Shown: in pieces, positions 1 through 64,000 of the stretch
Layout: the number at the start of each line of letters is the position of its first letter
Numbering within the stretch: position 1 is the stretch's first letter
Assembly: GCA_024222295.1 (NCBI GenBank)
Contig: JAAEPF010000033.1
Span: 31,691-95,690 of the forward strand
Direction of reading: 5' to 3'
DNA: 64,000 nt
Origin: Actinomycetes bacterium
GTDB lineage: Bacteria; Actinomycetota; Acidimicrobiia; Acidimicrobiales; Microtrichaceae
Notes under the pieces: model-generated
Told to the model about the DNA's origin: nothing
The model's input: only the letters and a program-made list of their open reading frames with translations
The model's database searches: none
Position numbers and translations under genes: made by a program

Positions 1-447
1 TGCCCGAGCTACGGCGGTGACACGTTGTTCGCCAACACCCATGCCGCATGGGACTCGCTTTCCGGTGGGATGCGCAGCCTGCTGGCCGGTCGCCGCGCGT
101 TGCATGAGATCGGCCCCGGCTCCTCGTTCGAACACCCGGTGGTGATTGCCCACCCGGTCACGGGTCGCCCCGCACTCTTCGTCAACCGGATCTTCACCCG
201 CGGAATCACCAACCTGCCCCAAGAGGAGTCCGACGCGGTCCTGCCGTTCCTGATGGAGCACGTGTCGCGCCCCGAGTTCACCTACCGGCACCGCTGGCAG
301 GAGGGCGACGTCGTCATATGGGACAACTGGGCCACCCAGCACTACGCGGTGTTCGACTACGACGAGCAGCGCATCGCGCACCGCGTGGCCTTTATCGGCC
401 AGGCGCTCGAAGCTGCCGACGTGACGACGGGCCGAGTCGATGACTGA
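1..447 (+). CDS. TauD/TfdA-family Fe(II)/2-oxoglutarate dioxygenase, C-terminal part (5' end outside window)
   Basis: Frame 1 is open from base 1 (CPSYGGDTLFANTHAAW). The C-terminal block HPVTGRPALFVN...WQEGDVVIWDNWATQHYA matches the family by recall. Stop TGA at 445-447. Confidence 0.8.
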   Translation, partial: CPSYGGDTLFANTHAAWDSLSGGMRSLLAGRRALHEIGPGSSFEHPVVIAHPVTGRPALFVNRIFTRGITNLPQEESDAVLPFLMEHVSRPEFTYRHRWQEGDVVIWDNWATQHYAVFDYDEQRIAHRVAFIGQALEAADVTTGRVDD

Positions 448-958
448 AATCGACGGTTCCGCGCAGCTGCGTACGGTGGTGTTCCTGCTGGCGCGGCTGG
501 AACGGCTGAACGACGATCTCCTGACACAGGCGTGTCGCAGGCGCGGCATTTCCGCGGCCGAGTTCCGTGTGCTCGCCGTGTTGCGCCACGGCGCGGCCGG
601 CGAACCCGTGCGACCGACCACGATTGGCCGCTGGATCGTGCAGAGCACAGGTGGGCTGACGTCGACCCTCAAGAGGCTGGAGCAGGAGGGGCGCGTCGAG
701 AGGATCGAGGACCCCAACGACGGCCGGAGCCTGCTGGTGTCACTGACGCGCGACGGTGCCGACTTCTATGACGCCCTCCTGGCCGATGTCGAGTCGACGT
801 ATGCGGCGGTTCTGGGCGATGTCGACCTCGAGCAGCTCGCGGAGGCTGCCCAGAGCGCGCTGGCCGCCATGGAGCGTGCCGGGGGGCACGCGGACTCGGG
901 CTTGGCCCCGGTTGCACTCGGGCTGCGTAGCGCCGGTGAGGTGGGTACCGTCGGGTGA
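440..958 (+). CDS. MarR-family transcriptional regulator
   Basis: ATG 440 overlaps the upstream stop by 8 nt. Winged-helix block AEFRVLAVLRH...GGLTSTLKRLEQEGRVERIEDPNDGRSLLVSLT. Confidence 0.8.
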   Translation: MTEIDGSAQLRTVVFLLARLERLNDDLLTQACRRRGISAAEFRVLAVLRHGAAGEPVRPTTIGRWIVQSTGGLTSTLKRLEQEGRVERIEDPNDGRSLLVSLTRDGADFYDALLADVESTYAAVLGDVDLEQLAEAAQSALAAMERAGGHADSGLAPVALGLRSAGEVGTVG

Positions 959-1004
959 CGGTCGGAGTCGATCGGGTGATCCGCCGCCGGTCCGAGGAGG
1001 CGTA

Positions 1005-1784
1005 ATGCAGGTCGACAGGTACGAGCCGGGAACACCCAGCTGGGTCGATGTCAACGGACCCGACGTGAAGCGGCTGGCGTCGTTCTACTCGGAGCTGTTC
1101 GGTTGGGATGCAGAGGACCAGGGTGAGGAGGCCGGGCACTACACGATGTTTGCCCAGGGTGGCCGCTCGGTCGCCGCGGCCAGCCCCACACCTCCGGGCA
1201 TGGAGGCCCCGCCGTCGTGGACGACCTACATCACCGTGGCCGATGCCGGCGCCACCACGGCAACGATCGCGGTGGCGGGCGGAGGGGTCATGGCCCCACC
1301 ATTCGACGTGTTCGACGCCGGGCGGATGGCCATTGCCACTGATCCCAGCGGGGGAGTGTTCGCCATCTGGCAGCCCGGCCGACACATCGGCGCCGAGTTG
1401 GTCAACGAGCCCTGCTCGCTGTGCTGGAACGAGCTCACCGTGCGCAACGCGGATGAGGTGCTCGAGTTCTACAGCGCCGTGTTCGGTTGGAGAGTCCACC
1501 TGCAGGACGGTGCCGACGCGCCATTCAAGTACCGCGAGCTGTACCTCGGGGACAAGCTCATAGGCGGCTGTATGGAGATGGACGACAGCTGGCCCGAGGG
1601 GATACCCACACACTGGATGGCGTACTTCGCCGTCGAGGACACCGATGCGACGGCCAAGCGGGCAGTCGAGGTGGGTGGCACCGTGTCGGTCGAGCCCTTC
1701 GACCTCCCGGTGGGACGCACGGCCGTGCTCAACGACCCAGCAGGTTCGGTGTTCTCCGTGATCAAGCTCAACGACGCGATCTGA
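1005..1784 (+). CDS. VOC/glyoxalase-family protein (two-domain)
   Basis: ATG 1005 follows GAGGAGG (994-1000). Two repeated VOC-like halves (FYSELFGWDAED..., FYSAVFGWRVHL...). The longer ORF start at 756 has no support. Confidence 0.75.
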   Translation: MQVDRYEPGTPSWVDVNGPDVKRLASFYSELFGWDAEDQGEEAGHYTMFAQGGRSVAAASPTPPGMEAPPSWTTYITVADAGATTATIAVAGGGVMAPPFDVFDAGRMAIATDPSGGVFAIWQPGRHIGAELVNEPCSLCWNELTVRNADEVLEFYSAVFGWRVHLQDGADAPFKYRELYLGDKLIGGCMEMDDSWPEGIPTHWMAYFAVEDTDATAKRAVEVGGTVSVEPFDLPVGRTAVLNDPAGSVFSVIKLNDAI

Positions 1785-1851
1785 CTCACGAGAGGCTGGG
1801 TGAGGACCGCCGGCTCGGCCCGGATCCGTTCCGTGGCCGGCTTCATCGCCC

Positions 1852-2694
1852 TCAGCCGCGTGGAACAAGCGCGAGCTGGCGCGACTGGGCCACGAGTCTG
1901 CCCTCGCTGTCCCAGACCAGGCCGTCCTCCTCGAGGAAGCCACTCGACACGATCCGGGTCGTGAACTCGCAGGCCAGCCAGCCCGGCGCAGGTCGGCAGC
2001 GGACATGGGCGGTGAACTCCAGTGTGGGGACCCAGGCCACGGGCAGGTCGGAGTTGAACACCGTGGGTGGGAACGCGTCGAGCACGCACAGCAGCCCGAG
2101 CGGGTCCACGTGCTCGCCGTCGGGCATTCGGAACCAGCCCCTGACGCGTGGGTCGCCACTGGGACGGCCGTGCCGGAACCCTGCGTCCGCGGGGTGAAGG
2201 CGCATGTCCACCTTGTGCATGAAGTTGGGCCCCTCGCCGCCTTCACCCACCGGCGGGGGAGCGCCGAGGCACTCCTCGACAGGCGGCAGGTCGGGGGGTT
2301 GCGCGTCGACGCGCAGCGGTCCGTCGGCCTCCGAGAGGTCCGCGAAGGACCCCAGCGCGCTCAGCAGGAGCTTGCCGTCACCCGCTCGGAGGTTGGCTGC
2401 GGCGGTCGCGAACCGGCGACCGACGCGCTGCGTGCTCACCTCGATGGTTGTGGGCCCCGGCGTGCCAGGTGAGAGGAAATGCCCGGTGATGCTCACCGGG
2501 TCGGGCCGGTCGAGCTCGATGGCGCACGCCCGGGCCACCGAGGCGAGCAGGTATCCACCGTTGGCGTTGCCGAGGATGTCCCAGCCATCTGCGACCTGCG
2601 AGCCGTAGACCGCTGTTGGCTGTGGATGCGTTGGCGCGGCCCCCTCGCGGCGCGTCACGGCGGTGGCTCGTGTGAACTCTCCTGGGTCGGTCAC
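1852..2694 (-). CDS. TesB-like acyl-CoA thioesterase (double hot-dog)
   Basis: GNANGGYLLASVARA motif plus a second hot-dog half (LLCVLDAFPP...EFTAHV). I prefer GTG 2694 (VTDPGEFTRATAV) over the longest start at 2844. Start is uncertain. Confidence 0.65.
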   Translation of the reverse strand: MTDPGEFTRATAVTRREGAAPTHPQPTAVYGSQVADGWDILGNANGGYLLASVARACAIELDRPDPVSITGHFLSPGTPGPTTIEVSTQRVGRRFATAAANLRAGDGKLLLSALGSFADLSEADGPLRVDAQPPDLPPVEECLGAPPPVGEGGEGPNFMHKVDMRLHPADAGFRHGRPSGDPRVRGWFRMPDGEHVDPLGLLCVLDAFPPTVFNSDLPVAWVPTLEFTAHVRCRPAPGWLACEFTTRIVSSGFLEEDGLVWDSEGRLVAQSRQLALVPRG

Positions 2695-2760
2695 GTCCCG
2701 CAGGGTATTGCGTGCAGCGGGTCGCCCGGAATCACCGCGGTCGGTTGCGCGTAGGATTCC

Positions 2761-3357
2761 TTGCTCGCAGTGGGATGGTTCACTGCCGGCCGGATGGCTC
2801 AGAGCACAAGCGAGGATGGCGATGACATCGGGACCATTTCCCAACCGGGTGACCGAGACGCTCAGTTCCTCACCGGCGATGGCACCGGAGCCAACATGAC
2901 CAGCATCTTCGCTCGGACGTCACCGACCGACGCTGGTATCACCGCTTCCGGTGCTCTCACCGTGGCCGACCAGGAGACCTTCCTCTCGGTCTTCGAGGCC
3001 AATGACAACGACCTGTCGAGGGCTGGTTTCTTCCTGAACCCGCAGGAGTGGGGCGACGTCCGTGGCGAGACCGCTTCGGGCACTGGGGAGTACCTCCTCA
3101 ACTCGACGCCGACCGCTGCGACCGCTCGCTCCATCTTCGGAGTCCCGGTCCACGTCTCGTCGGCCGTGCCCGCAGGAGAGGTCGCACTCGTCGACCTGTC
3201 CCGTGTTTACGTCGGTGTCCGTAAGGACGTCGAGGTCGAGTCGAGTCGTGACTTCCGGTTCTCGAACGACGAGACCGCCATCCTTGGCATCGTCCGTGCT
3301 GACATCGGTGTAGCCGAGGAAGCCTCGGTCGTCTACGACTCGGGTTGGAACGCCTGA
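2761..3357 (+). pseudogene. HK97-family phage major capsid protein, C-terminal fragment only (prophage remnant)
   Basis: FFLNPQEWGDVR...EYLLNS...SIFGVPVHVSSAVPAGEVALVDLSRVYVGVRKDVEVESSRDFRFSNDETAILGIVRADIGV matches the C-terminal half of the HK97 capsid family by recall. At most about 198 codons are open (first ATG 2896), against about 300-400 aa expected. No other phage genes are adjacent. Confidence 0.7.
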
Positions 3358-3767
3358 GTCATCTTCTAAGGCGACACGAGTAGTTCATGCTCGTTGAGCT
3401 ATGGCACCGGGGGTCTGTTTCGCCTCCGCTATTAGCGACGTCGCCTTTAGGTACCGGGCGAGGGCTGCGCCCGTTGAGACGGCCGACCGGGATTGAGTTG
3501 CTCGGTCACCGTCGAAGTACCCCGACGAGTCGGAGGTGGTTGGGATGGGTCCGCCCATCCCGTCACCTCCGGCTCTCTGGTTCTCTCGGGCCGGGTGACG
3601 GCTCCCTCGGACCCTGTAGCTCGTGGCCCCATCCACCGGCTCGTCGTGGTCCAGCACCTCGATCGAGGTTGCCTCCTCCTCGTCGCCACCCGGCCCGGTC
3701 AACTCTCGCCGCACTTCGTCGGCTGCCTCGGCGGCCCAGGGTCCCCAGCTGGACGGGCCGACCGCCT

Positions 3768-4568
3768 TCAGACGGAGACCTGATCTTCGGACAGGGGATG
3801 GCCGGACGGCTCGATCGAGTAGCCGTCATCGCGGGACTTGGATATCGCAATGGCCAGAATTAGGAGGCCGAACAGCGGCTTCGCCAGCACGTCTGCGATC
3901 GAATAGCCCACCTGCCGGGCTACCTCGGCAGTCGCCTCATTGTCGATGACCGAGGGAGCGATATAGGCGAGGGGGTACACACCCCAGGTCAACAGGAGCA
4001 GGAACCGGAGCCCTTCGACGATCTTGCGCACACCAGCGCTCTGCCGATCGAGAGAACGGCCGAGCTCAACAAAGAGCACGTACAGGATGTAAAGGAAGGG
4101 AATCGTGGACAGAACTGCCCACACGGTCCGTGCGGTCGAGTCAGGGTCCGACAGCTCCCCAGGCCACCCGAGAACGATCATTGCGATGGCGGCGATGGTC
4201 AGTCGGATGAGAAGGCTCCGTGTCTTGGCGGGTGCCAGCTTCAACACGACGACTAGTTCCGCAAGCAAGAGCGGAACCGTGAGCAGCCAGTCGACATAGC
4301 GGTACCCCTCGTTGAACGGCTCACCGTCCTGCACGTACTCGCCCCCGACAAATGTGAACGCAGCCGACCAAGAATCGAATATCCGAACGTAGTGGTAGAG
4401 AGCGATCCCGACTACCAGGGTCGACAGTGTGATGGCCATGCGGTGCCAGGGTGCGACCCGATTCCTCACGAGAATGAAGAACACAAAGGCAGCGCCCATG
4501 CAGGCGATTGCGAACGAGAAGCTGTTGTAGACCAAGTTGTATTGGGTTTCTGTCAGTACGAGCTCCAT
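3768..4568 (-). CDS. Microbial rhodopsin, xanthorhodopsin/actinorhodopsin-like light-driven proton pump (DTE motif)
   Basis: 266 aa, 7-TM. RYVDWLLTVPLLLAEL gives D93/T97/E104. Schiff-base Lys K230 and counterion D226 lie in YSIADVLAKPLFG. H59 lies in YHYVR. L101 occupies the spectral-tuning site. SD AAGGAG sits 5 nt upstream of ATG 4568. Near-collinear with the Salinibacter xanthorhodopsin sequence as I recall it. Confidence 0.93.
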   Translation of the reverse strand: MELVLTETQYNLVYNSFSFAIACMGAAFVFFILVRNRVAPWHRMAITLSTLVVGIALYHYVRIFDSWSAAFTFVGGEYVQDGEPFNEGYRYVDWLLTVPLLLAELVVVLKLAPAKTRSLLIRLTIAAIAMIVLGWPGELSDPDSTARTVWAVLSTIPFLYILYVLFVELGRSLDRQSAGVRKIVEGLRFLLLLTWGVYPLAYIAPSVIDNEATAEVARQVGYSIADVLAKPLFGLLILAIAISKSRDDGYSIEPSGHPLSEDQVSV

Positions 4569-4825
4569 TGCTGCTCCTTTAGTTTCGTGCCCACGCCGAC
4601 TCGTGTGTCACACCTATTCCTTCGATCTCATCAGCAATATGGATGCGGTTCCACATGCCGGTGCAGGTATGTGTACGAGCTTCACTCTTCTCGTCGTCCA
4701 CCGTGTCGGGCGTCGGCGACGGGGGTACCGGATAGCGGAAGGCCGGTCCGAAGTTCAACGACCACCGCCTCCCTGAGCGCCCCTGCCTCCCCGCTTTCGC
4801 ACACGCCCTGAGTATCGGCGTCGCT

Positions 4826-5428
4826 TCAGATGAAGATGTCGACGTCGATGAACGGGTCGTCTGCGTAGGAGGCCGCCCAGAGTGGCCCGACGTCAGTCGC
4901 TGGATCGCTGATGGCAGCCCCGTTCACGAAGACAGTGTCGGTGAAGTAAGGCTCGAACGGCGGGGGTTCAACTTGGGCCTCGATCTGGACCACAGTGCTG
5001 CGTACGCCGCTAGTGCTGGGGTCCAGCTGGAGGAACGCCTCCAGGCCCTGGTCAGCTCTCCACACGAAGATCGAGCCTTCAGCGGTTTTGACTCCGGCGG
5101 CGTTGCCAACGATGACTGGGTCGGAGGCGCCTACGTGAGTAGTTGAGCCGAACTCACCGAACTCAGGAGCCGTAAGACCCAAGGGGTACTGAACAAGAAC
5201 CGCTGTGTCACCCGCCGAGTGGACCCCATCACCATTGGTGTCCATCAGTCTTGCGATCAGCACGTCGGACCCCGTCGGGTCGTAGCCATCGACGCCGTCG
5301 AGGTTGGAGTAAGCGACAGCCAGCATCTCGGGCTCGGCCGGTGGCCCGTCTGCGGGCGGACCGACACAACCTGCAGCAACCAACGTCAAGGCTACAGACG
5401 CTGCCACAGCAGCGAAGGTCTTCTTCAT
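4826..5428 (-). CDS. Lipoprotein of unknown function
   Basis: Signal peptide plus lipobox (LTLVAAGC). DTNGDGVHSAGD is a Ca-binding-like loop. No family recognised. Confidence 0.65.
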   Translation of the reverse strand: MKKTFAAVAASVALTLVAAGCVGPPADGPPAEPEMLAVAYSNLDGVDGYDPTGSDVLIARLMDTNGDGVHSAGDTAVLVQYPLGLTAPEFGEFGSTTHVGASDPVIVGNAAGVKTAEGSIFVWRADQGLEAFLQLDPSTSGVRSTVVQIEAQVEPPPFEPYFTDTVFVNGAAISDPATDVGPLWAASYADDPFIDVDIFI

Positions 5429-5590
5429 CGTGGTCTCCCTCCAAGGCTTCCTCGAGTGAGAACACGATGACCATGGTTGCGTTGTACGGAACTATGCGAG
5501 GTTGAACAACTAACCGAATACTGGGCTCCGTCGGTCGTGTTCCGTTCCCTGACACGGTCGAGGGAGTCTTCTTCGTTCTATGGTGCCTCG

Positions 5591-6526
5591 ATGTTCTCGA
5601 ATCGTGCCACTGACCTCATGGGCGTGGAATACCCGATCCTTCAAGCTCCTATGGGCTGGATCGCTCGGTCCGAGCTTGCCTCCGCAGTCTGCGAAGCCGG
5701 AGCGATGGGTTGTATCGAGACGTCCTCGGGCGAACTCGACGTCATCCAAGAGGAGATTCGGAAGATGCGGGACCTCACCGACAAGCCGTTCTCTGTCAAC
5801 ATCGCCCAGGCCTTTGTGAGCGATCCTGCGATCGTCGACTTCGTGATCGAGCAGGGAGTGCGCTTCGTGACCACCTCGGCGGGCAGCCCGATGAAGTACA
5901 CGGCGCAGCTCAAGGAAGCCGGCCTCACTGTGTTCCACGTGGTGCCGACCCTGCGGGCGGCCCACAAGGCGGTCGAGGCCGGTGTCGACGGGCTGATCGT
6001 GGAAGGTGGAGAGGGTGGTGGATTCAAGAACCCGCGGCCCGTGTCGTCGATGGTGCTGCTGCCTCTCGTGGTGCAGTCGGTCGACGTGCCGGTGATCGCG
6101 GCCGGTGGTTTCCTCGACGGCCCGACCATGGCGGCCGCGCTGGCGCTGGGAGCCGAAGGCATCCAGCTCGGTACACGCATGGTGTCAGCCGCCGAGTCGC
6201 CGGTGCACGACAACTGGAAGAAGTCGATCCTCGACGCGGCCGAGACCGACACGGTGTTTCTCAACTCACACACGTCACCCGCCTTGCGGGCGCTGCGGAC
6301 CGGCCGGACATCGGCGCTCGAGTTCGACCGCGAGAGCAACGCGATGGCGGCGTTCAACGTCAAGGACCTCTACTTCGGCGGCGACATGGAGTCGGGCGTT
6401 GCATTGTCGGGCCAGGTCGCAGGCCGCATCGACGAGGTGAAGCCGGTCGCGGAGATCATCGACGAGTGCGTCAACGGCTGCCTCGACACGATCGAGACAA
6501 TGGCCGGCCAGTACGGGCGCAGCTGA
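5591..6526 (+). CDS. Nitronate monooxygenase (NMO/2-nitropropane dioxygenase family, FMN TIM barrel)
   Basis: MFSNRATDLMGVEYPILQAPMGWI, GGEGGGF and PVIAAGGF motifs. ATG 5591 chosen over the longer ORF start at 5477. Confidence 0.8.
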   Translation: MFSNRATDLMGVEYPILQAPMGWIARSELASAVCEAGAMGCIETSSGELDVIQEEIRKMRDLTDKPFSVNIAQAFVSDPAIVDFVIEQGVRFVTTSAGSPMKYTAQLKEAGLTVFHVVPTLRAAHKAVEAGVDGLIVEGGEGGGFKNPRPVSSMVLLPLVVQSVDVPVIAAGGFLDGPTMAAALALGAEGIQLGTRMVSAAESPVHDNWKKSILDAAETDTVFLNSHTSPALRALRTGRTSALEFDRESNAMAAFNVKDLYFGGDMESGVALSGQVAGRIDEVKPVAEIIDECVNGCLDTIETMAGQYGRS

Positions 6527-6650
6527 GGACCCGCACGTTGCCACGGGCGCCGATGGACGGGTTCGCGCGTGCCCCCGGTAGGCTTGAACGGTGCGTTCAG
6601 GGGTACCAAAGGGTGCTCACCGCGCTGGCGCAGGGGAACTCCACACGGGG

Positions 6651-8150
6651 TTGACGCGCGGTAGGCAGGGTCGGCTGACAGTCGTTCGCGCCCTCGCGGC
6701 CGGCGCAGCAGGACTGCTCGTGGCTTCGGTGGCCCAGCCGAGCGGCGTTTCCGCCCAGGAGGGTGGCGCAGCCCCGACGACGACGGCCACGACGCTCGTC
6801 GATCCGCCGCCGAGCACCACGAGTACCACGCAGCCGCCGGGAACCACAACGACGACGACCACGACCGCACCCGGTGGCGGCAGCCCGGAGGATCCGGGCG
6901 ACGGTTTCACGATCCCCGAGGCACCGGAGCGCGAGACGCCCCCAGAGGACCCTGCCCCGCCAGACCGCCCCAGCCGCGACGAGTTGATACCACCCCCGAT
7001 CGACCTCACTTCGCTCAACCAGGTGGTCGAGACCCGCCGGGCAGAAGCCACAGCGGGCGCGCGACTGCTCGCAGATGCAGCAAACGCCGACGCCGCGGCC
7101 AAGGTGGCCGCCAGCCAGGCGACGCTCGACTCCGAGGCGGCGCTCGTGCCGGCCGCCGACGAACTCGTGGAGTCCGCACGGGCGGCAGAACGCTCGGCGG
7201 TGACGGCACTAGAGCGGGCACGTGACCGCACGGGTGACCTTGCGATCGAGTCCTACAAGCTAGCCGTGGCAGGTCGCGAAGTCACGATGAACGCAACCGC
7301 CGATGCCATCGTGAGCATGGACGGCTACGACGACTTCGTGAAGACCTCGCAGTATTCCGGCGCAGCGTGGACAGCACTCACAAACGCGGTGTCCGAGGCC
7401 GAGGTGGCCCTCGTGGCCGCTGAGAGTGCAACGGCCGATGCCCTCGAGGAGCGCACCCGCCTCGAGCGTCGCATCACCGAGGCGCGCTTCGCGCTCGAGC
7501 GTGCGACGGCCGAGGCGGTCGAGGTCGCCGAGATGGGTGAACAGCTGATCGCCGAGGCAGCAAAGATCGGCGAGGATCTGGCCTTCGAGGGCCTCGGGCC
7601 GACCATCCTCGGCGAGACCATTCTCGGCCCCGAGGACCTGGCCGGGTTCTCACAGCGGCGCCCCGGGGCGCCGCCCTACGACAAGCTCCTCGAACTGGCC
7701 GGCTTCTTCGTCGAGGAAGGCGAGTCCGAAGGGGTGCGTGGTGACATCGCCTGGGCGCAGTCGATCCTCGAGACCGGCAACTTCGGCTACCGGGGGTCGA
7801 TGGTGTCGACCAGCGACAACAACTACGCGGGGATCGGCGCATGCGACAGCTGCTCATCGGGATTCCGATACAAGTCGCCACGACTCGGTGTGCGAGCGCA
7901 GATGCAGCTGCTGCGGGCCTATGCCGATGACAACCTGACAACAGACCAGCTCGGCAACCCACCCGTCGGCCGTGCCCCCGAGCGGGTCGGAGTGCGGGGG
8001 TGCTGTGACACGTGGATGGAGCTGTCAGGGGTGTGGGCAACAGGCCCCGGCTACGGAGTGAAGATCCTGACGCTCTACAACGAGATGCTTTCCTTCGCCG
8101 CGGCGCGGCAGAGGTCAGAGGCCGCCCTGGGCGCCGCTGGCGGCCAGTGA
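6651..8150 (+). CDS. Secreted cell-wall hydrolase with C-terminal glucosaminidase (LytD/FlgJ-type) domain
   Basis: Signal-like N-terminus (RLTVVRALAAGAAGLLVASVAQPSGVSAQ), a P/T-rich linker and a long Ala-rich coiled region. The C-terminal DIAWAQSILETGNFGY...DNNYAGIGA block is glucosaminidase-like. Start is TTG 6651 or 6591, uncertain. Confidence 0.7.
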   Translation: MTRGRQGRLTVVRALAAGAAGLLVASVAQPSGVSAQEGGAAPTTTATTLVDPPPSTTSTTQPPGTTTTTTTTAPGGGSPEDPGDGFTIPEAPERETPPEDPAPPDRPSRDELIPPPIDLTSLNQVVETRRAEATAGARLLADAANADAAAKVAASQATLDSEAALVPAADELVESARAAERSAVTALERARDRTGDLAIESYKLAVAGREVTMNATADAIVSMDGYDDFVKTSQYSGAAWTALTNAVSEAEVALVAAESATADALEERTRLERRITEARFALERATAEAVEVAEMGEQLIAEAAKIGEDLAFEGLGPTILGETILGPEDLAGFSQRRPGAPPYDKLLELAGFFVEEGESEGVRGDIAWAQSILETGNFGYRGSMVSTSDNNYAGIGACDSCSSGFRYKSPRLGVRAQMQLLRAYADDNLTTDQLGNPPVGRAPERVGVRGCCDTWMELSGVWATGPGYGVKILTLYNEMLSFAAARQRSEAALGAAGGQ

Positions 8151-9109
8151 AGGCCGAGCAGCTCGAAGAGGCGGCAGCGACGGCGCCTTCGGAGGTGCTG
8201 ACACCGATCCCGGGTCGCCACATCGACCATGAGCCGAAGCCCAAGCCACGGAAGGTCGCCGACCTCGAGCAGGACAGGGCATGGATGGGCATCGCATGGG
8301 GCATGTTCATGCGGTTCAGGACGGCCCGCGCACCCCTGATGGCCGCCGGTACCGCCTACTACGGGTTCATCGCGATGTTCTCGCTGCTCGCCTTCGCATA
8401 CGGCATGGCCGCGCTGCTCAACGCCGACGCGATCGCCAACTGGCTGACCGACGCCCTGAAGGATGCACTGCCTGGGCTCATCGGCGACAAGGGCATCGAT
8501 CCCTCCACGCTGGAGCGGATCGGCCGAACGACGTCGGTCGTCGGCCTTTTGCTGCTTGCGGTCAGCGGTTCGGCTGTGATGGCCGGCGCCAGCGATTCAC
8601 TGCACCAGGTTTACGGAGCTCCGCCGGATGGCCGTAATCCGGTGGCGAGGCGCATGCACCTGTTCGGATGGCTCATGGTCATGGGTCCCCTGGTCGTCAT
8701 CTCCTATTCGATGACCACGGCAGTTGCAGGTTTCGGCTCCGACATCCTCGACGACCTCGGCATCAGCGGCGGTTTCGTTCGCTTCCTGATGGTGTCGGCC
8801 GGCGCAATCCTCACATTCGCGCTCGACGTGGGCATCACGGCCCTGTTGCTCTCACGGCTCGGCGGTATCGCGCCCGGGCGAAGGGCGCTGCTGCCGGGAG
8901 CCCTGCTCGGTGCCGTCATCATCACGGCCCTGAAGGCCCTGATGGCTGTGATCGTGTCGTGGTCGGTGGGGCGCCCGCAGTACGGGTCGTTCGCCGTTCC
9001 AGTCACGGTGCTGGTCGTGCTCTGGCTCCAGGCCATGGCCCTCTATGCGGCTGCCGCGCTGACCGCCTCGACGGCTTGCTCACTCGCAAACCGCGACGGC
9101 GGCGACTAG
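8147..9109 (+). CDS. YihY/BrkB-family membrane protein
   Basis: FRTARAPLMAAGTAYYGFIAMFSLLAF plus multiple TM segments. In-frame GTG 8147 overlaps the upstream TGA (GTGA). Confidence 0.7.
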   Translation: MKAEQLEEAAATAPSEVLTPIPGRHIDHEPKPKPRKVADLEQDRAWMGIAWGMFMRFRTARAPLMAAGTAYYGFIAMFSLLAFAYGMAALLNADAIANWLTDALKDALPGLIGDKGIDPSTLERIGRTTSVVGLLLLAVSGSAVMAGASDSLHQVYGAPPDGRNPVARRMHLFGWLMVMGPLVVISYSMTTAVAGFGSDILDDLGISGGFVRFLMVSAGAILTFALDVGITALLLSRLGGIAPGRRALLPGALLGAVIITALKALMAVIVSWSVGRPQYGSFAVPVTVLVVLWLQAMALYAAAALTASTACSLANRDGGD

Positions 9110-9561
9110 AAGTCGGCGACGGCGACCTTGGCGACGATCCGCTCCGGGTGCAGGCGCACCACCATTTCACCGGGCACTGCGTTGCGGCGGCCGTAGGCCT
9201 CGGCCTGTTCGGCACCCATGTACCTCGCGGCGGTTGCGGTGGCCCAGTGCAGCAGCTCGTCGGCGTCGGTCGAGGTCGTGACTGCTCCAGACACCGTCAG
9301 GAAGCTGAACGGCGGCCGCTCGTCATCCAAGCACATCGACACCCGAGGGTCGCGCAGGATGCAGCGACCCTTGAGTGTGTCGGCCGCAGTGAGGAAGACG
9401 ATGTCGGGGTCGTCGTGGCCGTTGTCGTGGTCGAGCGCCACCCAGACAGGCGCGACGTGGGGGCTGCCATCCTTGCGCACGACTGCGAGCTTTGCCGTGC
9501 GGGCCGGCAACTCCTCGATGAACTCCTGCCACCAGCGGGTCGGGGCGTCGGTGTATCCCAT
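9106..9561 (-). CDS. PPOX-class (pyridoxamine 5'-phosphate oxidase-like, probably F420-dependent) protein
   Basis: ARTAKLAVVRKDGSPHVAPVWVALD... split-barrel pattern. 151 aa. Confidence 0.65.
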   Translation of the reverse strand: MGYTDAPTRWWQEFIEELPARTAKLAVVRKDGSPHVAPVWVALDHDNGHDDPDIVFLTAADTLKGRCILRDPRVSMCLDDERPPFSFLTVSGAVTTSTDADELLHWATATAARYMGAEQAEAYGRRNAVPGEMVVRLHPERIVAKVAVADF

Positions 9562-9565
9562 CAGC

Positions 9566-11062
9566 TCAGCCTAGGTAGATGAGGCCGTCTCCGACTTCGC
9601 GGCACGCGACTCCGCTCTCCGCCACCGCCTGGTCCCACCCCTCGTCCACCTCGGGATCGCACTGCTCCATGCCGTGGTCCGCGATTACCAGCACAGCGGT
9701 GTCATCGAGCGCCCCTGCGGATTCGACTGCTGCCAGTACGTCGCCGACCCTGGCATCGCTGTCACGCACAGCGGCTCTTGCCAGCTCGCCGTGGGGGCCG
9801 CTCGTGTGGCCTGCTTCATCGGTGAGCGCCAGGCTGCACCAGCTGAGTGTGGGAAGTGGGTTGCCGTGCTCGCGCCGCCAGCACTGCAGTGTGTGGGCGG
9901 TCGAGAGGTGGTCGACACGCGACATGAAGCGGTACGGCTCGTTGGCCGACGCGTCGGGGTCGAGGTGGGTGACTGTGTCGGTGGGGGGAAGCCCTGACTC
10001 GTCGCCCCTGCGTACCAGGGCGAACGTCGAGAAGTCGGCGCCCGTGTCACAGAACTCGAAGCTCGCGCTGCTGAAGGCGCTGGGTCTGCTGCGGTGGAGC
10101 GCCTGGAACAGGGTCTCGACGTCGGGTGAGAGGTGTTGCATCGCGTGGAACATGGCTGGCAGTTCCAGGAGGTCGACGGTGTCACCGTCGGCGCGGTCGA
10201 CCCACGCGTTGTGAAGGATGCCCGAGTGGCCGGGGTGGGCACCCGTGATCGATGTGGTGTGGTTGGCCAGCGTCGCAGTGGGCAGGGACGCCATCGAACC
10301 CCGGCCGAAGCTCATGCCGTCGGAGAGGACGGACCCGATGTTGGGCGCCTCGCCGTCGGCCATGGCTGCTGCGAGCAGATTGGGGTTGCACCCGTCCAGC
10401 AGGAACACCACGACGTGATCCGGCCGGGTGCCGTCCAGGACCTCGGACTCGACCGTGCCGTCCTGTCGTCGCAACAACCCGCGGTCGAGTCGCTCGCCCG
10501 TGGGGCCCACGCTGCCGACGTTGGCTTCGACACCGAGCAGCCGCGCGATGGTGGGGGCCACGTTCACGACCCTGGTGGCCTGGTCGACCACGCCCAGTTT
10601 CGCGATACCCGCGCCGCCCGCGATGAACGGCGCCCGTGCCTGCACGGTGCCGAGCGAGCCGTGCTGGCCGAGGTGGCCACCGTAGTGGTGCGACGCCGAG
10701 TGCAGCGCGACCAGATCGGGCGCCACCGGTGCATCGAAGAACTGGGCGACGGAGTCGAAGGCGAACGGGTAGGCGTTGTCATGCGCGGCGGGGAAGGAGT
10801 TGCTGCGTTCGGTGCCCAGCCCGAGGAAGCGGTCGGTGCTCTGGTCCGCGAGTGGGTCACGACCGCTCGTGGCGGTGCGGCGGTACTCGGGGTTGCCGTT
10901 GTCGGTGCTGCGTGTGAACTCCACCGCCCCGTCGTGTGCGGCGGCACGATAGGTGTCTGGCTGAGGAGAGCTGAGAACCATCTCGACGCGATCGGCGAGC
11001 GTCGGGTCGCACAGAGCCGACTCGAGCGCGGCCGACTCCGGCTCCCGGGTGGTACGGGTCAC
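9566..11062 (-). CDS. Alkaline-phosphatase-superfamily nucleotide pyrophosphatase/phosphodiesterase (NPP) family protein
   Basis: VVFLLDGCNPN, TLANHTTSITGAHPGHSGILHNAW (Thr nucleophile context), LALTDEAGHTSGPHG and VLVIADHGM. Confidence 0.8.
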   Translation of the reverse strand: MTRTTREPESAALESALCDPTLADRVEMVLSSPQPDTYRAAAHDGAVEFTRSTDNGNPEYRRTATSGRDPLADQSTDRFLGLGTERSNSFPAAHDNAYPFAFDSVAQFFDAPVAPDLVALHSASHHYGGHLGQHGSLGTVQARAPFIAGGAGIAKLGVVDQATRVVNVAPTIARLLGVEANVGSVGPTGERLDRGLLRRQDGTVESEVLDGTRPDHVVVFLLDGCNPNLLAAAMADGEAPNIGSVLSDGMSFGRGSMASLPTATLANHTTSITGAHPGHSGILHNAWVDRADGDTVDLLELPAMFHAMQHLSPDVETLFQALHRSRPSAFSSASFEFCDTGADFSTFALVRRGDESGLPPTDTVTHLDPDASANEPYRFMSRVDHLSTAHTLQCWRREHGNPLPTLSWCSLALTDEAGHTSGPHGELARAAVRDSDARVGDVLAAVESAGALDDTAVLVIADHGMEQCDPEVDEGWDQAVAESGVACREVGDGLIYLG

Positions 11063-11065
11063 GGC

Positions 11066-11524
11066 TCAGCGCCCGCCCTCGAGCTCCGCCTTGCGGTCCT
11101 GCCAGCCCTTCACCATCGTGGCGAAGTGGGCGGGGTTGTAGATGTCCTCCTCATAGGAGAACAGGCCATTGCCCGCGTACTTCAGCAACGTGAAGTTGTA
11201 CTCCTGGTGCAGTGAGCCGTCGCCCGGGTCCGCCATCCGGTTCCACACCTGGCACACGATCCAGCCGCGCTCCTCGTCGATGATGTACCACTCGATCGGG
11301 AAGTGGGGCATCTCGTCGCCGGGCGGGGTCGACATCGTCTCGGTGATCCAGGCCAGGATCGCCTCGCGGCCGCCCATCTTGCCGTAGAGGTGCTCGACGT
11401 AGGTTGCGTCCTCGGTGAAGCAGCTGGCCCAGCGAGTCCAGTCGCCGGTGGTGCCGCCTTCCAGCGCGGCGGCCTGGTAGTCGTCGAAGGCCTGTTCTAT
11501 TTCGTCGCGGCTCCATCTACCCAT
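11066..11524 (-). CDS. NTF2-like (SnoaL-type) protein
   Basis: 152 aa. ATG 11524 (MGRWSRDEIEQAFDDYQ). NTF2-fold-like composition. Sits 3 nt upstream of the NPP gene. Confidence 0.6.
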   Translation of the reverse strand: MGRWSRDEIEQAFDDYQAAALEGGTTGDWTRWASCFTEDATYVEHLYGKMGGREAILAWITETMSTPPGDEMPHFPIEWYIIDEERGWIVCQVWNRMADPGDGSLHQEYNFTLLKYAGNGLFSYEEDIYNPAHFATMVKGWQDRKAELEGGR

Positions 11525-11594
11525 GTCGGTCTCCGGTCGTTTCGGCTCGGCCACAGGGTAGATGTGCCGGAGCCGCACGCGGCGGTGACCATGC

Positions 11595-12209
11595 CTACAG
11601 CAGGTCGCTGAAGTGCCCCAGCAGCTCGTCGTACCCGGTGAGGGCAGGGAACTGCGGGAATTCGGAGATCACGTTGTCGGGTGCGCGGAACAGGAAGCCA
11701 TGGTCGGCCTCTGCGAGCATCGTCGTGTCGTTGTACGAGTCCCCGGCGGCGATGACCCGGTAGTTGAGGCCGTGGAAGGCCTTGACCGCATGTCGCTTCT
11801 GGTCCTCCTGGCGCAGCCGGTAGTTGGTGATACGGCCGTGGTCGTCGACCTCGAGGCTGTGGCAGAACACCGTGGGCCAGCCGAGCTGGGCCATGAAGGG
11901 CCGGGCGAACTCCTCGAATGTGTCGGACAGGATGATCAGCTGCGTGCGTGAACGCAGTTCATCGAGGAACTCCCTGGCCCCATCCAGCGGCGACAGGGAC
12001 GAGATGACCTGCTCGACATCGGCCATTGCGAGGCCGTTGGCGGCGAGGATGTCGAGTCGCTGGCGCATCAGCACGTCGTAGTCGGGCTCGTCGCGGGTGG
12101 TGCGGCGCAGCTCGTCGATGCCGGACGCCTCGGCAGTGGCGATCCACACCTCGGGAATGAGCACCCCTTCGAGGTCGAGGGTCACGATCGTCTGGCGGCT
12201 GTTGCTCAT
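11595..12209 (-). CDS. thrH: Phosphoserine phosphatase / homoserine phosphotransferase ThrH
   Basis: Collinear with Pseudomonas ThrH as I recall it: LDLEGVLIPEVWIA, TTRDEPDYDVLMRQRL, ILSDTFEEF, YRLRQEDQKR, VIAAGDSYNDTTML, EFPQFPA. ATG 12209 is preferred over TTG 12215. Confidence 0.85.
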   Translation of the reverse strand: MSNSRQTIVTLDLEGVLIPEVWIATAEASGIDELRRTTRDEPDYDVLMRQRLDILAANGLAMADVEQVISSLSPLDGAREFLDELRSRTQLIILSDTFEEFARPFMAQLGWPTVFCHSLEVDDHGRITNYRLRQEDQKRHAVKAFHGLNYRVIAAGDSYNDTTMLAEADHGFLFRAPDNVISEFPQFPALTGYDELLGHFSDLL

Positions 12210-12272
12210 GGGCAACAGTGTTCGCCATGGGTCGACCGTGGCGCCAGTACGGTGCGTGTTCGGCGAGAAGCG

Positions 12273-13232
12273 ATGGATCGGAGCACCTTGCGAAGCGACT
12301 CAGCAGAACGCCTCATTGCCGGCGGTGAGTCCCTCGGCCGCACCGACGCCGTCATGGTGCGCCAGGGTGGCCAGACCCTGCTCGAGCTCTACGGCGACGG
12401 GGTCGACGCGGCCAGTTCGCTGAAGTCGTGGTCGATGGCCAAGAGCATCCTGCACGCCGCGGTCGGCCTGCTGGTGGCCGAAGGGCGCCTGGACCCGGAT
12501 GCGCCCGCAAACGTGCCCGAGTGGGCCGGCGATGGCGACGCCCGTGGTGCGATCACGTTGTGGGACCTGCTGCGGATGCGCCCCGGACTCGCATGGAACG
12601 AGGACTACGTCTCCGGCGAGGGCTCCGACGTGATCGAGATGCTCTTCGCTCGCGACTGGCAGCCCGTGGCTGACACGGGTGGCTTCGCGGCCAACAAGCC
12701 TTTGGTTGCAGCGCCGGGCAGCACCCTCAACTACTCGAGCGGCACGAGCAACATCGTGTCGCGCATCGTCGCCGGTGAAGTCGGCCGGGGAAACTCCTAC
12801 CGCAACTGGCTGCGGGAGTCGCTGTTCGAGCCGGTGGGCATGGAGTCGGCAGACCCGCAGTTCGACGAGGTGGGCACCTGGATCGCCTCGTCCTACTGCT
12901 TCTGCACCACCGAGGACTTCGCCCGTTTCGGTGAGCTCTACCTGAACGGCGGCAAGGTCGGCCGGCTGCAGGTGCTCGACCCTGCCTGGGTGGCATCCGC
13001 GGCGGTGCCCACCGGTACCGACGACGAGGGGAACACCCACACGGCGCACTGGTGGACCTGGGACGGCGGTCCGCAGGGTGCATACCGGTGCTCCGGCTAT
13101 GAGGGCCAGTACATCATCGTGGTTCCGAGCCTGGATGCCGTGGTCGTGCGGCTCGGCAAGACCGAAACGGAGCTGCGCCACAACGTGCAGGCCGAGCTCA
13201 ACGAGTTGATCGCTGCGATAGGGGAGCCGTGA
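12273..13232 (+). CDS. Beta-lactamase-related serine hydrolase
   Basis: SxxK motif (SWSMAKS) and YSSGTSN (YxN-like). Start is ATG 12273 or GTG 12252. Confidence 0.75.
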   Translation: MDRSTLRSDSAERLIAGGESLGRTDAVMVRQGGQTLLELYGDGVDAASSLKSWSMAKSILHAAVGLLVAEGRLDPDAPANVPEWAGDGDARGAITLWDLLRMRPGLAWNEDYVSGEGSDVIEMLFARDWQPVADTGGFAANKPLVAAPGSTLNYSSGTSNIVSRIVAGEVGRGNSYRNWLRESLFEPVGMESADPQFDEVGTWIASSYCFCTTEDFARFGELYLNGGKVGRLQVLDPAWVASAAVPTGTDDEGNTHTAHWWTWDGGPQGAYRCSGYEGQYIIVVPSLDAVVVRLGKTETELRHNVQAELNELIAAIGEP

Positions 13233-13870
13233 AGCGGGAGTACTGGATCGCGATCGGAGCTGGCCTCGGCCTCGTGGCCCTGCTGGCCATCCTGTCCCTG
13301 GTGCCGGGTCCTGACCGCACGGGCGACTCCGTGGTCGTGTTCGGCGACTCGATCACGGAGTTCGGAGAGGGGCACCTCGGCCTGGAGCTGGGCAGCACCT
13401 ACGGGCTCATCGTCGACGGCGACTTCGGTGCTCGCGTCGGCGACAGGGTGCAGCCCGCTGCCCAGCACGCTGACGCCGACCAGGTGATCGTGAACCTCGG
13501 CACCAACGACGTGGTGGTGGGCACGCCGCTCGACAAGGTCCGCCTCGCCATGGACGCACTCCTCGATGAGCTCTCCGATGTCGAATGCGTGCATGTCGTG
13601 ACGGTCTCGGAGAACCTCCTGTCAGATGGGGTGTTGCTTCCGGACGCCGGCCGGGAGGTCAACAGGATGATCGCCGCGGCGGCATCGGGCAGGCCCAACG
13701 TCGACCTCCTCCACTGGGACCGGATCCAGCAAGCGGCGGCACTGCGGCGTGGCGACCCCCAGGCGCTCACCTTCGATGGCATCCACCCCGATGACGATGG
13801 GCTGCGCGTGCTGGCCGAGTCCTACGACGGTGTTCTCGCTGATTGCGGCCGTCCCTGGTTCCTGCCATAG
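13229..13870 (+). CDS. SGNH/GDSL hydrolase-family protein
   Basis: VVFGDSITE (block I), LGTNDV and GIHPDDDG (block V). GTG 13229 overlaps the upstream TGA. Confidence 0.8.
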   Translation: MKREYWIAIGAGLGLVALLAILSLVPGPDRTGDSVVVFGDSITEFGEGHLGLELGSTYGLIVDGDFGARVGDRVQPAAQHADADQVIVNLGTNDVVVGTPLDKVRLAMDALLDELSDVECVHVVTVSENLLSDGVLLPDAGREVNRMIAAAASGRPNVDLLHWDRIQQAAALRRGDPQALTFDGIHPDDDGLRVLAESYDGVLADCGRPWFLP

Positions 13871-13886
13871 CGCGGCGGTGGCGGCG

Positions 13887-14318
13887 TCAGATGTCGAATC
13901 GCAGGTGGTGGCTCAGGTCGCCGGCGAGGTCGACGAAGAAGCGACGCTCGGTGAAGTGCCAGCCGTCGGCGTCGCGGGCGAACGTATCTCGGTAGCGGCC
14001 GGTGATCATCGGCGCCATGGTCCCGTCGAGGCCCTGCAGCACGAGATACGAGGAACGCAGCGTGGCGGTGCCGGCCGAGTCGTCGTGGTCGTCGACGATC
14101 ACGTTCATCACCAGGTGCTTGGTGCACGGGCTGCCGTCGTGCAGTTGCACGCTGTCCCGGTAGAACGCTGCGACAGCGTCGGCTCCCTCGACGAGGGTGT
14201 TGCCGTGCGCATCGCACAGCGAGCCATCGCGGAACAGCGCGCCAACGGCGTCGAAGTCTGCCGAGTCCATCGCCTCGCAGTAGAGCCCGAGCAGGTTCGT
14301 GACCGCCTGGATGCTCAC
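13887..14318 (-). CDS. NTF2/SnoaL_4-like protein
   Basis: 143 aa. LGLYCEAMDSADFDAVGALF... The GTG start overlaps the stop of the upstream molybdoenzyme gene (GTGA). Confidence 0.65.
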   Translation of the reverse strand: MSIQAVTNLLGLYCEAMDSADFDAVGALFRDGSLCDAHGNTLVEGADAVAAFYRDSVQLHDGSPCTKHLVMNVIVDDHDDSAGTATLRSSYLVLQGLDGTMAPMITGRYRDTFARDADGWHFTERRFFVDLAGDLSHHLRFDI

Positions 14319-16555
14319 GTGGTGGCGGCGTCGAGGGTCACGGGGATGGCGTTGAGCGAAGCGTTGCCCGACAGCGGGTCGATCCGCTCGGGGTCGGTCA
14401 GCACGTTGCTGTTGACGCCGGGGACACGTGAGGCGACCTTCATTCGGGTGCCGGGCTGGTCATGGCCCCAACCGTGGGGAAGGCTGACCACGCCCTGCAT
14501 CACCTCGTCGGTCACCTCCACCGGCACCTGCACCGAGCCCACCCGCGAGGTCACCACGGCATCGGCGCCCTCGCTCAGCCCGTATCGCTCGGCATCGACC
14601 GGGTGCACATGCAGGGTGCAGCGGGGCTTGCCCTTTACCAGCACCTCGACGTTGTGCATCCATGAGTTGTTGGACCGCAGGTCGCGTCGGCCGACGAGCA
14701 CCAGGTCCGGCCAGTCCTTCTGCATCGCCGCAGCGAGGCGGTCCAGGTCGGCCACGACGATGTCGGGCAGTGTCTCGATGCGTCCCGAAGAGGTGGCGAG
14801 GATGTTGGGCAGTTGCGGCACGAGAGGCCCCAGGTCGACCCCGTGTGGGTTGTCGGCCAGCTTCTCCAGGCTCAACCCTTCGGGATCGGCACCGAAACCG
14901 TCGCCGTGCTGGCCGAGGCGCAGCATCACGTCGAGCACCTGATCGGCCGGCCGGTCGCCGCCCACCATGGCCCTGAGTTCCTCGACCTCGCGGCCCTCGA
15001 CCGGCGAGCCCTCGCGGCCCACGGCCTGGGTGAGCAAGGTGTCCAGTGCGAGGTCGTAGCCGGCCTGCGGATCGGCGTCGGCTCCGAGTCCCATGGCGAT
15101 CATCGTCAGCCGCGTGAGGATCTCGGCCTCCTCGGGGCCTTCGGGCTCGTACAACGGGGGAGACCAGTTGGCGATGTTGCGCACCGACAGTGAGTAGAAC
15201 GCCAGGTCGTAGTGGCTGCGCTCCAGGGGGCCGGGTGGTGGCAGGACCACGTCAGCATGCCTGGTGGTCTCGTTGAGGGCCGGGTCGACGGACACCATGA
15301 ACTCGACCGAGTCGAGGGCTTCGGACAGCCGCTCCGATTCGGGAGTGGAGAGAGCGGGGTTGCCGCTCACGGTCAGCAGGGCCCGCACCTGTCCGTCGCC
15401 GGGTGTGAGGATCTCCTCGGCCAGGATCGAAACGGGCAGTTCGCCGTTGGCCTCCGGGTGATCGCCCACCCGGCTGGACCAGCGGCCGGTGCGGTAGCCG
15501 CGGCCGCCGGGAGCATCGCGTGCCGGCAGGTGCGCCGGCGAGGGCCACATTGCTCCGCCCGGGCTGTCGAGGTTGCCGGTGAGCAGGTTGACGACGTCGG
15601 TGGCCCAGGCAGCAAGGGTTCCGAACTCGACCGTGTGCACGCCGATCCGCCCGTACACGGCCGCAGTCGGGGCGGCAGCGAGTTCACGGGCCATGTTGCG
15701 AATCCGGTGGGCAGTGATCCCGGTGGCTTGGGACACCGACTCAGGTGTGAAGCGGTCGAGCACTCGGCCCAGCTCGCCGAGACCGTCGGCATGTTCACCG
15801 GCATGGCCCGGCTCCGCCAGATCCTCCGAGACGAGCACATGGGCGATCGCGACGAGTAGCAGGGCGTCTGTGCCGGGTCGGATCCGCACGTGCTCGCTGG
15901 CGTGCTCGGCCGTCTTGGTGCGCCGCGGATCGACGACCACGACCTTGCCGCCCCGCTCGATGATCGCTTCGAGCCGGCCGGGGAAGTCGGGCGCGGTGCA
16001 GAGACTCCCGTTTGACTCATAGGGATTGGCGCCGAGCATCAGCAGATGGTCGGTGCGGTCGAGGTCCGGCACGGGGATCGTCAGTCCGTGACCGAACATC
16101 AAGCCGCTGCTCACGTGCTTGGGCATCTGGTCAACGGTGCTGGCGGAATACACGTTGCGGGTGCTGAGTGCCTTGATCATCGTGCGGGCGAAGATCGGCC
16201 CAGCGTGTCCATGTGCACTCGGGTTGCCCAGGTACACGGCCACGGAATCGTTGCCGTGGGCCTCACGCACTGCAGCGAGGCCCGCATCGACCGCTGCGAA
16301 CGCCTCCTCCCACGTGGTCTCGATCAACTCGGTGCCGCCATCGGGGAGTTCACGGCGCACCAGCGGCTTGCGCAACCTGTCCGGGTCCGAATTGAGCTTC
16401 GCCAGGGTGGTGCCCTTCGGGCAGATGAACCCAGCGGAGAAGACGTCGTCGCGGTCACCGCGGATGACCTTCACCGAACCGTCGTCGTCGATGGTCAGCT
16501 CGAGGCCACAGGTGGCCTCACACAGCGGGCAGGTGCGTATGTGCTTGGTGCTCAT
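14315..16555 (-). CDS. Molybdopterin (bis-MGD) oxidoreductase, formate-dehydrogenase/nitrate-reductase-like catalytic subunit
   Basis: N-terminal 4Fe-4S motif CPLCEATCG...CPKG. 746 aa with molybdopterin-family blocks. No Sec codon interruption. Confidence 0.8.
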   Translation of the reverse strand: MSTKHIRTCPLCEATCGLELTIDDDGSVKVIRGDRDDVFSAGFICPKGTTLAKLNSDPDRLRKPLVRRELPDGGTELIETTWEEAFAAVDAGLAAVREAHGNDSVAVYLGNPSAHGHAGPIFARTMIKALSTRNVYSASTVDQMPKHVSSGLMFGHGLTIPVPDLDRTDHLLMLGANPYESNGSLCTAPDFPGRLEAIIERGGKVVVVDPRRTKTAEHASEHVRIRPGTDALLLVAIAHVLVSEDLAEPGHAGEHADGLGELGRVLDRFTPESVSQATGITAHRIRNMARELAAAPTAAVYGRIGVHTVEFGTLAAWATDVVNLLTGNLDSPGGAMWPSPAHLPARDAPGGRGYRTGRWSSRVGDHPEANGELPVSILAEEILTPGDGQVRALLTVSGNPALSTPESERLSEALDSVEFMVSVDPALNETTRHADVVLPPPGPLERSHYDLAFYSLSVRNIANWSPPLYEPEGPEEAEILTRLTMIAMGLGADADPQAGYDLALDTLLTQAVGREGSPVEGREVEELRAMVGGDRPADQVLDVMLRLGQHGDGFGADPEGLSLEKLADNPHGVDLGPLVPQLPNILATSSGRIETLPDIVVADLDRLAAAMQKDWPDLVLVGRRDLRSNNSWMHNVEVLVKGKPRCTLHVHPVDAERYGLSEGADAVVTSRVGSVQVPVEVTDEVMQGVVSLPHGWGHDQPGTRMKVASRVPGVNSNVLTDPERIDPLSGNASLNAIPVTLDAATT

Positions 16556-16584
16556 GGACCATCAAGCATGGCCTACTTGCAGGC

Positions 16585-17046
16585 CTACTTGCCGAGCGGG
16601 AGGTCCAGGGAACGGAGTTGGTACTCGTTGCGGCTGCGAGCAACCACGGTGCCGCTCGTATCGAGCAGTTCGGCGGTCCAGCCGTAGTCGGCCTTGCCCT
16701 TGGTGTCCAGGCCCTTCTGGATGGTCTCGATCGTCGCGTCATCGAGGTGGACCTCCACGGTGACGTCGGTGGCTGCCGGGGCCGTGAAGGTCATCTGGAG
16801 GTCCTTGACGATCGGGAAGTACTTGCCCCGCTCGAACGTGACCGCGGTCATCGTTCCGCCCGGCAGCTCAGCCAGGGTGAACAGGGCGCCCGCGTACATG
16901 ATCCCGACGTGGTTCACGTTGGGCGCCAGCGGCATCATGAGTTTCACCCGGCCCCGTTCGGCCTCGAGCACGCGTACTCCGGTGCGTTCGGTGAACGGCA
17001 TCACGTCCCATGTGGCCTTGGTCAGCTTGTCCACGTCGATGGGCAT
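16585..17046 (-). CDS. Hot-dog fold thioesterase (PaaI/DUF4442-like)
   Basis: NHVGIMYAGALFTLAELPGG core. ATG 17046 (MPIDVDKL). Confidence 0.65.
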   Translation of the reverse strand: MPIDVDKLTKATWDVMPFTERTGVRVLEAERGRVKLMMPLAPNVNHVGIMYAGALFTLAELPGGTMTAVTFERGKYFPIVKDLQMTFTAPAATDVTVEVHLDDATIETIQKGLDTKGKADYGWTAELLDTSGTVVARSRNEYQLRSLDLPLGK

Positions 17047-17363
17047 CGGTCTTCCTCCTGTGGGCGTGGCCCAATCGTAATTCCGGGGCACCCGCGAAAG
17101 TGGAACTCGTTTCAGTTTTGCCCTTCACGGGCAACCGACAGAGGGCCGCTGCGGAGCGGGACGGGGTGCTTCCTCGTTGCCGGAGCAGCGACCCTGGCCA
17201 CGCGGGTATCAGGCGGGCGGGCTCAGACGGGCTGTTAAGGTCGAGATAACAGCGCTCCCTAGATGGGTGTTGCTCGTCGCCGGGAAATTCTCGGGGCGGT
17301 GAACACCTGCGGCCCGAGGCCGCTGACGGAGCGGCTGTACAGCACCCGATCATGGAGGTCGGT

Positions 17364-18326
17364 ATGACAAAGCCCCACTCTCGACTACTGCGCGTAGCAG
17401 CACTCATCTTCGCATCCTTGCTGATCGCCTCAGCGTGCAGCAGCGATGACGACGACAGCGGCTCCGAAGAAGGCTCCGGAGCCGGCGATGAGCTCAGCGG
17501 GGTGAGTGTCACTGTCGGTTCCAAGGACTTCACCGAGAACATCCTGCTCGGCGAGATGCTCGTCCAGGCTCTGGAGGCCCAGGGCGCAGACGTGACCAAT
17601 CAGGTCAACCTCGGCGGCACATCCGTCAACCGCGAGGCTCTGCTTGCCGGCGATATCGACGTCTATCCCGATTACAACGGCACAGGGTGGACAGTCCACC
17701 TCGGCCAGGAAGACCCGAGCTCGGATCCCCAGGAGCTCTATGACGTCACTTCAGAGAAGGACCTTGCTGACAACGGCATCCAGTGGGCGGGCCTCTCCCC
17801 GTTCAATGACACCTACGGCTTCGCTGCAAACGGAACGCTGGTCGAACAGGAAGGCAGCTTCGATCTGCAGTCGATGGCGGACTACCTGGCGGCCAACCCG
17901 GACGCCGTGCTCTGCCTCGAGACTGAGTTCCCGGACCGTCCAGATGGGCTGATCCTGTTCGAGGAAGCAACTGGCTACGAGGTGCCCCAGGAACAGATCC
18001 AGATTCTGGACACTGGTCTCATCTACACGGAGACGGAGAACGGCGCCTGTGACTTCGGTGAGATCTTCACCACGGACGGCCGAGTGACAGCGCTCGACAT
18101 CGAATTGGTCGAGGACCCCGGCGTCTTCATCCTGTACAACGTTTCGTACACTTGGAACGACGAGGCATTCCAGGCCCATGCAGAGACCTACCAGACCATC
18201 GTCGATGAGATCCTGGACCCGCTGACCGACGCAAAGATGGCGGAGTTGAACGCCGAGGTCGACGTGAACGGCGATGACCCCGCGGACGTTGCAAAGGGCT
18301 ACCTGGAGTCAATCGGGCTCGTCTAG
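17364..18326 (+). CDS. Glycine betaine/choline/carnitine-type (OpuC/OpuAC family) ABC substrate-binding lipoprotein
   Basis: Lipobox LLIASAC. FTENILLGEM and DVYPDYNGTGW aromatic-box context. GGAGG at 17354-17358 sits 5 nt before ATG 17364. Confidence 0.8.
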   Translation: MTKPHSRLLRVAALIFASLLIASACSSDDDDSGSEEGSGAGDELSGVSVTVGSKDFTENILLGEMLVQALEAQGADVTNQVNLGGTSVNREALLAGDIDVYPDYNGTGWTVHLGQEDPSSDPQELYDVTSEKDLADNGIQWAGLSPFNDTYGFAANGTLVEQEGSFDLQSMADYLAANPDAVLCLETEFPDRPDGLILFEEATGYEVPQEQIQILDTGLIYTETENGACDFGEIFTTDGRVTALDIELVEDPGVFILYNVSYTWNDEAFQAHAETYQTIVDEILDPLTDAKMAELNAEVDVNGDDPADVAKGYLESIGLV

Positions 18327-18357
18327 CCGCATGTAGCGATTGCCACCACAGTCCTGG

Positions 18358-18398
18358 AGCGCCCCCCGACCTGTTGGGTCGGGGGGCGCTCTTCGTTT
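18358..18398 (+). terminator. Intrinsic terminator downstream of the SBP gene
   Basis: Perfect 14-bp stem AGCGCCCCCCGACC / GGTCGGGGGGCGCT (18358-18371 / 18377-18390), 5-nt loop, followed by CTTCGTTT. Confidence 0.75.
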
Positions 18399-18456
18399 GG
18401 GACGTCGTGGGCGCTCTTCGTTTGGGACGTCGTGGGCGCTCTTCGTTTGGGGCGTT
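18384..18456. repeat. 25-bp direct tandem repeat, about 2.7 copies (GGGCGCTCTTCGTTTGGGACGTCGT)
   Basis: Identical copies at 18384-18408 and 18409-18433, plus a partial third copy from 18434. The first copy contains the 3' arm and T-tract of the terminator. Confidence 0.9.
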
Positions 18457-18469
18457 GCCGGCGGTCGCT

Positions 18470-19321
18470 TCAGATTCCCTTGGGCTTCAGGTATCGCTCC
18501 GCCACCGCTCCGAGCCAGTCGAAGGTGAGCGCAAGTACTGCCACCATGCCGGCACCAACGAACAGCACGGGGTTCTGCTGGAGCTTGAGCCCCGAGTTGA
18601 TCGTGATACCCAGGCCGCCACCGCCGATCAGGAAGGCGAGAGTGGCCATGCCGATGTTGATGATCATGGCTGTGCGGACCCCCGCAACGATGACGGGGAC
18701 CGCCAGCGGCACTTCGATGCGCACGAGTGCCCCGCGCTTGGTCATTCCCATTCCGCGACCGGCCTCGATGGTGGGGCGGTCGACGTTGTCGAGGCCGACC
18801 ATGGTGTTTCTGAGCACGGGCAGTGTCGCGAACAACACGAGCGCATAGATGACCGTCGAGGTGCCCTGGCCGAAGATGATGAGGAAGATCACGAGAAGGC
18901 CGTAGGCAGGCAGAGCCTGGCCGGAATTGGCAACGGTCAGCACCGCGGGCGCATACCGCCTGAACGACGGCCTGGTGAGCAGAATGCCGAGGGGCACGGC
19001 GATCAGGATCACCAGCACTGTCGACCAGAAGGCGATGAGGATGTGCTCCACCAGCTGGGGTCGGAGCTTCGTGCTCCAGTCCAACGCGCTGGAGAGCTGG
19101 ATCTTCACCTCGGGATCGTTGACGATTCCCTGTTGGTAGAGGACGAGCCCCACGCCGAGGACGGCGATGCCGATGGGGGCGATCCAGAGGCCAAGTGCGC
19201 GGGCGCGAGTGGTCGTGTACCCGGCTGCCGTTACAGCAAGGTCGGACTCGTCATCGTCGGATTCCCTCGGATGGTCGAGGCGCTCTACATGGTCGGGATC
19301 CCGGACGATTCGCTCTGTCAT
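18470..19321 (-). CDS. OpuC-type ABC transporter permease
   Basis: BPD-transporter core (ALPAYGLLVIFL..., EAGRGMGMTKRGALVRIEVPLA). ATG 19321 overlaps the ATPase stop (ATGA). Confidence 0.8.
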   Translation of the reverse strand: MTERIVRDPDHVERLDHPRESDDDESDLAVTAAGYTTTRARALGLWIAPIGIAVLGVGLVLYQQGIVNDPEVKIQLSSALDWSTKLRPQLVEHILIAFWSTVLVILIAVPLGILLTRPSFRRYAPAVLTVANSGQALPAYGLLVIFLIIFGQGTSTVIYALVLFATLPVLRNTMVGLDNVDRPTIEAGRGMGMTKRGALVRIEVPLAVPVIVAGVRTAMIINIGMATLAFLIGGGGLGITINSGLKLQQNPVLFVGAGMVAVLALTFDWLGAVAERYLKPKGI

Positions 19322-20478
19322 CGTTCGGCCCCCAGTCGCTCGTAGTGCTCTTGGGCCTCGGATCGCAGGTGCTGGATGACGTCGGTGAGCTGCTTGATCT
19401 CCACAACTCCCAGGTACCGGCGCTGCTTGTCCACCACGACGCACGTGCCGGTGGATGACTGGAGCATCTCCTCCAGCGTGTCGTGCAGCGTTGCGTTGGG
19501 CTCGACGAAGGCCCGAACAGTCTGACCCATCTCCGCAACTTTGTGGTCTGACCGGTTGAGATCGGAATCCCGAAGCCATCGGGTCGGCTCGTCCTGCTCG
19601 TTGATGAGGAGAATCCACTCCCGCCCCGACTCGGCCAGGGTTCGCTTGGCCGCGTCCAATGGATCGCCCACCTTCATCGTCGGGTAGTCAGCGAAGTCGA
19701 GATCGCTCACTCGCTCGAAGTTGAGGCCCTTCAGCGTGGAACCCGAACCGATGAAGTCGTCGACGAAGTCGTCCACCGGATATGCGAGGATTCGCTCCGG
19801 GGTATCACACTGACGGATGACGCTGCGATCACCGAGGATTGCGATCCTGTCGCCCATCTTGATTGCCTCGTCTATGTCGTGCGTCACGAACACGATCGTC
19901 TTGCGAAGTTCGCTCTGGAGGCGGAGGAACTCGTTCTGGAGACGGTCGCGTGTGATCGGGTCGATGGCCCCGAACGGCTCGTCCATCAACATCACCGCCG
20001 GGTCGGCACCGAGGGCGCGCGCCACGCCCACCCTCTGGGCCTGACCTCCCGAGAGCTCTTTGGGGTAGCGGTCGCGGAACTCTGCAGGGTCGAGTCCGAC
20101 CATATCGAGCAGAACATCGACCCGGTCGCCTATCTCCGACTTCTCCCACCCGAGCATCTTGGGCACGGTTGCCACGTTCTGGGCGATCGTCTGGTGGGGG
20201 AAGAGGCCGATCTGCTGGATGACGTAGCCGATTCGGCGCCGCAACAGGTCGGGGTTCACGTCCGTGACATCCTCGCCGTCGAAGATTATCCGGCCCCCGG
20301 TGGGTTCGATCATCCGATTGATCAGGCGCAGAGTGGTGCTCTTTCCGCAACCCGAGGGCCCGACCAACACAAGAATCTCACCTCGCTGAATGTCGAGGGA
20401 CAGCTTCTCCACGGCGGGTGTTTCCGTGCCCGCGTAGGTCTTGCTCACCTGATCGAGGTGGATCATGGATTCGGTCAT
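19318..20478 (-). CDS. Osmoprotectant-type ABC transporter ATP-binding protein with tandem CBS domains
   Basis: Walker A GPSGCGKST, signature LSGGQAQRV, Walker B VMLMDEP. The C-terminal about 120 aa is CBS-like. Confidence 0.88.
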   Translation of the reverse strand: MTESMIHLDQVSKTYAGTETPAVEKLSLDIQRGEILVLVGPSGCGKSTTLRLINRMIEPTGGRIIFDGEDVTDVNPDLLRRRIGYVIQQIGLFPHQTIAQNVATVPKMLGWEKSEIGDRVDVLLDMVGLDPAEFRDRYPKELSGGQAQRVGVARALGADPAVMLMDEPFGAIDPITRDRLQNEFLRLQSELRKTIVFVTHDIDEAIKMGDRIAILGDRSVIRQCDTPERILAYPVDDFVDDFIGSGSTLKGLNFERVSDLDFADYPTMKVGDPLDAAKRTLAESGREWILLINEQDEPTRWLRDSDLNRSDHKVAEMGQTVRAFVEPNATLHDTLEEMLQSSTGTCVVVDKQRRYLGVVEIKQLTDVIQHLRSEAQEHYERLGAER

Positions 20479-20487
20479 TTGTTGGTC

Positions 20488-21147
20488 CTACAGTCGGAGC
20501 CCGCGGCTCGTGGTCAGGCGTTGGATTGTTGAGAAGACGACGTCGAGCAACAGGCCGAGCAGCACCGTGAATACGGTTCCCACCCACACGGACTCGATGC
20601 TGTTGGGCAGGCCCAATCGGGTGAGACCCTTCTGGATGAAGGTGCCCAGTCCGTCGCCCCCCACCAGTACCGCGATCGCCGCGATTCCGACCACGAGCAG
20701 GCTCGAGACACGAATGCCGGCCATGATCACCGGCCAGGCCAGTGGCATCCGCACCCTCACCAGTTGCTGCCACGAGTTGAGCCCCATTCCCTTTGCCGAC
20801 TCGACGACGGCAGGGTTCACTTCGTCCAGCCCGGTCACGGTGTTGCGGAGAATGGGAAGCAACGCGTAGAGGAACAGGGCGATCATGGCGGGCTTGTTGC
20901 CGATGCCCACCAGCGGAATGAAGAGTGCGAACAACGCGAGGGACGGAATCGTCAGGAAGACCCCGGCGATGCTCAGCGCCGCCGCTCGGGCTGTGGGTCT
21001 CTGGTGCACGAAGATCCCGATGGCGACCGAAAAGACCGTGGCGAACGCAATGACGGTCAGCGTGATCTGGGCGTGCTGGAGCGAAGCCTCGACTATCTCG
21101 TCCCAACGATCGAACACGAACTCGAACCAGCTGCGGATTCCATCCAT
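20488..21147 (-). CDS. OpuC-type ABC transporter permease
   Basis: ESAKGMGLNSWQQLVRVRMPLAWP EAA-loop region. 219 aa, 5-6 TM. Confidence 0.8.
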   Translation of the reverse strand: MDGIRSWFEFVFDRWDEIVEASLQHAQITLTVIAFATVFSVAIGIFVHQRPTARAAALSIAGVFLTIPSLALFALFIPLVGIGNKPAMIALFLYALLPILRNTVTGLDEVNPAVVESAKGMGLNSWQQLVRVRMPLAWPVIMAGIRVSSLLVVGIAAIAVLVGGDGLGTFIQKGLTRLGLPNSIESVWVGTVFTVLLGLLLDVVFSTIQRLTTSRGLRL

Positions 21148-21354
21148 CTAAGGGGTGCCTGCCATCCATGTCTCGGGGGACCGGGCTCACCATAGTTGCA
21201 TCGGGCTCGCCGCCCGGCGTCCGGAGATTGCGCGTTCGCGCGGTGCAGTGCCTTCGCAAAGATGCTCCGAGGTCCTCATGGAGGCGCTCCAGCGGTAGCT
21301 TGGCGTCGGCCGGCCGCCAGAAGGCGGGCGGACCCAGTATCTGGGAGGTCCGGG

Positions 21355-22701
21355 GTGGCACAGACCGGGGGCAGGTGGCGAGGTGGGCCCGCAGGGTCCG
21401 CCGAGGGTTGGGCCGCACGTGGGGTGTGGGTGGGCAGTGGAGTGCTCGGCACCGAGACGGTTCGCAGGCTCTCGGCCTGGGTGCGCGAGCTGGAAGCCGA
21501 TGCTGCGAGCCCGGAGGGGCCTGCGCTTGCACTTCACCACAGGGAGCAGACCGACCATGGACCGGTACTCGCACGCAGCGAGCGGTTCGCTGACTCACAC
21601 GAAGGCCTCGGCGCGTTCGTGCGGGGCGAAGCCGCAAGGATAGTCGGGTCGGTGCTGGGCGAGCCCGTAGTGCTGTTCAAGGAGAAGGTGAACTACAAAC
21701 AGCCTGGAGGGGCGGGGTTCGCGCCACACCAGGACGCCCGTGCCTACCGGTTCGTGGATCACCACGTTTCGTTGATGGTGCCGCTCGATCCAGCGACACA
21801 GCAGGCCGGCTGCCTTTGGTTCGCCACCGATGCAGAGCGGCGGTTGCTCGATGCCGAGGAGGGTGGCCGACTCACCGCCGAGGTCGAGCGGTCGCTCGCC
21901 TGGGTGCCTGTGGAGGTCGCGCCCGGCGACGTGGTCGTGTTCGACTCACTCGCGCCGCACCGCTCCGGCACCAATGCAAGCGACCATCCCCGCCGGGCCC
22001 TGTACATCACGTATAACAGCGCCGCCGATGGTGACCACCGAGACCGCTACTACGCCGACAAGGACGCCGAGTTCGCTGTCGCTGACGGGACCTTTGGAGG
22101 CCGGCGGGTCCGCATGTCGATCAGTGACGACTACCTCGGCAGGCCCGTAGCCTTCGATTCCCTCGCGTCGCTGTACGACTCGCCACTCGCGCACGAGCTC
22201 TACGACGAGGCGGTCAGCGAACTCGAGCACGGCCTGCAGGCAGCAGCGCTGGCCGAGGCCGGTGGCGCTTCGGACGAGTTGGTGGTGGCGGCACTGCTGC
22301 ACGACGTCGGCCACCTGCTGCTCGGTGACCTCGCGCCGATCGAGGAGTCGCTGGATGCCGATCACCGACACGAAGGGGCAGGTGCACGCTACCTGCGTCA
22401 GTGGTTCGGTCCCGGTGTTGCCGAGCCTGTCGCACTACATGTGGCAGCCAAGCGATACCTCTGCTCTGTGGATCCCGACTACCCGGAGATGCTCTCCCCG
22501 TCGTCGGTTCGCAGCCTCGAGGTGCAGGGTGGGCCGATGTCGCCCGGTCAGGTCGAGGCATTCGAGGCGAGTCCCCGCCACGGCGACGCCGTGAGGCTGC
22601 GCCGCTGGGATGACGAAGCCAAGGTGTCCGGAGCGGCCACGCCGCCGTTCGCGCACTTCGAGCCGATGATCGACAGGCTCGCCGGCCGCCTGGGTCGATG
22701 A
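21355..22701 (+). CDS. Fusion protein: PhyH-type Fe(II)/2OG dioxygenase (N) + PhnZ/MIOX-type HD-domain diiron oxygenase (C)
   Basis: One uninterrupted frame. N half: FAPHQDARAY (HxD) and SLAPHRSGTN (distal His). C half: ordered ligands ELEHGLQ, LLHDVGH, DHRHEG, ALHVAAK, RRWDDEAK. GTG 21355 sits 6 nt after GGGAGG (21343-21348). Codons upstream (gta, aga, agg, tct) look non-coding. Confidence 0.75.
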   Translation: MAQTGGRWRGGPAGSAEGWAARGVWVGSGVLGTETVRRLSAWVRELEADAASPEGPALALHHREQTDHGPVLARSERFADSHEGLGAFVRGEAARIVGSVLGEPVVLFKEKVNYKQPGGAGFAPHQDARAYRFVDHHVSLMVPLDPATQQAGCLWFATDAERRLLDAEEGGRLTAEVERSLAWVPVEVAPGDVVVFDSLAPHRSGTNASDHPRRALYITYNSAADGDHRDRYYADKDAEFAVADGTFGGRRVRMSISDDYLGRPVAFDSLASLYDSPLAHELYDEAVSELEHGLQAAALAEAGGASDELVVAALLHDVGHLLLGDLAPIEESLDADHRHEGAGARYLRQWFGPGVAEPVALHVAAKRYLCSVDPDYPEMLSPSSVRSLEVQGGPMSPGQVEAFEASPRHGDAVRLRRWDDEAKVSGAATPPFAHFEPMIDRLAGRLGR

Positions 22702-23783
22702 GCCCTCGTGTGCTCTGGGTCGTCGTCGACTCGCTGGGACTGCACCACCTGACACCGGAAGTGATGCCGCGGCTGTACGCGCTCGGTGCAGAGGGCGGAC
22801 GGGCTGACAACGGGGGAATCGGGGAGCTCCCGGCGCTCACCTATCCCAACCACGCCACATTCGTCACCGGTGCATCGCCGTTGGCACACGGGGTTATGGC
22901 CAACGACGTGTTCAGAGCCGGGGCGTGGGTCGGAGCCGAAGAGGTGGGTCCGGCGGTGCCGACAGTGTTCGAGGCAGCATCTGGCGCCGGTCTTCAGAGC
23001 GTCGCCGTCTTCGGTGACCAGAACCTTGTGGGCGTGTGTGGCGCCCGGTCGGCATGGCGGCATTGGCCGCCTGACGGCGTGCACGACGCCGCCACGCCGA
23101 AAGGCGTCACCGGCTACGCGACCGATGCAGCGGTCGTGCGCGCGGTGCAGGACATCGAACCCCAGGACTCCGCGTTGACCTTCGTGCAGCTAGACGAGAT
23201 GGATGCCGACAGCCATCTGCACGGGCCGCAGAGCGAGAACGCACGGGAGCGAGCCCGCGCTGTCGACCGCTGCCTCGTCGAGATGCTGGCGTTGTACGAG
23301 CCCGTCTGGAGCGACACCCTGGTGGTGGTGCTGAGCGACCACTGCCAGGAGGAGGTCGCAGTCGGTGCAAGCGTGGCGTTCGATGTCGCGATGGCCGGCC
23401 TGCTCGGTACGGATCCGCCGCTGAATCCGCTCCAGGGCGATGCGCGCGGTCGGTGGCGCACCGACGGGACTGCGGGGTGGGTGGCGTCGGATGCAGGCCT
23501 TTCAGCGGCCGATGTCGAGGCGATCGAAGGTATCGCTCACGTCCGCGGGCTCGAGGACGGGTCCCTGGCTGCGTGGGGTGCCGAGGGGTCGCTGCTCGGG
23601 TTCGACTGGGGCCAACGCGGCGACCATGGCAGCGGTCGCACCGCTGCGCAGGTTGCTGTCGTGGGCGGCGGGCACCCACTCGCAGCAAGGCTGGGCAGGT
23701 GGATCGGGACCACGGCCCCCCGTGGTCGTGACTGGTGCGGGTGGGTTCTGGCCGCCCTCGGGTTGACTGAAGGCCATGACTGA
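22698..23783 (+). CDS. Alkaline-phosphatase-superfamily NPP/phosphodiesterase-family protein
   Basis: VVVDSLG, PALTYPNHATFVTGASPLAHGV (Thr nucleophile context), QLDEMDADSHLHGP and VVVLSDHC. ATG overlaps the upstream stop (ATGA). Confidence 0.75.
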   Translation: MSPRVLWVVVDSLGLHHLTPEVMPRLYALGAEGGRADNGGIGELPALTYPNHATFVTGASPLAHGVMANDVFRAGAWVGAEEVGPAVPTVFEAASGAGLQSVAVFGDQNLVGVCGARSAWRHWPPDGVHDAATPKGVTGYATDAAVVRAVQDIEPQDSALTFVQLDEMDADSHLHGPQSENARERARAVDRCLVEMLALYEPVWSDTLVVVLSDHCQEEVAVGASVAFDVAMAGLLGTDPPLNPLQGDARGRWRTDGTAGWVASDAGLSAADVEAIEGIAHVRGLEDGSLAAWGAEGSLLGFDWGQRGDHGSGRTAAQVAVVGGGHPLAARLGRWIGTTAPRGRDWCGWVLAALGLTEGHD

Positions 23784-24735
23784 CAACAGCGCGGACCTGC
23801 CATCACCAGCGAAACCGGCCGACATCTCCCGCTTCACCTCCAACACGCTCTTCGGCCAGCCGGGCATCTACCCGCACGGGCCCGCCATGGAGCCGGCGCA
23901 CGGCGACCCGATCGACGACAAGGAGGCCCGCCGGCTCGTGGAACAGGTCGGAGCGACTGCGGCGATCGAGGCCTATGACTCGGCGGAGCTGGGATCGGTA
24001 ACGGAGGTGCCACAACTACGCGCAGCTGCGGCGATGCTGGCCGGTGGGCCGGCCGACCCGATTCTCGCCGGCCTGCTGGAGGGTGGGTCGCACATCAGCC
24101 ACCTCGGGGTGGCGGAGTTGTCCTCTCCGGGCCGCGTGATCGGAGATGCAGCGCAGGGTCCGCGCCCGGGGTCGCGGTACCTCAACGCGCGCTACGCGGC
24201 GGAGCACCCTGCCGTGGTAGCCCCGTCGCTCGCACATGCGATCTGCCACCACGATGGCGAGGCGGCGGGGCAGAGGGCCTCGAATGCCGAGGAGGTGACC
24301 CTGCACGGGATCCTCGCGTCCGTGCATGCCTCGCTGCTTGCATCGAACCCAGCGCTGGCCGACCTGGGAACGGAGCTGTCGCGCCGCCAGGCGTCGCTGA
24401 CGATCACTCTGCTCAACGCCCGATCCCCGGGATCGGACCGGCCGAGCATCGTGTGCCCCGACGGGCCGGGCACCATTCCGGGCGGCAACCCGGACCTCCA
24501 GTGCCCGGACCTGTGGAGCATCCCGTTCACTTCGGCCGATCCAGCCGACTGTGCCACCGAGATCCCGGGTCCCGTGCGTGCAGCCCTGTCGATGCTCGCC
24601 CCGGCCGGTTGCGACGGACCTCCCGCAAGCTACGGCGAGGACCTGGGCCGGTGGCTCGAGGCAAGCGTGTGTGAAGGTCCGGGCCTCGACGCAGCCGCGG
24701 TTCGCGCATCAGGCACAGCGCTCGGCCTGTGGTAG
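23776..24735 (+). CDS. Hypothetical protein (no family recognised)
   Basis: 319-aa ORF with high-GC3 codon usage. ATG 23776 overlaps the upstream gene by 8 nt, suggesting co-translation with the NPP gene. Confidence 0.6.
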   Translation: MTDNSADLPSPAKPADISRFTSNTLFGQPGIYPHGPAMEPAHGDPIDDKEARRLVEQVGATAAIEAYDSAELGSVTEVPQLRAAAAMLAGGPADPILAGLLEGGSHISHLGVAELSSPGRVIGDAAQGPRPGSRYLNARYAAEHPAVVAPSLAHAICHHDGEAAGQRASNAEEVTLHGILASVHASLLASNPALADLGTELSRRQASLTITLLNARSPGSDRPSIVCPDGPGTIPGGNPDLQCPDLWSIPFTSADPADCATEIPGPVRAALSMLAPAGCDGPPASYGEDLGRWLEASVCEGPGLDAAAVRASGTALGLW

Positions 24736-24775
24736 GGGCCCCGGAATCCGTTGTTCGCGCCGGTACGCTGGAAGA

Positions 24776-26161
24776 ATGCCTGAACTCCCCGCTGAATCTC
24801 CCCTCCGCAACGACCCGCCGGCCAACCACTACTTCGCGGATGGGCTGCCGCGCGACGGATTCCCCCAGCATGGAATGCGTGCGCGCGACGCGTTCGAGTT
24901 GATCCATCTGGGCCTGCGCGTCGATGGCCAGCCGTCGATGAACCTCGCGAGCTTCGTCACCACATGGATGGAGCCGGAGGCTCGGGTGCTGATCGACGAG
25001 GCCATCAGTACCAACCACATCGACCACGAGGAGTACCCGATCGTGGAGATGGTCGAGCGTGAGTGCGTGAAGATGCTCGCGGACCTGTGGAACGCCCCTG
25101 ATGTCGACGACTCCGTGGGCGTCGCCACCATCGGCTCCTCCGAGGCGATCATGCTGGGGCTGCTCGCGCACAAGTTCTCATGGCGCAAGCGTCGAGAGGA
25201 TGCGGGCCTCCCGGCCGACAAGCCCAACGTTGTGTTCGGCGCAGAGACTCACATCGTGTGGGACAAGTTCGCCCGTTACTTCGACGTCGAGATGCGCAAG
25301 ATCCCGATGCGGCCCGACCGCTTCGTGGTGCATCCCGACGATGTCGAGGCACAGATCGACGAGAACACGATCGCGGTGGGAGCGGTCCTCGGGACCACCT
25401 TCATCGGCGAGGCCGACCCGATCGAGGAGCTGAACGATCTGCTCGTCGGCATCAAGCAGGACAAGGGGTGGGACATCCCGATACACGTCGACGGTGCCAG
25501 CGGCGGCTTCATAACCCCATTCTCGAATCCTGACGAGAAGTGGGACTTCCGCCTGGAGCAGGTGGCATCCATCAACGCCTCCGGTCACAAGTACGGGCTC
25601 GTCTACCCGGGGGTCGGCTGGCTGGTGTTCAGGGACCACAGCTACCTGCCCGATGACCTGATCTTCAGCGTCAACTACCTGGGTGGGGCACAGCCGACGT
25701 TCACCTTCAACTTCTCGCGAGGGTCGGCGATGATCCAGGCGCAGTACTACAACTTCGTGCGGCTCGGTCGCGAGGGCTACGCAGCGGTGGTCGAGAACAT
25801 GCTGGCGAATGCCAAGCGCCTCAACGAGGGCCTCGAGGCAACGGGTCGATTCGAGATCCTGAACCCGAAACTGGCCGAGCCGGTCGTGACGTTCCGGCTG
25901 AAGGGCGGCGCCGGCTTCGACGAGTTCCACGTGTCTGACCGACTTCGCATGAACGGCTGGATCGTGCCGGCCTACACGCTTCCGCCCAATGCGGAGAAGA
26001 CAACCGTGATGCGTGTCGTGGTGCGCAACGACATGAGCCGCGACAAGATCGACCTGCTCCTTCAGCACATCAACAACGCGCTGGATTACCTCGACGGCCA
26101 CGAGATGCCCGAGACCGACAACGAGCGGGCCGCCGACGACAAGACCCGGCACCACTGCTGA
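24776..26161 (+). CDS. gadB: Glutamate decarboxylase (PLP-dependent, group II)
   Basis: NLASFVTTWMEPEA and SGHKYGLVYPGVGWLVFRD (PLP-Lys context) are collinear with E. coli GadA/B by recall. ATG 24776 lies 6 nt after TACGCT. Confidence 0.85.
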   Translation: MPELPAESPLRNDPPANHYFADGLPRDGFPQHGMRARDAFELIHLGLRVDGQPSMNLASFVTTWMEPEARVLIDEAISTNHIDHEEYPIVEMVERECVKMLADLWNAPDVDDSVGVATIGSSEAIMLGLLAHKFSWRKRREDAGLPADKPNVVFGAETHIVWDKFARYFDVEMRKIPMRPDRFVVHPDDVEAQIDENTIAVGAVLGTTFIGEADPIEELNDLLVGIKQDKGWDIPIHVDGASGGFITPFSNPDEKWDFRLEQVASINASGHKYGLVYPGVGWLVFRDHSYLPDDLIFSVNYLGGAQPTFTFNFSRGSAMIQAQYYNFVRLGREGYAAVVENMLANAKRLNEGLEATGRFEILNPKLAEPVVTFRLKGGAGFDEFHVSDRLRMNGWIVPAYTLPPNAEKTTVMRVVVRNDMSRDKIDLLLQHINNALDYLDGHEMPETDNERAADDKTRHHC

Positions 26162-26179
26162 GAGGCGGTAGCCGGTCGG

Positions 26180-26482
26180 TCAGCTCGGTTCTTCGTCGAC
26201 CTCGATGTCAAAGGCGGCGACGTCGCCCTCGACGCTGGTGACCTCGACCGAAACGCCGTAGGTCTCGCCTTCGAAGGACAGCTCGCAGCGGGCGGTAGCA
26301 CCGACCTCGGCGTCGAGGTCGTCCGGACAGCTGACCGAGTCGGGGGCGGTGCCGACCTGGCCCTCGAGCGCACTGGAGATCTGTTCCTCGATGCTGGAGG
26401 AAGAGACCTTGGAACCGCAGCCGACCGCGAGAAGGAAGCTGGTCGCCACGAGGCAGAGGATGAGCTTGGGGGTGCGCGTCAT
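26180..26482 (-). CDS. Small lipoprotein (DUF4333-like)
   Basis: MTRTPKLILCLVATSFLLAVGCGS lipobox. Cys pair (SCPDD...ARCE) as in actinobacterial DUF4333 proteins by recall. Confidence 0.6.
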   Translation of the reverse strand: MTRTPKLILCLVATSFLLAVGCGSKVSSSSIEEQISSALEGQVGTAPDSVSCPDDLDAEVGATARCELSFEGETYGVSVEVTSVEGDVAAFDIEVDEEPS

Positions 26483-26710
26483 GACACCGAGGCTAACGGC
26501 CACCCCGTAGGGGGCACGGGATGCTCTGGGGTAGCGAAGGGCGCTGGAACAGCCCGGCTCGGCCCCCTCGAGGATCCCGGTCATGGCGGCACCGAGCAGT
26601 GCGACCGCGGCGACGATGCCTCCGACGAGTTGCTTGTGTATGCACTATCTGTCGGTATCTGCAGCGTCCATGTGAGCCTCGCGGAGCGCGCCCACCGGTA
26701 CCCTCGGGCC

Positions 26711-27124
26711 ATGCGCATCGGCGAGCTCGCGGAGCTGGCGGCCGTGCCGGCCGGCACGATCCGCTACTACGAGTCCATCGAGCTGCTCGACGAACCCGGT
26801 CGTACCGCTTCTGGCTACCGCGACTACTCCGACGCAGACCTCGAGAGGCTGCGATTCATCCGCGAAGCGAAGGCGAGCGGTCTGACGCTTGTCGAAGTCG
26901 CGTCGGTGCTCGAGCTGAAGGACTCAGGGGAGGGAAGCTGTGAGCACACCCGCGCGCTGCTCGCCCGCCACATCGACGACATCGACCAGCAGCTGGAGGC
27001 GCTGACCCGGGCCCGCGCACAGCTGGTGTCGCTGTCGCAACGGGCGGACTCGCTGGATCCCGCACTCTGCACAGACCCGCATCGATGCCAGGTGATTTCG
27101 ACCGCAGGGGATGAGATCACTTGA
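26711..27124 (+). CDS. MerR-family heavy-metal (CueR-like, Cu(I)) responsive regulator
   Basis: [29 protein letters not shown], a dimerisation helix, and C-terminal Cys residues (CEHTR..., CTDPHRC). Immediately upstream of copA. Confidence 0.8.
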
Positions 27125-27152
27125 CCTTCGAGTCGACTGGAAGGTTTACCAT
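27121..27152 (+). promoter_or_regulatory. MerR/CueR-type promoter-operator of copA
   Basis: -35 TTGACC (27121-27126), 20-bp spacer, -10 TACCAT (27147-27152). The spacer holds the dyad ACCTTCgAGTCGACTgGAAGGT (27124-27145, 20/22 palindromic), close to E. coli PcopA as I recall it. Confidence 0.65.
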
Positions 27153-27158
27153 CGAGTC

Positions 27159-29356
<2,198 letters not shown>

Positions 29357-29360
<4 letters not shown>

Positions 29361-29563
29361 CGATGACCATCACCCATACCTACGAGGTGCCCGACATCAG
29401 CTGTGGCCATTGTGTGGCTGCGATAGAAGGGGAGGTGGGGCCGCTCGCAGGCGTTGAGTCCGTGAGCGTGGACCTCGACGACAAGTTGGTCACCGTGCTC
29501 GGAGGCGACGACGTCGCGATCCGTGCCGCTATCGACGAAGCGGGCTACGACATCGCCGGCTGA
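29357..29563 (+). CDS. copZ: Heavy-metal-associated (CopZ-like) copper chaperone
   Basis: 68 aa with a CGHC motif ([12 protein letters not shown]) and a ferredoxin-like HMA pattern. ATG overlaps the copA stop (ATGA). Confidence 0.8.
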
Positions 29564-29623
29564 CAGCGCCGCCACTTGCGAAACAGCGTTCCGCCGAGCG
29601 GGACAACCCGTGTGGCTGCGAAT

Positions 29624-30436
29624 ATGGTGACTCCTATGAGCGGTTCACACAGCCAGACCAAGACGATCCCGGAGTTCTTCGCCGAGGCACCCGACACCGA
29701 CTCGATGGAGATCTGGGGCAGGTTCTGGGAGATCCTCGGCGGCCTGAACGACCGGGTGCACGAGCGCTTCGAGCTGAGCCGCCATTCATCGAGTGAGCCG
29801 TACGAGCAGTGGAGCTCCGGATCGTTCGAGGGCTCCCTGAACACCTGGACCGGGCCCGAGGCCGAGTGGGTGGTCCATTCGTGGATCGGAAACCGCGAGC
29901 AGGGAATCCTGGACATGAACTTCCAGGTGTGGCTCGGCCCGCACGTCGACGCCCCACACCTGGTGATCGTGTTCGGCACCATTCCCAAGGTGTTCCACTA
30001 CTCGGATCTGACACCACGCAGGGAGCTGGCCACCAACGTCGGGTACATGCAGAAATACTACGAGCCGGCCAACGACGACTTCCTGGAGTTCCGCGGCGAT
30101 GACCGCTTCACCTGGTCGGTCTCTCACGGCACCTACATGCGCTCGATCATCTCACCGGTCGGCCACAGCTATGTCGCTGAGCGCGACGACGATGTGCTCG
30201 ACACACTCGGCCGGCGCGTCGAGTCGAGGTTCCAGCGGTGGCTCGGCTACGTGGACTCCGCTGACGAGGTGCCGCAAGCGGAGAGGGCTGCGATGTCCGA
30301 GCGCGACCACTTCCTGCGCGAGCACACGTATCGCCTCGACCCGATGAACGCGCTGGCTTCCAACTTCATGGAAGCGGACATGGTAGAGCGTCTGATCGAT
30401 GCCCGCCTGGGCGCCGCCCAGATCAGCGGCAGCTGA
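29624..30436 (+). CDS. Hypothetical protein with pattern-level resemblance to ferredoxin-dependent bilin reductase/RCC-reductase fold
   Basis: WVVHSWIG...ILDMNFQVWLGPHVDAPHLVIVFG...HYSDLTP and the C-terminal HFLREHTYRLDPMNALASNF resemble FDBR core blocks by recall only. Start is ATG 29624 or 29636. Confidence 0.3.
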   Translation: MVTPMSGSHSQTKTIPEFFAEAPDTDSMEIWGRFWEILGGLNDRVHERFELSRHSSSEPYEQWSSGSFEGSLNTWTGPEAEWVVHSWIGNREQGILDMNFQVWLGPHVDAPHLVIVFGTIPKVFHYSDLTPRRELATNVGYMQKYYEPANDDFLEFRGDDRFTWSVSHGTYMRSIISPVGHSYVAERDDDVLDTLGRRVESRFQRWLGYVDSADEVPQAERAAMSERDHFLREHTYRLDPMNALASNFMEADMVERLIDARLGAAQISGS

Positions 30437-31288
30437 TCAGGGTGCCAGCACCGAGGCCAGGAAAGGATCCACGTACGAGGGCCGCATGCAATCGAGGCTG
30501 TGGCCGCAGGTGGAGTCGAGCTGCACGGAGTGAACTGCCGGGTTGCCCGAGGCCGTGATCGCTGCGTCCAGCGTGTGGGCCTGACCAACCGGGACGTAGA
30601 AGTCGTCGTCGTAGTGGATGTGCAGCAGTGGTGGGTCGGCGGCGTCGAGGTGAGTGGTGCTCGACGCGTTGACCAGCGTTGCGGTCAGCGGGTTGAGCCC
30701 GAAGAGGTTGTTGGCTGTGGACGAGCCGGCGCGGTCGGGCCAGTAGGTGCCGCCGCCAACGGAGATCGAGGCGTCGAAGCCCACCTCGGCGTCCTGGACG
30801 TTGTTCCACTCGGCCAGGTGGCCCCCCGCAGACCAGCCCACACCAACCAGCGGTGCCACCGGAGCGGCGAATGCGGATGCGCCGGTGCTGCGCCACCAGT
30901 CAATGGCGCGCTGTACGTCGTTCGGCTGCGCGGGCCAGCGTTGGAATGGAGCCAGCCTGTAGTCGATGCTGACCACGACCCAACCGTTGTCGCGCAGTCT
31001 CTTCACGTTGTTGTGCGCGCCCTGCTGCTTGGAGCCGCCCGTATAGCCACCACCATGGATGTAGACGATCGTGCCGACAGCCGATGCGGTGCATGCCGGC
31101 CAGATGTCGAGCACGTGCTTGATGTCGGGGCCGTAGGACACGTCCATTTGGGCGGGCCCTGCCGGGTCCTGCTGGCCAGTGGTGCACTGGTGGTCGCCGC
31201 CGCCCACGGTCGACGGCGGGTTGGAACACGCTGCTGCCAGCAGCGCCACGCACGCCAGTGTGGCCAGTGCAGCAGTTCGCGTTCGCAT
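30437..31288 (-). CDS. Secreted alpha/beta hydrolase (esterase/lipase-type) lipoprotein
   Basis: Lipobox LLAAAC, oxyanion HGGG (VYIHGGGYTGG), nucleophile elbow GWSAGG. Confidence 0.8.
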   Translation of the reverse strand: MRTRTAALATLACVALLAAACSNPPSTVGGGDHQCTTGQQDPAGPAQMDVSYGPDIKHVLDIWPACTASAVGTIVYIHGGGYTGGSKQQGAHNNVKRLRDNGWVVVSIDYRLAPFQRWPAQPNDVQRAIDWWRSTGASAFAAPVAPLVGVGWSAGGHLAEWNNVQDAEVGFDASISVGGGTYWPDRAGSSTANNLFGLNPLTATLVNASSTTHLDAADPPLLHIHYDDDFYVPVGQAHTLDAAITASGNPAVHSVQLDSTCGHSLDCMRPSYVDPFLASVLAP

Positions 31289-31397
31289 CGATCGTCTCCC
31301 CTCGGCGTCGCCAGCCGATCACCAAACGGTATCGCGATCGACGCTCCGGCGCCCGAATTCGCGATGGGTGAAAACCCTGTCCGAGCTTCGCGGACTG

Positions 31398-31805
31398 TCA
31401 GCCGGAGCCTGGAAGTGAATCAGGTTCGGGGTCAGAGCCCTCGCCGGCGTGTGAGACGCCGGCGACCACGTCGGCGACCCGGCTGCGCACCCAGTCGAGG
31501 GAACCCTTGGGGGACTGGGCGTCGGACCAGCCTGAGAAGGCAGTCTCAACGGCCTCCAGGCCCTGGATAGTGCCCAGGATCTCCACCGTCACCTGATCCG
31601 CGCTGATCTCGGGGACGGCTGTGTCGCCCAGCGGGTCCATCACCAGCGGCTCGCCCGCCTCGCGCATCACGTAGACCTCGCCGGTGTCCTCGACCCAGTT
31701 GAGTTCCCAACGGGTGCCGCCGGAATCGGTCCAGTCCTGGCCGAAGGAGTACTCCCGGGAGCTGCGTCGCTTCGGATTGCCGTCGTAGAAGTGCTCGATG
31801 TCCAT
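31398..31805 (-). CDS. Hypothetical protein
   Basis: 135-aa ORF with good codon bias. No recognised motif. Confidence 0.55.
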   Translation of the reverse strand: MDIEHFYDGNPKRRSSREYSFGQDWTDSGGTRWELNWVEDTGEVYVMREAGEPLVMDPLGDTAVPEISADQVTVEILGTIQGLEAVETAFSGWSDAQSPKGSLDWVRSRVADVVAGVSHAGEGSDPEPDSLPGSG

Positions 31806-31817
31806 TGCGGCGAGAGC

Positions 31818-34322
31818 TTAGGAGACCAGCTCGGGTTCGCGTTCCTCGCCGAGCTCGCGGGCCAGTTCCTCGTCGACGTTCTCGGTGCTGCCCTCAACGT
31901 TGATGTGGGGCACGATTCGGTCCAGCCAGCGGGGCAACCACCAGTTGCGGTCACCCAGCAGTTCCATGGTCGCGGGCACGAGCAGCATCCTCACGATGGT
32001 CGCGTCCAGGAACACGGCCACGGCCAGGCCGAATCCCAACAGCTTGATCGAGCGGTCGTCCTCCAGCATGAAGCTGCCGAACACGAACACCATGATTGCC
32101 GCGGCAGCGGTGATCACCTTGGCGGTCGCCGCCAGGCCGTCGGCGACCGACTCCTTGGAGTCGCCCGTGCGCACCCACTCCTCGTGGATGCGGGACAGCA
32201 GGAACACCTCGTAGTCCATCGACAGGCCGAACACGATGGCGAACATCACCATTGGCAGGAACGGCTCGACCGGGGCAGGTTCCACCCCGAACACGTCCTT
32301 CATCCAGCCCCACTGGAACACGGCCACCATGAGGCCATACGCGGCGCCGATCGAGAGCAGGTTCATCACCACGGCCTTGAATGGCACGAGCAGCGAGCGG
32401 AACACGACCATCAGCAACAGGAAGCTCAACGCGAGCACCGCGCCGAAGAACCAGCCGAGGCGGGCAGAGAGGTAGTCCGAGAAGTCCACCGTCACCGCCA
32501 CGAAGCCGGTCACGTGGATGTCGGTTCCCGGCGGCTCGACCTGGGGGAGGACCTCGTCGCGCAGCGTGTGCACGAGGTCGGTGGTGGCCGCGTCCTGCGG
32601 TGAGGTCTCGGCCTGAACCTGCCAGACGGCCGCGCTCACCTCGGTCGAACCCGGGTCCGTGAGGGTGTTCGGGATCGGGCCCGAGACCGACTGGACCCCG
32701 GGGGTGGCGGAAATCGCCGAGGTGGTGGCCGCCAGAGCGGCCGGGTCGACAGTGCCCTCGATATCGGTGGCGAGCAGGATCTGGCCGTTGGAGCCGGGGC
32801 CGAAACCCTCCGCGAGCAGGTCATACGCCTGGCGGGTGGTGGTGTCCTCGGGATTGTTGCCAGCATCGGAGAACCCGAGTCGCATGCCGAACACCGGCAG
32901 TGCCAACAGGACCAGGACTGCACTGCTGCCCAGGGCGACGGCCCAGGGCCGCGCCTGTACGAAGCGGCTCCAGCGGTACGAGAACGTATCGCGCAACGGC
33001 TTCTCGGGGCGGGCCGGAACCACCTTCTTGAGCGGTGCGAATGCGAGTCCCGCCAGCAGCACCACGACCACCGCAGGCAGCACCACCAGCAGGATGGCCA
33101 TGGGGGCCAGGATCTGCAGGCCGATGCCGAGCAGTCCGACAACCACCAGGGCGGCCGCGATGAGCCCGCGCCAGCGGGTCACCTCGATGCGGCGGCCCGC
33201 GAAGCCGAGCAGTGCCGGAAGCAGTGTCAGTGAGGCGAGCAGTGTCATGGTGACCACGGTCGCCGAGCCGATGGCCAGGCCGTTCACGAAGCTCACGCCC
33301 ATGATGAGCATGCCCATCAGTGAGATCACGACGGTTATGGCTGCGAACGCCACCGCCCGGCCGGAGGTGTCCATCGCGATAGCGACCGACTCCTCCACGT
33401 CGTGGCCTGATGAGAGCTGTTCCCGGTACCGGGTCACGATGAACAGCGCGTAGTCGATTCCCACTCCGAGGCCGATCATGATGCCGAGCGTGGCCGCGAA
33501 GTCAGGCATCGACATCACGTTGGACAGCAGGAGCAACAAGGTGCTCCCGACGCCGATGCCGCCGAGCGCAACGCCGATCGGCAGGCCCATGGCCAGCACG
33601 GACCCGAATGCGGCGATGAGGATGACGATCGCGAACGCGAGCCCGAGGATCTCCGACTGCGGGGGCTCGAAGTCGCCGAAGATCTGCCCGCCGTACTCGA
33701 TGCGCAGGCCGTCGACCGCGGGTGCGAGCGCCTCGACCTCCTCCGCGAACTCGGCGGCCGACTCCTGGTCGGTCTCACCGGGGAGTTCGACGCTCGCGTA
33801 CGCGATCGTGCCGTCGGCGGACACCTGGGAGGGGCCGGCGAGCGTCTCGGGGTCGAGGTCGTCACCCAGGAAGTCCGACATCGCAGCCAGCGCGGCGGCA
33901 GGATCCTGCGCGGGGGGCGAGAACGGTCCGATGACGGTGGTGCCCTCGATCGCGTCGACCTCGGCGAGGTAGTCCTGTACCGCAGCGACGACTGCGGGGT
34001 CGGCGAATGCCTCGTCGTTCTGGAACACGATCTGGCCGGGTGCGCCTGCGCCGAATCCCTCGAAACGGTCCTCGAGCACTTCGAAGCCTGCTCGGCTCTC
34101 GACGTCGGGGAGGTCGAAGTCGGTGCGTACATCACTGCCGACGGCGCCGACCACGCCTCCGAGGAGGAACAGTGCGGCGATCCATGCGAGCACCACTACG
34201 CCGCGACGGCGCACGCACCAGGTGCCGAGTCGAGTGAACACGGATAGCTCCAAGGGGTAACCAGCGAACTGGGGTCCGGCCGGGGGGCGGGAAGTACCAG
34301 ACAAGTCTGCAGATGCGGCCAC
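31818..34322 (-). CDS. MMPL-family (RND superfamily) transporter
   Basis: 834 aa with a duplicated 6-TM plus periplasmic-loop architecture. GIDYALFIVTRYRE and GLSMDYEVFLLSRIHEE are MMPL signatures. GTG 34322 start is uncertain. Confidence 0.88.
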   Translation of the reverse strand: MAASADLSGTSRPPAGPQFAGYPLELSVFTRLGTWCVRRRGVVVLAWIAALFLLGGVVGAVGSDVRTDFDLPDVESRAGFEVLEDRFEGFGAGAPGQIVFQNDEAFADPAVVAAVQDYLAEVDAIEGTTVIGPFSPPAQDPAAALAAMSDFLGDDLDPETLAGPSQVSADGTIAYASVELPGETDQESAAEFAEEVEALAPAVDGLRIEYGGQIFGDFEPPQSEILGLAFAIVILIAAFGSVLAMGLPIGVALGGIGVGSTLLLLLSNVMSMPDFAATLGIMIGLGVGIDYALFIVTRYREQLSSGHDVEESVAIAMDTSGRAVAFAAITVVISLMGMLIMGVSFVNGLAIGSATVVTMTLLASLTLLPALLGFAGRRIEVTRWRGLIAAALVVVGLLGIGLQILAPMAILLVVLPAVVVVLLAGLAFAPLKKVVPARPEKPLRDTFSYRWSRFVQARPWAVALGSSAVLVLLALPVFGMRLGFSDAGNNPEDTTTRQAYDLLAEGFGPGSNGQILLATDIEGTVDPAALAATTSAISATPGVQSVSGPIPNTLTDPGSTEVSAAVWQVQAETSPQDAATTDLVHTLRDEVLPQVEPPGTDIHVTGFVAVTVDFSDYLSARLGWFFGAVLALSFLLLMVVFRSLLVPFKAVVMNLLSIGAAYGLMVAVFQWGWMKDVFGVEPAPVEPFLPMVMFAIVFGLSMDYEVFLLSRIHEEWVRTGDSKESVADGLAATAKVITAAAAIMVFVFGSFMLEDDRSIKLLGFGLAVAVFLDATIVRMLLVPATMELLGDRNWWLPRWLDRIVPHINVEGSTENVDEELARELGEEREPELVS

Positions 34323-34422
34323 CGCGCTGCCAACGTTTCGGGCGTGACATCTGGCCTAGCCGCCCGGGGAATATGGACGTCGATTGCGCAGCGGCGCCGC
34401 TGCCGTGTGCGAGGCTTGGCGC

Positions 34423-36117
34423 GTGAGTGAGTTGCGGTCCGCAGACAACCCTGACGTGGCGGGCGCATCCGCCATCGTCCTGCCGTTGCTTGCGGTCACA
34501 CAGTTCCTCATGACGGTGGACACGACCGTCATGAACGTGTCGATCTCGGCGCTGGTCGAGGACCTCGACACCGACGTGGCCTCCATCCAGGGTGTGATCA
34601 CCGCCTACACGCTCGTGATGGCGGCGTCGATGATCACCGGTGGCAAGCTCGGTGACATCCTCGGGAGACGCCGGGCGCTGCGGATCGGCCTCATCGTCTA
34701 CGGCACGGGTTCCGCCATCACAGCCATCTCACCCAACGTGGCGGTGCTTCTCATCGGCTGGTCAGTTCTCGAAGGTCTCGGGGCGGCGCTGATCATGCCT
34801 TCGATCGTGGCGCTCATCGCGGGGAACTTCACCGGCCGCAAGCGCGCCAGTGCTTACGGGGTTCTTGCGGCGTCCGCGGCCGTGGCTGTGGCTGCCGGCC
34901 CGATCATCGGCGGCTTCGTGACCGCCAGCTTCTCGTGGCGCTGGGTCTTCGTGGCCGAGGTGTTCATCGCCGGAGGGATCCTCGTGCTCACGGGCAAGGT
35001 CCCCGACGTCGAGATGGCGGAGCCGAAACCGAAACTCGACCTCGTGGGCGCCGGGCTGTCTGCCATGGGGCTGGCACTGCTCGTGTTCGGTGTGCTGCAG
35101 TCATCCAGCTGGGGCTGGATCAGCCCCAAGGTGGCGGAGTCGACACCCGGCGGACCCGACGCCACTCCAGCGATCGCCGGGATCTCGGTGACCATCTTCC
35201 TCATCCTCGGCGGGTTGGTGGTCCTGTGGTGGTTCACCCTGTGGTTGTCCCGGCTGAAGAAGCGCAACGCCGACCCACTCTTTGACCCCGACCTGCTCGA
35301 CAACCGCCAGCTCAAGGGCGGCCTCTTGCTGATCGGCGCTCAGTACCTGATCACCAACGGTGTGTTCTTCACGATTCCGCTGTTCCTGTCGATCGTGCTC
35401 GGCCTCGACTCGTTCCAGACCGGGTTGCGCATGCTCCCTCTCTCGATTGCCCTGATCGTCGTTGCGCCGGCCGTGCCGAAGTTGCTGCCGGCGGCGTCGC
35501 CCCGCAAGGTCGTGAGAGGCGGACTGTTGTTGCTCGCGGGGGCTACCGGGCTGCTCGCCGTGCTGCTCGACCGCGCCGGCGTCGGCGCCGAGTCGGTCAC
35601 GGTGCCGTTCCTGCTCATGGGGGCAGGCCTGGGGCTGCTGGCGTCACAACTGGGCAACGTGATCGTGAGCTCCGAGCCCGTGGAACGCAGCAGCGAGGTG
35701 GGCGGCCTGCAGTACACCAGCCAGAACCTCGGCGCCTCGCTGGGCACGGCGCTGATCGGCGCTGTGGTGATCGGCTCGCTGTCGTCGCTGCTCATCTCCG
35801 GCATCTCTTCGTCCCCCGAGATCGACGACGAACTGCAGGAGGTCGCCACCACTTCGGTCAGCGCAGGGGTCGACTTCGTCTCCGACGCCGCCCTCGAAGA
35901 AGCCCTCGCCCAGACGTCCCTCACCGCTGAGGAGTCGGACGCCATAGTCGACGCCAACGCGACCGCGAGGATCGGGGCGCTGCAGCGAGGGATGATCGCG
36001 GCATGCCTGTTCGCGCTCCTGGCACTCTTCTTCACCCGTAGGGTGCCGCGCGAGCCCCTGACGGCCCCAGAATCCGCGACGGCAGCTAAGGCACAGGACG
36101 GAGCACGAGATGACTGA
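34423..36117 (+). CDS. MFS transporter, DHA2 (14-TMS, EmrB/QacA-like) family
   Basis: LAVTQFLMTVDTTVMNVSI, GKLGDILGRRR motif, about 14 TM segments. Start is GTG 34423 or TTG 34384. Confidence 0.82.
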   Translation: MSELRSADNPDVAGASAIVLPLLAVTQFLMTVDTTVMNVSISALVEDLDTDVASIQGVITAYTLVMAASMITGGKLGDILGRRRALRIGLIVYGTGSAITAISPNVAVLLIGWSVLEGLGAALIMPSIVALIAGNFTGRKRASAYGVLAASAAVAVAAGPIIGGFVTASFSWRWVFVAEVFIAGGILVLTGKVPDVEMAEPKPKLDLVGAGLSAMGLALLVFGVLQSSSWGWISPKVAESTPGGPDATPAIAGISVTIFLILGGLVVLWWFTLWLSRLKKRNADPLFDPDLLDNRQLKGGLLLIGAQYLITNGVFFTIPLFLSIVLGLDSFQTGLRMLPLSIALIVVAPAVPKLLPAASPRKVVRGGLLLLAGATGLLAVLLDRAGVGAESVTVPFLLMGAGLGLLASQLGNVIVSSEPVERSSEVGGLQYTSQNLGASLGTALIGAVVIGSLSSLLISGISSSPEIDDELQEVATTSVSAGVDFVSDAALEEALAQTSLTAEESDAIVDANATARIGALQRGMIAACLFALLALFFTRRVPREPLTAPESATAAKAQDGARDD

Positions 36118-37465
36118 CGACGGTGACGAACCCGAGGTGGAGCCGGAGTCGGAGGCTCCGGACCTGGAGGCGCTGCGCGAGGAGAACATGCGGCTCCGCG
36201 AGGAGCTCGACCACCTGAGCAACGCGGAGGCAGCGGATGCGGAGCGCAAGAGGGGCAAGCAGCGACGCCGCGCGTCGATAGCGCTCGCAGTGGTGGCAGC
36301 GCTGCTGCTGCCACCGTCGGTCATGACGGTATGGGTGCGAAACCGGTTGCTCGACACGAATACCTACCTGGAAACCGTCGAGCCCCTGGCAACCGACCCG
36401 GCGATCCAGGATGCCGTCGCGAACACCATCGCAGAAGAGGTCGAGGGTGCCATCGACCTCGAGTCAACGGTCAAGGAGGTGCTGCCCTCCGATCTTGCGC
36501 CGCTGGCGTCGTTGATCGCCGCTGGGGGCAACAACCTCATATCGGAGCTGTCGACCAAGGCGGTGCAGAGCGATCAGTTCGCGCAGATATGGACCGCGGC
36601 CAACCGCGAGGCCCACAAGACCCTCGTGCTGGCCCTGACGGGCCAGGAAGGGGAGGTGCTCGACTTCTCCGACGGCAAGATCGTGCTGCCGCTGGACAAG
36701 CTCGTGCAGACCGTGCTCGGGGGGATCGACGACGCGACCGGCCTGGACCTCGAAAGCAGGGCTCCTGACATCAGCGGCGAGTTCGTGCTGTTCGAGTCCG
36801 ACGACCTGGCGGAGATCCAGAGCCTCGTGCGCTTCTTCGACATGCTGTCCTGGTTCCTGCCGATCCTCACCTTGTTGCTGCTGGTCGGCGCGGTGCTCGT
36901 GGCACCGGACCGCCGCCTCGGGGTCCGAAGGGCCGGAATCGCGGTGGCCGTCCCGATGCTTCTGACGCTCGGTGTGGTGGCCCTCGGACGCGACCTGTAC
37001 CTCAACGCGCTGACCGGCGTGGTGCAGAGCACCGCAGCAGCGGAGGCCGCATTCGACATCATCACGAACTTCCTGCGAATGGCGTTGCGAGCCGGCCTGG
37101 CCATCGGCATCGTCATCGGGCTGGGCGCATGGCTCGTGGGTCCGTCAGCCTCCGCGGAGAAGGTGCGCAGTTGGGGCCGCCTGGCGCTGGGAAAGATCGA
37201 CGACCACACGGGGGAGCGCGATCTCGGACCGGTGCCCAGGTGGGTGCAGGCGAACCGCGGGCCCCTCAGCTGGGCGGTCGTGGCACTCGGGGCGATCGTG
37301 CTGGTCGCGTGGCGGCATCCCGATGGTGGAGTCGTGCTGGGGATCGCTGCGGCAGTGGCCGTAGGGGTCGCGATCGTGTGGGCAATCGGTGCTGCCGCGA
37401 ATCCGGAACCGGAAGGCGACGACGCTACAGTGGCGCCTTCCCAGCCTGAACCGGAGAAGACATGA
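36110..37465 (+). CDS. Membrane protein of unknown function (acidic coiled N-terminus, several TM segments)
   Basis: 451-aa ORF overlapping the MFS stop by 8 nt. TM segments flank a large extracytoplasmic region. Confidence 0.6.
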   Translation: MTDDGDEPEVEPESEAPDLEALREENMRLREELDHLSNAEAADAERKRGKQRRRASIALAVVAALLLPPSVMTVWVRNRLLDTNTYLETVEPLATDPAIQDAVANTIAEEVEGAIDLESTVKEVLPSDLAPLASLIAAGGNNLISELSTKAVQSDQFAQIWTAANREAHKTLVLALTGQEGEVLDFSDGKIVLPLDKLVQTVLGGIDDATGLDLESRAPDISGEFVLFESDDLAEIQSLVRFFDMLSWFLPILTLLLLVGAVLVAPDRRLGVRRAGIAVAVPMLLTLGVVALGRDLYLNALTGVVQSTAAAEAAFDIITNFLRMALRAGLAIGIVIGLGAWLVGPSASAEKVRSWGRLALGKIDDHTGERDLGPVPRWVQANRGPLSWAVVALGAIVLVAWRHPDGGVVLGIAAAVAVGVAIVWAIGAAANPEPEGDDATVAPSQPEPEKT

Positions 37466-37716
37466 TCATCCTCGCCATCCTCGGAATCGGCATGTTCGCC
37501 GGCTGGTTCGCGAACCTCGTGCTCGGTGGCGGCACCCAGCCCAAGGACTGGGGCGAGGTGCTCGTGGCCGGAGTCGTGGGGTCCTTCGTGGGTGGGTTGC
37601 TCGGCAGTCTGATCTGGAGCGACGATCTGGCGATCCATCCGAGCGGCATCATCGGCTCGGTCGTGGGAGCCATCATCGTGCTCGCCATCTGGCGCGCCGT
37701 ACGCTCCCGTTCCTGA
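37462..37716 (+). CDS. GlsB/YeaQ/YmgE-family (transglycosylase-associated) small membrane protein
   Basis: 84 aa. GIGMFAGWFANLVLGG...GSFVGGLLG...GSVVGAIIVLAIW. ATG overlaps the upstream stop (ATGA). Confidence 0.75.
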   Translation: MIILAILGIGMFAGWFANLVLGGGTQPKDWGEVLVAGVVGSFVGGLLGSLIWSDDLAIHPSGIIGSVVGAIIVLAIWRAVRSRS

Positions 37717-37725
37717 GCAGGCAAC

Positions 37726-39852
37726 TCAGACCGTCAAACCGGGCGCAGGCGGGCCGAGGAGACGGCCCTGGCCGAACTCGATTCCCATCTGCTTCACGAC
37801 CTCGAGCTCCTCGGCGGTCTCGATGCCTTCTGCCAGCACGACTGCGTCGATCGCCGAACCAATGGCGCGGGCCGCTTCCAGGAACGCGATGCCGGATTCG
37901 TCGCCGCGCCCCGCGCGCTGGGTGAATGCCGAGTCGACCTTCAGCAGGTCCGGGTTGAGCCCGGCGAGGGCCTCCACGTTCGCGAAGCCCGAACCGAAGT
38001 CATCCAGCGCTATGGCGGCACCGGCCGCCCGCATGCAGCGCAGGTGCTCCACCGCGCCCGGGTGATCGGTGAGCATCACGCCCTCGGTGACCTCGATGGT
38101 CAGGTTCGGCAGGAAGCTCGATAGCTCTCCCTCGCACAGCGAGGCCGAGACGTCGGGGTCGGACAGCTCCGGCACCGACAGGTTCACCGCCACCCTGAAT
38201 CCCGCGGGAAGGGGCTCTGCCTCTTGCAGGTCCCGGGTGAGCAAGTCGAGCACGACGCGTCCCAGTTGGCGGATCTGGCCGTTTGTCTCGGCCATGGGCA
38301 CGAAGTCGCCGGCCGCGACGACCTCTCCGCTGCGGATCCAGCGCAACAGGGCCTCCGATCCGATGTGCTCGCCCGAACCCAGGTTGCTGAGCGGTTGGTA
38401 GTGGAGCTCGAAGGTGTCCTCCCGGATGGCCCTCGCAAGGCGTTGGCGGTCGGTCGCAAGTGCCTGGGCACGTTCGGCCATCGGCTGGTCGAATGTCGCG
38501 AGGCAGTCGCCGCCCTCGCGCTTCGCCTCGTACATCGCGAGGTCCGCCCGGTGCAGCAGGTTGTCGGCGTCGTCGTCGTCATCAGGGAAGTGGACGATGC
38601 CGATGGAGGCGGTCAGCAGGGGCGACGCCTCATCCAGCATCACCGGCTCCCGGAGGGCATCGAGTGCCCGCCGGGCGATGGTGTCGGCGTCGCCCGGGTC
38701 GCCCAGGTCCGCGACCAGCATGCCGAACTCGTCTCCAGCAAGCCGGGCGACCGTGTCGTTGGGCCGCGCCGCTAGCCTCAGCCTGGTTGCGACGGTGCGC
38801 AGCGCCTCGTCGCCCTTGGCATGGCCGAGCTGGTCGTTGAGTGCCTTGAAGCCATCGAGATCAACCCAGAGCAGCGCCCCCTTGCGGCCGAGGGCCTTGG
38901 CCCGCTCGACCTCGTGCTCCAGCCGAGCCAGCAGTCCGGACCTACTGGTGAGGCCGGTCAGCATGTCCTCGTCGGCGACCCTGCGGGCCGTGCGCTCCAC
39001 GCGACCCAGCTGGCTGAGCATCATGTAGGGCATCAGCAACACCGACAGCAGGCAGAGTAACTCTGCGACCAGCCACGCGAGGGAGTACTCACTGGGGCCG
39101 CCCAGGTAGACCATCGACGAAGCCAGCGTCAGGGAGGCCACGCCGATCATCCATCCGGCGACGATGCTGTAGCGCGCTGTGCCGAGCGCCAGCACCGCGA
39201 CGAGTGCTGCGATCGCTGCGCAGGTGCAAGTCCCCCAGGCCCACCACCAGGCGTCGGTTGGCATGCCGTCTGCGTCGAGCAGGACCGGCAGGTTGTCGCC
39301 GAGCCCCAGGATCAAGGCGCCCGCCACAACGAGTACGAGGGCCGAGCTGCCCACCGAGGCCGCGACGTGGGTGCCGCGGCCCGGGCGGCGGTATGAGCGG
39401 GCGTCGTACCACATGATGCCCGCAGTGCCGCAGACCCCAACGGGCAGGATGGTTTGCAGGAAGAACGTCGTCCACGGTGCTGCCTGGGGAGTGCCGATCA
39501 GCTGCTCCCCGGCGATCAGGCCTCCATCTGTCACCAACAGCAGCCCACCGGCTGCCCATCCGACTGCCATGAACGTGCTGGCCAGGGCGAGGTACGCACG
39601 GTTGCGCGACGAGGCCGCGTGGGAATAGACGAGGTAGGCCGTCGACAACCCGGCGCTCAGCTTGAGCACCACGATGGCGGTCTCGAGTGGGGTTGCGTCT
39701 CCGAGATCGGCGTCGCCGAAGAAGAGACCGAGACCGACCAGCACGATGATGACGATCGAGCCGACGATCCAGCTTGCGGAGTCCGATGTGCCGGCGCGGC
39801 GCCGGGCGTCCAGGGCCACTATGGACGTGGAGGCCATCCCTCTCCGGAGCAT
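37726..39852 (-). CDS. Membrane-anchored GGDEF-EAL protein (c-di-GMP turnover)
   Basis: About 8 N-terminal TM segments. The GGDEF domain carries AGDEF and an I-site RPND five residues upstream. The EAL domain has EALLRW, DDFGSG, KVD and AEGIET. Start is 39852 or ATG 39837. Confidence 0.85.
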   Translation of the reverse strand: MLRRGMASTSIVALDARRRAGTSDSASWIVGSIVIIVLVGLGLFFGDADLGDATPLETAIVVLKLSAGLSTAYLVYSHAASSRNRAYLALASTFMAVGWAAGGLLLVTDGGLIAGEQLIGTPQAAPWTTFFLQTILPVGVCGTAGIMWYDARSYRRPGRGTHVAASVGSSALVLVVAGALILGLGDNLPVLLDADGMPTDAWWWAWGTCTCAAIAALVAVLALGTARYSIVAGWMIGVASLTLASSMVYLGGPSEYSLAWLVAELLCLLSVLLMPYMMLSQLGRVERTARRVADEDMLTGLTSRSGLLARLEHEVERAKALGRKGALLWVDLDGFKALNDQLGHAKGDEALRTVATRLRLAARPNDTVARLAGDEFGMLVADLGDPGDADTIARRALDALREPVMLDEASPLLTASIGIVHFPDDDDDADNLLHRADLAMYEAKREGGDCLATFDQPMAERAQALATDRQRLARAIREDTFELHYQPLSNLGSGEHIGSEALLRWIRSGEVVAAGDFVPMAETNGQIRQLGRVVLDLLTRDLQEAEPLPAGFRVAVNLSVPELSDPDVSASLCEGELSSFLPNLTIEVTEGVMLTDHPGAVEHLRCMRAAGAAIALDDFGSGFANVEALAGLNPDLLKVDSAFTQRAGRGDESGIAFLEAARAIGSAIDAVVLAEGIETAEELEVVKQMGIEFGQGRLLGPPAPGLTV

Positions 39853-40027
39853 GGTTCGAAGCTACCCCGCTATGCCCTCCGCCACACTTCCGATCGTGTC
39901 CGATGAGCCGACTTCGGCGCTGCCCACCCCCGCCCGGCGTCGGCCTGCACCAGGCGGGACTGGACTAGGTTGCGCTCAGCCAGGAGGGCCGGATTCCGGG
40001 CCTCAGCCAACCCAGTGGAGTCTCAAG

Positions 40028-41239
40028 ATGCCCGTTCGTCGCGCCGCCTTCCTGACCGCCGGCGGCCTCGCCCCTTGCCTGTCAGCTGCGGTGGGGGGCC
40101 TGATCGAGAGGTACACGCAGGCAGCGCCCGAGGTCGAGCTGATCGGATACCTGGACGGCTACGCAGGGTTGCTGGGAGGCGACTACGTCACCGTCACACC
40201 CGAGGTTCGTTCGCGGGCCCACCTGCTGGCCGGATTCGGTGGCAGCCCGATCGGCAACAGCAGGGTCAAGCTCAGCAACGTCGAGGACTGCGTCCGTCGC
40301 GGTCTCGTGAAGGAGGGCGAGGACCCCCTGCGCGTCGCCGCGGAGCAGCTGGTCGGCGACGGAGTCGACGTGCTCCATACGATCGGTGGCGATGACACCA
40401 GCCTGGTGGCGGCGAACCTCGCCGCCTACCTGCGCGACAACGACGCGGAGCTGACGGTTGTCGGGTTGCCCAAGACCATCGACAACGACATCGTGCCTGT
40501 GGCGCAGACGCTGGGCGCCTGGACGGCTGCCGAGCAGGGGGCGTTGTTCGCCCGGAACATCCTTGCCGAACACTCGTCCAACCCGCGGATGCTCATCGTG
40601 CATGAGGTGATGGGCCGGGGCTGCGGTTGGCTCACTGCTGCGACAGCGCGTGAGTACCGCAAGTGGCTCGTCTCGCAGGAGTTCGCCGGCTTCGTCGACG
40701 GCCCCGCGAAGTGGGACGTCCACGCGGTGTACATCCCGGAGCTCGAGGTCGACCTGGAGGCCGAGGCCGAGCGCCTGCGGGGCGTCATGGACGAACTCGG
40801 CTGCGTCAACATCTTCCTGTCCGAGGGCGCGGGGGTCGATTCGATCGTCGCCCGCATGACCGAGGCGGGTGAGGCTCCGGCGAGGGATGCCTTCGGCCAC
40901 GTCAAGCTCGACACGATCAACCCCGGTGCGTGGTATGCGGACCAGTTCGCCAAGCGGACGGGTGCCGAGAAGAAGATGATCCAAAAGAGCGGGTACTTCA
41001 GTCGATCGGCTGCACCCAACCAGGCCGACCTGGAGCTGATCGGTCGTTGTGCCGATCTTGCGGTGAAAGCAGCACTGAGGGGCGAGAGCGGTCTGGTCGG
41101 CGTCGATGCAGAGGCCGGCGAAGAGCTCTCCGTCATCGACTTCGCCCGGGTCGCCGGCGGGGGTTCCTTTGCCCCGGACACCGACTGGTTCCAGGAGATG
41201 CTCCACTCGATCGGCCAGCCGCTCGGCCGGCCTGTCTGA
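40028..41239 (+). CDS. pfp: Pyrophosphate-dependent 6-phosphofructokinase
   Basis: GGDDT (Asp instead of the Gly of ATP-PFK GGDGS) and PKTIDND (Lys instead of Gly) are the known PPi-specificity determinants. ATG 40028. Confidence 0.8.
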   Translation: MPVRRAAFLTAGGLAPCLSAAVGGLIERYTQAAPEVELIGYLDGYAGLLGGDYVTVTPEVRSRAHLLAGFGGSPIGNSRVKLSNVEDCVRRGLVKEGEDPLRVAAEQLVGDGVDVLHTIGGDDTSLVAANLAAYLRDNDAELTVVGLPKTIDNDIVPVAQTLGAWTAAEQGALFARNILAEHSSNPRMLIVHEVMGRGCGWLTAATAREYRKWLVSQEFAGFVDGPAKWDVHAVYIPELEVDLEAEAERLRGVMDELGCVNIFLSEGAGVDSIVARMTEAGEAPARDAFGHVKLDTINPGAWYADQFAKRTGAEKKMIQKSGYFSRSAAPNQADLELIGRCADLAVKAALRGESGLVGVDAEAGEELSVIDFARVAGGGSFAPDTDWFQEMLHSIGQPLGRPV

Positions 41240-41255
41240 TCCGGTGCGGGTGAGC

Positions 41256-42467
41256 TCAGTCGGTCCGCCCGACTGGGTACTCACGGCCCATCGGAGTGAG
41301 GCCGTGCAGGGCCAGCACCGGTAGCGCCACGAGGGAACCGACCACGAGCGTGGGCCCGGTGCCGAGCCGTTCGAGCATGACCGCGAACACCAGAGGTCCG
41401 GTGGCCTGCCCGAGCCTCACCGCCGCGACCCAGGCCGCCAGTACGACGCCCCGCTGCGCGTCTGGTGCCCGCGCAGCCGTCGTCTCCTGCAGCGAGGGCA
41501 CCGTCGCTCCCTCGGCGGCCCCGTAGACGAGCAGGCCGACGACGACCCCCGCAACGGTGGCCGCGAGCCCGACGCCGAGCAACGACAGGCCGAACAGCAC
41601 GGCCCCCGCGACGAGCAGTACGCGCAGACCGAGCAGCTCGCGAAGGCGGGCGAGATTGAGCGCGATCAGGGTGGAGCTGATCGATGGCACGGCGAGCAGC
41701 GCTCCGCGCGGTGCGGCGCCGAGGCCGAACTCCTCGGCGAGGTGCACCGGCAGTGTTGTGAGGAACAGGCCGAAGATCATCACGAAGATGAGGAAGCCCG
41801 AAAGGATCGTGGCCGCCATGACCGGTGTGCGAAGGGTTCGTCCCGCGGCTCGGAGCTGCTGGGTCAGTGACATCCCCGCATGTGGTGGCCGGACGTCGTC
41901 GAGGAGGCGCCAAGCAGCCCAGGCGGTCACCAGGCTGAGCCCGGACGGAGCGAGCGACATGCGCCACCCTGCGATCGCGCCGAGTACGCCGGACAGGAGC
42001 GGGAGCAGTGCCAATCCGGCGGTCAGTACCGCCGCGTTGCGGCCGACCTGTCGGACTCGCTCGGTGCCATCCCAGTGGTCGCCGATCAGCACGACAGCGA
42101 GATTGATCAGGCCGGCTGTGCCGAAGCCCATCAGGAAGCGTGCGGTCACGAGGAACCAGTAGGTGGGGGCAAGTGCCGCTGCGATGCCCATCGTGCCGAA
42201 GATGGCGAGGCACGTCACCAGTACTCCTCGCCGGCCGAGGCGGTCGGCGAGCACTCCGATCACCGGCGCAGCCAGCACCCCGGGGAGCGACGCGGCCGCG
42301 ACCAACGGGCCGGCGGCGGCATCCGAGCGGCCGAAGTCCGCCACGATGTCGGGCAGCACGGGCGAGATGAGGGTGTTCGCTGTGATTCCTGTGAGCGTGG
42401 TGGCCCAGATCAGCAGCGGGGACGGCCTGCGACCTGGCCATGCGACCGTGTCGGGGGCAGGCGCCAT
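41256..42467 (-). CDS. MFS transporter (12-TMS)
   Basis: GVLADRLGRRGVL motif and 12 predicted TM segments. ATG 42467 is preferred over the long ORF start at 42761. Confidence 0.75.
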   Translation of the reverse strand: MAPAPDTVAWPGRRPSPLLIWATTLTGITANTLISPVLPDIVADFGRSDAAAGPLVAAASLPGVLAAPVIGVLADRLGRRGVLVTCLAIFGTMGIAAALAPTYWFLVTARFLMGFGTAGLINLAVVLIGDHWDGTERVRQVGRNAAVLTAGLALLPLLSGVLGAIAGWRMSLAPSGLSLVTAWAAWRLLDDVRPPHAGMSLTQQLRAAGRTLRTPVMAATILSGFLIFVMIFGLFLTTLPVHLAEEFGLGAAPRGALLAVPSISSTLIALNLARLRELLGLRVLLVAGAVLFGLSLLGVGLAATVAGVVVGLLVYGAAEGATVPSLQETTAARAPDAQRGVVLAAWVAAVRLGQATGPLVFAVMLERLGTGPTLVVGSLVALPVLALHGLTPMGREYPVGRTD

Positions 42468-42540
42468 GACCGGCAAAGCTACAGCGCGCCAGGGCAGGCG
42501 CCGAGGTAGGTTTGTCCAGGGCGAAACGACTGGAGCGACC

Positions 42541-43737
42541 GTGGGCGACGCGAACGAGGCCACCGACGAGAGGGTCAGAATCGACAGGCGCGGATTGTTC
42601 CGTTGGGCCGGCGCAGCCGGAATGCTCGGCGTTGCGGGAGCCGTCACGTCGTGTGTTGCTCCGTGGAACGGCTCCGGTGTGACCCTTCCGGGCGTGGCCG
42701 GCGCCGTCGAGCTGCCCGCAGGGTTCACCGTTCGCACCATCGCGCTGGGTGGGGTGCCCATCGACTCGAACGGCTACTCGATGCCGGGGTTCCCCGATGG
42801 AGCCGCCACCTTCGCCGACCCTGCCGTTGCCGGTGGGTGGTACCTGGTGGTCAATCACGAACTACCCGCCGATGGCGGAGTGTCGTCGTTTCGCTTCGCC
42901 CCCGACGGCACCTTGCTGGGTGCCAGTCGCATCCTGTCGGGAACCACGCTCAACTGTGCTGGTGGGCCGACTCCGTGGGGCACCTGGCTCAGCTGTGAGG
43001 AGTACGACTGGGGTCGGGTGTGGGAGTGCGACCCCACCGGATCGGCTCCGCCGGCGGTCCGCCCGGCGATGGGCTCGTTCGCCCACGAGGCGGCAGCGGT
43101 GGCCGGCGACGGCCGCGTGTACATGACCGAGGACCGCGGAGATGGAGGCTTCTACCGGTTCACGCCGTCCGCTGCGGGCGACCTCACAGCCGGTCTGCTC
43201 GAGGTGGCGACCGGCACCGCTCCGGGTCCGGTGGCCTGGGTGGAGGTCCCGGATCCGACCGGCCTGCCCACGCTCACGCGCGACCAGGTTCCGTCCACCA
43301 TGACCTTCGACGGCGGGGAGGGCATCGACACCCTCGGCGATAAGGTCTGGTTCACCACCAAGGGCGATGACCGCGTGTGGGAGTACTCGGTCGCCGGATC
43401 CGCGGTCTCACTGCGCTACCAGGGCGGCGGCGCCTCCATGCTCGCCGATGTCGACAATCTCTGGGTCGACGACCCCTCCGCGACGCTTCTCGTGGCCGAG
43501 GACGGCGACGACATGCAGGTGGTCGCCATCCGACCCGACAACTCGCTGTTCCAGGTGGTCCGGGTGGTGGGCCAGGAAGGCAGCGAGATCGCGGGGCCCT
43601 GCTTCAGTCCCGACGGCCAGCGGCTCTACTTCAGCTCCCAGCGCGCGCAGGTGGGCGCCGTCGGCTCGGTGGGTCTGCCCCTGGGGGCGACCTACGAGGT
43701 GAGCGGCCCATTCGACACGCTGCTCTCGCGGCCCTGA
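42541..43737 (+). CDS. PhoX-like (DUF839) Tat-exported phosphatase-family protein
   Basis: Twin-arginine DRRGLFRWAGAAG. GTTLNCAGGPTPWGTWLSCEE and FSPDGQRLYFSSQ are PhoX/DUF839 blocks. GTG 42541 lies 5 nt after GGAG (42532-42535). Confidence 0.75.
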   Translation: MGDANEATDERVRIDRRGLFRWAGAAGMLGVAGAVTSCVAPWNGSGVTLPGVAGAVELPAGFTVRTIALGGVPIDSNGYSMPGFPDGAATFADPAVAGGWYLVVNHELPADGGVSSFRFAPDGTLLGASRILSGTTLNCAGGPTPWGTWLSCEEYDWGRVWECDPTGSAPPAVRPAMGSFAHEAAAVAGDGRVYMTEDRGDGGFYRFTPSAAGDLTAGLLEVATGTAPGPVAWVEVPDPTGLPTLTRDQVPSTMTFDGGEGIDTLGDKVWFTTKGDDRVWEYSVAGSAVSLRYQGGGASMLADVDNLWVDDPSATLLVAEDGDDMQVVAIRPDNSLFQVVRVVGQEGSEIAGPCFSPDGQRLYFSSQRAQVGAVGSVGLPLGATYEVSGPFDTLLSRP

Positions 43738-44597
43738 GCCGGCTCCGAACACCCTGAGCCGGGTGGGGACCACAGCATCGGACTCCCGGTGTCGGGGTCG
43801 CTGCCACGCAGGTACTGCTTGTACCAGAGCGGGTCGGCAAGGTCGGCCGGGCCATGCCCGGTTGCCGCGAGCATCCCGACCGCCGTCAGGGAGCTGAAGG
43901 CGAACGAGACGGACCAGCTCACGAGACGGCCCCAGGTGCCGGGCCGCAGCATCCGGCCGCGTCCAGCGAGAAGGGTGAGCGTCCCAAGGATCGTCAGGGG
44001 TCCGACCACGGCCAGCGCGAGTAGTCCACCGCCGAGGCGTCCGGCTCGTGATCCGCCGCTGGCGACGTGTACGTCGTGCACCACTGACTTGTGCTCGACC
44101 TCCTCGGCGAGGTGCCAGAGGAACATCGAGGCCGTTGCGGGCTCGGCTCCAACGAACAGCGTGGCCATGCGGGGCTCGACCCATCGGGCCACCGAGTAGG
44201 CCACGGCCTCGAATCCCACGGTGAAGGCGAGCCGCAGCCGCAGACGTCTCCGCTTGAGGAACCCGGTGATGTGGCCGATGAGGCGGTCCACCCGAGCCAG
44301 GGCGGGGGAGTTCTCGAGCAGGGCATCGTTGTAGCGTCGGTGCGCCCGCTGGTGCGCGGCCTCCTGGCGAATCCAGTCGGCTGCAGTACCTGGCACCTGC
44401 GAGTGGGGGTCGAGTCCCGTGGTCGCCTCGCGGACGGTGGCGATGGCCAGCGGCTCCAGGTGCGGCATGAGGAGCGACAGCGCGTCGGCCACGGCACCGA
44501 AGTCGGCCGACGCGCTGCTCCACCTGCAGCGGGTGTCGCCGGTCGGTGACGGCGTCGGCGGGCGACGGACAGTGATGCTGTTTTCCGCTGTACCCAT
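43692..44597 (-). CDS. Predicted metal-dependent hydrolase family protein (PF10118-like)
   Basis: QEAAHQRAHRRYN...FLWHLAEEVEHKSVVHDV histidine/glutamate-rich helices. ATG 44597. The 3' end overlaps the PhoX-like gene by 46 nt. Confidence 0.55.
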   Translation of the reverse strand: MGTAENSITVRRPPTPSPTGDTRCRWSSASADFGAVADALSLLMPHLEPLAIATVREATTGLDPHSQVPGTAADWIRQEAAHQRAHRRYNDALLENSPALARVDRLIGHITGFLKRRRLRLRLAFTVGFEAVAYSVARWVEPRMATLFVGAEPATASMFLWHLAEEVEHKSVVHDVHVASGGSRAGRLGGGLLALAVVGPLTILGTLTLLAGRGRMLRPGTWGRLVSWSVSFAFSSLTAVGMLAATGHGPADLADPLWYKQYLRGSDPDTGSPMLWSPPGSGCSEPAQGRESSVSNGPLTS

Positions 44598-44719
44598 GGG
44601 GTGCTCCACGCTACCGACACCACACCTCGAATCGGCGGGGTACGAGTTGAGGGCCCTGTCGATGATGGACGCTGCACCCGATGTGTTCAGCATGCTTCAC
44701 ATCCAGTAGCCTGCTTCCC

Positions 44720-45763
44720 ATGGCATCAAGGCGGGCAACCCTCCCATTGCGAACGACGGCGCTCGTGGCGCTCATGGCGGCCACCGCCCTTGCCGCCGCC
44801 GCTTGCGGCGGCGACGAAGAATCCGGCACCGAAGGCGACATCACCCTCTACACCGGTCGCAACACGTCGCTGATCGAGCCGCTGATCGAGCAGTTCACGC
44901 TCGACACCGGAATCGAGGTCGACGTGCGCCCGGGCGGGAGCTCGGAGTTGGCAAGCCAGATCCTGACCGAGGGCGACGCCTCACCGGCCGACGTGTTTCT
45001 CTCACAGGATGCCGGAGCACTCGGCGCCGTTGCCAAGGCCGGCCTCCTGGCGGATCTACCCGCAGCCGTGGTGCAGGCTGTGCCCGAGGCCTACCGCGCC
45101 GCCGACGGCACCTGGGTGGGCACATCCGGCCGGGCACGCACGATCATCTACAACCCCGAACTGGTGCCCGACCCGCCCACGGGAATCGACGGGCTGCTCG
45201 ACCCGGCCTATGCGGGCACGATCGGCTTCGCCCCGGCGAATGCCTCGTTCCAGGCTTTCGTGACCGGGCTGCGCCTCGTGCGCGGTGAAGACGGGGCACG
45301 GGAGTGGCTCGAAGCGTTCGCGGCGCAGGAGCCCGTGGCATTCGAGAACAACATCGCGGTGCGCGATGCGGTCGACGCCGGTGAGGTGTCGCTCGGGCTT
45401 GTCAACCACTACTACCTCTACGAGCTGATCGACGAGGTCGGCGAGCAGAACGTGACTGCCCGCAACCAGTTCATCGGTGGCGGCGACCCCGGTGGCCTCG
45501 TCAACGTGGCCGGGGTAGGCGTGCTGGCCTCGAGTGAGAGCAGCGAGGACGCCAATGCGTTCGTCGAGTACCTGGTCGGCCCGCAGGGCCAGAACTACTT
45601 CGCGACGGCGACCTTCGAGTATCCCCTCGCCTCCGGGGTGGTCTCCTCAGCCGAGCTGCCGGCGCTCGAGACACTCGAGCCGCCGATCGTGGACCTTGCC
45701 GACCTCGACTCACTGGCGCAGACCCAGGAGCTGTTGGCGGAGACAGGTCTGCTGACGAAGTGA
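44720..45763 (+). CDS. Fe(III) ABC transporter substrate-binding lipoprotein (FbpA/AfuA-like)
   Basis: Lipobox ALAAAACGG. ITLYTGRNTSLIEPLIEQF and DVFLSQDAGALG. The genes downstream are of the FbpB/FbpC type. Confidence 0.8.
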   Translation: MASRRATLPLRTTALVALMAATALAAAACGGDEESGTEGDITLYTGRNTSLIEPLIEQFTLDTGIEVDVRPGGSSELASQILTEGDASPADVFLSQDAGALGAVAKAGLLADLPAAVVQAVPEAYRAADGTWVGTSGRARTIIYNPELVPDPPTGIDGLLDPAYAGTIGFAPANASFQAFVTGLRLVRGEDGAREWLEAFAAQEPVAFENNIAVRDAVDAGEVSLGLVNHYYLYELIDEVGEQNVTARNQFIGGGDPGGLVNVAGVGVLASSESSEDANAFVEYLVGPQGQNYFATATFEYPLASGVVSSAELPALETLEPPIVDLADLDSLAQTQELLAETGLLTK

Positions 45764-47313
45764 CCGCTCTGGCGTCGGTCGTCCGACCCACCGCTGGTCG
45801 CGCCAGGGCGCCCCTTTCGCTCGTCATTCCCGCTGCCGCAGCCGCTGCAGTGGCCCTGTTGCCGCTCTGGTACCTGTTTGCCCGGGCGCTCGAGCAGGGA
45901 TTCGCCAGGGTCTGGGAAGAGGTCTGGTCGGCGCAGACAGCAGGCCTGCTCTTTCGCAGCCTGGGCCTCACGGCTGCCGTCACGGCTCTGTGCCTGTTGG
46001 TCGGCATGGCGTGTGCCCTGCTCGTCGTGCGCAGCGACGTCCCGGGCCGCCGCACATTCGAGGTGCTGCTCGCGATTCCACTGGCGATTCCCTCGTTCGT
46101 GGCTGCGTTCGCGTGGGTGTCGTGGCGGCCCTCGATCGGCGGGTTCTGGGGGGCCACACTCGTACTCACGCTCGTGTCGTATCCCTTCGTGTACCTGCCG
46201 GTGGTCGCCGCCCTGCGCCGGCTGGACCCGGCCCAGGAGGAGGTGGCGCGGTCGTTGGGCCACTCGAGCGCCCGCACCGTGCTGACCGTCACGATTCCCC
46301 AGGTCCGCGGCGCCGCGGCGGCAGGTGCACTGCTGGTGGCTCTCTATGCCCTGTCAGACTTCGGAGCCGTCGGAACCATGCGCTACGAAGCGTTCACATG
46401 GGTGATCTACGGCGCTTTCCGGGCCGGCTTCGACCCATCCCGGGCAGCCGTGCTGGCCTGCATCCTGGTGGTGGTCGCACTCGCGTTCGTCTGGGCGGAG
46501 GCGGTCGTGCGAGGCCGGCCGGCGAACGCCCGGATCGGCGGCGGCTCACCGCGGCCGCAGACGCCGATCCGCCTCGGCGCCTGGCGCTGGGTGGCCGCCC
46601 TGGTGCCGGCAGGCGTGCTCGCGCTCGCAGTTGTCTTTCCCGCCGGCAGCGTCGTGTTCTGGTTCCGCCGGGGGCTCTCCGCGGGTATCGAGTGGTCCTC
46701 GCTGTTCGAGGCGCTCGGTTCCACACTCGCCGTCGCGGGCCTCGGGGCGTTGGTCACGATGCTGCTCGCAGTGCCGCTCGGCATCCTTTCGGCGCGGTAC
46801 CACGGCCGTGGTGCCCAGCTGCTGGAGCGCTCGGTCTACATCGCACACGGGCTTCCGGGGATCGTGGTGGCGCTGAGCCTCGTGTTCGTGGGCGTGACGG
46901 TGTTGCGACCCCTCTACCAGAGCACTCCGATGCTGGCGCTCGCCTACGCCGTGCTGTTCCTGCCCCTCGCGGTGGGGTCGGTCCGCGCATCGGTGGAGCA
47001 GTCGCCGGTTGCGCTCGAGGAGGTCGGCCACAGCCTCGGCCGCGGCCGCTTCGGGGTTCTGACGCGCATCACACTGCCCCTCGCGGCGCCCGGTATTGCT
47101 GCCGGCACGGCTCTGGTGCTGCTTGCGGCCATGAAGGAGCTGCCGGCCACGTTGCTGTTGCATCCGACCGGCATGGAGACCCTTGCCATGAGCGTCTGGT
47201 CCGACACCGGGGTGGGCCGCTACGCCGCGGCTGCCCCCGCAGCCCTGGCCCTGATCGTGTTGTCGACCATCCCGACCTGGATCCTCACGCGGGCGTCACG
47301 GAGGATCGGATGA
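45760..47313 (+). CDS. Fe(III) ABC transporter permease (fused two-domain, FbpB-like)
   Basis: 517 aa with two BPD-transporter cores (EVARSLGHS..., EEVGHSLGRG...). GTG overlaps the upstream stop. Confidence 0.82.
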   Translation: MTALASVVRPTAGRARAPLSLVIPAAAAAAVALLPLWYLFARALEQGFARVWEEVWSAQTAGLLFRSLGLTAAVTALCLLVGMACALLVVRSDVPGRRTFEVLLAIPLAIPSFVAAFAWVSWRPSIGGFWGATLVLTLVSYPFVYLPVVAALRRLDPAQEEVARSLGHSSARTVLTVTIPQVRGAAAAGALLVALYALSDFGAVGTMRYEAFTWVIYGAFRAGFDPSRAAVLACILVVVALAFVWAEAVVRGRPANARIGGGSPRPQTPIRLGAWRWVAALVPAGVLALAVVFPAGSVVFWFRRGLSAGIEWSSLFEALGSTLAVAGLGALVTMLLAVPLGILSARYHGRGAQLLERSVYIAHGLPGIVVALSLVFVGVTVLRPLYQSTPMLALAYAVLFLPLAVGSVRASVEQSPVALEEVGHSLGRGRFGVLTRITLPLAAPGIAAGTALVLLAAMKELPATLLLHPTGMETLAMSVWSDTGVGRYAAAAPAALALIVLSTIPTWILTRASRRIG

Positions 47314-48419
47314 ACCCCGTCATGGCGTCCGAGGACCCCGACGGCGGTGTGGCAAAGCCCCTCGCACTCGAGCTGCGCGCACTCGAGGTCGACTACGGCG
47401 CCGAACCGGTGCTGCGGGGCGTGGACCTGGACGTGCGCGAGGGCGAGGTGGTGGCACTGCTCGGCCCCTCGGGGTGTGGCAAGACCACGCTGCTGCGGGC
47501 GGTGGCCGGCTTCGTGCGTCCGGCGGTGGGAACGGTGCGCCTGGACGGTGAGGTCGTGTCGGGGCCCGGGCAGTGGGCAGCCCCCGAGCGGCGCCACGTC
47601 GGCCTGGTTCCCCAGGAGGGGGCGTTGTTCCCTCACCTCGACGTCGGTGGCAACGTCGGTTTCGGGCTGTCGCGAATGACCCGTGCGGCCCGGCGCGTCC
47701 GCGTGGCCGAGAGCCTGGAGCTGGTCGGGCTGGGAGGCGAGGAGCGACGCCGCCCCGCGGAATTGTCGGGCGGCCAGCAGCAGCGCGTGGCACTGGCCCG
47801 CGCGCTGGCACCGGAACCGGCGGTCGTCCTGCTGGACGAGCCGTTCTCGGCCCTCGACGCAACGTTGCGAACACAGGTGCGCGACGACGTCCGCGAGGTG
47901 CTGCACGCCGCAGGAGCGACTGCCATCATGGTCACCCATGACCAGGAAGAGGCGCTGTCATTCGCCGGCCGCGTCGCCGTCATGCGTGACGGTCGCCTCG
48001 CCCAGGTGGCTGACCCGGTCACCCTCTACCAGCACCCCGCAGACCTCGGGGTGGCCGAGTTCGTGGGGGAGTCGGTGCGCATCGACGGCGTCATGGTTGC
48101 GGGCATGATCCAGACGGTGCTCGGAGAGCTCGAGTACGAGCTGCCGCCTGAGCACGCCCTCGCTGATCGCCCCGAGGACGGCGACGAGGTCGCCGTGGCC
48201 CTGCGGCCCGAGCAGGTGGTGCTTGATTCCGGCGACGGCGCAACCGTGAAGGCAGAGGTGCTCGGGTCCACCTACTTCGGCCACGACGCACTGGTTCGCC
48301 TGGCCATCCATGCCGGCCCCCAGGAGGTCCTGGCCCGGATCCACCGGGCGAGGCTTCCGGAGCTGGGCGCGACGGTCGGAATACGTGTTGACGGGGCCGT
48401 GGCGGCGTTCAGGCGGTAG
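47310..48419 (+). CDS. Fe(III) ABC transporter ATP-binding protein (FbpC-like)
   Basis: GPSGCGKTTLLR, LSGGQQQRVALARAL, VVLLDEPFSALD, plus a C-terminal TOBE-like domain. ATG 47310 overlaps the permease stop (ATGA). Confidence 0.88.
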   Translation: MNPVMASEDPDGGVAKPLALELRALEVDYGAEPVLRGVDLDVREGEVVALLGPSGCGKTTLLRAVAGFVRPAVGTVRLDGEVVSGPGQWAAPERRHVGLVPQEGALFPHLDVGGNVGFGLSRMTRAARRVRVAESLELVGLGGEERRRPAELSGGQQQRVALARALAPEPAVVLLDEPFSALDATLRTQVRDDVREVLHAAGATAIMVTHDQEEALSFAGRVAVMRDGRLAQVADPVTLYQHPADLGVAEFVGESVRIDGVMVAGMIQTVLGELEYELPPEHALADRPEDGDEVAVALRPEQVVLDSGDGATVKAEVLGSTYFGHDALVRLAIHAGPQEVLARIHRARLPELGATVGIRVDGAVAAFRR

Positions 48420-48477
48420 CAGAGACCCCCATTTTCCAGGGTTCCGCGGGGAATCACTGGTTCCGAAACGCTGTTCC

Positions 48478-48492
48478 GCTGTACGGTACAGC
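48478..48492. promoter_or_regulatory. Perfect palindrome GCTGTAC-G-GTACAGC overlapping a putative -10 (TACGGT), one nt before the cupin gene start codon
   Basis: Read directly from the sequence. Preceded by three GTTCCG direct repeats (48441, 48460, 48473). Confidence 0.3.
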
Positions 48493-48493
48493 T

Positions 48494-49387
48494 ATGCGCC
48501 CTCATGTTGAATTGATCGATCAGAAGGACCTCCTCTGGCACGCGGCCGAGTTCGTCGGTGCTACAGGAGACGCCCGGCAGCGGAACCTCGCCTACGACGA
48601 GGAGGACGGATCGGCCTCACTGAAGGTGGTCTTCGACACCGACTGGAGTCGGCCCGGCGGGGTGCACACCGCCGAGACAGAGTGGTTCGTGCTGAGCGGC
48701 CAGGTGCGTGTCGGAGAGCACGAGCTCAACGAGGGCGGGTACTGGCAGGCACCGATCGGTGTCTACACGCCTTCCATCGAGGTCGATGCCGGCACCGAGA
48801 TCCTCCTGTTCCGTGAGTTCGGCGACTGGGGCTTCGAGGTGCGCGACGACAGCCTCGACACCATCCGCGACGACCAGGAGTTCTCCGTGGTGCACTCCAA
48901 GGAGATGGACTGGTTGACCGTCGAGATCGGCAGTCCCATGCGCTTCGACCTCGGTGGCACGCCGCAGCCGGGCCTGTTCATCAAGATGCTGCACCGCGAT
49001 GAGAAGACGGGCTTCTACACCCGCCTCATCAAGGCCGAGCCGGGCTGGCGCGAGCATCCCCTCGCGCACCACCCCTGTTTCGAGGAGGCGTACTGCCTCG
49101 AGGGTGCTTTTGAGTACAACTGGGGCACGATGTGGCCCGGCACCTACTTCTTCCGTCCCGCGCTGGTGCGTCACGGCGATTTCACATCGGGCAAGGAGGA
49201 GGGCTGCACCTGGATCGTGCGTTGCGACGGTGACCTCGTCGACTGGTACACCGAGAACGGCCGGGTGGAGATGAGCGGCGACGCGGTCAACTGGGGCCCG
49301 GAGTTGCCCCACACGATCGCGCCGGTCATCGTCATGCCCGTGCGCTCACGCTCCATCGCCGACATGGAGGATCCCTCGTACCAGTGA
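48494..49387 (+). CDS. Cupin-domain (bicupin-like) protein
   Basis: 297 aa. Two beta-barrel-like halves (GGVHTAETEWFVLSGQVRVGEH..., HHPCFEEAYCLEGAFEY...). No SD. TACGGT lies 6 nt upstream of the ATG. Confidence 0.6.
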   Translation: MRPHVELIDQKDLLWHAAEFVGATGDARQRNLAYDEEDGSASLKVVFDTDWSRPGGVHTAETEWFVLSGQVRVGEHELNEGGYWQAPIGVYTPSIEVDAGTEILLFREFGDWGFEVRDDSLDTIRDDQEFSVVHSKEMDWLTVEIGSPMRFDLGGTPQPGLFIKMLHRDEKTGFYTRLIKAEPGWREHPLAHHPCFEEAYCLEGAFEYNWGTMWPGTYFFRPALVRHGDFTSGKEEGCTWIVRCDGDLVDWYTENGRVEMSGDAVNWGPELPHTIAPVIVMPVRSRSIADMEDPSYQ

Positions 49388-49412
49388 GGGAGCATCCCTC
49401 GTACCAGTGAGG
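49371..49412. repeat. Tandem duplication of 19 nt (ATCCCTCGTACCAGTGAGG, period 23) spanning the cupin gene stop codon
   Basis: Copies at 49371-49389 and 49394-49412 are identical. Confidence 0.9.
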
Positions 49413-49433
49413 ACAGCCCGATAGCCTGCGCCC

Positions 49434-49733
49434 ATGGGTTGCGGTTGCCTGCTCCTGCTCGCCTCGGCGGTTTCGCCGCGCCTTGCGGTGTTCCTGATGT
49501 GGGTCTTCACCGACCGGCTGACGATCGCACTCAACTCGTTCTGGCTGGGCCTGGCCGGGTTCATCTTCGTTCCGTGGACCACGTTCGTCTACGCGGCGGC
49601 CTACGAGCCGGGCAGGGGAGTGACCGGTATCGGCCTCGCCCTGGTGGTGTTCGCGTTCCTCGTCGACGTCGCTTCGTGGTTCGGTGGAGGCGACTCCTAC
49701 CGCAAGCGGGGCAACAGCCAGTCCTACGCCTGA
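49434..49733 (+). CDS. Small membrane protein (3 TM), unknown function
   Basis: 99 aa with hydrophobic segments and a basic C-terminus. Confidence 0.5.
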   Translation: MGCGCLLLLASAVSPRLAVFLMWVFTDRLTIALNSFWLGLAGFIFVPWTTFVYAAAYEPGRGVTGIGLALVVFAFLVDVASWFGGGDSYRKRGNSQSYA

Positions 49734-49734
49734 C

Positions 49735-52700
49735 TCACCGCTGCAGCCTCAGCGTGGCGAACTCGTGCGCGCCGAGCGAGAAGGCGGCTGCGCCGCCGTG
49801 CACGACCACAGGCGGCCCCTGACCGGCGCCGAGGGGTTCCTCGAGTGCATTGCATGCGACTGCGCCGGAGATGGGCGTGGCGCAGCCCAACCGGCAGTCG
49901 ACGCGGTCTCCCGCAGCGGACCACAGCCGGACCACCAGGTCACCGGAACCATCGTCGGCAAGCTTGACCGCGGAGACCTGCACGCCCTCGCCCGCCACCG
50001 ACACGACCGGTTCCACATCGGGGGATCCGTCGCCCGGTCCGTCGAAGAACCGCAGGGGTCGGTTGAGGGCCTCTGCCTCGGCGACCACCTCTGCAAGCCC
50101 CGGCCCGTGCGGCAGGAGTGCGAGCGTGGTCACGTGGTGTCCGCGATCCGCCGTGGGGTCGGGGTACAGGGGTGCGCGCAGCAGGCTGACGCGCACTCCG
50201 CCGTCCTGCAGCGCATGGCCGTGGCGGCCGTTGTTGAGCACCGCCACTCCGAAAGACTGCTCTGACAGGTCGACCCAGCGCTGGGCGCAAACCTCGAACT
50301 TCGCGTCATCCCACGACGTGTTGCGATGCGTCGGTCGGTACTCGTGGCCGAACTGGACCTCGCAAGCGGCGCGGTCGGTGCGCACATCGAGCGGGAAGTC
50401 GATGGCAAGCAGTTGCTCGGACTCCTGCCAGTCGACATCGACGTGCACATCGAGTCGGCCGGAGCCCGCCGTCAGCGTGAAGTCCTGGGCAACGCGGGAA
50501 TCACCGAACTCGCGGATCACGCGCACCGTTCCCACGAGTGGGCCGCTCTCGAGCACGGTGACCTCGGTGGCGGGCCCGAGCGGCTGCGCGCGGCCAGCGG
50601 TCCACTGCTCGACATCCCACGCGTCGTACTCGACCGGTGTGTCGGGGGCGACGGTGAGTCTTCCCGCCGTCGTCCCCGGCGGCAGCACCTCGCGCCCGCG
50701 CATCCGGTCGAACACGGAGGTCACGTTGCCGGCCTCGTCGAAGCGCACCTCGAGCGCACCGTTGACGAGGCGCCCTGCAGATGCCACGACCTGGTCACCG
50801 GGGTCCACGGCCCGTGCCGGCGCCAGGCCCAGTGCCGGTGCCGACGCCGCGAACGCGAGGCTGCCGTCGGCGAGTTCCTGCACCGGTGCCCCGCCAGGCG
50901 GTGGCGTGGTGCTGCGGACGACCTCGGTGCGAGACGTGGATGCGGAGTTGGCGATGCAGGCGGCGCCCCCCGACAGCCGCCCCAAGGCCTCGCTGGACAA
51001 CTGCCGTGCGCGTTCCAGCACCGTCGCGTGGTCGCGCTCGGCGTCCTCGTGAACCCAGGCAATGGACGAGCCGGGGATGATGTCGTGGAACTGATGTGTG
51101 AGCACCGTCTTCCACATGGAGTCGAGCTCACCCGAGGCGCTGTTGTCACCGAGGCTGGCCAGCCAGACCTCTGCGTCACGCAGTGCATCCTCGCAGCGCC
51201 GGTTGCCCACCTTCGTGGCGGCCTGCGAGGTGAAGGTGCCCCGGTGCATCTCGAAGTAGAGCTCGCCCATCCAGCGCGGCGCGCCACTGCGCTGAACCTC
51301 GGATTCGACGGATTCGAAGAACCGCGCCGGACCCTCGATGGTGACCCTCGGCAGCTCCGCCAGGTCCGACAGCACCCGGGCCCGCTCCAGCATCTCGCGG
51401 GTGGGGCCGCCGCCACCGTCGCCGTGGCCGAACGGCATCAGCGAATGGTCAGACCACGCGTGGTCGCGGAAGTTGGCCACCACATGGGTCAACTCGCGGG
51501 GGTTCACCTCGGCGTTGTAGGTGTCAACGGGAGGGAAGTGGGCGAGGACCTCGGAGCCGTCGATGCCCTCCCAGACGAAGGTGTGGTGCGGGAAGCGGTT
51601 GGCCTTGTTCCAGCTGAGCTTCTGGGTGACGAACCGGGTGGCCCCGCCGGAGCGGAACACCTGGGGCAGGTTGCCCGGGTAGCCGAACACATCGGGGATC
51701 CACACCTCGTCACAGCGCATCCCGAAGCGTGATTCGAAGTAGCGCTGGCCGTGCACCATCTGGCGCACCAGGGATTCGCCCGACGGCAGGTTCATGTCGG
51801 CCTCCACCCACATGCCTCCGACGGGCAACCATTGCCCGGACGCCACGTGGGACCGGATCGAGTCGAAGAGCTCGGGGTGGTCCTGCTCGATCCAGGAGTA
51901 CTGGACCGCCTGCGAGCAAGCGAACCGGTGCTCGGGGTAGCGGTCCATGAGGTCGATCTGGTTCGAGAACGTGCGGGCGCACTTGCGGCGCGTCTCGCGA
52001 AGGGGCCACAGCCAGGCGGTGTCGATGTGGGCATGGCCGATCGCGCTCACGCGGTGCGAGTTGTGTGCAGCCGGCCAATCGAGACCCTGCGCGAGGATCG
52101 CCCGGGCGCCCGGTGCCGTTCCGGGAACGTCGGCCGGGTCGAGCGCGTCATAGGCGAGCTGGAAAGTGGTGGCGAGACGCTTGCGTCGACGGTGGCCCCG
52201 CGGCAGCACGCGCATCGCCTCGTTCAGCAGGCCGATGTCCGCGATGAGGCGCCGGACCTCGAGGTCGACCGTTTGCAGCCAGACTCCGCCGAATGTGTAC
52301 AGCGGCCGGTCGCCGGCAGTGGCGAGCGAGCCCATCGGATTGGCCGTGAAGGACGTGGTGAAGTCGGGGTTGGCTGCCGCCTCGATGAGGAAGTCGATGC
52401 CCCCGGCACCGCCCGCCACGTCCAGCGGGATGGCGCGGCGCATCGGGTGCACGCCGCAGCGGATCCGTCCATCGACGTAGACGGCACCCTCGGCCTGGAA
52501 GCCGGCCATCCCACCCGTGAAGCCGAGCTCGGCAACGACCTCGGTGAGGCGCCGCTCGCAGCCGCCAGCCTGAGGAGACGGTCCGTTGACATGGAACCAG
52601 GTGGTGCCCCATGGCCTGCCCCATGGCGTGCCGGCGTCGATTGGCTCGAACGGCGAACCCTCGATGTCGGCAACTGGCACCGGCTCGCCATCGAGGGTGA

Positions 52701-52806
52701 GCGCGGAGACATCGAGGGGCACCCGGGCGAGGGTCTCCGCCGGCAGGATGCGCTCGATCAGCTCACGTGTGATCCGGTTCTCGAGGATGCGGTCGCTGTC
52801 GTGCAC
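49735..52806 (-). CDS. Glycoside hydrolase family 38 alpha-mannosidase
   Basis: 1023 aa. GHAHIDTAWLWPLRETRRKCARTFSNQ is the GH38 N-terminal signature. Confidence 0.88.
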   Translation of the reverse strand: MHDSDRILENRITRELIERILPAETLARVPLDVSALTLDGEPVPVADIEGSPFEPIDAGTPWGRPWGTTWFHVNGPSPQAGGCERRLTEVVAELGFTGGMAGFQAEGAVYVDGRIRCGVHPMRRAIPLDVAGGAGGIDFLIEAAANPDFTTSFTANPMGSLATAGDRPLYTFGGVWLQTVDLEVRRLIADIGLLNEAMRVLPRGHRRRKRLATTFQLAYDALDPADVPGTAPGARAILAQGLDWPAAHNSHRVSAIGHAHIDTAWLWPLRETRRKCARTFSNQIDLMDRYPEHRFACSQAVQYSWIEQDHPELFDSIRSHVASGQWLPVGGMWVEADMNLPSGESLVRQMVHGQRYFESRFGMRCDEVWIPDVFGYPGNLPQVFRSGGATRFVTQKLSWNKANRFPHHTFVWEGIDGSEVLAHFPPVDTYNAEVNPRELTHVVANFRDHAWSDHSLMPFGHGDGGGGPTREMLERARVLSDLAELPRVTIEGPARFFESVESEVQRSGAPRWMGELYFEMHRGTFTSQAATKVGNRRCEDALRDAEVWLASLGDNSASGELDSMWKTVLTHQFHDIIPGSSIAWVHEDAERDHATVLERARQLSSEALGRLSGGAACIANSASTSRTEVVRSTTPPPGGAPVQELADGSLAFAASAPALGLAPARAVDPGDQVVASAGRLVNGALEVRFDEAGNVTSVFDRMRGREVLPPGTTAGRLTVAPDTPVEYDAWDVEQWTAGRAQPLGPATEVTVLESGPLVGTVRVIREFGDSRVAQDFTLTAGSGRLDVHVDVDWQESEQLLAIDFPLDVRTDRAACEVQFGHEYRPTHRNTSWDDAKFEVCAQRWVDLSEQSFGVAVLNNGRHGHALQDGGVRVSLLRAPLYPDPTADRGHHVTTLALLPHGPGLAEVVAEAEALNRPLRFFDGPGDGSPDVEPVVSVAGEGVQVSAVKLADDGSGDLVVRLWSAAGDRVDCRLGCATPISGAVACNALEEPLGAGQGPPVVVHGGAAAFSLGAHEFATLRLQR

Positions 52807-52824
52807 GTCCGGAGAATAGGCGGG

Positions 52825-53133
52825 TCACCAGATCGCCGTGAGCCCCCACACGGCAACCATGCCGACCGTCAGCGTCCAGCCGACCGAGCGAGTCCATACG
52901 GCCACGCCGACGGCGATCGCCATCGCCACGTACCACGGTCCGAACGGGCGCAGTTCTCCACCATCGAACAGCACGGCGTTGGCGACCAGGGCCGGCAGCA
53001 CGGCTGCAGGGATGAGCCGCAGGGTGGATTCCAGTCGGGGCGGAATCCTGCGGCCCGCTGCCGCCACGATCACCGACAGGCGCATCAGGTAGGTGCCGAT
53101 GGCCACGACCACCATCTGGATCGTGAAGCTCAC
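52825..53133 (-). CDS. azlD: AzlD-family branched-chain amino acid transport protein
   Basis: 102 aa. IGTYLMRLSVIV... GTG 53133 overlaps the azlC stop (GTGA). Confidence 0.7.
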   Translation of the reverse strand: MSFTIQMVVVAIGTYLMRLSVIVAAAGRRIPPRLESTLRLIPAAVLPALVANAVLFDGGELRPFGPWYVAMAIAVGVAVWTRSVGWTLTVGMVAVWGLTAIW

Positions 53134-53843
53134 CGGGCCGCCTCCGTTGACCTGGGTCGGTCGACGGCGGCACCGGCGGCGATGCCGACCAGGCCTCCCA
53201 CCAGGATGTTGGTGCCTGGTGGCAGCCCGCCGGCGGCGAACGTGACCGCAACGGACACCAGGGCCGCAACAACAGCGGGGCGGCGTGTGAGCGCCGGAAC
53301 CGCAAGCGCAGTGAACATCAACGGGATGATGAACGCGAGCTGGAGCCCGCCGGGCACCTGCGCACCGCCCACCAGGCCCACGAGCGTGCCGATCTGCCAG
53401 AAGGTGAACAGGGTCGAGGCCGCCCCGAGGTAGAACCACCGCCTCGCCACGGGGTCGTGTTCGGTCTCGTACTCGAGCGCCGAGAGGGTGGCTGCCTGGT
53501 CCGTCATGAGGTGGGCCAGGCCGAAGCGCCAACGGGGCGGGAACTCACCGAAGGCCGGCGCGAGCGTCGCCGAGTAGAGGATGAACCGTGCGTTGATCGC
53601 CAGCGCTGTGCCGATGGCCACCAACGGGGCGGCGCCCTCGACGTTCAGCTCCAGCAGCGACAGCTGGGAAGCACCGGCGAATATCGCCACGCTGGCGCCG
53701 GCGCCGGCGAACACGTTGACGTCGCTCTGGCTGACGGCGACCCCGTAGACCGCACCAAACGGGAAGACCCCTATCGCCAGCACGAGGGCGCGCCTTGCGC
53801 CTGCGCGCAGGGCCGCATCGGATCGTCTGGAGAGCAGGCCCAC
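53130..53843 (-). CDS. azlC: AzlC-family branched-chain amino acid exporter permease
   Basis: 237 aa. FPFGAVYGVAV...FAGASQL pattern, paired with azlD. Confidence 0.75.
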   Translation of the reverse strand: MGLLSRRSDAALRAGARRALVLAIGVFPFGAVYGVAVSQSDVNVFAGAGASVAIFAGASQLSLLELNVEGAAPLVAIGTALAINARFILYSATLAPAFGEFPPRWRFGLAHLMTDQAATLSALEYETEHDPVARRWFYLGAASTLFTFWQIGTLVGLVGGAQVPGGLQLAFIIPLMFTALAVPALTRRPAVVAALVSVAVTFAAGGLPPGTNILVGGLVGIAAGAAVDRPRSTEAAR

Positions 53844-53861
53844 GGCGGGCAGGTTCGCGGC

Positions 53862-54263
53862 TCAGTAGGCCGAGCGCCAGTGGCTTTCGGTGATCACGGA
53901 TTCCCGGTTGATGTCGAGCATCCTCGTGAGCCACTCGCGGAAGCCCGGCGACTCGTCGGCGATCTCGATGCCATAGAAGCACCAGCCTGCATCGGTGGTC
54001 GGTATGACCCTGCGGATCCTGGCCACGAAGTAGGCATTGTCGTCGACGTGCACCTCGACCGCCTTGCCGGGGGTGAGGGTTGGGTCCGTGGGTGCCACCA
54101 CCCCGGCGCCGCTCGCGGAGACATTTCGCAGGTAGGCATGGCCGGGCTGGGCGACAGGGCCCTTGCGCCGCCTCCTCCGCCGAGGCTCCGGGTCGTTGCG
54201 TGTCCAACGTACGCGCAGGTCACCGACGTCCATGCGTTCGCCGACCCGCTTCTCGTACGACAT
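53862..54263 (-). CDS. PilZ-domain protein (putative c-di-GMP receptor)
   Basis: RRRRRRK (RxxxR) followed about 12 residues later by LRNVSASGAGV (D/NxSxxG). Confidence 0.6.
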   Translation of the reverse strand: MSYEKRVGERMDVGDLRVRWTRNDPEPRRRRRRKGPVAQPGHAYLRNVSASGAGVVAPTDPTLTPGKAVEVHVDDNAYFVARIRRVIPTTDAGWCFYGIEIADESPGFREWLTRMLDINRESVITESHWRSAY

Positions 54264-54314
54264 GAGTACATGATCGGCCGCGATCTGCCGTTTGTGAAGG
54301 GTCGAACTACCCGG

Positions 54315-55154
54315 CTACAGACCCAGTTCCGCTGCCAGACGGTTCAGCGCAAGGTGTCCGAGTGGCAGTTCGACCCCTGATTCAGAACCCAGTTCGAGCG
54401 CCAGTGTCAGGTCCTTCTCGCCGAGGTTGCGAACGTGGTCGAGGGTTTCCCACCAGTCGTCGTCACGTTCCATGGGCTTCGCGCTGTCACGGAACATGAT
54501 CGCTCCGGGGCCACCGGTCACGGCGTCGCTGTGCCGCACGACGGACGCCAGGTCGCCAAGGCGCAGGTCGTTGGCCTCCGCGAGCCGCTGGGCCTCACCG
54601 GCAGCGGTGAACGCAACGAAGTGCATCAGGTTGCGCGCAAGTTTCATCTTCGTGCCGGCCCCGACCGGCCCCGCGTGCACGATCAGGTCGGCGAAGCGCG
54701 AGAACGGTCCACGAACCCGGTCGAGCGCCTCGGGGGACCCCCCGACCATGATGGCGAGACGGGCTTCGTGCGCACCCATGAAGCCGCCGGAGACCGGCGC
54801 ATCCACCAGCTCGATGCCACGCGCCGCGGCATCCGATGCCAGTTCGACCGCAGTGTCGGCGTGGATGGTGGAGTGCACGGCGACCACAGTGCCGGGTGCC
54901 GCCGAATCGAGCAGTTCCCCGACCACGAGCCGCACCTGTGCGTCGTTGAGCACCATCACCGAGATGACGCTGCACCGTTCGGCTACCTCGCCGGCAGATC
55001 CGGCAACGGTCGCGTCGTCCGCCGCGAACGACGCTGTGGCAGCCTCGGCGAGATCGCGCACGACGAGCCCGCCGGGCCAGCCGAGCAGGTGGCGTGCCAT
55101 CGGGGCACCGATGTTGCCGAGGCCCACGAATCCAATGGTTGGCTCATCACTCAT
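54315..55154 (-). CDS. NAD(P)-dependent 3-hydroxyisobutyrate/6-phosphogluconate dehydrogenase-family oxidoreductase
   Basis: IGFVGLGNIGAPMARHL Rossmann motif. DAPVSGG. KLARNL. Confidence 0.8.
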   Translation of the reverse strand: MSDEPTIGFVGLGNIGAPMARHLLGWPGGLVVRDLAEAATASFAADDATVAGSAGEVAERCSVISVMVLNDAQVRLVVGELLDSAAPGTVVAVHSTIHADTAVELASDAAARGIELVDAPVSGGFMGAHEARLAIMVGGSPEALDRVRGPFSRFADLIVHAGPVGAGTKMKLARNLMHFVAFTAAGEAQRLAEANDLRLGDLASVVRHSDAVTGGPGAIMFRDSAKPMERDDDWWETLDHVRNLGEKDLTLALELGSESGVELPLGHLALNRLAAELGL

Positions 55155-55190
55155 TGTCTGCTCCGTTCAGGGATGTCGATTCCGCAGGGC

Positions 55191-56654
55191 TCACGCGGGC
55201 TCGGCGATGCTCTTGGTCTGCAGGTACTCCTCGAAGCCCTCGAGGCCCATCTCGCGCCCGATGCCTGACTGCTTGTATCCGCCGAACGGCACGTCGCCGC
55301 CGTACCAGACGCCACCGTTCACGCTCATCGTGCCCGTGCGGACCTTCTTCGCGAAGTCCCAGGCGCGATCGAGGTCGGCGGAGTGGACCGCACCGGAGAG
55401 GCCATAGGGAGAGTCGTTGGCGATGGCGAGCGCGTCGTCGTCGCCATCGTGCGCGATCAGGGTCAGCACGGGGCCGAAGATCTCTTCGCGTGCGACCCGG
55501 GCGTTGTTGTCGAGTCCGGCAACCAGCGTTGGCTCTATCCAGTAGCCGCGGTCGCGGTCCGCCGGCCGCCCGCCGCCGGTTACGAACGTTCCCCCTTCGT
55601 TCTGGGCCACCTTCAGGTAGCCCTCGATGCGGTCGCGCTGTACCGCGGAGATGACGGGCCCGCAGAAGGTCGAGTCGTCATCGGGGTCACCGCAACCCAC
55701 TGACGCCATGATGGATGCGATCGCGTCCGCGTACTCGTCGTAGCGCGCCCGGGGCACCACGACCCTTGTGGTGAGGGCGCAACCCTGTCCGGCGTGTGTG
55801 CACCCCGCGATGCCCGCCATCGCTGCAATCGCCTGTGGGTCGGCGTCGTCGAGGGCCACGAAGGCCGACTTCCCCCCGAGCTCGAGGAACACCTTGGTGA
55901 GGTTCACGGCCGCGTCGGCGGCGACCTTGCGGCCGGTGTCGGTCGAGCCCGTGAAGCTGATCAGGTCGACGCGCCGGTCTCGGCTCATGATCGCTGCGAT
56001 GTCGGGTGTGGAGGACGTGACAACGTTGAGCACCCCGGGCGGTATGTCGGTGTGTTCGGCCACGATTCGGCCGAGAGCGGTGGCACACATGGGCGTGTCC
56101 GGTGCCGGCTTCAGCACCACGGTGCAGCCTGCTGCCAGAGCCGGAGCGACCTTGGCGAGGTTTATCTGCCACGGGAAGTTCCAGGGTGTGATGGCAGCGA
56201 CCACGCCAGCCGGCTCCTTGAGCACCCACCGGTGTGACGGTATGCCCATCGGTTCGGCGGTGCCGAGGTCGCGGCACCACTCGTAGTCCGACAACACCGA
56301 CGTGAGGAAGTCGATGTCGCCCACGGGCCCGTCGAACTGCGGGCCATGGGTGAGCAGGCGGGGAGCGCCCACTTCGGCGCGTGTGAGGTCCCGCAACTCC
56401 TCACCGTTGGCCACCAGCGCGTCGTGGAGCTGCTGCAGGCATTCACGCCTGAACTCCACATCGGTGGACCATGACGTCTCGTCGAAGGCCCGGCGGGCGG
56501 CGACCGTGGCGGCTTCGACCTCCGCGGGTCCGCCGTCCGCGACAGCCCCGATGACCTCTTCGTTGGCCGGGTTCACGACTTCGAACGTCACCCCGCCAGA
56601 GGCGCCGACGAGGGTGCCGTCGACCAGCATCTCCGCGCATATCTCGTAGCTCAT
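55191..56654 (-). CDS. Aldehyde dehydrogenase family protein
   Basis: FTGSTDTGRKV, ELGGKSAF, catalytic-Cys region HAGQGCALTTR, PFGGYKQSGIGRE. Confidence 0.88.
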   Translation of the reverse strand: MSYEICAEMLVDGTLVGASGGVTFEVVNPANEEVIGAVADGGPAEVEAATVAARRAFDETSWSTDVEFRRECLQQLHDALVANGEELRDLTRAEVGAPRLLTHGPQFDGPVGDIDFLTSVLSDYEWCRDLGTAEPMGIPSHRWVLKEPAGVVAAITPWNFPWQINLAKVAPALAAGCTVVLKPAPDTPMCATALGRIVAEHTDIPPGVLNVVTSSTPDIAAIMSRDRRVDLISFTGSTDTGRKVAADAAVNLTKVFLELGGKSAFVALDDADPQAIAAMAGIAGCTHAGQGCALTTRVVVPRARYDEYADAIASIMASVGCGDPDDDSTFCGPVISAVQRDRIEGYLKVAQNEGGTFVTGGGRPADRDRGYWIEPTLVAGLDNNARVAREEIFGPVLTLIAHDGDDDALAIANDSPYGLSGAVHSADLDRAWDFAKKVRTGTMSVNGGVWYGGDVPFGGYKQSGIGREMGLEGFEEYLQTKSIAEPA

Positions 56655-57445
56655 CGTGTTTCGTCCTTTGTCGGGGCCTCGGGTTCCACTTCCACGATCG
56701 TGAAATGCGTGCCCCGGGGCGCACCCACCACGAATTCAACCGCACGAGCGACCCCGTCCGGCTGCAGGTAGCCGCCGTGGCGCATCAGGCCGTGGCGGGT
56801 CCATTCGCTCATGAGGCCGGGCAGATCCTCCTCGGGGAAGTCCGACCCCATCTCGGTCAGGGTCGGTCCGGGTCGCACGATGGATGCCCGCACGCCGCTG
56901 CCCTCGAGTTCGAGCTGCATGGCCCGCGCCAGGCCCTCGAGGCCCCACTTCGATGCCACGTAGCTCGACATGGTGGGCCGCGGGACCCGCACCACATCCG
57001 AAGTCACGAACACGATGTCGCCCCTTGCGCGGTCGATCATGTGTGGCGCCGCCGCGTGCACCAGGTCCTGCACACCTGCGAGGTTGATGCGTAGCTGGCG
57101 GGAGAATTCGCCAGGAGACGTCTCGTGGGCCTTGGTGGGCAGCACGTCACCGGCCACCGACACCAGCACTTCGACCTCACCGAGGGCAGCCGCCGCCTGC
57201 TCCACGCATCGCCGCGGGCTCTGCTCGTCCGCGAGGTCGAGGGGTACGGCCAGCGCCTCGCCCCCTGCGGTGTTGATCTCGTGGGCCAGCTCCTCGAGCC
57301 GCCCGAGCCGCCGTGCTGCGAGGGCGACGGGGTGACCCGCTGCAGCCAGGCGCCGTGCACTGGCTTCGCCGATTCCCGATGAAGCGCCGGTGACGAGCGC
57401 GGTACGCCGGTCAGGGTGGCCCATGTCGGCCAGTCCGGTGGCCAT
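56651..57445 (-). CDS. SDR-family oxidoreductase
   Basis: TALVTGASSGIGEA (TGxxxGxG). YVASKWG (YxxxK). Its stop overlaps the ALDH start (ATGA). Its ATG shares 1 nt with the P450 stop. Confidence 0.85.
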   Translation of the reverse strand: MATGLADMGHPDRRTALVTGASSGIGEASARRLAAAGHPVALAARRLGRLEELAHEINTAGGEALAVPLDLADEQSPRRCVEQAAAALGEVEVLVSVAGDVLPTKAHETSPGEFSRQLRINLAGVQDLVHAAAPHMIDRARGDIVFVTSDVVRVPRPTMSSYVASKWGLEGLARAMQLELEGSGVRASIVRPGPTLTEMGSDFPEEDLPGLMSEWTRHGLMRHGGYLQPDGVARAVEFVVGAPRGTHFTIVEVEPEAPTKDETR

Positions 57446-58656
57446 CAGCGCCTGCTCACGGATGTGGGCAGGGTGGCGAAGCCGCGCACGTTGACGGAGT
57501 GGACGCGTTGCGCGGCCTGGTGGTCCACCTCCCACCCGTCGACGCGGGCCAGCAGTTCCTCGAGGCACACCCTGGCCTCCAGCCTGGCCAGCGAAGCCCC
57601 GAGACAGAAGTGGCGGCCGGTGCCGAAGCTCAGCAGGTCAGACGTGTCGCGTCCGATGTCGTATCGGTCGGCGTTGTCGAACACCGACTCGTCACGGTTG
57701 GCGGAGCCGGCCAGCAGCAGGACCCGGCCGCCCTCCGGGATCGTCACACCATGCAGCTCGACCTCGCGGGTGGTTGTGCGGGCCAGCATCTGCGAGGAAG
57801 TGTCGTAGCGAAGGGTCTCCTCCACCCACTGGGGGATCATCTCCGGTTCGGCCAGCACCCTGGCCTTCTGCGCGGGGTTCATCGCAGCCCAGTACCACGC
57901 GTTGGCCAGCAGCTTCGTGGTGGTCTCGTTGCCTGCGACGACCATGAGGAACAGGAAGCCCATGACCTCTTGCTCGGTCAGCCGGTCGCCGTCGATCTCG
58001 GCGTCCAGCAGGGCAGAGGTGAGGTCGTCGGTGCGTCGGGACCGGCGCTCGGAGATCATGTCGCTGTAGTAGGAGACCAGCGAGATCGCTGCCTCCGCGC
58101 CCGCCTGGGGTACGTCCTCGACGCCCTCGTCGCGGTGCACCAGCAGGTCCGCGAGCCTGCGCAGCTCATCGCGGTCGGCTGCGGGCACGCCCATCATCTC
58201 GGACACGATGTCCATCGGAAGCTTGCCGGCGAAGTCCGCGACCATGTCGAACGTGTCGGAGTCCAGGGCGACGTCCAGGTGTCGACGGCTGATGTCGCGG
58301 ATGTTGTCCTCCATCAGCGAGACGCGCCTGGGCGTGAACCCCTTCGACACGAGGGCTCGCATGCGGGTGTGTCGAGGCGGGTCCATCGCGAGGAACGACA
58401 TGGTGCGGTGGGCGTCGGGCCCGGTTGCGGCGGGATCGAGGCTGACGCCGTGCGAGCTGGAGTAGGTATCGGAGTCCCTGAACGCCGCGGCGACGTCGTC
58501 GTGGCGCGACAGCGCCCAGAACGCCTTCTCCTCGTTGTGGTAGCAGGGTGCCTCGGTCCGCAGGCGGGCGTAGGTGGGGTAGGGGTCCTCGTGGATCGCG
58601 TAGTCGTAGGGGTTGTAGCGCAGCGGACCGGCCGCGGTGCTGTCGAGCAGGGTCAT
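57445..58656 (-). CDS. Cytochrome P450
   Basis: Heme-binding FGTGRHFCLGASLA, EETLR (ExxR), I-helix VVAGNETT. Confidence 0.9.
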   Translation of the reverse strand: MTLLDSTAAGPLRYNPYDYAIHEDPYPTYARLRTEAPCYHNEEKAFWALSRHDDVAAAFRDSDTYSSSHGVSLDPAATGPDAHRTMSFLAMDPPRHTRMRALVSKGFTPRRVSLMEDNIRDISRRHLDVALDSDTFDMVADFAGKLPMDIVSEMMGVPAADRDELRRLADLLVHRDEGVEDVPQAGAEAAISLVSYYSDMISERRSRRTDDLTSALLDAEIDGDRLTEQEVMGFLFLMVVAGNETTTKLLANAWYWAAMNPAQKARVLAEPEMIPQWVEETLRYDTSSQMLARTTTREVELHGVTIPEGGRVLLLAGSANRDESVFDNADRYDIGRDTSDLLSFGTGRHFCLGASLARLEARVCLEELLARVDGWEVDHQAAQRVHSVNVRGFATLPTSVSRR

Positions 58657-59264
58657 CGTGAATCCTCCCGGTCGTTGGTGTCGCCGAACACGACGGCAGC
58701 CACCTCGGCGGTGCGTTCGGGCAGTTCGGCGTAGTCGAGGTGTCCCATCCCAGCCGTGAGCAGCAGCCCGGAGAATGCGGCGTCGAGCGTCAGTAGCTGT
58801 GAGGGCGAGGCGTCGTTTCCCACGGCGGCACGGATGAGCTGTGCGGTGCGCATGCCGATCTCGTCGCGGAGCGCGGCGACCTCTGCATCGTCGGAGAGCA
58901 TGGCCACGGTCACGGCTGCGGCGAGTTGGGGCTCGTCGGCAACCAGGAGGCTGAGGGGCCGCAGCACCTCGGTGACGCGTTGTGCCGGTGGCAGTGACGT
59001 GTCGACGGCCGGGTCGCCGAGCGCGAAGACACGCCGCCGGTAGACCTCGGTGACGAGGTGTTCCCTGGAGGCGAAATAGGTGTACGCGGTTGCCGGAGCG
59101 ACGCCTGCTCGACGTGCGACGTTGCGTACCGTCAGCCCGCTCCAGGAATGCGCGCGGAGCTCGTCTGCGCTGGCCGCGACCAGCCGGGCCAGGGTCTCGG
59201 CCTGGCGGTCGGTGAGGGTGCGGCGGGTGTTGGCCTCGGCCCCCGGCGTGACGGAACTGGACAT
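58653..59264 (-). CDS. TetR/AcrR-family transcriptional regulator
   Basis: LTVRNVARRAGVAPATAYTYFASREHL HTH. ATG 59264. Its stop overlaps the P450 start (ATGA). Confidence 0.85.
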   Translation of the reverse strand: MSSSVTPGAEANTRRTLTDRQAETLARLVAASADELRAHSWSGLTVRNVARRAGVAPATAYTYFASREHLVTEVYRRRVFALGDPAVDTSLPPAQRVTEVLRPLSLLVADEPQLAAAVTVAMLSDDAEVAALRDEIGMRTAQLIRAAVGNDASPSQLLTLDAAFSGLLLTAGMGHLDYAELPERTAEVAAVVFGDTNDREDSR

Positions 59265-59331
59265 CTGTCCAGACAGTAGTACGAGTTGGCGCGGACCGCT
59301 GCGCTTCGAAGCAGCGCTACCGTCAGAATCG

Positions 59332-60213
59332 ATGGAAGCGACAGAAGACTCAGAACTGCAGGCGCTGCGTGAGCGGACGGCAGAGCTCGAAGCGGCGCTG
59401 GCCGGGGCCCGCAATGACAACCGCAAGGCAGTGGTGCGCCGCCGCCAGGAAAAGGAGCTGCGGCCGTACCAGGTTGAGCTGCTGAAGCTCCAGCGCCACC
59501 TCGAAGAAGAGGATCGCCGGATGATCATCCTTTTCGAGGGACGCGACGCGGCGGGCAAGGGCGGCACCATACGCCGCGTCGCGCGCTACATGAACGAGAA
59601 GCACTACCGCGTGGTCGCCCTCGGCAAGCCCACCGAGGAGCAGCGCTCCCAGTGGTACTTCCAGCGGTACGTGGCGCAGTTCCCGACGGGCGGGGAGATC
59701 GTGCTGTTCGACCGCTCGTGGTACAACCGCTCGATGGTCGAGCCGGTCCTCGGCTTCTGCACCTCCGAGGAGCACCGTAACTTCATGAAAGGTGTCGTGG
59801 GGTTCGAAAAGGACCTGGTGCGCCAGGGGACCCTGCTGCTCAAGCTCTACTTCTCGGTGACCCGCAAGGAGCAGGCGCGGCGCTTCGAGAGGCGCCGCAA
59901 CGATCCGCTGCGGCAGTGGAAGCTGTCCGAGGTCGACGCCCAGGCCCAGGACCTGTGGGACGAGTTCACCACCGCCAAGTACGAGATGCTCAAGCGCACC
60001 CACACGTCCAACGCGCCGTGGACCATCATCCGCTCACAGGACAAGCACAACGCCCGCCTCAACGCGATGAAGGTGATCCTCGACTCGGTCGACTACGAGG
60101 GGCGCAACCAAGCCCTCGATTTCGTGCCCGATCCCTCGATCGTGGTGTCGGGCGCGCACGAGATCGAGATGATGGAAGCCGACCGCATCAGGCGCGGCCG
60201 CTTCAAGCACTAG
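59332..60213 (+). CDS. ppk2: Polyphosphate kinase 2
   Basis: ILFEGRDAAGKGGTI (Walker A), FDRSWYNR, RWKLSEVD. ATG 59332. Confidence 0.88.
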   Translation: MEATEDSELQALRERTAELEAALAGARNDNRKAVVRRRQEKELRPYQVELLKLQRHLEEEDRRMIILFEGRDAAGKGGTIRRVARYMNEKHYRVVALGKPTEEQRSQWYFQRYVAQFPTGGEIVLFDRSWYNRSMVEPVLGFCTSEEHRNFMKGVVGFEKDLVRQGTLLLKLYFSVTRKEQARRFERRRNDPLRQWKLSEVDAQAQDLWDEFTTAKYEMLKRTHTSNAPWTIIRSQDKHNARLNAMKVILDSVDYEGRNQALDFVPDPSIVVSGAHEIEMMEADRIRRGRFKH

Positions 60214-60572
60214 CTGGTCTGTTCCTCGACCTGACGGCGCACGTCGTCCATGTCGAGCCCTTCGGCCTGCTTGATCAGGTCCTCGAGTGCGTCCTGGGGA
60301 ATCGCCCCGGCCTGGTTGAAGAGCAGGATGCCGTCACGGAACATCATCAGCGTGGGGATGGACATCACACCGAGGGAGCCTGCCAGTGCCTGCTCCGCCT
60401 CGGTGTCGACCTTGCCGAAGGTGATGTCCTCGTGCTTCTCGGAGGCCTCCTCGAAGATGGGGCCGAACATCTTGCAGGGTCCGCACCACTCCGCCCACAG
60501 GTCCACCAGCACGATTCCGTCCTTGCTGATGGTGGGTTCGAACGTGCCGGCGGTGAGGTCGACGGTTGCCAT
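60210..60572 (-). CDS. trxA: Thioredoxin
   Basis: VDLWAEWCGPCKMF active site. 120 aa. ATG 60572. Its stop overlaps the ppk2 stop (CTAG). Confidence 0.9.
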   Translation of the reverse strand: MATVDLTAGTFEPTISKDGIVLVDLWAEWCGPCKMFGPIFEEASEKHEDITFGKVDTEAEQALAGSLGVMSIPTLMMFRDGILLFNQAGAIPQDALEDLIKQAEGLDMDDVRRQVEEQTS

Positions 60573-60618
60573 TGGGTGCTCCAATCGGGGGGTTCAGGTC
60601 TCACACATGCTAACCCAG

Positions 60619-60634
60619 ATACCCTGTGGGGTAT
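60619..60634. promoter_or_regulatory. CsoR-family-like operator ATACCC-TGTG-GGGTAT in the trxA / monooxygenase divergent intergenic region
   Basis: 6-bp perfect arms. Resembles TACCC-N-GGGTA type CsoR operators by recall. No csoR gene in the window. Confidence 0.3.
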
Positions 60635-60729
60635 TCCCGGATCCGACTCCGGTGACCTGTGTGGTTCGTTAGGGTACGGCGGGACGGGGCCAGCCGGACA
60701 GAGGTGGAGCCAGGTGGACAGGAGCCAAC

Positions 60730-62235
60730 ATGGCCGATGAGGGGAATCGCACGGTCGAGCCCGGCATCGCGCCCGGCACCGAGAGCGTGCGGGTCGCCGT
60801 CATCGGGGCCGGCGCAGGCGGCCTCTGCATGGGCATGCGCCTGAAGGCCGAAGGCATCCACGACTTCGTCATCATCGAGAAGTCAGATGGTGTCGGCGGC
60901 ACATGGCGCGACAACAGCTACCCCGATGCAGCCTGTGACGTCCCCTCGCACTTCTACAGCTTCTCCTTCGCGCCCAACCCCGAGTGGTCCCGCAAGTGGG
61001 CGAAGCAGCCGGAGATCCTCGACTACTTCGAAGGGCTCGTCGACCGCTTCGGGCTCGGCGCGCACCTGCGTCTGCACACCGAGATCGCCGAGGCGACCTG
61101 GTCCGGCGACGATTGCCGTTGGACCATTCGCACCACTGCCGGAAGCACCTTCGTCGCCGACATCGTCGTCAGCGGGCTGGGCCAGCTGAACATGCCCCAC
61201 ATGCCCGACATCGCGGGGCTGGGCTCGTTCGCCGGTACGGTCTTCCACTCGGCGCGCTGGGACCACGACCACTCCCTCGAAGGGGAACGGGTCGGCGTGA
61301 TCGGCATCGGCGCCTCCGCCATCCAGTTCGTCCCTCCGGTGGCCCGCGAGGCCGCTCACACCACCCTGTTCCAACGTTCCCCCAACTACGTGGCCCCCAA
61401 GCCCGACCGCGAGTTCCGCCCGTGGGAGCGGTGGGCGTTCCGCAACGTGCCGGGCTTGCGCGCCGCCTACCGCGGCTGGATCTGGGCGAAGCTCGAGACC
61501 CGCTTCTCGCTCATGCGGCGAGGCTCGTGGATGGGGTCGATGCTGCAGAAGCGCTACGGGCAGGAGGTGGCGAAGCTTGCCTCCGAGCGGCTCCCGGAGG
61601 AGGCGCTCGTGCCCGACTACCCGCCGGGCTGCAAACGGGTGCTGATCGCGGACGACTGGTTTCCCACGCTCGCCCGCAGCGACGTGGACGTGGTGACAGC
61701 GGGTGTGGATGCGATCACGCCCGACGGTGTCGATACCGACGACGGGGAACACCACGAGCTGGACACCCTCATCTTCGGGACCGGGTTCGAGACGACACAC
61801 TTCCTGACCCCGCTGAAGATCACCGGCGCCGGTGGCCGCGACCTCAATGAGTCGTGGAGTGACGGGGCGGTCGCCTATCTCGGTCTGTCGGTGGCCGGAT
61901 TCCCCAACTTCTTCATGCTGTACGGCCCCAACACCAACCTGGGTCACAACTCGATCCTGTTCATGATCGAACAGCAGGTGAACTACGTGCTCGCGGCAAT
62001 GCGCCAGCTCGACCAGCGGGGAGCCGCTGCGATCGACATCACCGAAGGTGCCCTCACGCGCTGGGACGAGGAGATCGTGCGGCGATCGGAGGACACCGTC
62101 TGGTCGGCCGACTGCACCAGTTGGTACAAGACCGAGGACGGTCGCGTCACCAACAACTGGGTGGGCCACACCACCGAGTACCGCAAGCGCATGCGCCGAC
62201 CCGACTGGGCCGACTGGCGCTTCGTTCGCTGCTGA
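60730..62235 (+). CDS. Class B flavoprotein monooxygenase (Baeyer-Villiger/FMO type)
   Basis: VAVIGAGAGGL (FAD GxGxxG), GVGGTWRDNSYP, second Rossmann VGVIGIGASA. Confidence 0.82.
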   Translation: MADEGNRTVEPGIAPGTESVRVAVIGAGAGGLCMGMRLKAEGIHDFVIIEKSDGVGGTWRDNSYPDAACDVPSHFYSFSFAPNPEWSRKWAKQPEILDYFEGLVDRFGLGAHLRLHTEIAEATWSGDDCRWTIRTTAGSTFVADIVVSGLGQLNMPHMPDIAGLGSFAGTVFHSARWDHDHSLEGERVGVIGIGASAIQFVPPVAREAAHTTLFQRSPNYVAPKPDREFRPWERWAFRNVPGLRAAYRGWIWAKLETRFSLMRRGSWMGSMLQKRYGQEVAKLASERLPEEALVPDYPPGCKRVLIADDWFPTLARSDVDVVTAGVDAITPDGVDTDDGEHHELDTLIFGTGFETTHFLTPLKITGAGGRDLNESWSDGAVAYLGLSVAGFPNFFMLYGPNTNLGHNSILFMIEQQVNYVLAAMRQLDQRGAAAIDITEGALTRWDEEIVRRSEDTVWSADCTSWYKTEDGRVTNNWVGHTTEYRKRMRRPDWADWRFVRC

Positions 62236-62243
62236 GCCTTGCG

Positions 62244-63800
62244 TTACAGCAGGGGCGCGACGATCGCCTCCACCAGTGACGGACCGGGCTCGGCGAGTGC
62301 GGCTTCTAGCTGGTCGGTGAACTCCTCGGCGCTGGTTGCCCTCGTGGCCTGCTCCACGCCCATTCCCCGCGCCAGGGACACGAAGTCGAGGTCGGGACCG
62401 GTCAGGTCGAGCATCGCCCGCGCACGTTCACCGCTGGCCGAGGCACCCACCCGGTCAAGCTCCATGTTGAGCACCGCGTAGGAGCTGTTGTTGAGCACCA
62501 CGGTGGTCACGTCCAGCCCCTCGCGCACCTGGGTCCACAGTGACTGCAGCGTGTACATGGCGCTTCCGTCGGCTTCGAGGTTCAGCACCTTGCGGTCCGG
62601 TGCGGCTATGGCCGCGCCCGTCGCCACCGGCATCCCGTAGCCGATGGCCCCGCCCGTGAGGCACAGCCAGTCGTGTGGTGGGCAGCCCGCCGTGGCGCCG
62701 GCCACGAACAGCCCGGTCGTGTTGCCTTCGTCGGCCACGATCGCCCCCTCGGGAAGCACCGCTCCGATCGCATTGGCCAGGGTTTCGGCCGCCAGCTCTC
62801 CGGTGGGACGGTCAGGGCGCCCGGGCTGCTGAACCGGCGCAGGGGCATCGGCGCCGAGGGCATCCGCGAGTGACCGCAAGGCCTCGGTCGAGTCGTCGCC
62901 CGGTGCCGTCAGCACGTGAATCTCGCAGCCCTCGGGTACCAGGTCCGATGCCTTGTCGGGGTAGGCGAAGAACGACACCGGATGTGCCGCCTCCACCAGT
63001 ACGAGGTGCTTGAGGCCGTCCAGCTGCATCTGGGCGAACTCTGCGAGGTAGCCGAGGCGCTCGGCCGCCACCCGCCCCGCCCCGCGCTCCATGCGGGGCG
63101 GGAAGGTCTCGGCCAGCAGCTTGGTGCCGTTGGCCGCACAGGCCTGACCGGCCAGGTCGAGCGGCTCCGCCATGCATGCCGGCCCGCCGAGCAGCAGCGC
63201 AGCCGGCTCGCCGGAGCTGAGGGCCGCAGCGGCGGCTGAAACGCGATCGGAATCGACCGGATGGCGTGATGGCACGCGGTCCGGCGCCACCGGACCGGCG
63301 GAGTCCAGCCAGCACAGGTCGGCGGGCACCACGAGGGTGGCGACCTGTGCTGGTGGGCCATGGGTCGCAGCAACGGCCGCCGCGGTGTCAGACGCGAGTT
63401 CGTCGACGCTGGTGGACGCGCGGACCCACCCCTCGAGGCTCGAGGCGATCGAGGCGATGTCCGACTGCAGCGGTGCGTCGTAGCGGGCGTGGTAGGTGGC
63501 GTGGTCGCCCACGATGTTGAGCAGGGGTGTATGTGCTCGGCGGGCGTTGTGCAGGTTGGCGAGGCCGTTTCCCAGTCCCGGACCCAGGTGCAACAGCACT
63601 CCGGCCGGACCACCCGCCATTCGGGCGTAGCCATCGGCGGCGCCGGTGGCGACTCCCTCGTAGAGCGCGAGCACGCCCTTCATCCGCGGCTCGTCGTCGA
63701 GGGCGGCAACGAAGTGCATCTCGGAGGTGCCGGGGTTCATGAAGCAGGTGTCCACTCCCGCGTCGAGGAGGGTGCGGATCATCGCCTGTGCGCCGTTCAT
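62244..63800 (-). CDS. Thiamine-pyrophosphate-dependent enzyme (acetolactate synthase large-subunit-like)
   Basis: MNGAQAMIRTLLDAGVDTCFMNPGTSEMH N-terminal TPP-PYR domain. GAIGYGMPVATGAA...LEADGSAMY TPP-binding motif. Confidence 0.82.
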   Translation of the reverse strand: MNGAQAMIRTLLDAGVDTCFMNPGTSEMHFVAALDDEPRMKGVLALYEGVATGAADGYARMAGGPAGVLLHLGPGLGNGLANLHNARRAHTPLLNIVGDHATYHARYDAPLQSDIASIASSLEGWVRASTSVDELASDTAAAVAATHGPPAQVATLVVPADLCWLDSAGPVAPDRVPSRHPVDSDRVSAAAAALSSGEPAALLLGGPACMAEPLDLAGQACAANGTKLLAETFPPRMERGAGRVAAERLGYLAEFAQMQLDGLKHLVLVEAAHPVSFFAYPDKASDLVPEGCEIHVLTAPGDDSTEALRSLADALGADAPAPVQQPGRPDRPTGELAAETLANAIGAVLPEGAIVADEGNTTGLFVAGATAGCPPHDWLCLTGGAIGYGMPVATGAAIAAPDRKVLNLEADGSAMYTLQSLWTQVREGLDVTTVVLNNSSYAVLNMELDRVGASASGERARAMLDLTGPDLDFVSLARGMGVEQATRATSAEEFTDQLEAALAEPGPSLVEAIVAPLL

Positions 63801-63813
63801 GTGTTTCTCCAGT

Positions 63814-64000
63814 TCAGAAGATCGTGCCGGGATTCATGATCCCGTTGGGGTCGAAGGCGGCCTTGATGCGCCGCATGAGCTCGACCTTGACGGGGTTCTC
63901 GAGGGCGAGGAAGTGCTCGCGCTTGGCCTCGCCTATGCCGTGTTCGGCAGAGATGGCGCCACCCATCGCGGTGCCGGCGTCGAACAGCTCGTGCATGATC
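63814..64000 (-). CDS. FAD-linked oxidase (GlcD-like), C-terminal end (5' part outside window)
   Basis: GGAISAEHGIGEAKREHF...IKAAFDPNGIMNPGTIF is the typical GlcD/FAD-oxidase C-terminus. The ORF runs off the window edge. Confidence 0.75.
   Translation of the reverse strand, partial: IMHELFDAGTAMGGAISAEHGIGEAKREHFLALENPVKVELMRRIKAAFDPNGIMNPGTIF

Follow-up and report, generated by a model that had tools for sequence, protein, structure and literature searches.

A laterally inserted rhodopsin gene inside the start of a nitronate monooxygenase gene in an Ilumatobacteraceae bacterium

About 2.9 kb of foreign DNA lies inside the start of a housekeeping gene of the nitronate monooxygenase (NMO) family. 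It comprises genes for a rhodopsin and a lipoprotein together with the tail of a phage capsid gene. Lateral insertion, which the initial annotation had already proposed, is well supported: the site is empty in a sister genus, part of the target gene persists as a relic, the composition is atypical and the context is unique to this genome. The same arrangement is present in every assembly that we examined. We infer a single event and a recombination mechanism. The host is named here as an Ilumatobacteraceae bacterium, and its lineage is uncultured. The foreign DNA was at first placed at 2695 to 5590; the corrected borders are ~2857 and ~5763. The features of the region are listed below by position in the window, which is the whole 64-kb stretch analysed; G014 is the genome of the sister genus.

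1852..2694, minus strand: acyl-CoA thioesterase gene, the native left flank (Pfam 4HBT_3 and 4HBT_3C; GC3 0.84)
2695..2815, no strand: native thioesterase–NMO intergenic region, which now runs into the relic (weak alignment with the G014 102-bp intergenic region; G+C 66%)
2816..2860, plus strand: what remains of the 5′ end of the native NMO, a relic of codons 1 to ~15, MAMTSGPFPNRVTET (~85% nucleotide identity to the G014 NMO start, MASSTFPNRVTDM)
2857..3357, plus strand: 3′ part (42%) of a major capsid gene of HK97 type, with which the foreign DNA begins on the left (PF05065; phrog_10, major head protein)
3358..3767, no strand: 410-bp spacer between two convergent stop codons (G+C 67%)
3768..4568, minus strand: xanthorhodopsin-type DTE rhodopsin, acidirhodopsin/actinorhodopsin-like (PF01036, E = 7.6e-41)
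4569..4825, no strand: 257-bp region upstream of the rhodopsin, which presumably holds the rhodopsin promoter
4826..5428, minus strand: 200-residue lipoprotein, a passenger gene (signal peptide and lipobox LVAAGC)
5429..5590, no strand: divergent intergenic region of 162 bp, probably part of the insert (composition, 55.6% G+C)
5591..5763, plus strand: 5′ end of the working NMO, ~58 codons, probably of donor origin, with the putative right (homologous) crossover near 5763 (GC3 step; identity pattern)
5764..6526, plus strand: native remainder of NMO (PF03060; 87% identical to G014)

The target gene and the two borders

The uninterrupted site is found in G014 (57% complete), as the synteny comparison suggested in the initial annotation now shows. 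The thioesterase and NMO genes diverge there 102 bp apart with no rhodopsin at the site, and NMO is followed by a glucosaminidase gene, which is also the next gene after NMO here. The thioesterase is 70–71% identical to its G014 orthologue. Alignment with G014 also shows that 2695–2856 is native DNA outside the insert; its first part, up to 2815, would hold the orphaned native NMO promoter. The NMO homology of the relic ends somewhere in 2854–2866 and switches abruptly to capsid sequence, and the relic reading frame stops at 2897–2899. Nearly all capsid matches start at query residue 8–9, equivalent to nucleotides 2854–2857, and the capsid fragment meets the relic at a break within its own reading frame. 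The left border is thus an abrupt, non-homologous junction.

The right border has a different character. GC3 is 0.63–0.73 in the first 5591..5763 segment of NMO compared with 0.77–0.97 across the rest of the gene, and the drop covers the first 180 nt. Residues 21–60 are 72% identical to G014 and 85% identical to G009, whereas residues 61–305 are 87% identical to G014 and 69–73% identical to the others. In addition, derived sites common to this genome and G014 are depleted in codons 1–60 (Fisher p = 0.003–0.016, with a cut point picked after the data were seen). This mosaic signal spans ~60 codons, and the odd sites are for the most part seen in this genome alone, not in common with a named lineage. 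GC3 is often lower at gene starts anyway, and fast evolution of a new NMO N-terminus could mimic the mosaic signal. We consider that the segment was probably brought in with the insert, and the presumed homologous right border is placed to within ~100 nt only.

Two NMO 5′ ends are present, which have the protein-level motif FPNRVT(D/E) / FSNRATD in common and a longest common DNA word of 7 nt. The unconstrained relic resembles G014 more closely than the working copy does; thus, a simple target-site duplication fails to explain the two ends and was rejected.

No other genome has this arrangement. The eight genomes with NMO orthologues carry no rhodopsin, lipoprotein or capsid gene beside NMO, and none of ~95 related rhodopsin loci has NMO, the lipoprotein or the capsid within 6 kb. 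Conserved synteny of the block across the clade, named in the initial annotation as the observation that would speak for vertical inheritance, was not found. The rhodopsins of the nearest relatives (three examined) lie in three unrelated contexts, and no collection searched contained a donor or a donor-like arrangement of capsid, rhodopsin, lipoprotein and NMO. An assembly or binning chimera might be suspected in a metagenome-assembled genome of 115 contigs; however, the patch lies within a 287-kb contig, and seven contigs from separate assemblies span the junctions with the same arrangement at 99.5–100% identity. Linked SNPs among these contigs indicate at least two strain lineages, so that a chimera can be discounted almost entirely.

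Composition and gene content of the insert

The initial annotation described 2695–5590 as a lower-G+C patch after counting five 60-nt lines by hand (34, 34, 29, 40 and 43 G+C), and each of these counts is exactly right. Computed over its whole length, the patch has a G+C content of 62.05%, whereas the genome averages 67.8% (z = −3.6). Ranked with 4925 windows of equal length from the 3.76-Mb genome, it is in the lowest 0.55%, and it is the lowest-G+C 2.9-kb stretch in the 64-kb window. The tetranucleotide distance from the genome mean lies in the top 1.5% of genome windows, and the G+C-normalized value lies in the lowest 4.9%. The composition is thus atypical for the genome, as in an acquired islet, although the patch as first drawn needs correcting in three respects: low G+C extends into the NMO gene as far as ~5850, the native DNA up to 2856 does not belong to it, and part of the deficit is usual for rhodopsins. 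Related rhodopsin genes sit on average 4.4 G+C points under their flanks (n = 29 relatives), and therefore only ~3.7 of the 8.4-point deficit observed here is anomalous. Against a 76-locus regression, the rhodopsin has z of about −1.8 for G+C and −2.2 for GC3, and the excess points to a putative donor of ~62–63% G+C. GC3 is also low throughout the coding parts, at 0.76 in both the capsid piece and the rhodopsin and 0.71 in the lipoprotein, compared with 0.84 in each of the two flanking genes.

All four parts listed in the initial annotation, namely the truncated capsid gene, the 410-bp spacer, the rhodopsin and the lipoprotein, are present. The capsid gene had been called decayed. It is a 5′-truncated fragment, since PF05065 is matched at profile positions 111–276 of 280 only, and it aligns to residues ~217–372 of full-length capsids of 377–400 residues; in other respects it is undecayed, with 167 open codons and no stop or frameshift. 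No capsid relative exceeds 43% identity anywhere, and the capsid lineage is unsampled. Searches of 5.8 billion proteins and 1.84 billion representatives gave no close relative of the capsid or the lipoprotein, and a word-index search with the capsid ORF returned only itself. The best match from a cultured phage is 35% (Idiomarinaceae phage 1N2-2), and an IMG/VR scan gave no close relative (best 26%).

The spacer carries no convincing coding signal, in agreement with the initial reading. None of its ORFs has a Pfam or PHROG match, Rfam gives no match at E ≤ 1, and no similarity was found elsewhere in the genome or in the fetched loci. The best frame is a 109-residue ORF on the minus strand (3385–3714) with a GC3 of only 0.73. 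A tblastn search of the spacer and the two intergenic gaps with the neighbour proteins of related rhodopsin loci returned noise only, and the 5429..5590 intergenic region matches nothing elsewhere in the genome or in the fetched loci. A promoter and terminator scan of 2500–5800 gave nothing above shuffles.

The lipoprotein has no Pfam match. It had been called an orphan; however, it belongs to a family confined to Ilumatobacteraceae, with homologues at 40–56% identity, and its core is 53–56% identical to proteins in G014 and G009. The best non-self match in a large database is 40–49%, and IMG/VR gave no close relative, with a match to the signal peptide only. In the second strain lineage, the gene is frameshifted at codon 137.

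The rhodopsin has a full-length seven-helix Bac_rhodopsin domain (PF01036 positions 6–222 of 224). Its best solved relatives are psXR (9WFA, E = 1.8e-84) and Gloeobacter rhodopsin (6NWD), compared with which it keeps RYVDWLLTVPLLL.E and DVLAKP. The segments RYVDWLLTVPLLLaE and DVLAKP align column for column with both proteins and contain the DTE motif in helix C and the retinal-binding lysine in helix G, respectively. The gene is intact, and from its motif and these solved, characterized relatives the product is presumed to be a light-driven outward proton pump. In phylogeny, the rhodopsin nests in an Ilumatobacteraceae-dominated clade (SH-aLRT 98). Its nearest non-self sequence is 82–84% identical, and hundreds of relatives at 73–83% identity carry the label Ilumatobacter or Acidimicrobiales. 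The rhodopsins of three genomes of the same family, G003, G005 and G018, group apart from it, and the gene is patchy in the family (five of 25 genomes).

These observations bear on vertical inheritance, in which the block would be ancestral and lost from G014 and others, and the low G+C would reflect the amino-acid make-up of a membrane protein. The usual deficit of rhodopsin genes relative to their flanks, the placement of this rhodopsin in the family's own clade and the incompleteness of G014 agree with such a history. The NMO-start relic contradicts it by recording an insertion into a G014-like arrangement. Moreover, the parts that do not encode a membrane protein also have a low GC3, the rhodopsin lies ~2 standard deviations below the regression and apart from its three same-family counterparts, and the context is common to no other genome. 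We regard vertical inheritance as highly improbable.

The initial annotation also named the patch a phototrophy cassette, which overstates its content: the opsin came as a bare gene, unaccompanied by genes for its chromophore or for a regulator. In comparison with related rhodopsin loci, DNA similarity ends 12–17 nt upstream of the ATG, and the divergent B12-type regulator gene that is usual at this place in relatives is absent. The genome contains no phytoene synthase (PF00494), lycopene cyclase or Blh (PF15461), and tblastn of the genome found no crtY-like, blh-like or litR-like genes, so that blh and crt genes are neither linked to the opsin nor present elsewhere; eight genes of the PF03055 carotenoid-oxygenase family are present, and the genome has five full-length RPE65-family oxygenases. 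Judged from this gene content, the usual route to carotenoids and retinal would be closed to the host, and the pump would need scavenged retinal or a precursor from outside.

Route of integration

The explanation that we favour, and consider moderately probable on the sequence evidence, is one-ended homologous recombination (homology-facilitated illegitimate recombination) of a ~2.9-kb piece of Ilumatobacteraceae-like donor DNA. A linear piece from another Ilumatobacteraceae-like bacterium with a G+C content of ~62–63%, the donor being unsampled, would have reached an ancestor of this species that had already diverged from the G014 lineage. At its right end, the piece would have carried the 5′ region of the donor NMO, which would have crossed over homologously with the resident NMO near codon 58 (~5763). 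The left end, which would have fallen by chance inside a phage major-capsid gene, would have been joined illegitimately to codon 15–16 of the resident NMO (2854–2866). The resident promoter and first 15 codons would thereby be stranded as the relic, and the working NMO would start with donor sequence. Between the two NMO starts would then lie the capsid 3′ end, the 410-bp spacer, the rhodopsin and the lipoprotein, and the rhodopsin would have arrived without its usual B12-type regulator.

A decayed prophage or integrative element would account for the two NMO 5′ ends differently. Site-specific entry into the NMO 5′ end by an element that brought its own surrogate NMO start and had the rhodopsin and lipoprotein genes as cargo would leave target-gene 5′ ends at both borders, resembling attL and attR of gene-restoring elements, and later deletions would have spared only the capsid 3′ end, which is a genuine HK97-type remnant. 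However, no integrase-type ORF occurs inside the patch, no tRNA or tmRNA gene occurs in the whole window, and direct or inverted att-like repeats around both borders do not exceed chance, so that the computed searches agree with the initial inspection by eye. An att core between the borders is likewise lacking (longest common word 7 nt; local alignment no better than shuffles). The capsid fragment is the sole phage-like sequence in the patch, with no second phage gene recognizable by PHROG in place of the several genes in phage order expected of an element, and its junction with the relic is a break that falls within the capsid ORF. Neither the 79 family genomes nor the rest of this genome contain a related capsid, the rhodopsin has no relative in IMG/VR, and the cargo resembles chromosomal genes of the family. 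We therefore find such an element quite unlikely.

The initial annotation's suggestion that a phage delivered or scarred the cassette is not supported for the same reasons, namely a single capsid piece, no integrase, att site or tRNA, and other cargo that is chromosomal-type Ilumatobacteraceae DNA. In a more specific form, the capsid fragment would be a trace of phage–host hybrid DNA: an unsampled Ilumatobacteraceae phage would have packaged prophage-flanking rhodopsin, lipoprotein and NMO-start sequence by aberrant excision or mispackaging and then transduced it. We judge this to be unlikely; if true, it would be direct genomic evidence of transduction spreading rhodopsin phototrophy among planktonic Actinobacteria.

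Two or more events are also conceivable: a phage remnant would have decayed in place upstream of NMO, and an independent insertion would have put the rhodopsin, alone or together with the lipoprotein, beside it. The spacer has a host-like G+C content, unlike the rest of the insert, and may indicate more than one event; the lipoprotein GC3 is somewhat off that of the rhodopsin and capsid, and within its clade the rhodopsin is mobile as a single gene and occurs in many contexts. On the other hand, the G014 site bears no trace of any part, GC3 is similarly depressed in all coding parts and in the NMO 5′ end, and a one-event model needs only two novel junctions. Multiple events thus seem rather unlikely.

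Comparison with known systems

Single rhodopsin genes or rhodopsin–retinal cassettes are transferred laterally among aquatic bacteria, proteorhodopsin being the classic case. The present locus resembles that pattern in its patchy distribution, many contexts and atypical composition. It differs in that no retinal genes came along and in that the empty site, the exact left junction and the target relic survive, and therefore the integration route can be reconstructed. With the acidirhodopsins and actinorhodopsins of planktonic Actinobacteria (Mizuno et al. 2015, PMC4337565), psXR, Gloeobacter rhodopsin and xanthorhodopsin (3DDL), the protein has in common the fold, the DTE motif and the Schiff-base lysine context. 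It has an alanine (A151) in place of the carotenoid-window glycine of Gloeobacter rhodopsin (GR G178). Compared with its acidirhodopsin and actinorhodopsin relatives, its locus is unique and lacks blh, crtY and the divergent B12-binding regulator found near many of them, and its host has no carotenoid pathway.

[quoted passage not shown] The insert agrees with it in having an abrupt join of unrelated sequences with few shared bases at most at one border and foreign DNA next to it, and a homologous crossover inside a shared gene is probable at the other border; here, the process is deduced from a natural genome, not observed. Specialized transduction and cryptic prophage remnants with host-derived cargo also join a phage structural-gene fragment to bacterial genes, but this locus has no integrase, att site or further phage gene, and its capsid is at most 43% identical to any relative, compared with nearest-relative identities of 49% for the lipoprotein and 83% for the rhodopsin. 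In summary, this is a clean but ordinary rhodopsin gene transfer, a worked example without a new principle. An integration event is seldom readable from sequence, and here the empty site, the relic and a putatively mosaic target gene all survive. The locus suggests that a bare opsin was placed by one-ended homologous recombination, not by a mobile element, in a host without chromophore synthesis, which fits the idea that opsins spread easily, since a single gene and scavenged retinal suffice.

Composition of the rhodopsin patch

The initial annotation described positions 2695-5590 as a lower-G+C patch that carries a decayed phage capsid gene, a rhodopsin and a lipoprotein. Pfam agrees with these parts.

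Features at the locus (Pfam):
1852-2694, minus strand: acyl-CoA thioesterase, left flank
2761-3357, plus strand: Phage_capsid, profile positions 111-276 of 280 only
3768-4568, minus strand: Bac_rhodopsin
4826-5428, minus strand: lipoprotein without a Pfam family
5591-6526, plus strand: nitronate monooxygenase family gene (NMO), right flank

The genome under study, G000, comprises 3.76 Mb in 115 contigs with 67.8% G+C, and the window is C33:31691-95690. The G+C content of 2695-5590 is 62.05%, which places it 3.6 sd under the average of same-length genome windows and among the lowest 0.55% of them; no other 2.9-kb stretch within the window has a lower G+C. GC3 is 0.76 in the capsid piece, 0.76 in the rhodopsin and 0.71 in the lipoprotein, compared with 0.84 in the thioesterase and 0.84 in NMO overall. 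Tetranucleotide usage ranks in the top 1.5% of windows for deviation, and in the top 4.9% once the G+C effect is removed. These genome-wide statistics confirm the compositional claim, and a recount of the 60-nt lines reproduces the hand counts behind it exactly (at 4081, 4381 and 4501: 34, 34 and 29 G+C; at 10201 and 21901: 40 and 43). The 410-bp spacer (3358-3767) is host-like, with 67% G+C. It contains an ORF of 109 codons (3385-3714, minus strand) that three other assemblies annotate as a gene; its GC3 is only 0.73 and it gave no family match. Elsewhere in G000, C51:53651-58000, C23:121801-127600 and C32:76851-79750 combine 57-60% G+C with a strongly atypical tetranucleotide profile; these patches are probably islands as well.

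We compared the rhodopsin gene with other rhodopsin loci. In 29 related loci the gene lies below its own flanks by a mean of 4.4 points (sd 1.6), and in 76 loci from many phyla its G+C and GC3 follow flank G+C (r = 0.96). For a 67.8% genome, the 76-locus regression predicts 63.1% G+C and a GC3 of 0.876. The gene itself has 59.4% and 0.763 (z = -1.8 and -2.2), as would fit a host of about 62-63% G+C. Roughly half of the rhodopsin's G+C deficit is thus what a hydrophobic membrane protein shows in any case; the remainder is a real anomaly. Low GC3 is also common to the capsid piece and the lipoprotein, neither of which is membrane-spanning.

The empty site and the junctions

The closest same-family relative is G014, with orthologue identities of 84% for NMO, 70-71% for the thioesterase and 69% for a glucosaminidase. 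The thioesterase and NMO genes of G014 lie side by side in divergent orientation, their start codons 102 bp apart, and the glucosaminidase gene lies 3′ of NMO as in G000, where the two start codons are 2896 bp apart. The suggested synteny comparison thus finds the flanking genes adjacent at a rhodopsin-free site. Rhodopsin, lipoprotein and capsid sequence is absent beside NMO in seven other genomes with NMO orthologues. This empty site, an NMO relic and the composition strongly support the proposed lateral acquisition, and we consider insertion of the patch very likely.

Alignment of the G014 site with both borders identifies 2695-2815 as the native intergenic region and 2816-2860 as a relic of the native NMO start. 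The relic reads ATGGCGATGACATCGGGACCATTTCCCAACCGGGTGACCGAGAC (MAMTSGPFPNRVTET) in G000 and its counterpart reads ATGGCGTCGAGCACATTTCCCAACCGTGTCACCGACAT (MASSTFPNRVTDM) in G014; its reading frame ends at the stop 2897-2899. Capsid homology begins at nt 2854-2857 (Pfam, residue 33 of ORF 2761), and of the top 150 matches from 1.84 billion representatives almost every one starts at query residue 8-9. From the relic alignment and the start of capsid homology, the switch from NMO to capsid lies within 2854-2866, so that the foreign DNA starts here and not at 2695, the left edge initially assigned. The join is abrupt and falls inside both reading frames, with a few ambiguous bases at most.

The working NMO (ATG at 5591) keeps its own version of the N-terminal motif (MFSNRATDLMGVEYP); therefore, G000 has two NMO 5′ ends. 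At the DNA level their longest common word is only 7 nt and a local alignment of the two scores no higher than shuffled sequences do, which rejects a target-site duplication or att core. Duplication followed by drift would predict the opposite of what is observed, since the relic, though unconstrained, is nearer to G014 than the working copy is. Searches also uphold what had been seen by eye: the window contains no tRNA gene, and none of the repeats around the patch is convincing.

The 5′ part of the working NMO differs from the rest of the gene. Its GC3 is 0.63-0.73 in the first 180 nt versus 0.77-0.97 downstream, and the low-G+C trough reaches about 5850. Over residues 61-305, identity is 87% with G014 and 69-73% with six other orthologues. 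Over residues 21-60, identity with G014 falls to 72%, below the 85% with G009 and the 80% with G002 (two other genomes with NMO orthologues); G014 itself is 80-85% identical to the other orthologues over this stretch. In codons 1-60/70, one derived site is common to G000 and G014 versus 7-8 in G000 only; downstream, the counts are 18 and 9-10 (Fisher p = 0.006-0.016; nucleotide level, p = 0.002-0.003), for a short stretch and a cut picked after inspection. This mosaic signal is supportive of a foreign 5′ end, not conclusive. Nucleotide identity to G014 is high again from about column 172 of the NMO alignment (window position ~5763), and the segment 2857-5763 has 61.7% G+C.

The junction features match homology-facilitated illegitimate recombination, and a one-ended homologous route is the best mechanism, at even to slightly better than even odds. 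The donor fragment would have carried, in order, the capsid 3′ part, the spacer, the rhodopsin, the lipoprotein, the intergenic region and the NMO 5′ part. Its NMO end would have recombined with the resident NMO, and its other end, broken within the capsid gene, would have been fused to codon 15-16 of the resident NMO. This would have displaced the promoter and first codons of the resident gene, leaving the relic, and the working NMO would now stand under donor-derived upstream DNA (5429-5590, 55.6% G+C). The DNA may have entered the cell by transformation, transduction or another route. The patch is a well-resolved new example of an already known phenomenon.

Relatives of the inserted genes

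The capsid piece is a genuine 5′-truncated remnant, as first proposed: its database matches are full-length proteins of 377-400 aa, the best at 43% identity among 1.84 billion representatives. It has no relatives elsewhere in G000 or in 79 family genomes, no IMG/VR match above 26%, and a best cultured-phage match of 35%. Delivery of the patch by a phage, also suggested initially, has this scrap as its sole positive evidence and is improbable.

The lipoprotein, first called an orphan, is instead family-restricted. Longer lipoproteins of G014 and G009 contain its core, LAVAYSNLDG.DGYDPTG.DVLI..L.DTN.DG, at 53-56% identity, and the best match beyond these is at most 49%.

The rhodopsin lies inside a well-supported clade (SH-aLRT 98) of mostly Ilumatobacteraceae, apart from those of the same-family genomes G003, G005 and G018. 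Its nearest relative in the tree, at locus L031, is 84% identical over 255 columns; among 5.8 billion proteins the nearest non-self sequence is 83% identical, with hundreds at 73-83%. None of ~95 rhodopsin loci has the thioesterase, capsid, lipoprotein or NMO within 6 kb. Half of the close loci (15 of 30) carry a directly upstream, divergent gene whose product has HTH_17, B12-binding_2 and B12-binding domains, the CarH/LitR light-regulator architecture (for example, L037:5092-5895). Other genes repeatedly found near related rhodopsins encode WhiB, photolyase-type proteins, lycopene cyclase and Blh. In one near relative (82%; L129:3159-6822) crtY-blh-regulator adjoins the rhodopsin, and two others (82-83%) have unrelated contexts. 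DNA similarity between G000 and its relatives is lost 12-17 nt upstream of the rhodopsin ATG and, at the other end, about 45 nt short of the stop. Within this Ilumatobacteraceae-type clade, the rhodopsin gene clearly moves on its own, as a single unit. The relationships of the bacterial cargo point to a putative donor that is an unsampled relative within or near the Ilumatobacteraceae; the phage lineage would be unsampled too.

Two rhodopsins inside the clade, about 70% identical, come from Actinomycetes of another class (L049, the Pengzhenrongella phosphoraccumulans chromosome; L052, a Nocardioides MAG), which suggests cross-class transfer, or misbinning for the MAG. The genome-search match to the G018 (IMCC26207) rhodopsin (L003/L011, C3:199355-200110) is reported with one in-frame TAG, which may be the genuine stop codon in the variable C-terminal part or else a disruption.

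The block recurs in the same gene order and at 99.5-100% identity in seven contigs that span it; these belong to other assemblies, namely five NCBI metagenome assemblies, a second MAG and a Logan run. An eighth contig, from JGI, covers 4198-5411. A second strain lineage is ~0.4% divergent, within the insert and outside it alike; the insertion is older than the strain split. In this lineage a 1-nt deletion in the GGGG run at 5018 shifts the lipoprotein frame at codon 137, leaving a truncated protein of 167 aa. The deletion occurs in four assemblies (L120, L122, L126, L128) and is linked to SNPs at 4726 and 3885; the lipoprotein looks dispensable. The rhodopsin shows three differences among strains, all synonymous, in contigs biased by retrieval through exact protein identity.

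Predicted rhodopsin activity and retinal supply

Rhodopsins of Acidimicrobiales related to actinorhodopsins are named "acidirhodopsins" (PMC4337565). The rhodopsin of the patch keeps the Asp-Thr-Glu motif of helix C (RYVDWLLTVPLLL.E) as well as DVLAKP as its lysine context. From this motif and the relatives named below, it is predicted to be an outward proton pump.

Phytoene synthase, Blh, and crtY-like, blh-like or B12-regulator-like genes were not found in G000 (97% complete). Thus, the pump would be workable only with retinal or a cleavable precursor from outside. G000 has eight RPE65/carotenoid-oxygenase-family genes, of which five are full length (C2:306739-308091, C17:354254-355600, C34:137860-139209, C11:6828-8180 and C25:94765-96030) and three are weaker matches. 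These might conceivably supply retinal from scavenged carotenoids, or might be unrelated stilbene-type oxygenases.

Among known systems, the rhodopsin aligns over its full length with psXR (9WFA), Gloeobacter rhodopsin (6NWD), and the Kin4B8 and Salinibacter xanthorhodopsins. Its Ala151 (window 4116-4118) takes the place of Gly178 of Gloeobacter rhodopsin, which opens the window for the carotenoid antenna.

Follow-up and report, generated by a model that had tools for sequence, protein, structure and literature searches.

A conserved pairing of a PhyH-HD fusion with an NPP-family phosphodiesterase, beside an OpuC-type importer, suggests a phosphonoester-processing module in an actinobacterium

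The closest described counterparts of the enzymes considered here are oxidative systems that break C-P bonds with two iron-dependent activities. The PhnY*/PhnZ pathway for 2-aminoethylphosphonate (AEP) of marine metagenome clone HF130 (PDB: 4MLM) relies on an Fe/2OG hydroxylase and an HD-domain diiron oxygenase, and the H...HD...H...H...D pattern of diiron ligands has been described (PMC8177086). TmpA and TmpB, the established precedent for breakdown of a quaternary-amine phosphonate, convert TMAEP to glycine betaine and phosphate (reviewed in PMC10574752). A third system, PhnY*/PhnZ1 of Gimesia maris, yields formate and phosphate from methylphosphonate. The same review describes PhoF of the fungus Fonsecaea multimorphosa, a fused PhnY-PhnZ that unites hydroxylase and oxygenase in one bifunctional polypeptide with AEP and 3-aminopropylphosphonate as substrates (PMC10574752); its text names neither an NPP partner nor an importer for PhoF. 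PhoF is eukaryotic, and we liken our fusion to it by description. For transport, the nearest described systems are OpuC/OpuB (Bacillus subtilis), YehZYXW/OsmF (Escherichia coli) and ProX (Archaeoglobus fulgidus), with which the importer discussed below has in common a four-component layout and an ATPase carrying a CBS domain.

We analysed a 64,000-nucleotide stretch of DNA (the window) from an Actinomycetes bacterium of the Microtrichaceae, in which homologues of such enzymes and of such an importer lie side by side. An OpuAC-family SBP of the OpuC/ProX/OsmF type with a lipoprotein-type N-terminus is encoded on the forward strand (17364..18326, alternative start 17352; PF04069, E 1.5e-43). On the reverse strand follow ABC permease 2 (18470..19321; 283 aa, the length of the public gene call), an ABC ATPase with a C-terminal CBS domain (19318..20478; PF00005, PF00571 and TIGR01186) and ABC permease 1 (20488..21147; 219 aa), both permeases matching PF00528 (BPD_transp_1). 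The start of permease 2 overlaps the ATPase stop codon as ATGA. In the convergent spacer, the SBP and permease 2 genes run towards a GC-rich hairpin and, after it, a 25-nt tandem repeat (TRF, 2.9 copies; together 18363..18455), an arrangement unique inside the window; because a hairpin occupies the equivalent position in another locus, L172, this element suggests a putative bidirectional terminator. Across a divergent intergenic region of 207 bp (21148..21354) lies a forward-strand gene (21355..22701; Pfam and NCBIfam matches) for a 448-aa protein, hereafter the fusion, which joins a PhyH-type Fe/2OG hydroxylase (approximately 21421-21999) to a PhnZ/TmpB-type HD diiron oxygenase (approximately 22156-22677). 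Its most likely start is the GTG at 21355, with GGGAGG 6 nt upstream and in agreement with the public 448-aa call, and it is this start that sets the divergent gap at 207 bp. The fusion gene is translationally coupled by an ATGA overlap to the gene for a cytoplasmic NPP-family phosphodiesterase of the alkaline-phosphatase superfamily (22698..23783, forward strand; PF01663), which in turn overlaps by 8 nt the gene for a 319-aa protein, unk319 (23776..24735, forward strand). A glutamate decarboxylase gene begins 40 nt further on (24776..26161, forward strand; TIGR01788 at 589 bits).

This layout, from the importer genes and the divergent gap to the two overlaps, is exactly that given in the initial annotation. 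Searches of the 207-bp region found no sigma-70-like site, no Rfam match and no motif common with relatives beyond shuffled controls. The same annotation had cautioned that the lower G+C of the transporter genes might mark the juxtaposition as recent or coincidental. Its counts are right (36/60 in the line starting at 17701 and 34/60 in that starting at 18001), but GC3 is similar in the transporter genes (0.78-0.84) and in the fusion and NPP genes (0.78). The drop lies in codon positions 1 and 2; it is an effect of amino-acid composition and does not indicate foreign origin.

The PhyH half of the fusion matches PF05721 (E 1.2e-25, 91.5 bits) and the HD half PF01966, and the protein reaches 209.0 bits against TIGR03276 (Phn-HD), whose curated cut-off is 214.6. 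Across 23 homologues the Fe/2OG triad HxD...H (H125, D127, H202) and R213 are invariant, as are the diiron ligands H292, H316/D317, H339 and H362, while D419 is kept in at least 90%. All six diiron ligands align with those of PhnZ, as do the AAKRYL and QGGPM regions, and the phosphonate-region motifs common to the HD half, PhnZ and TmpB are conserved. These domain matches and iron ligands support the identification of the fusion as a C-P oxygenase pair, as had been proposed, and point to the PhnY*/PhnZ type. In contrast to PhnY*/PhnZ, both enzymes are here fused into one protein, the module has a dedicated NPP partner, and no PhnCDE, PhnSTUV or AepXVW transporter was found nearby among the window genes checked. 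The substrate-gating loop differs as well, reading L-Y-D-E rather than YxxE with the Tyr shifted by one residue, and is identical or a near variant in the fused homologues examined. Its Glu, a conserved residue of the amine-binding loop, aligns with E27 of PhnZ and E33 of TmpB; with this Glu in place, an amino-phosphonate would fit the fusion better than methylphosphonate. The Gimesia maris models score low: PhnY* (NF052437) is the best NCBIfam match for the PhyH half, yet at 202 bits is far under its cut-off of 500, and PhnZ1 at 166 bits is far under its equivalog cut-off of 300.

TmpB of Leisingera caerulea (PDB: 6NPA) is the best solved-structure match for the HD half (121 bits, versus 99 bits for PhnZ). 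The fusion nevertheless reaches only 162 bits against the TmpB equivalog NF049941, below the cut-off of 300; its HD half lacks the EYLGE...EHMLQ...GHF signature of standalone TmpB-like sequences, and its hydroxylase is PhyH-type whereas TmpA is TauD/GBBH-like. The signature is carried by the HD genes of two other loci (L055 and L072), each with a TauD-family gene upstream, and a GBBH-like_N domain is found in L055; no betaine-type importer was found near the two TmpAB loci examined. More distant fusions adjoin an SBP_bac_6 ABC importer resembling those that take up AEP (L006), PhnD (L015), or a class-V aminotransferase and a HAD hydrolase of the PhnW and PhnX families (L012), and the closest fused relatives with an interpretable context have AEP-type gene neighbours.

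The NPP gene product matches PF01663 at E 1.3e-23 (84.6 bits, cut-off 23). As in Xanthomonas axonopodis NPP (PDB: 2GSN) and the NPP branch, it has a Thr nucleophile (T48) and a two-metal site (D11, D169, H173, D214, H215 and H310); at least 95% of the 73 relatives aligned keep each of these residues, and all but H310, which was assigned by motif, align to the Xanthomonas enzyme. All 73 aligned sequences lack a signal peptide, and the enzyme is predicted to be cytoplasmic and catalytically intact. It differs from the Xanthomonas enzyme in this location, in its shorter length (about 345-375 aa), in its genomic tie to a C-P oxygenase, and in belonging to a small subfamily of its own (74 clusters) with additional conserved Trp, His and Arg residues. 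Named members of the subfamily come from Microthrixaceae, Actinomycetota, Myxococcota and Deltaproteobacteria, with Microthrixaceae and Myxococcota also represented among the fusion matches. PhnA, a phosphonoacetate hydrolase of the same Pfam family, was considered as an identity for this protein and rejected, as it has no NCBIfam match at E ≤0.01 and no PhnA chain among its PDB matches at that threshold.

Of 24 loci of this fusion subfamily (at least 53% identity) that could be assessed, 18 have an NPP gene adjoining the fusion; none of 22 more distant fused loci does. It lies downstream of the fusion in an actinobacterial clade (gap 3-34 nt) and upstream in a second clade (gap 42-156 nt), and in L013 and L023, where the genes are unfused, PhyH is followed by NPP with a convergent HD gene. 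The partnership is thus found in three gene orders and in many lineages. NPP is a genuine, conserved partner of the fusion, and the two genes form the conserved core of the neighbourhood. Given this conserved pairing, together with a predicted intact site and cytoplasmic location, an ester-cleavage step tied to C-P oxidation is a reasonable reading, as first suggested; promiscuous phosphonate-monoester hydrolysis is documented among members of the alkaline-phosphatase superfamily. NPP might instead follow the oxygenase steps or take unrelated diesters as substrates.

The importer has the OpuC/OpuB/YehZYXW layout: by Pfam, its OpuAC-fold SBP, its single ATPase and each of its two permeases are separate proteins. 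Its ATPase scores 337.9 bits against TIGR01186 (betaine/proline/choline family), exceeding the curated cut-off of 326.6, and 25.6 bits against the CBS model PF00571 (cut-off 24). The best solved relatives of the SBP are Thermoanaerobacter OpuBC-derived sensors, E. coli OsmF and A. fulgidus ProX (AfProX). What we take to be the AfProX ligand residues from the 1SW1/1SW2 work, namely K13, Y63, T66, D109, Y111, R149, Y190 and Y214, are all matched in the SBP, with Phe at Y190. The aromatic cage and anion-binding residues are predicted to be intact, and on this basis the importer is, as had been claimed, of the quaternary-ammonium-binding type. The best equivalog model for it, OsmF, gives 134 bits (cut-off 400). 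The SBP family is ubiquitous across Actinomycetota (66-81% identity), and the pocket residues are the same whether the aligned SBPs are linked or unlinked, with two exceptions (Asp-to-Asn in the L084 SBP and Phe-to-Tyr in P0176). To judge from these alignments the importer shows no specialisation and belongs to a betaine/choline importer family that is very common among actinobacteria. It differs from OpuC/OpuB, YehZYXW/OsmF and ProX in adjoining a phosphonate module.

That adjacency has a narrow distribution. Four species form a syntenic set with shared flanks, the window and its sisters L082, L083 and L084. The importer is missing beside fusion-NPP in L082 and L083, two of the three sister species, and also in L170; elsewhere among the related loci no OpuC-type importer was found beside the fusion except in L084 and its near-identical copies L085 and L088. 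The window cassette lies upstream of the fusion and divergent from it, whereas in L084 a different OpuC-type cassette lies directly downstream of fusion-NPP and is co-directional. In a tree, the L084 SBP branches outside the 118 closest relatives of the window SBP, as their outgroup, so the two juxtapositions look independent. An orthologue of the window cassette (71-79% identity, same internal layout) sits in an unrelated context in L172, which shares its source sample with L082. These comparisons indicate that this importer became the module's neighbour only in the window lineage, with another OpuC-type cassette in one sister species. Of the neighbourhood described in the initial annotation, the fusion-NPP part is conserved in the survey of PhyH-HD fusions and the importer part is not.

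Other transporters are found in the same slot, including an MFS protein (L082), an Opp-type system (L106) and an MFS-ABC protein (L013), and fusion-NPP lacks any adjoining transporter in L083, L170, L120/L109 and L105/L108. Among the window genes checked there is no PhnD (PF12974) or SBP_bac_6-type SBP, the sole SBP found being the OpuAC protein. The slot is plastic, having gained unk319 and glutamate decarboxylase in the window and a 663-aa gene in L083, so that the importer may have been inserted by chance. The unk319 protein has no match in Pfam or NCBIfam. Its family comprises 169 representative clusters, and comparison of its predicted structure (pLDDT 94.9) with the PDB found no fold match; the family is real and has no solved fold relative. 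As unk319 is missing from every related locus, it is a lineage-specific addition. Glutamate decarboxylase, present only in the window lineage among the related loci compared, is probably another, unrelated to the module.

From the gene identities, catalytic residues and conservation patterns described above, we infer a substrate class, an order of enzymatic steps and a role for the transporter. The functional unit would be a cytoplasmic module of three activities, the NPP phosphodiesterase and the fused PhyH hydroxylase and HD diiron oxygenase. NPP would hydrolyse an imported phosphonate ester (phosphonate monoesters and deacylated head groups of phosphonolipids are examples) to a free aminoalkylphosphonate; the PhyH half would hydroxylate C1, and the HD half would oxidatively cleave the C-P bond to give phosphate and glycine or an N-methylated glycine. 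We rate such an NPP-then-fusion module, with an importer that became its neighbour only in this lineage, as somewhat better than an even bet and the best explanation overall. Whether OpuC-type importers deliver its substrate is a separate matter, to which we give a little under an even chance; the link is plausible because a different OpuC-type cassette flanks fusion-NPP in one sister species, and it would make the substrate a zwitterion with a quaternary-ammonium-like head group. A serious competitor, though clearly short of even, is coincidence, in which an ordinary osmoprotectant cassette (for glycine betaine, proline betaine or choline) with no phosphonate role came to lie in a rearrangement-prone slot and fusion-NPP is fed by a transporter encoded elsewhere. 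Several observations fit coincidence: the cassette is absent from L170 and, in L082 and L083, from the corresponding slot; its orthologue lies elsewhere in L172; the SBP family is ubiquitous in Actinomycetota, with an AfProX-like pocket essentially invariant in aligned members; the slot has taken up unrelated genes; and no shared regulatory motif was found. Coincidence sits less well with the presence, among four syntenic species, of two phylogenetically distinct OpuC-type cassettes beside the module, on one side in the window and on the other in L084, which by a rough reckoning is unlikely by chance, or with the failure to find a canonical phosphonate transporter near the module.

The full scheme of the initial annotation, with uptake of a TMAEP-like quaternary-amine phosphonate or ester, de-esterification by NPP and conversion by the fusion to phosphate and glycine betaine, appears unlikely. 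The SBP's predicted aromatic cage and Lys/Thr/Arg anion site would suit a trimethylammonium compound with an anionic tail, the HD half matches TmpB with a higher score than PhnZ, OpuC-type cassettes are juxtaposed twice, and TmpA/TmpB set a precedent for TMAEP (reviewed in PMC10574752). Against this stand the PhyH-type hydroxylase, the low TmpB score and missing TmpB signature, the AEP-type neighbours kept by the sister fused subfamily, the two TmpAB loci with no betaine-type importer nearby, and an SBP pocket in which no specialisation is seen; we found no evidence here pointing specifically to a quaternary-amine phosphonate, and this part of the claim is not upheld. The interpretation as a whole is partly supported. 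Two further readings are rated lower still. Were the importer to supply a choline phosphodiester or phosphomonoester (glycerophosphocholine, phosphocholine) to NPP, with the fusion separately mineralising free phosphonates, this would accord with the apparently complete diesterase site, with the choline-type head groups bound by the importer family and with NPP6 among the weak PDB matches of the window NPP, eukaryotic NPP6 being a choline-specific glycerophosphodiesterase. Yet NPP tracks the fusion and not the importer, and most loci have NPP and fusion without OpuC-type genes, which argues for a substrate stream common to both and makes separate streams very unlikely. Degradation of the cell's own phosphonate conjugates (phosphonolipid head groups, CMP-AEP) under phosphate stress, with no need of an importer, would agree with the predicted cytoplasmic location of all three activities, with the many loci lacking an adjoining transporter and with a patatin-like lipase next to the fusion in L169; we consider it highly improbable, as no phosphonate-biosynthesis gene was seen in the annotated parts of the window and loci and several loci do have adjoining transporters.

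A bolder form of the NPP-then-fusion module, which we regard as speculative and rather improbable, has OpuC-type importers recruited on two or more occasions to supply a new cytoplasmic phosphonoester pathway running from NPP to a fused PhnY*/PhnZ-type oxygenase. Here the compound that NPP sets free from a small phosphonoester, for example a deacylated phosphonolipid head group, would be an aminoethylphosphonate that is N-methylated or carries a quaternary ammonium group, and the fused oxygenase would yield phosphate and glycine betaine or glycine. If true, this would give esterified phosphonates their first dedicated route and the betaine family its first phosphonate importer. The conserved fusion-NPP pairing itself hints that in bacteria phosphonates may be released from esters prior to C-P cleavage.

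The gene for the 448-aa PhyH-HD fusion protein (21355-22701, plus strand) most likely starts at the GTG at 21355, 6 nt past a GGGAGG motif; the public gene call, also of 448 aa, supports this start, which leaves the 207-bp divergent gap that the initial annotation had described. ORF map and domain scans agree with the rest of the proposed layout. The gene for the OpuAC-family lipoprotein that serves as binding protein (SBP; 17352/17364-18326, plus strand) converges on permease 2 (18470-19321, minus strand), beyond which lie the CBS-ATPase (19318-20478, minus strand), whose stop overlaps the permease-2 start in an ATGA, and permease 1 (20488-21147, minus strand). The ATPase scores 337.9 bits against TIGR01186, the betaine/proline/choline subfamily model, above its curated cut-off of 326.6. 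On the other side, the fusion is coupled through an ATGA junction to a PF01663 gene of the NPP family (22698-23783, plus strand), which overlaps by 8 nt the gene for a 319-aa protein (unk319; ORF map, 23776-24735, plus strand). The convergent spacer between the SBP gene and permease 2 contains, at 18363-18455, a GC-rich hairpin and then a 25-nt tandem repeat, whose unit, GGGCGCTCTTCGTTTGGGACGTCGT (2.9 copies, 97% matches), has no other occurrence within the window. Scans found no sigma-70-like promoter in the 207-bp region and no Rfam match in the whole window. A search for an operator or Pho-box-like motif shared between the 207-bp region and the equivalent regions of L082, L083 and L084 (from species syntenic with the window) and of L172 (a locus with a related importer cassette) gave nothing above shuffled controls.

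The N-terminal half of the fusion is a PhyH-type Fe/2OG dioxygenase in which H125, D127 and H202 are invariant across 23 homologues. The C-terminal half is a PhnZ/TmpB-type HD-domain oxygenase; of the ligands assigned with a published diiron pattern (PMC8177086), H292, H316/D317, H339 and H362 are invariant in 23 homologues and D419 is present in at least 90% of them. Among the equivalog models scored the protein passes none: it reaches 209 bits for Phn-HD (cut-off 214.6), 202 for the G. maris methylphosphonate hydroxylase (500), 166 for PhnZ1 (300) and 162 for TmpB (300). The fusion keeps the Glu that PhnZ and TmpB have in their amine-binding loop, but the loop reads Y-D-E in place of YxxE, a one-residue shortening of the gating loop at fusion residues 282-285 (22198-22209). 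Y-D-E occurs in nearly all bacterial fusions examined, including those in 2-aminoethylphosphonate (AEP) contexts, and the shortening tracks fusion. A TmpB-type signature was not found in the HD half; at L055 and L072, two loci with TmpA-like and TmpB-like genes, the HD genes that do have this signature accompany a TauD-family hydroxylase in both cases, the L055 hydroxylase having a GBBH-like N-terminal domain. From these three features an AEP-like aminophosphonate is the most economical guess for the substrate; nothing indicates a quaternary amine, possible though it is. Sequence comparison distinguishes NPP-linked from AEP-context fusions at 25 positions. Neither L055 nor L072 has a betaine-type importer, and these two loci were rejected as a precedent for one.

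The NPP protein aligns with the Xanthomonas NPP; its Thr nucleophile and six metal ligands are retained, with conservation of at least 95% across 73 relatives. No signal peptide was found in it or in any of the 73 aligned relatives, so the enzyme would act in the cytoplasm. The idea that it might be a PhnA-like C-P hydrolase drew no support from NCBIfam models or PDB matches. The fusion is conserved where it aligns with the segments of PhnZ and TmpB that bind substrate, which suggests that a free phosphonate would fit the HD site and that the NPP step would precede oxidation.

We gathered at least 172 related loci from genomes and metagenomes, an uneven sample of public data, and divided full-length fused homologues at 53% identity to the window protein. 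At or above this value, the NPP subfamily immediately adjoins the fusion in 18 of the 24 loci with assessable flanks, which bears out the expected co-occurrence of the two genes. In an actinobacterial clade NPP lies downstream of the fusion after a gap of 3-34 nt; in a second, probably Myxococcota-like clade it lies upstream with a gap of 42-156 nt, an arrangement also present in seven more, partial loci. A third order is unfused, with PhyH, NPP and a convergent HD gene (L013, 10001-13682; L023, 9974-12147). The NPP subfamily is small (74 clusters), and its named members come from Microthrixaceae, Myxococcota and other groups that overlap with those represented in the fusion subfamily. With three gene orders spread over different phyla, there is a strong case that NPP, PhyH and HD would form one functional module. 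Below 53% identity, NPP adjoins none of 22 distant fused homologues. Of three such loci examined in detail, L006 instead has an adjoining SBP_bac_6 ABC importer, a type known from AEP uptake, L015 (Nocardia higoensis) an adjoining PhnD-type SBP, and L012 a nearby class-V aminotransferase and HAD hydrolase, families to which PhnW and PhnX belong; the fusions of these three loci (<52% identity) make up a second fused subfamily in classical AEP contexts without NPP. Unfused genes in the reverse of the fusion order, HD ahead of PhyH, were seen in L005 (10127-11259). The window also encodes a second PF01663 protein, of 498 aa with an N-terminal extension of about 216 residues (9566-11062, minus strand), and L082, L083 and L084 each have a PF01663 gene in the corresponding flank, about 10 kb from the fusion.

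The importer is of the quaternary-ammonium-binding type, as first proposed. The proteins nearest its SBP bind choline or betaine (OpuBC-derived sensors, OsmF and Archaeoglobus fulgidus ProX), and the SBP keeps every ProX ligand contact, namely the aromatic cage of four residues, one of them Phe in place of Tyr, and the Lys, Thr and Arg that bind the anionic group. Several actinobacterial groups (Phycicoccus, Nocardioides, Ornithinibacter, Nanopelagicales and Microthrixaceae) contribute more than 100 SBP clusters that are 66-81% identical to it. In an alignment of eleven sequences, the pockets of module-linked and unlinked SBPs are identical except for Asp-to-Asn in L084 and Phe-to-Tyr in one other SBP, P0176, and thus the sequences give no sign of specialisation. 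Low G+C in the transporter genes had been read as a hint of recent or coincidental juxtaposition. A recount gives the same values, but the shortfall traces to codon positions 1 and 2 and to amino-acid composition; GC3 is 0.78-0.84 in the transporter genes and 0.78 in the fusion and NPP, so foreign origin on this ground was rejected. From the SBP gene to unk319 (17352-24735) GC3 is 0.78-0.84, against 0.85-0.92 in most flanking genes, and importer and module therefore have a common mild codon-usage offset.

By tblastx, long syntenic flanks surround the fusion-NPP pair in the window, L082, L083 and L084, yet the contents of the slot differ. The window has the importer cassette upstream and divergent, L082 has an upstream MFS gene, L083 has no transporter, and L084, with its 99%-identical copies L085 and L088, has permease-ATPase-permease-SBP downstream of NPP, co-directional, after a 187-bp gap. 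The four window transporter proteins are 71-79% identical to those of the L172 cassette and only 57-70% identical to those of L084. The L172 cassette has an identical internal layout in entirely unrelated surroundings, and L172 shares its source sample with L082. In a tree of 120 SBPs, the window and L172 proteins share a 12-tip clade and the L084 protein is the outgroup to all others. It follows that the importer is not a conserved neighbour of the module and that its orthologues normally lie elsewhere. Non-coding flanks of the window and L172 cassettes fail to align and so give no insertion boundaries. That the cassette is a coincidental osmoprotectant importer is a serious possibility, if somewhat short of an even chance. 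Set against it, two of the four syntenic species have different cassettes of one type beside the module, on opposite sides, and chance would hardly explain this unless the slot is a hot spot for rearrangement. The slot is in fact plastic: it has also gained unk319 and a glutamate decarboxylase in the window and a gene for an uncharacterised 663-aa protein in L083. Elsewhere among the related loci, L106 has an Opp-type ABC system and L013 an MFS-ABC protein, and several loci have no adjoining transporter. We put recruitment of the OpuC-type importer as the uptake system of the module at a little under even.

Overall we lean, by a modest degree, towards a cytoplasmic esterase-hydroxylase-oxygenase module for esterified aminophosphonates, to which the importer is lineage-specific and possibly recruited. 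NPP would liberate the aminophosphonate from its ester in the cytoplasm, the PhyH half of the fusion would then hydroxylate it, and the HD half, acting on the free phosphonate, would oxidatively cut the C-P bond. The full scheme of the initial annotation, from quaternary-amine uptake to cleavage, is unlikely, the loop and signature comparisons favouring an AEP-like substrate. Parallel phosphorus-scavenging branches, against which the recurrent joining of NPP to PhyH and HD speaks, are improbable. Recycling of endogenous phosphonates is the least probable reading. These readings overlap, and our confidences in them do not sum to one.

The unk319 family comprises 169 representative clusters. No Pfam or NCBIfam model matches the protein, and Pfam searches of 36 family members returned nothing shared. 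Its AlphaFold model is very confident (pLDDT 94.9, pTM 0.93), with no PDB relative by Foldseek (best E 1.4). H154, T199 and L201 are invariant in the family and several Arg, Glu and Asp residues nearly so. Among the related loci compared, unk319 adjoins NPP only in the window genome, and a pathway role therefore cannot be claimed. The glutamate decarboxylase gene (24776-26161, plus strand; TIGR01788, 589 bits) begins 40 nt past unk319 on the same strand, is found at the slot in the window lineage only, and may be co-transcribed with the module. Further on (26630-29360), genes for a MerR regulator, an HMA-domain P-type ATPase, a small HMA protein and an RCC_reductase-family protein, with Pfam names taken from public gene calls in L081, look like a heavy-metal efflux unit; the ATPase and reductase also lie downstream in L083.

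Natural phosphonates are mostly esterified, in phosphonolipids and phosphonoglycans, and PhnY*/PhnZ, GmPhnY*/PhnZ1 and TmpA/TmpB are established oxidative pathways. The catabolic pathways in a 2023 review all begin with free phosphonic acids; the review includes a fungal precedent for fused PhnY-PhnZ, PhoF, and lists PhnCDE, PhnSTUV, AepXVW, AepP and a putative Na+ symporter as phosphonate transporters (PMC10574752). In the literature searched, neither an NPP partner nor a betaine-family importer is described. If the importer is not linked, the locus illustrates how misleading adjacency in one genome can be, and how poorly a G+C difference tests for foreign origin where amino-acid composition differs; if it is truly linked, it would be a new family beyond those transporters. 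For the missing phosphonate-liberation step, a cytoplasmic NPP-type enzyme genomically tied to a C-P-cleaving oxygenase is a concrete candidate.
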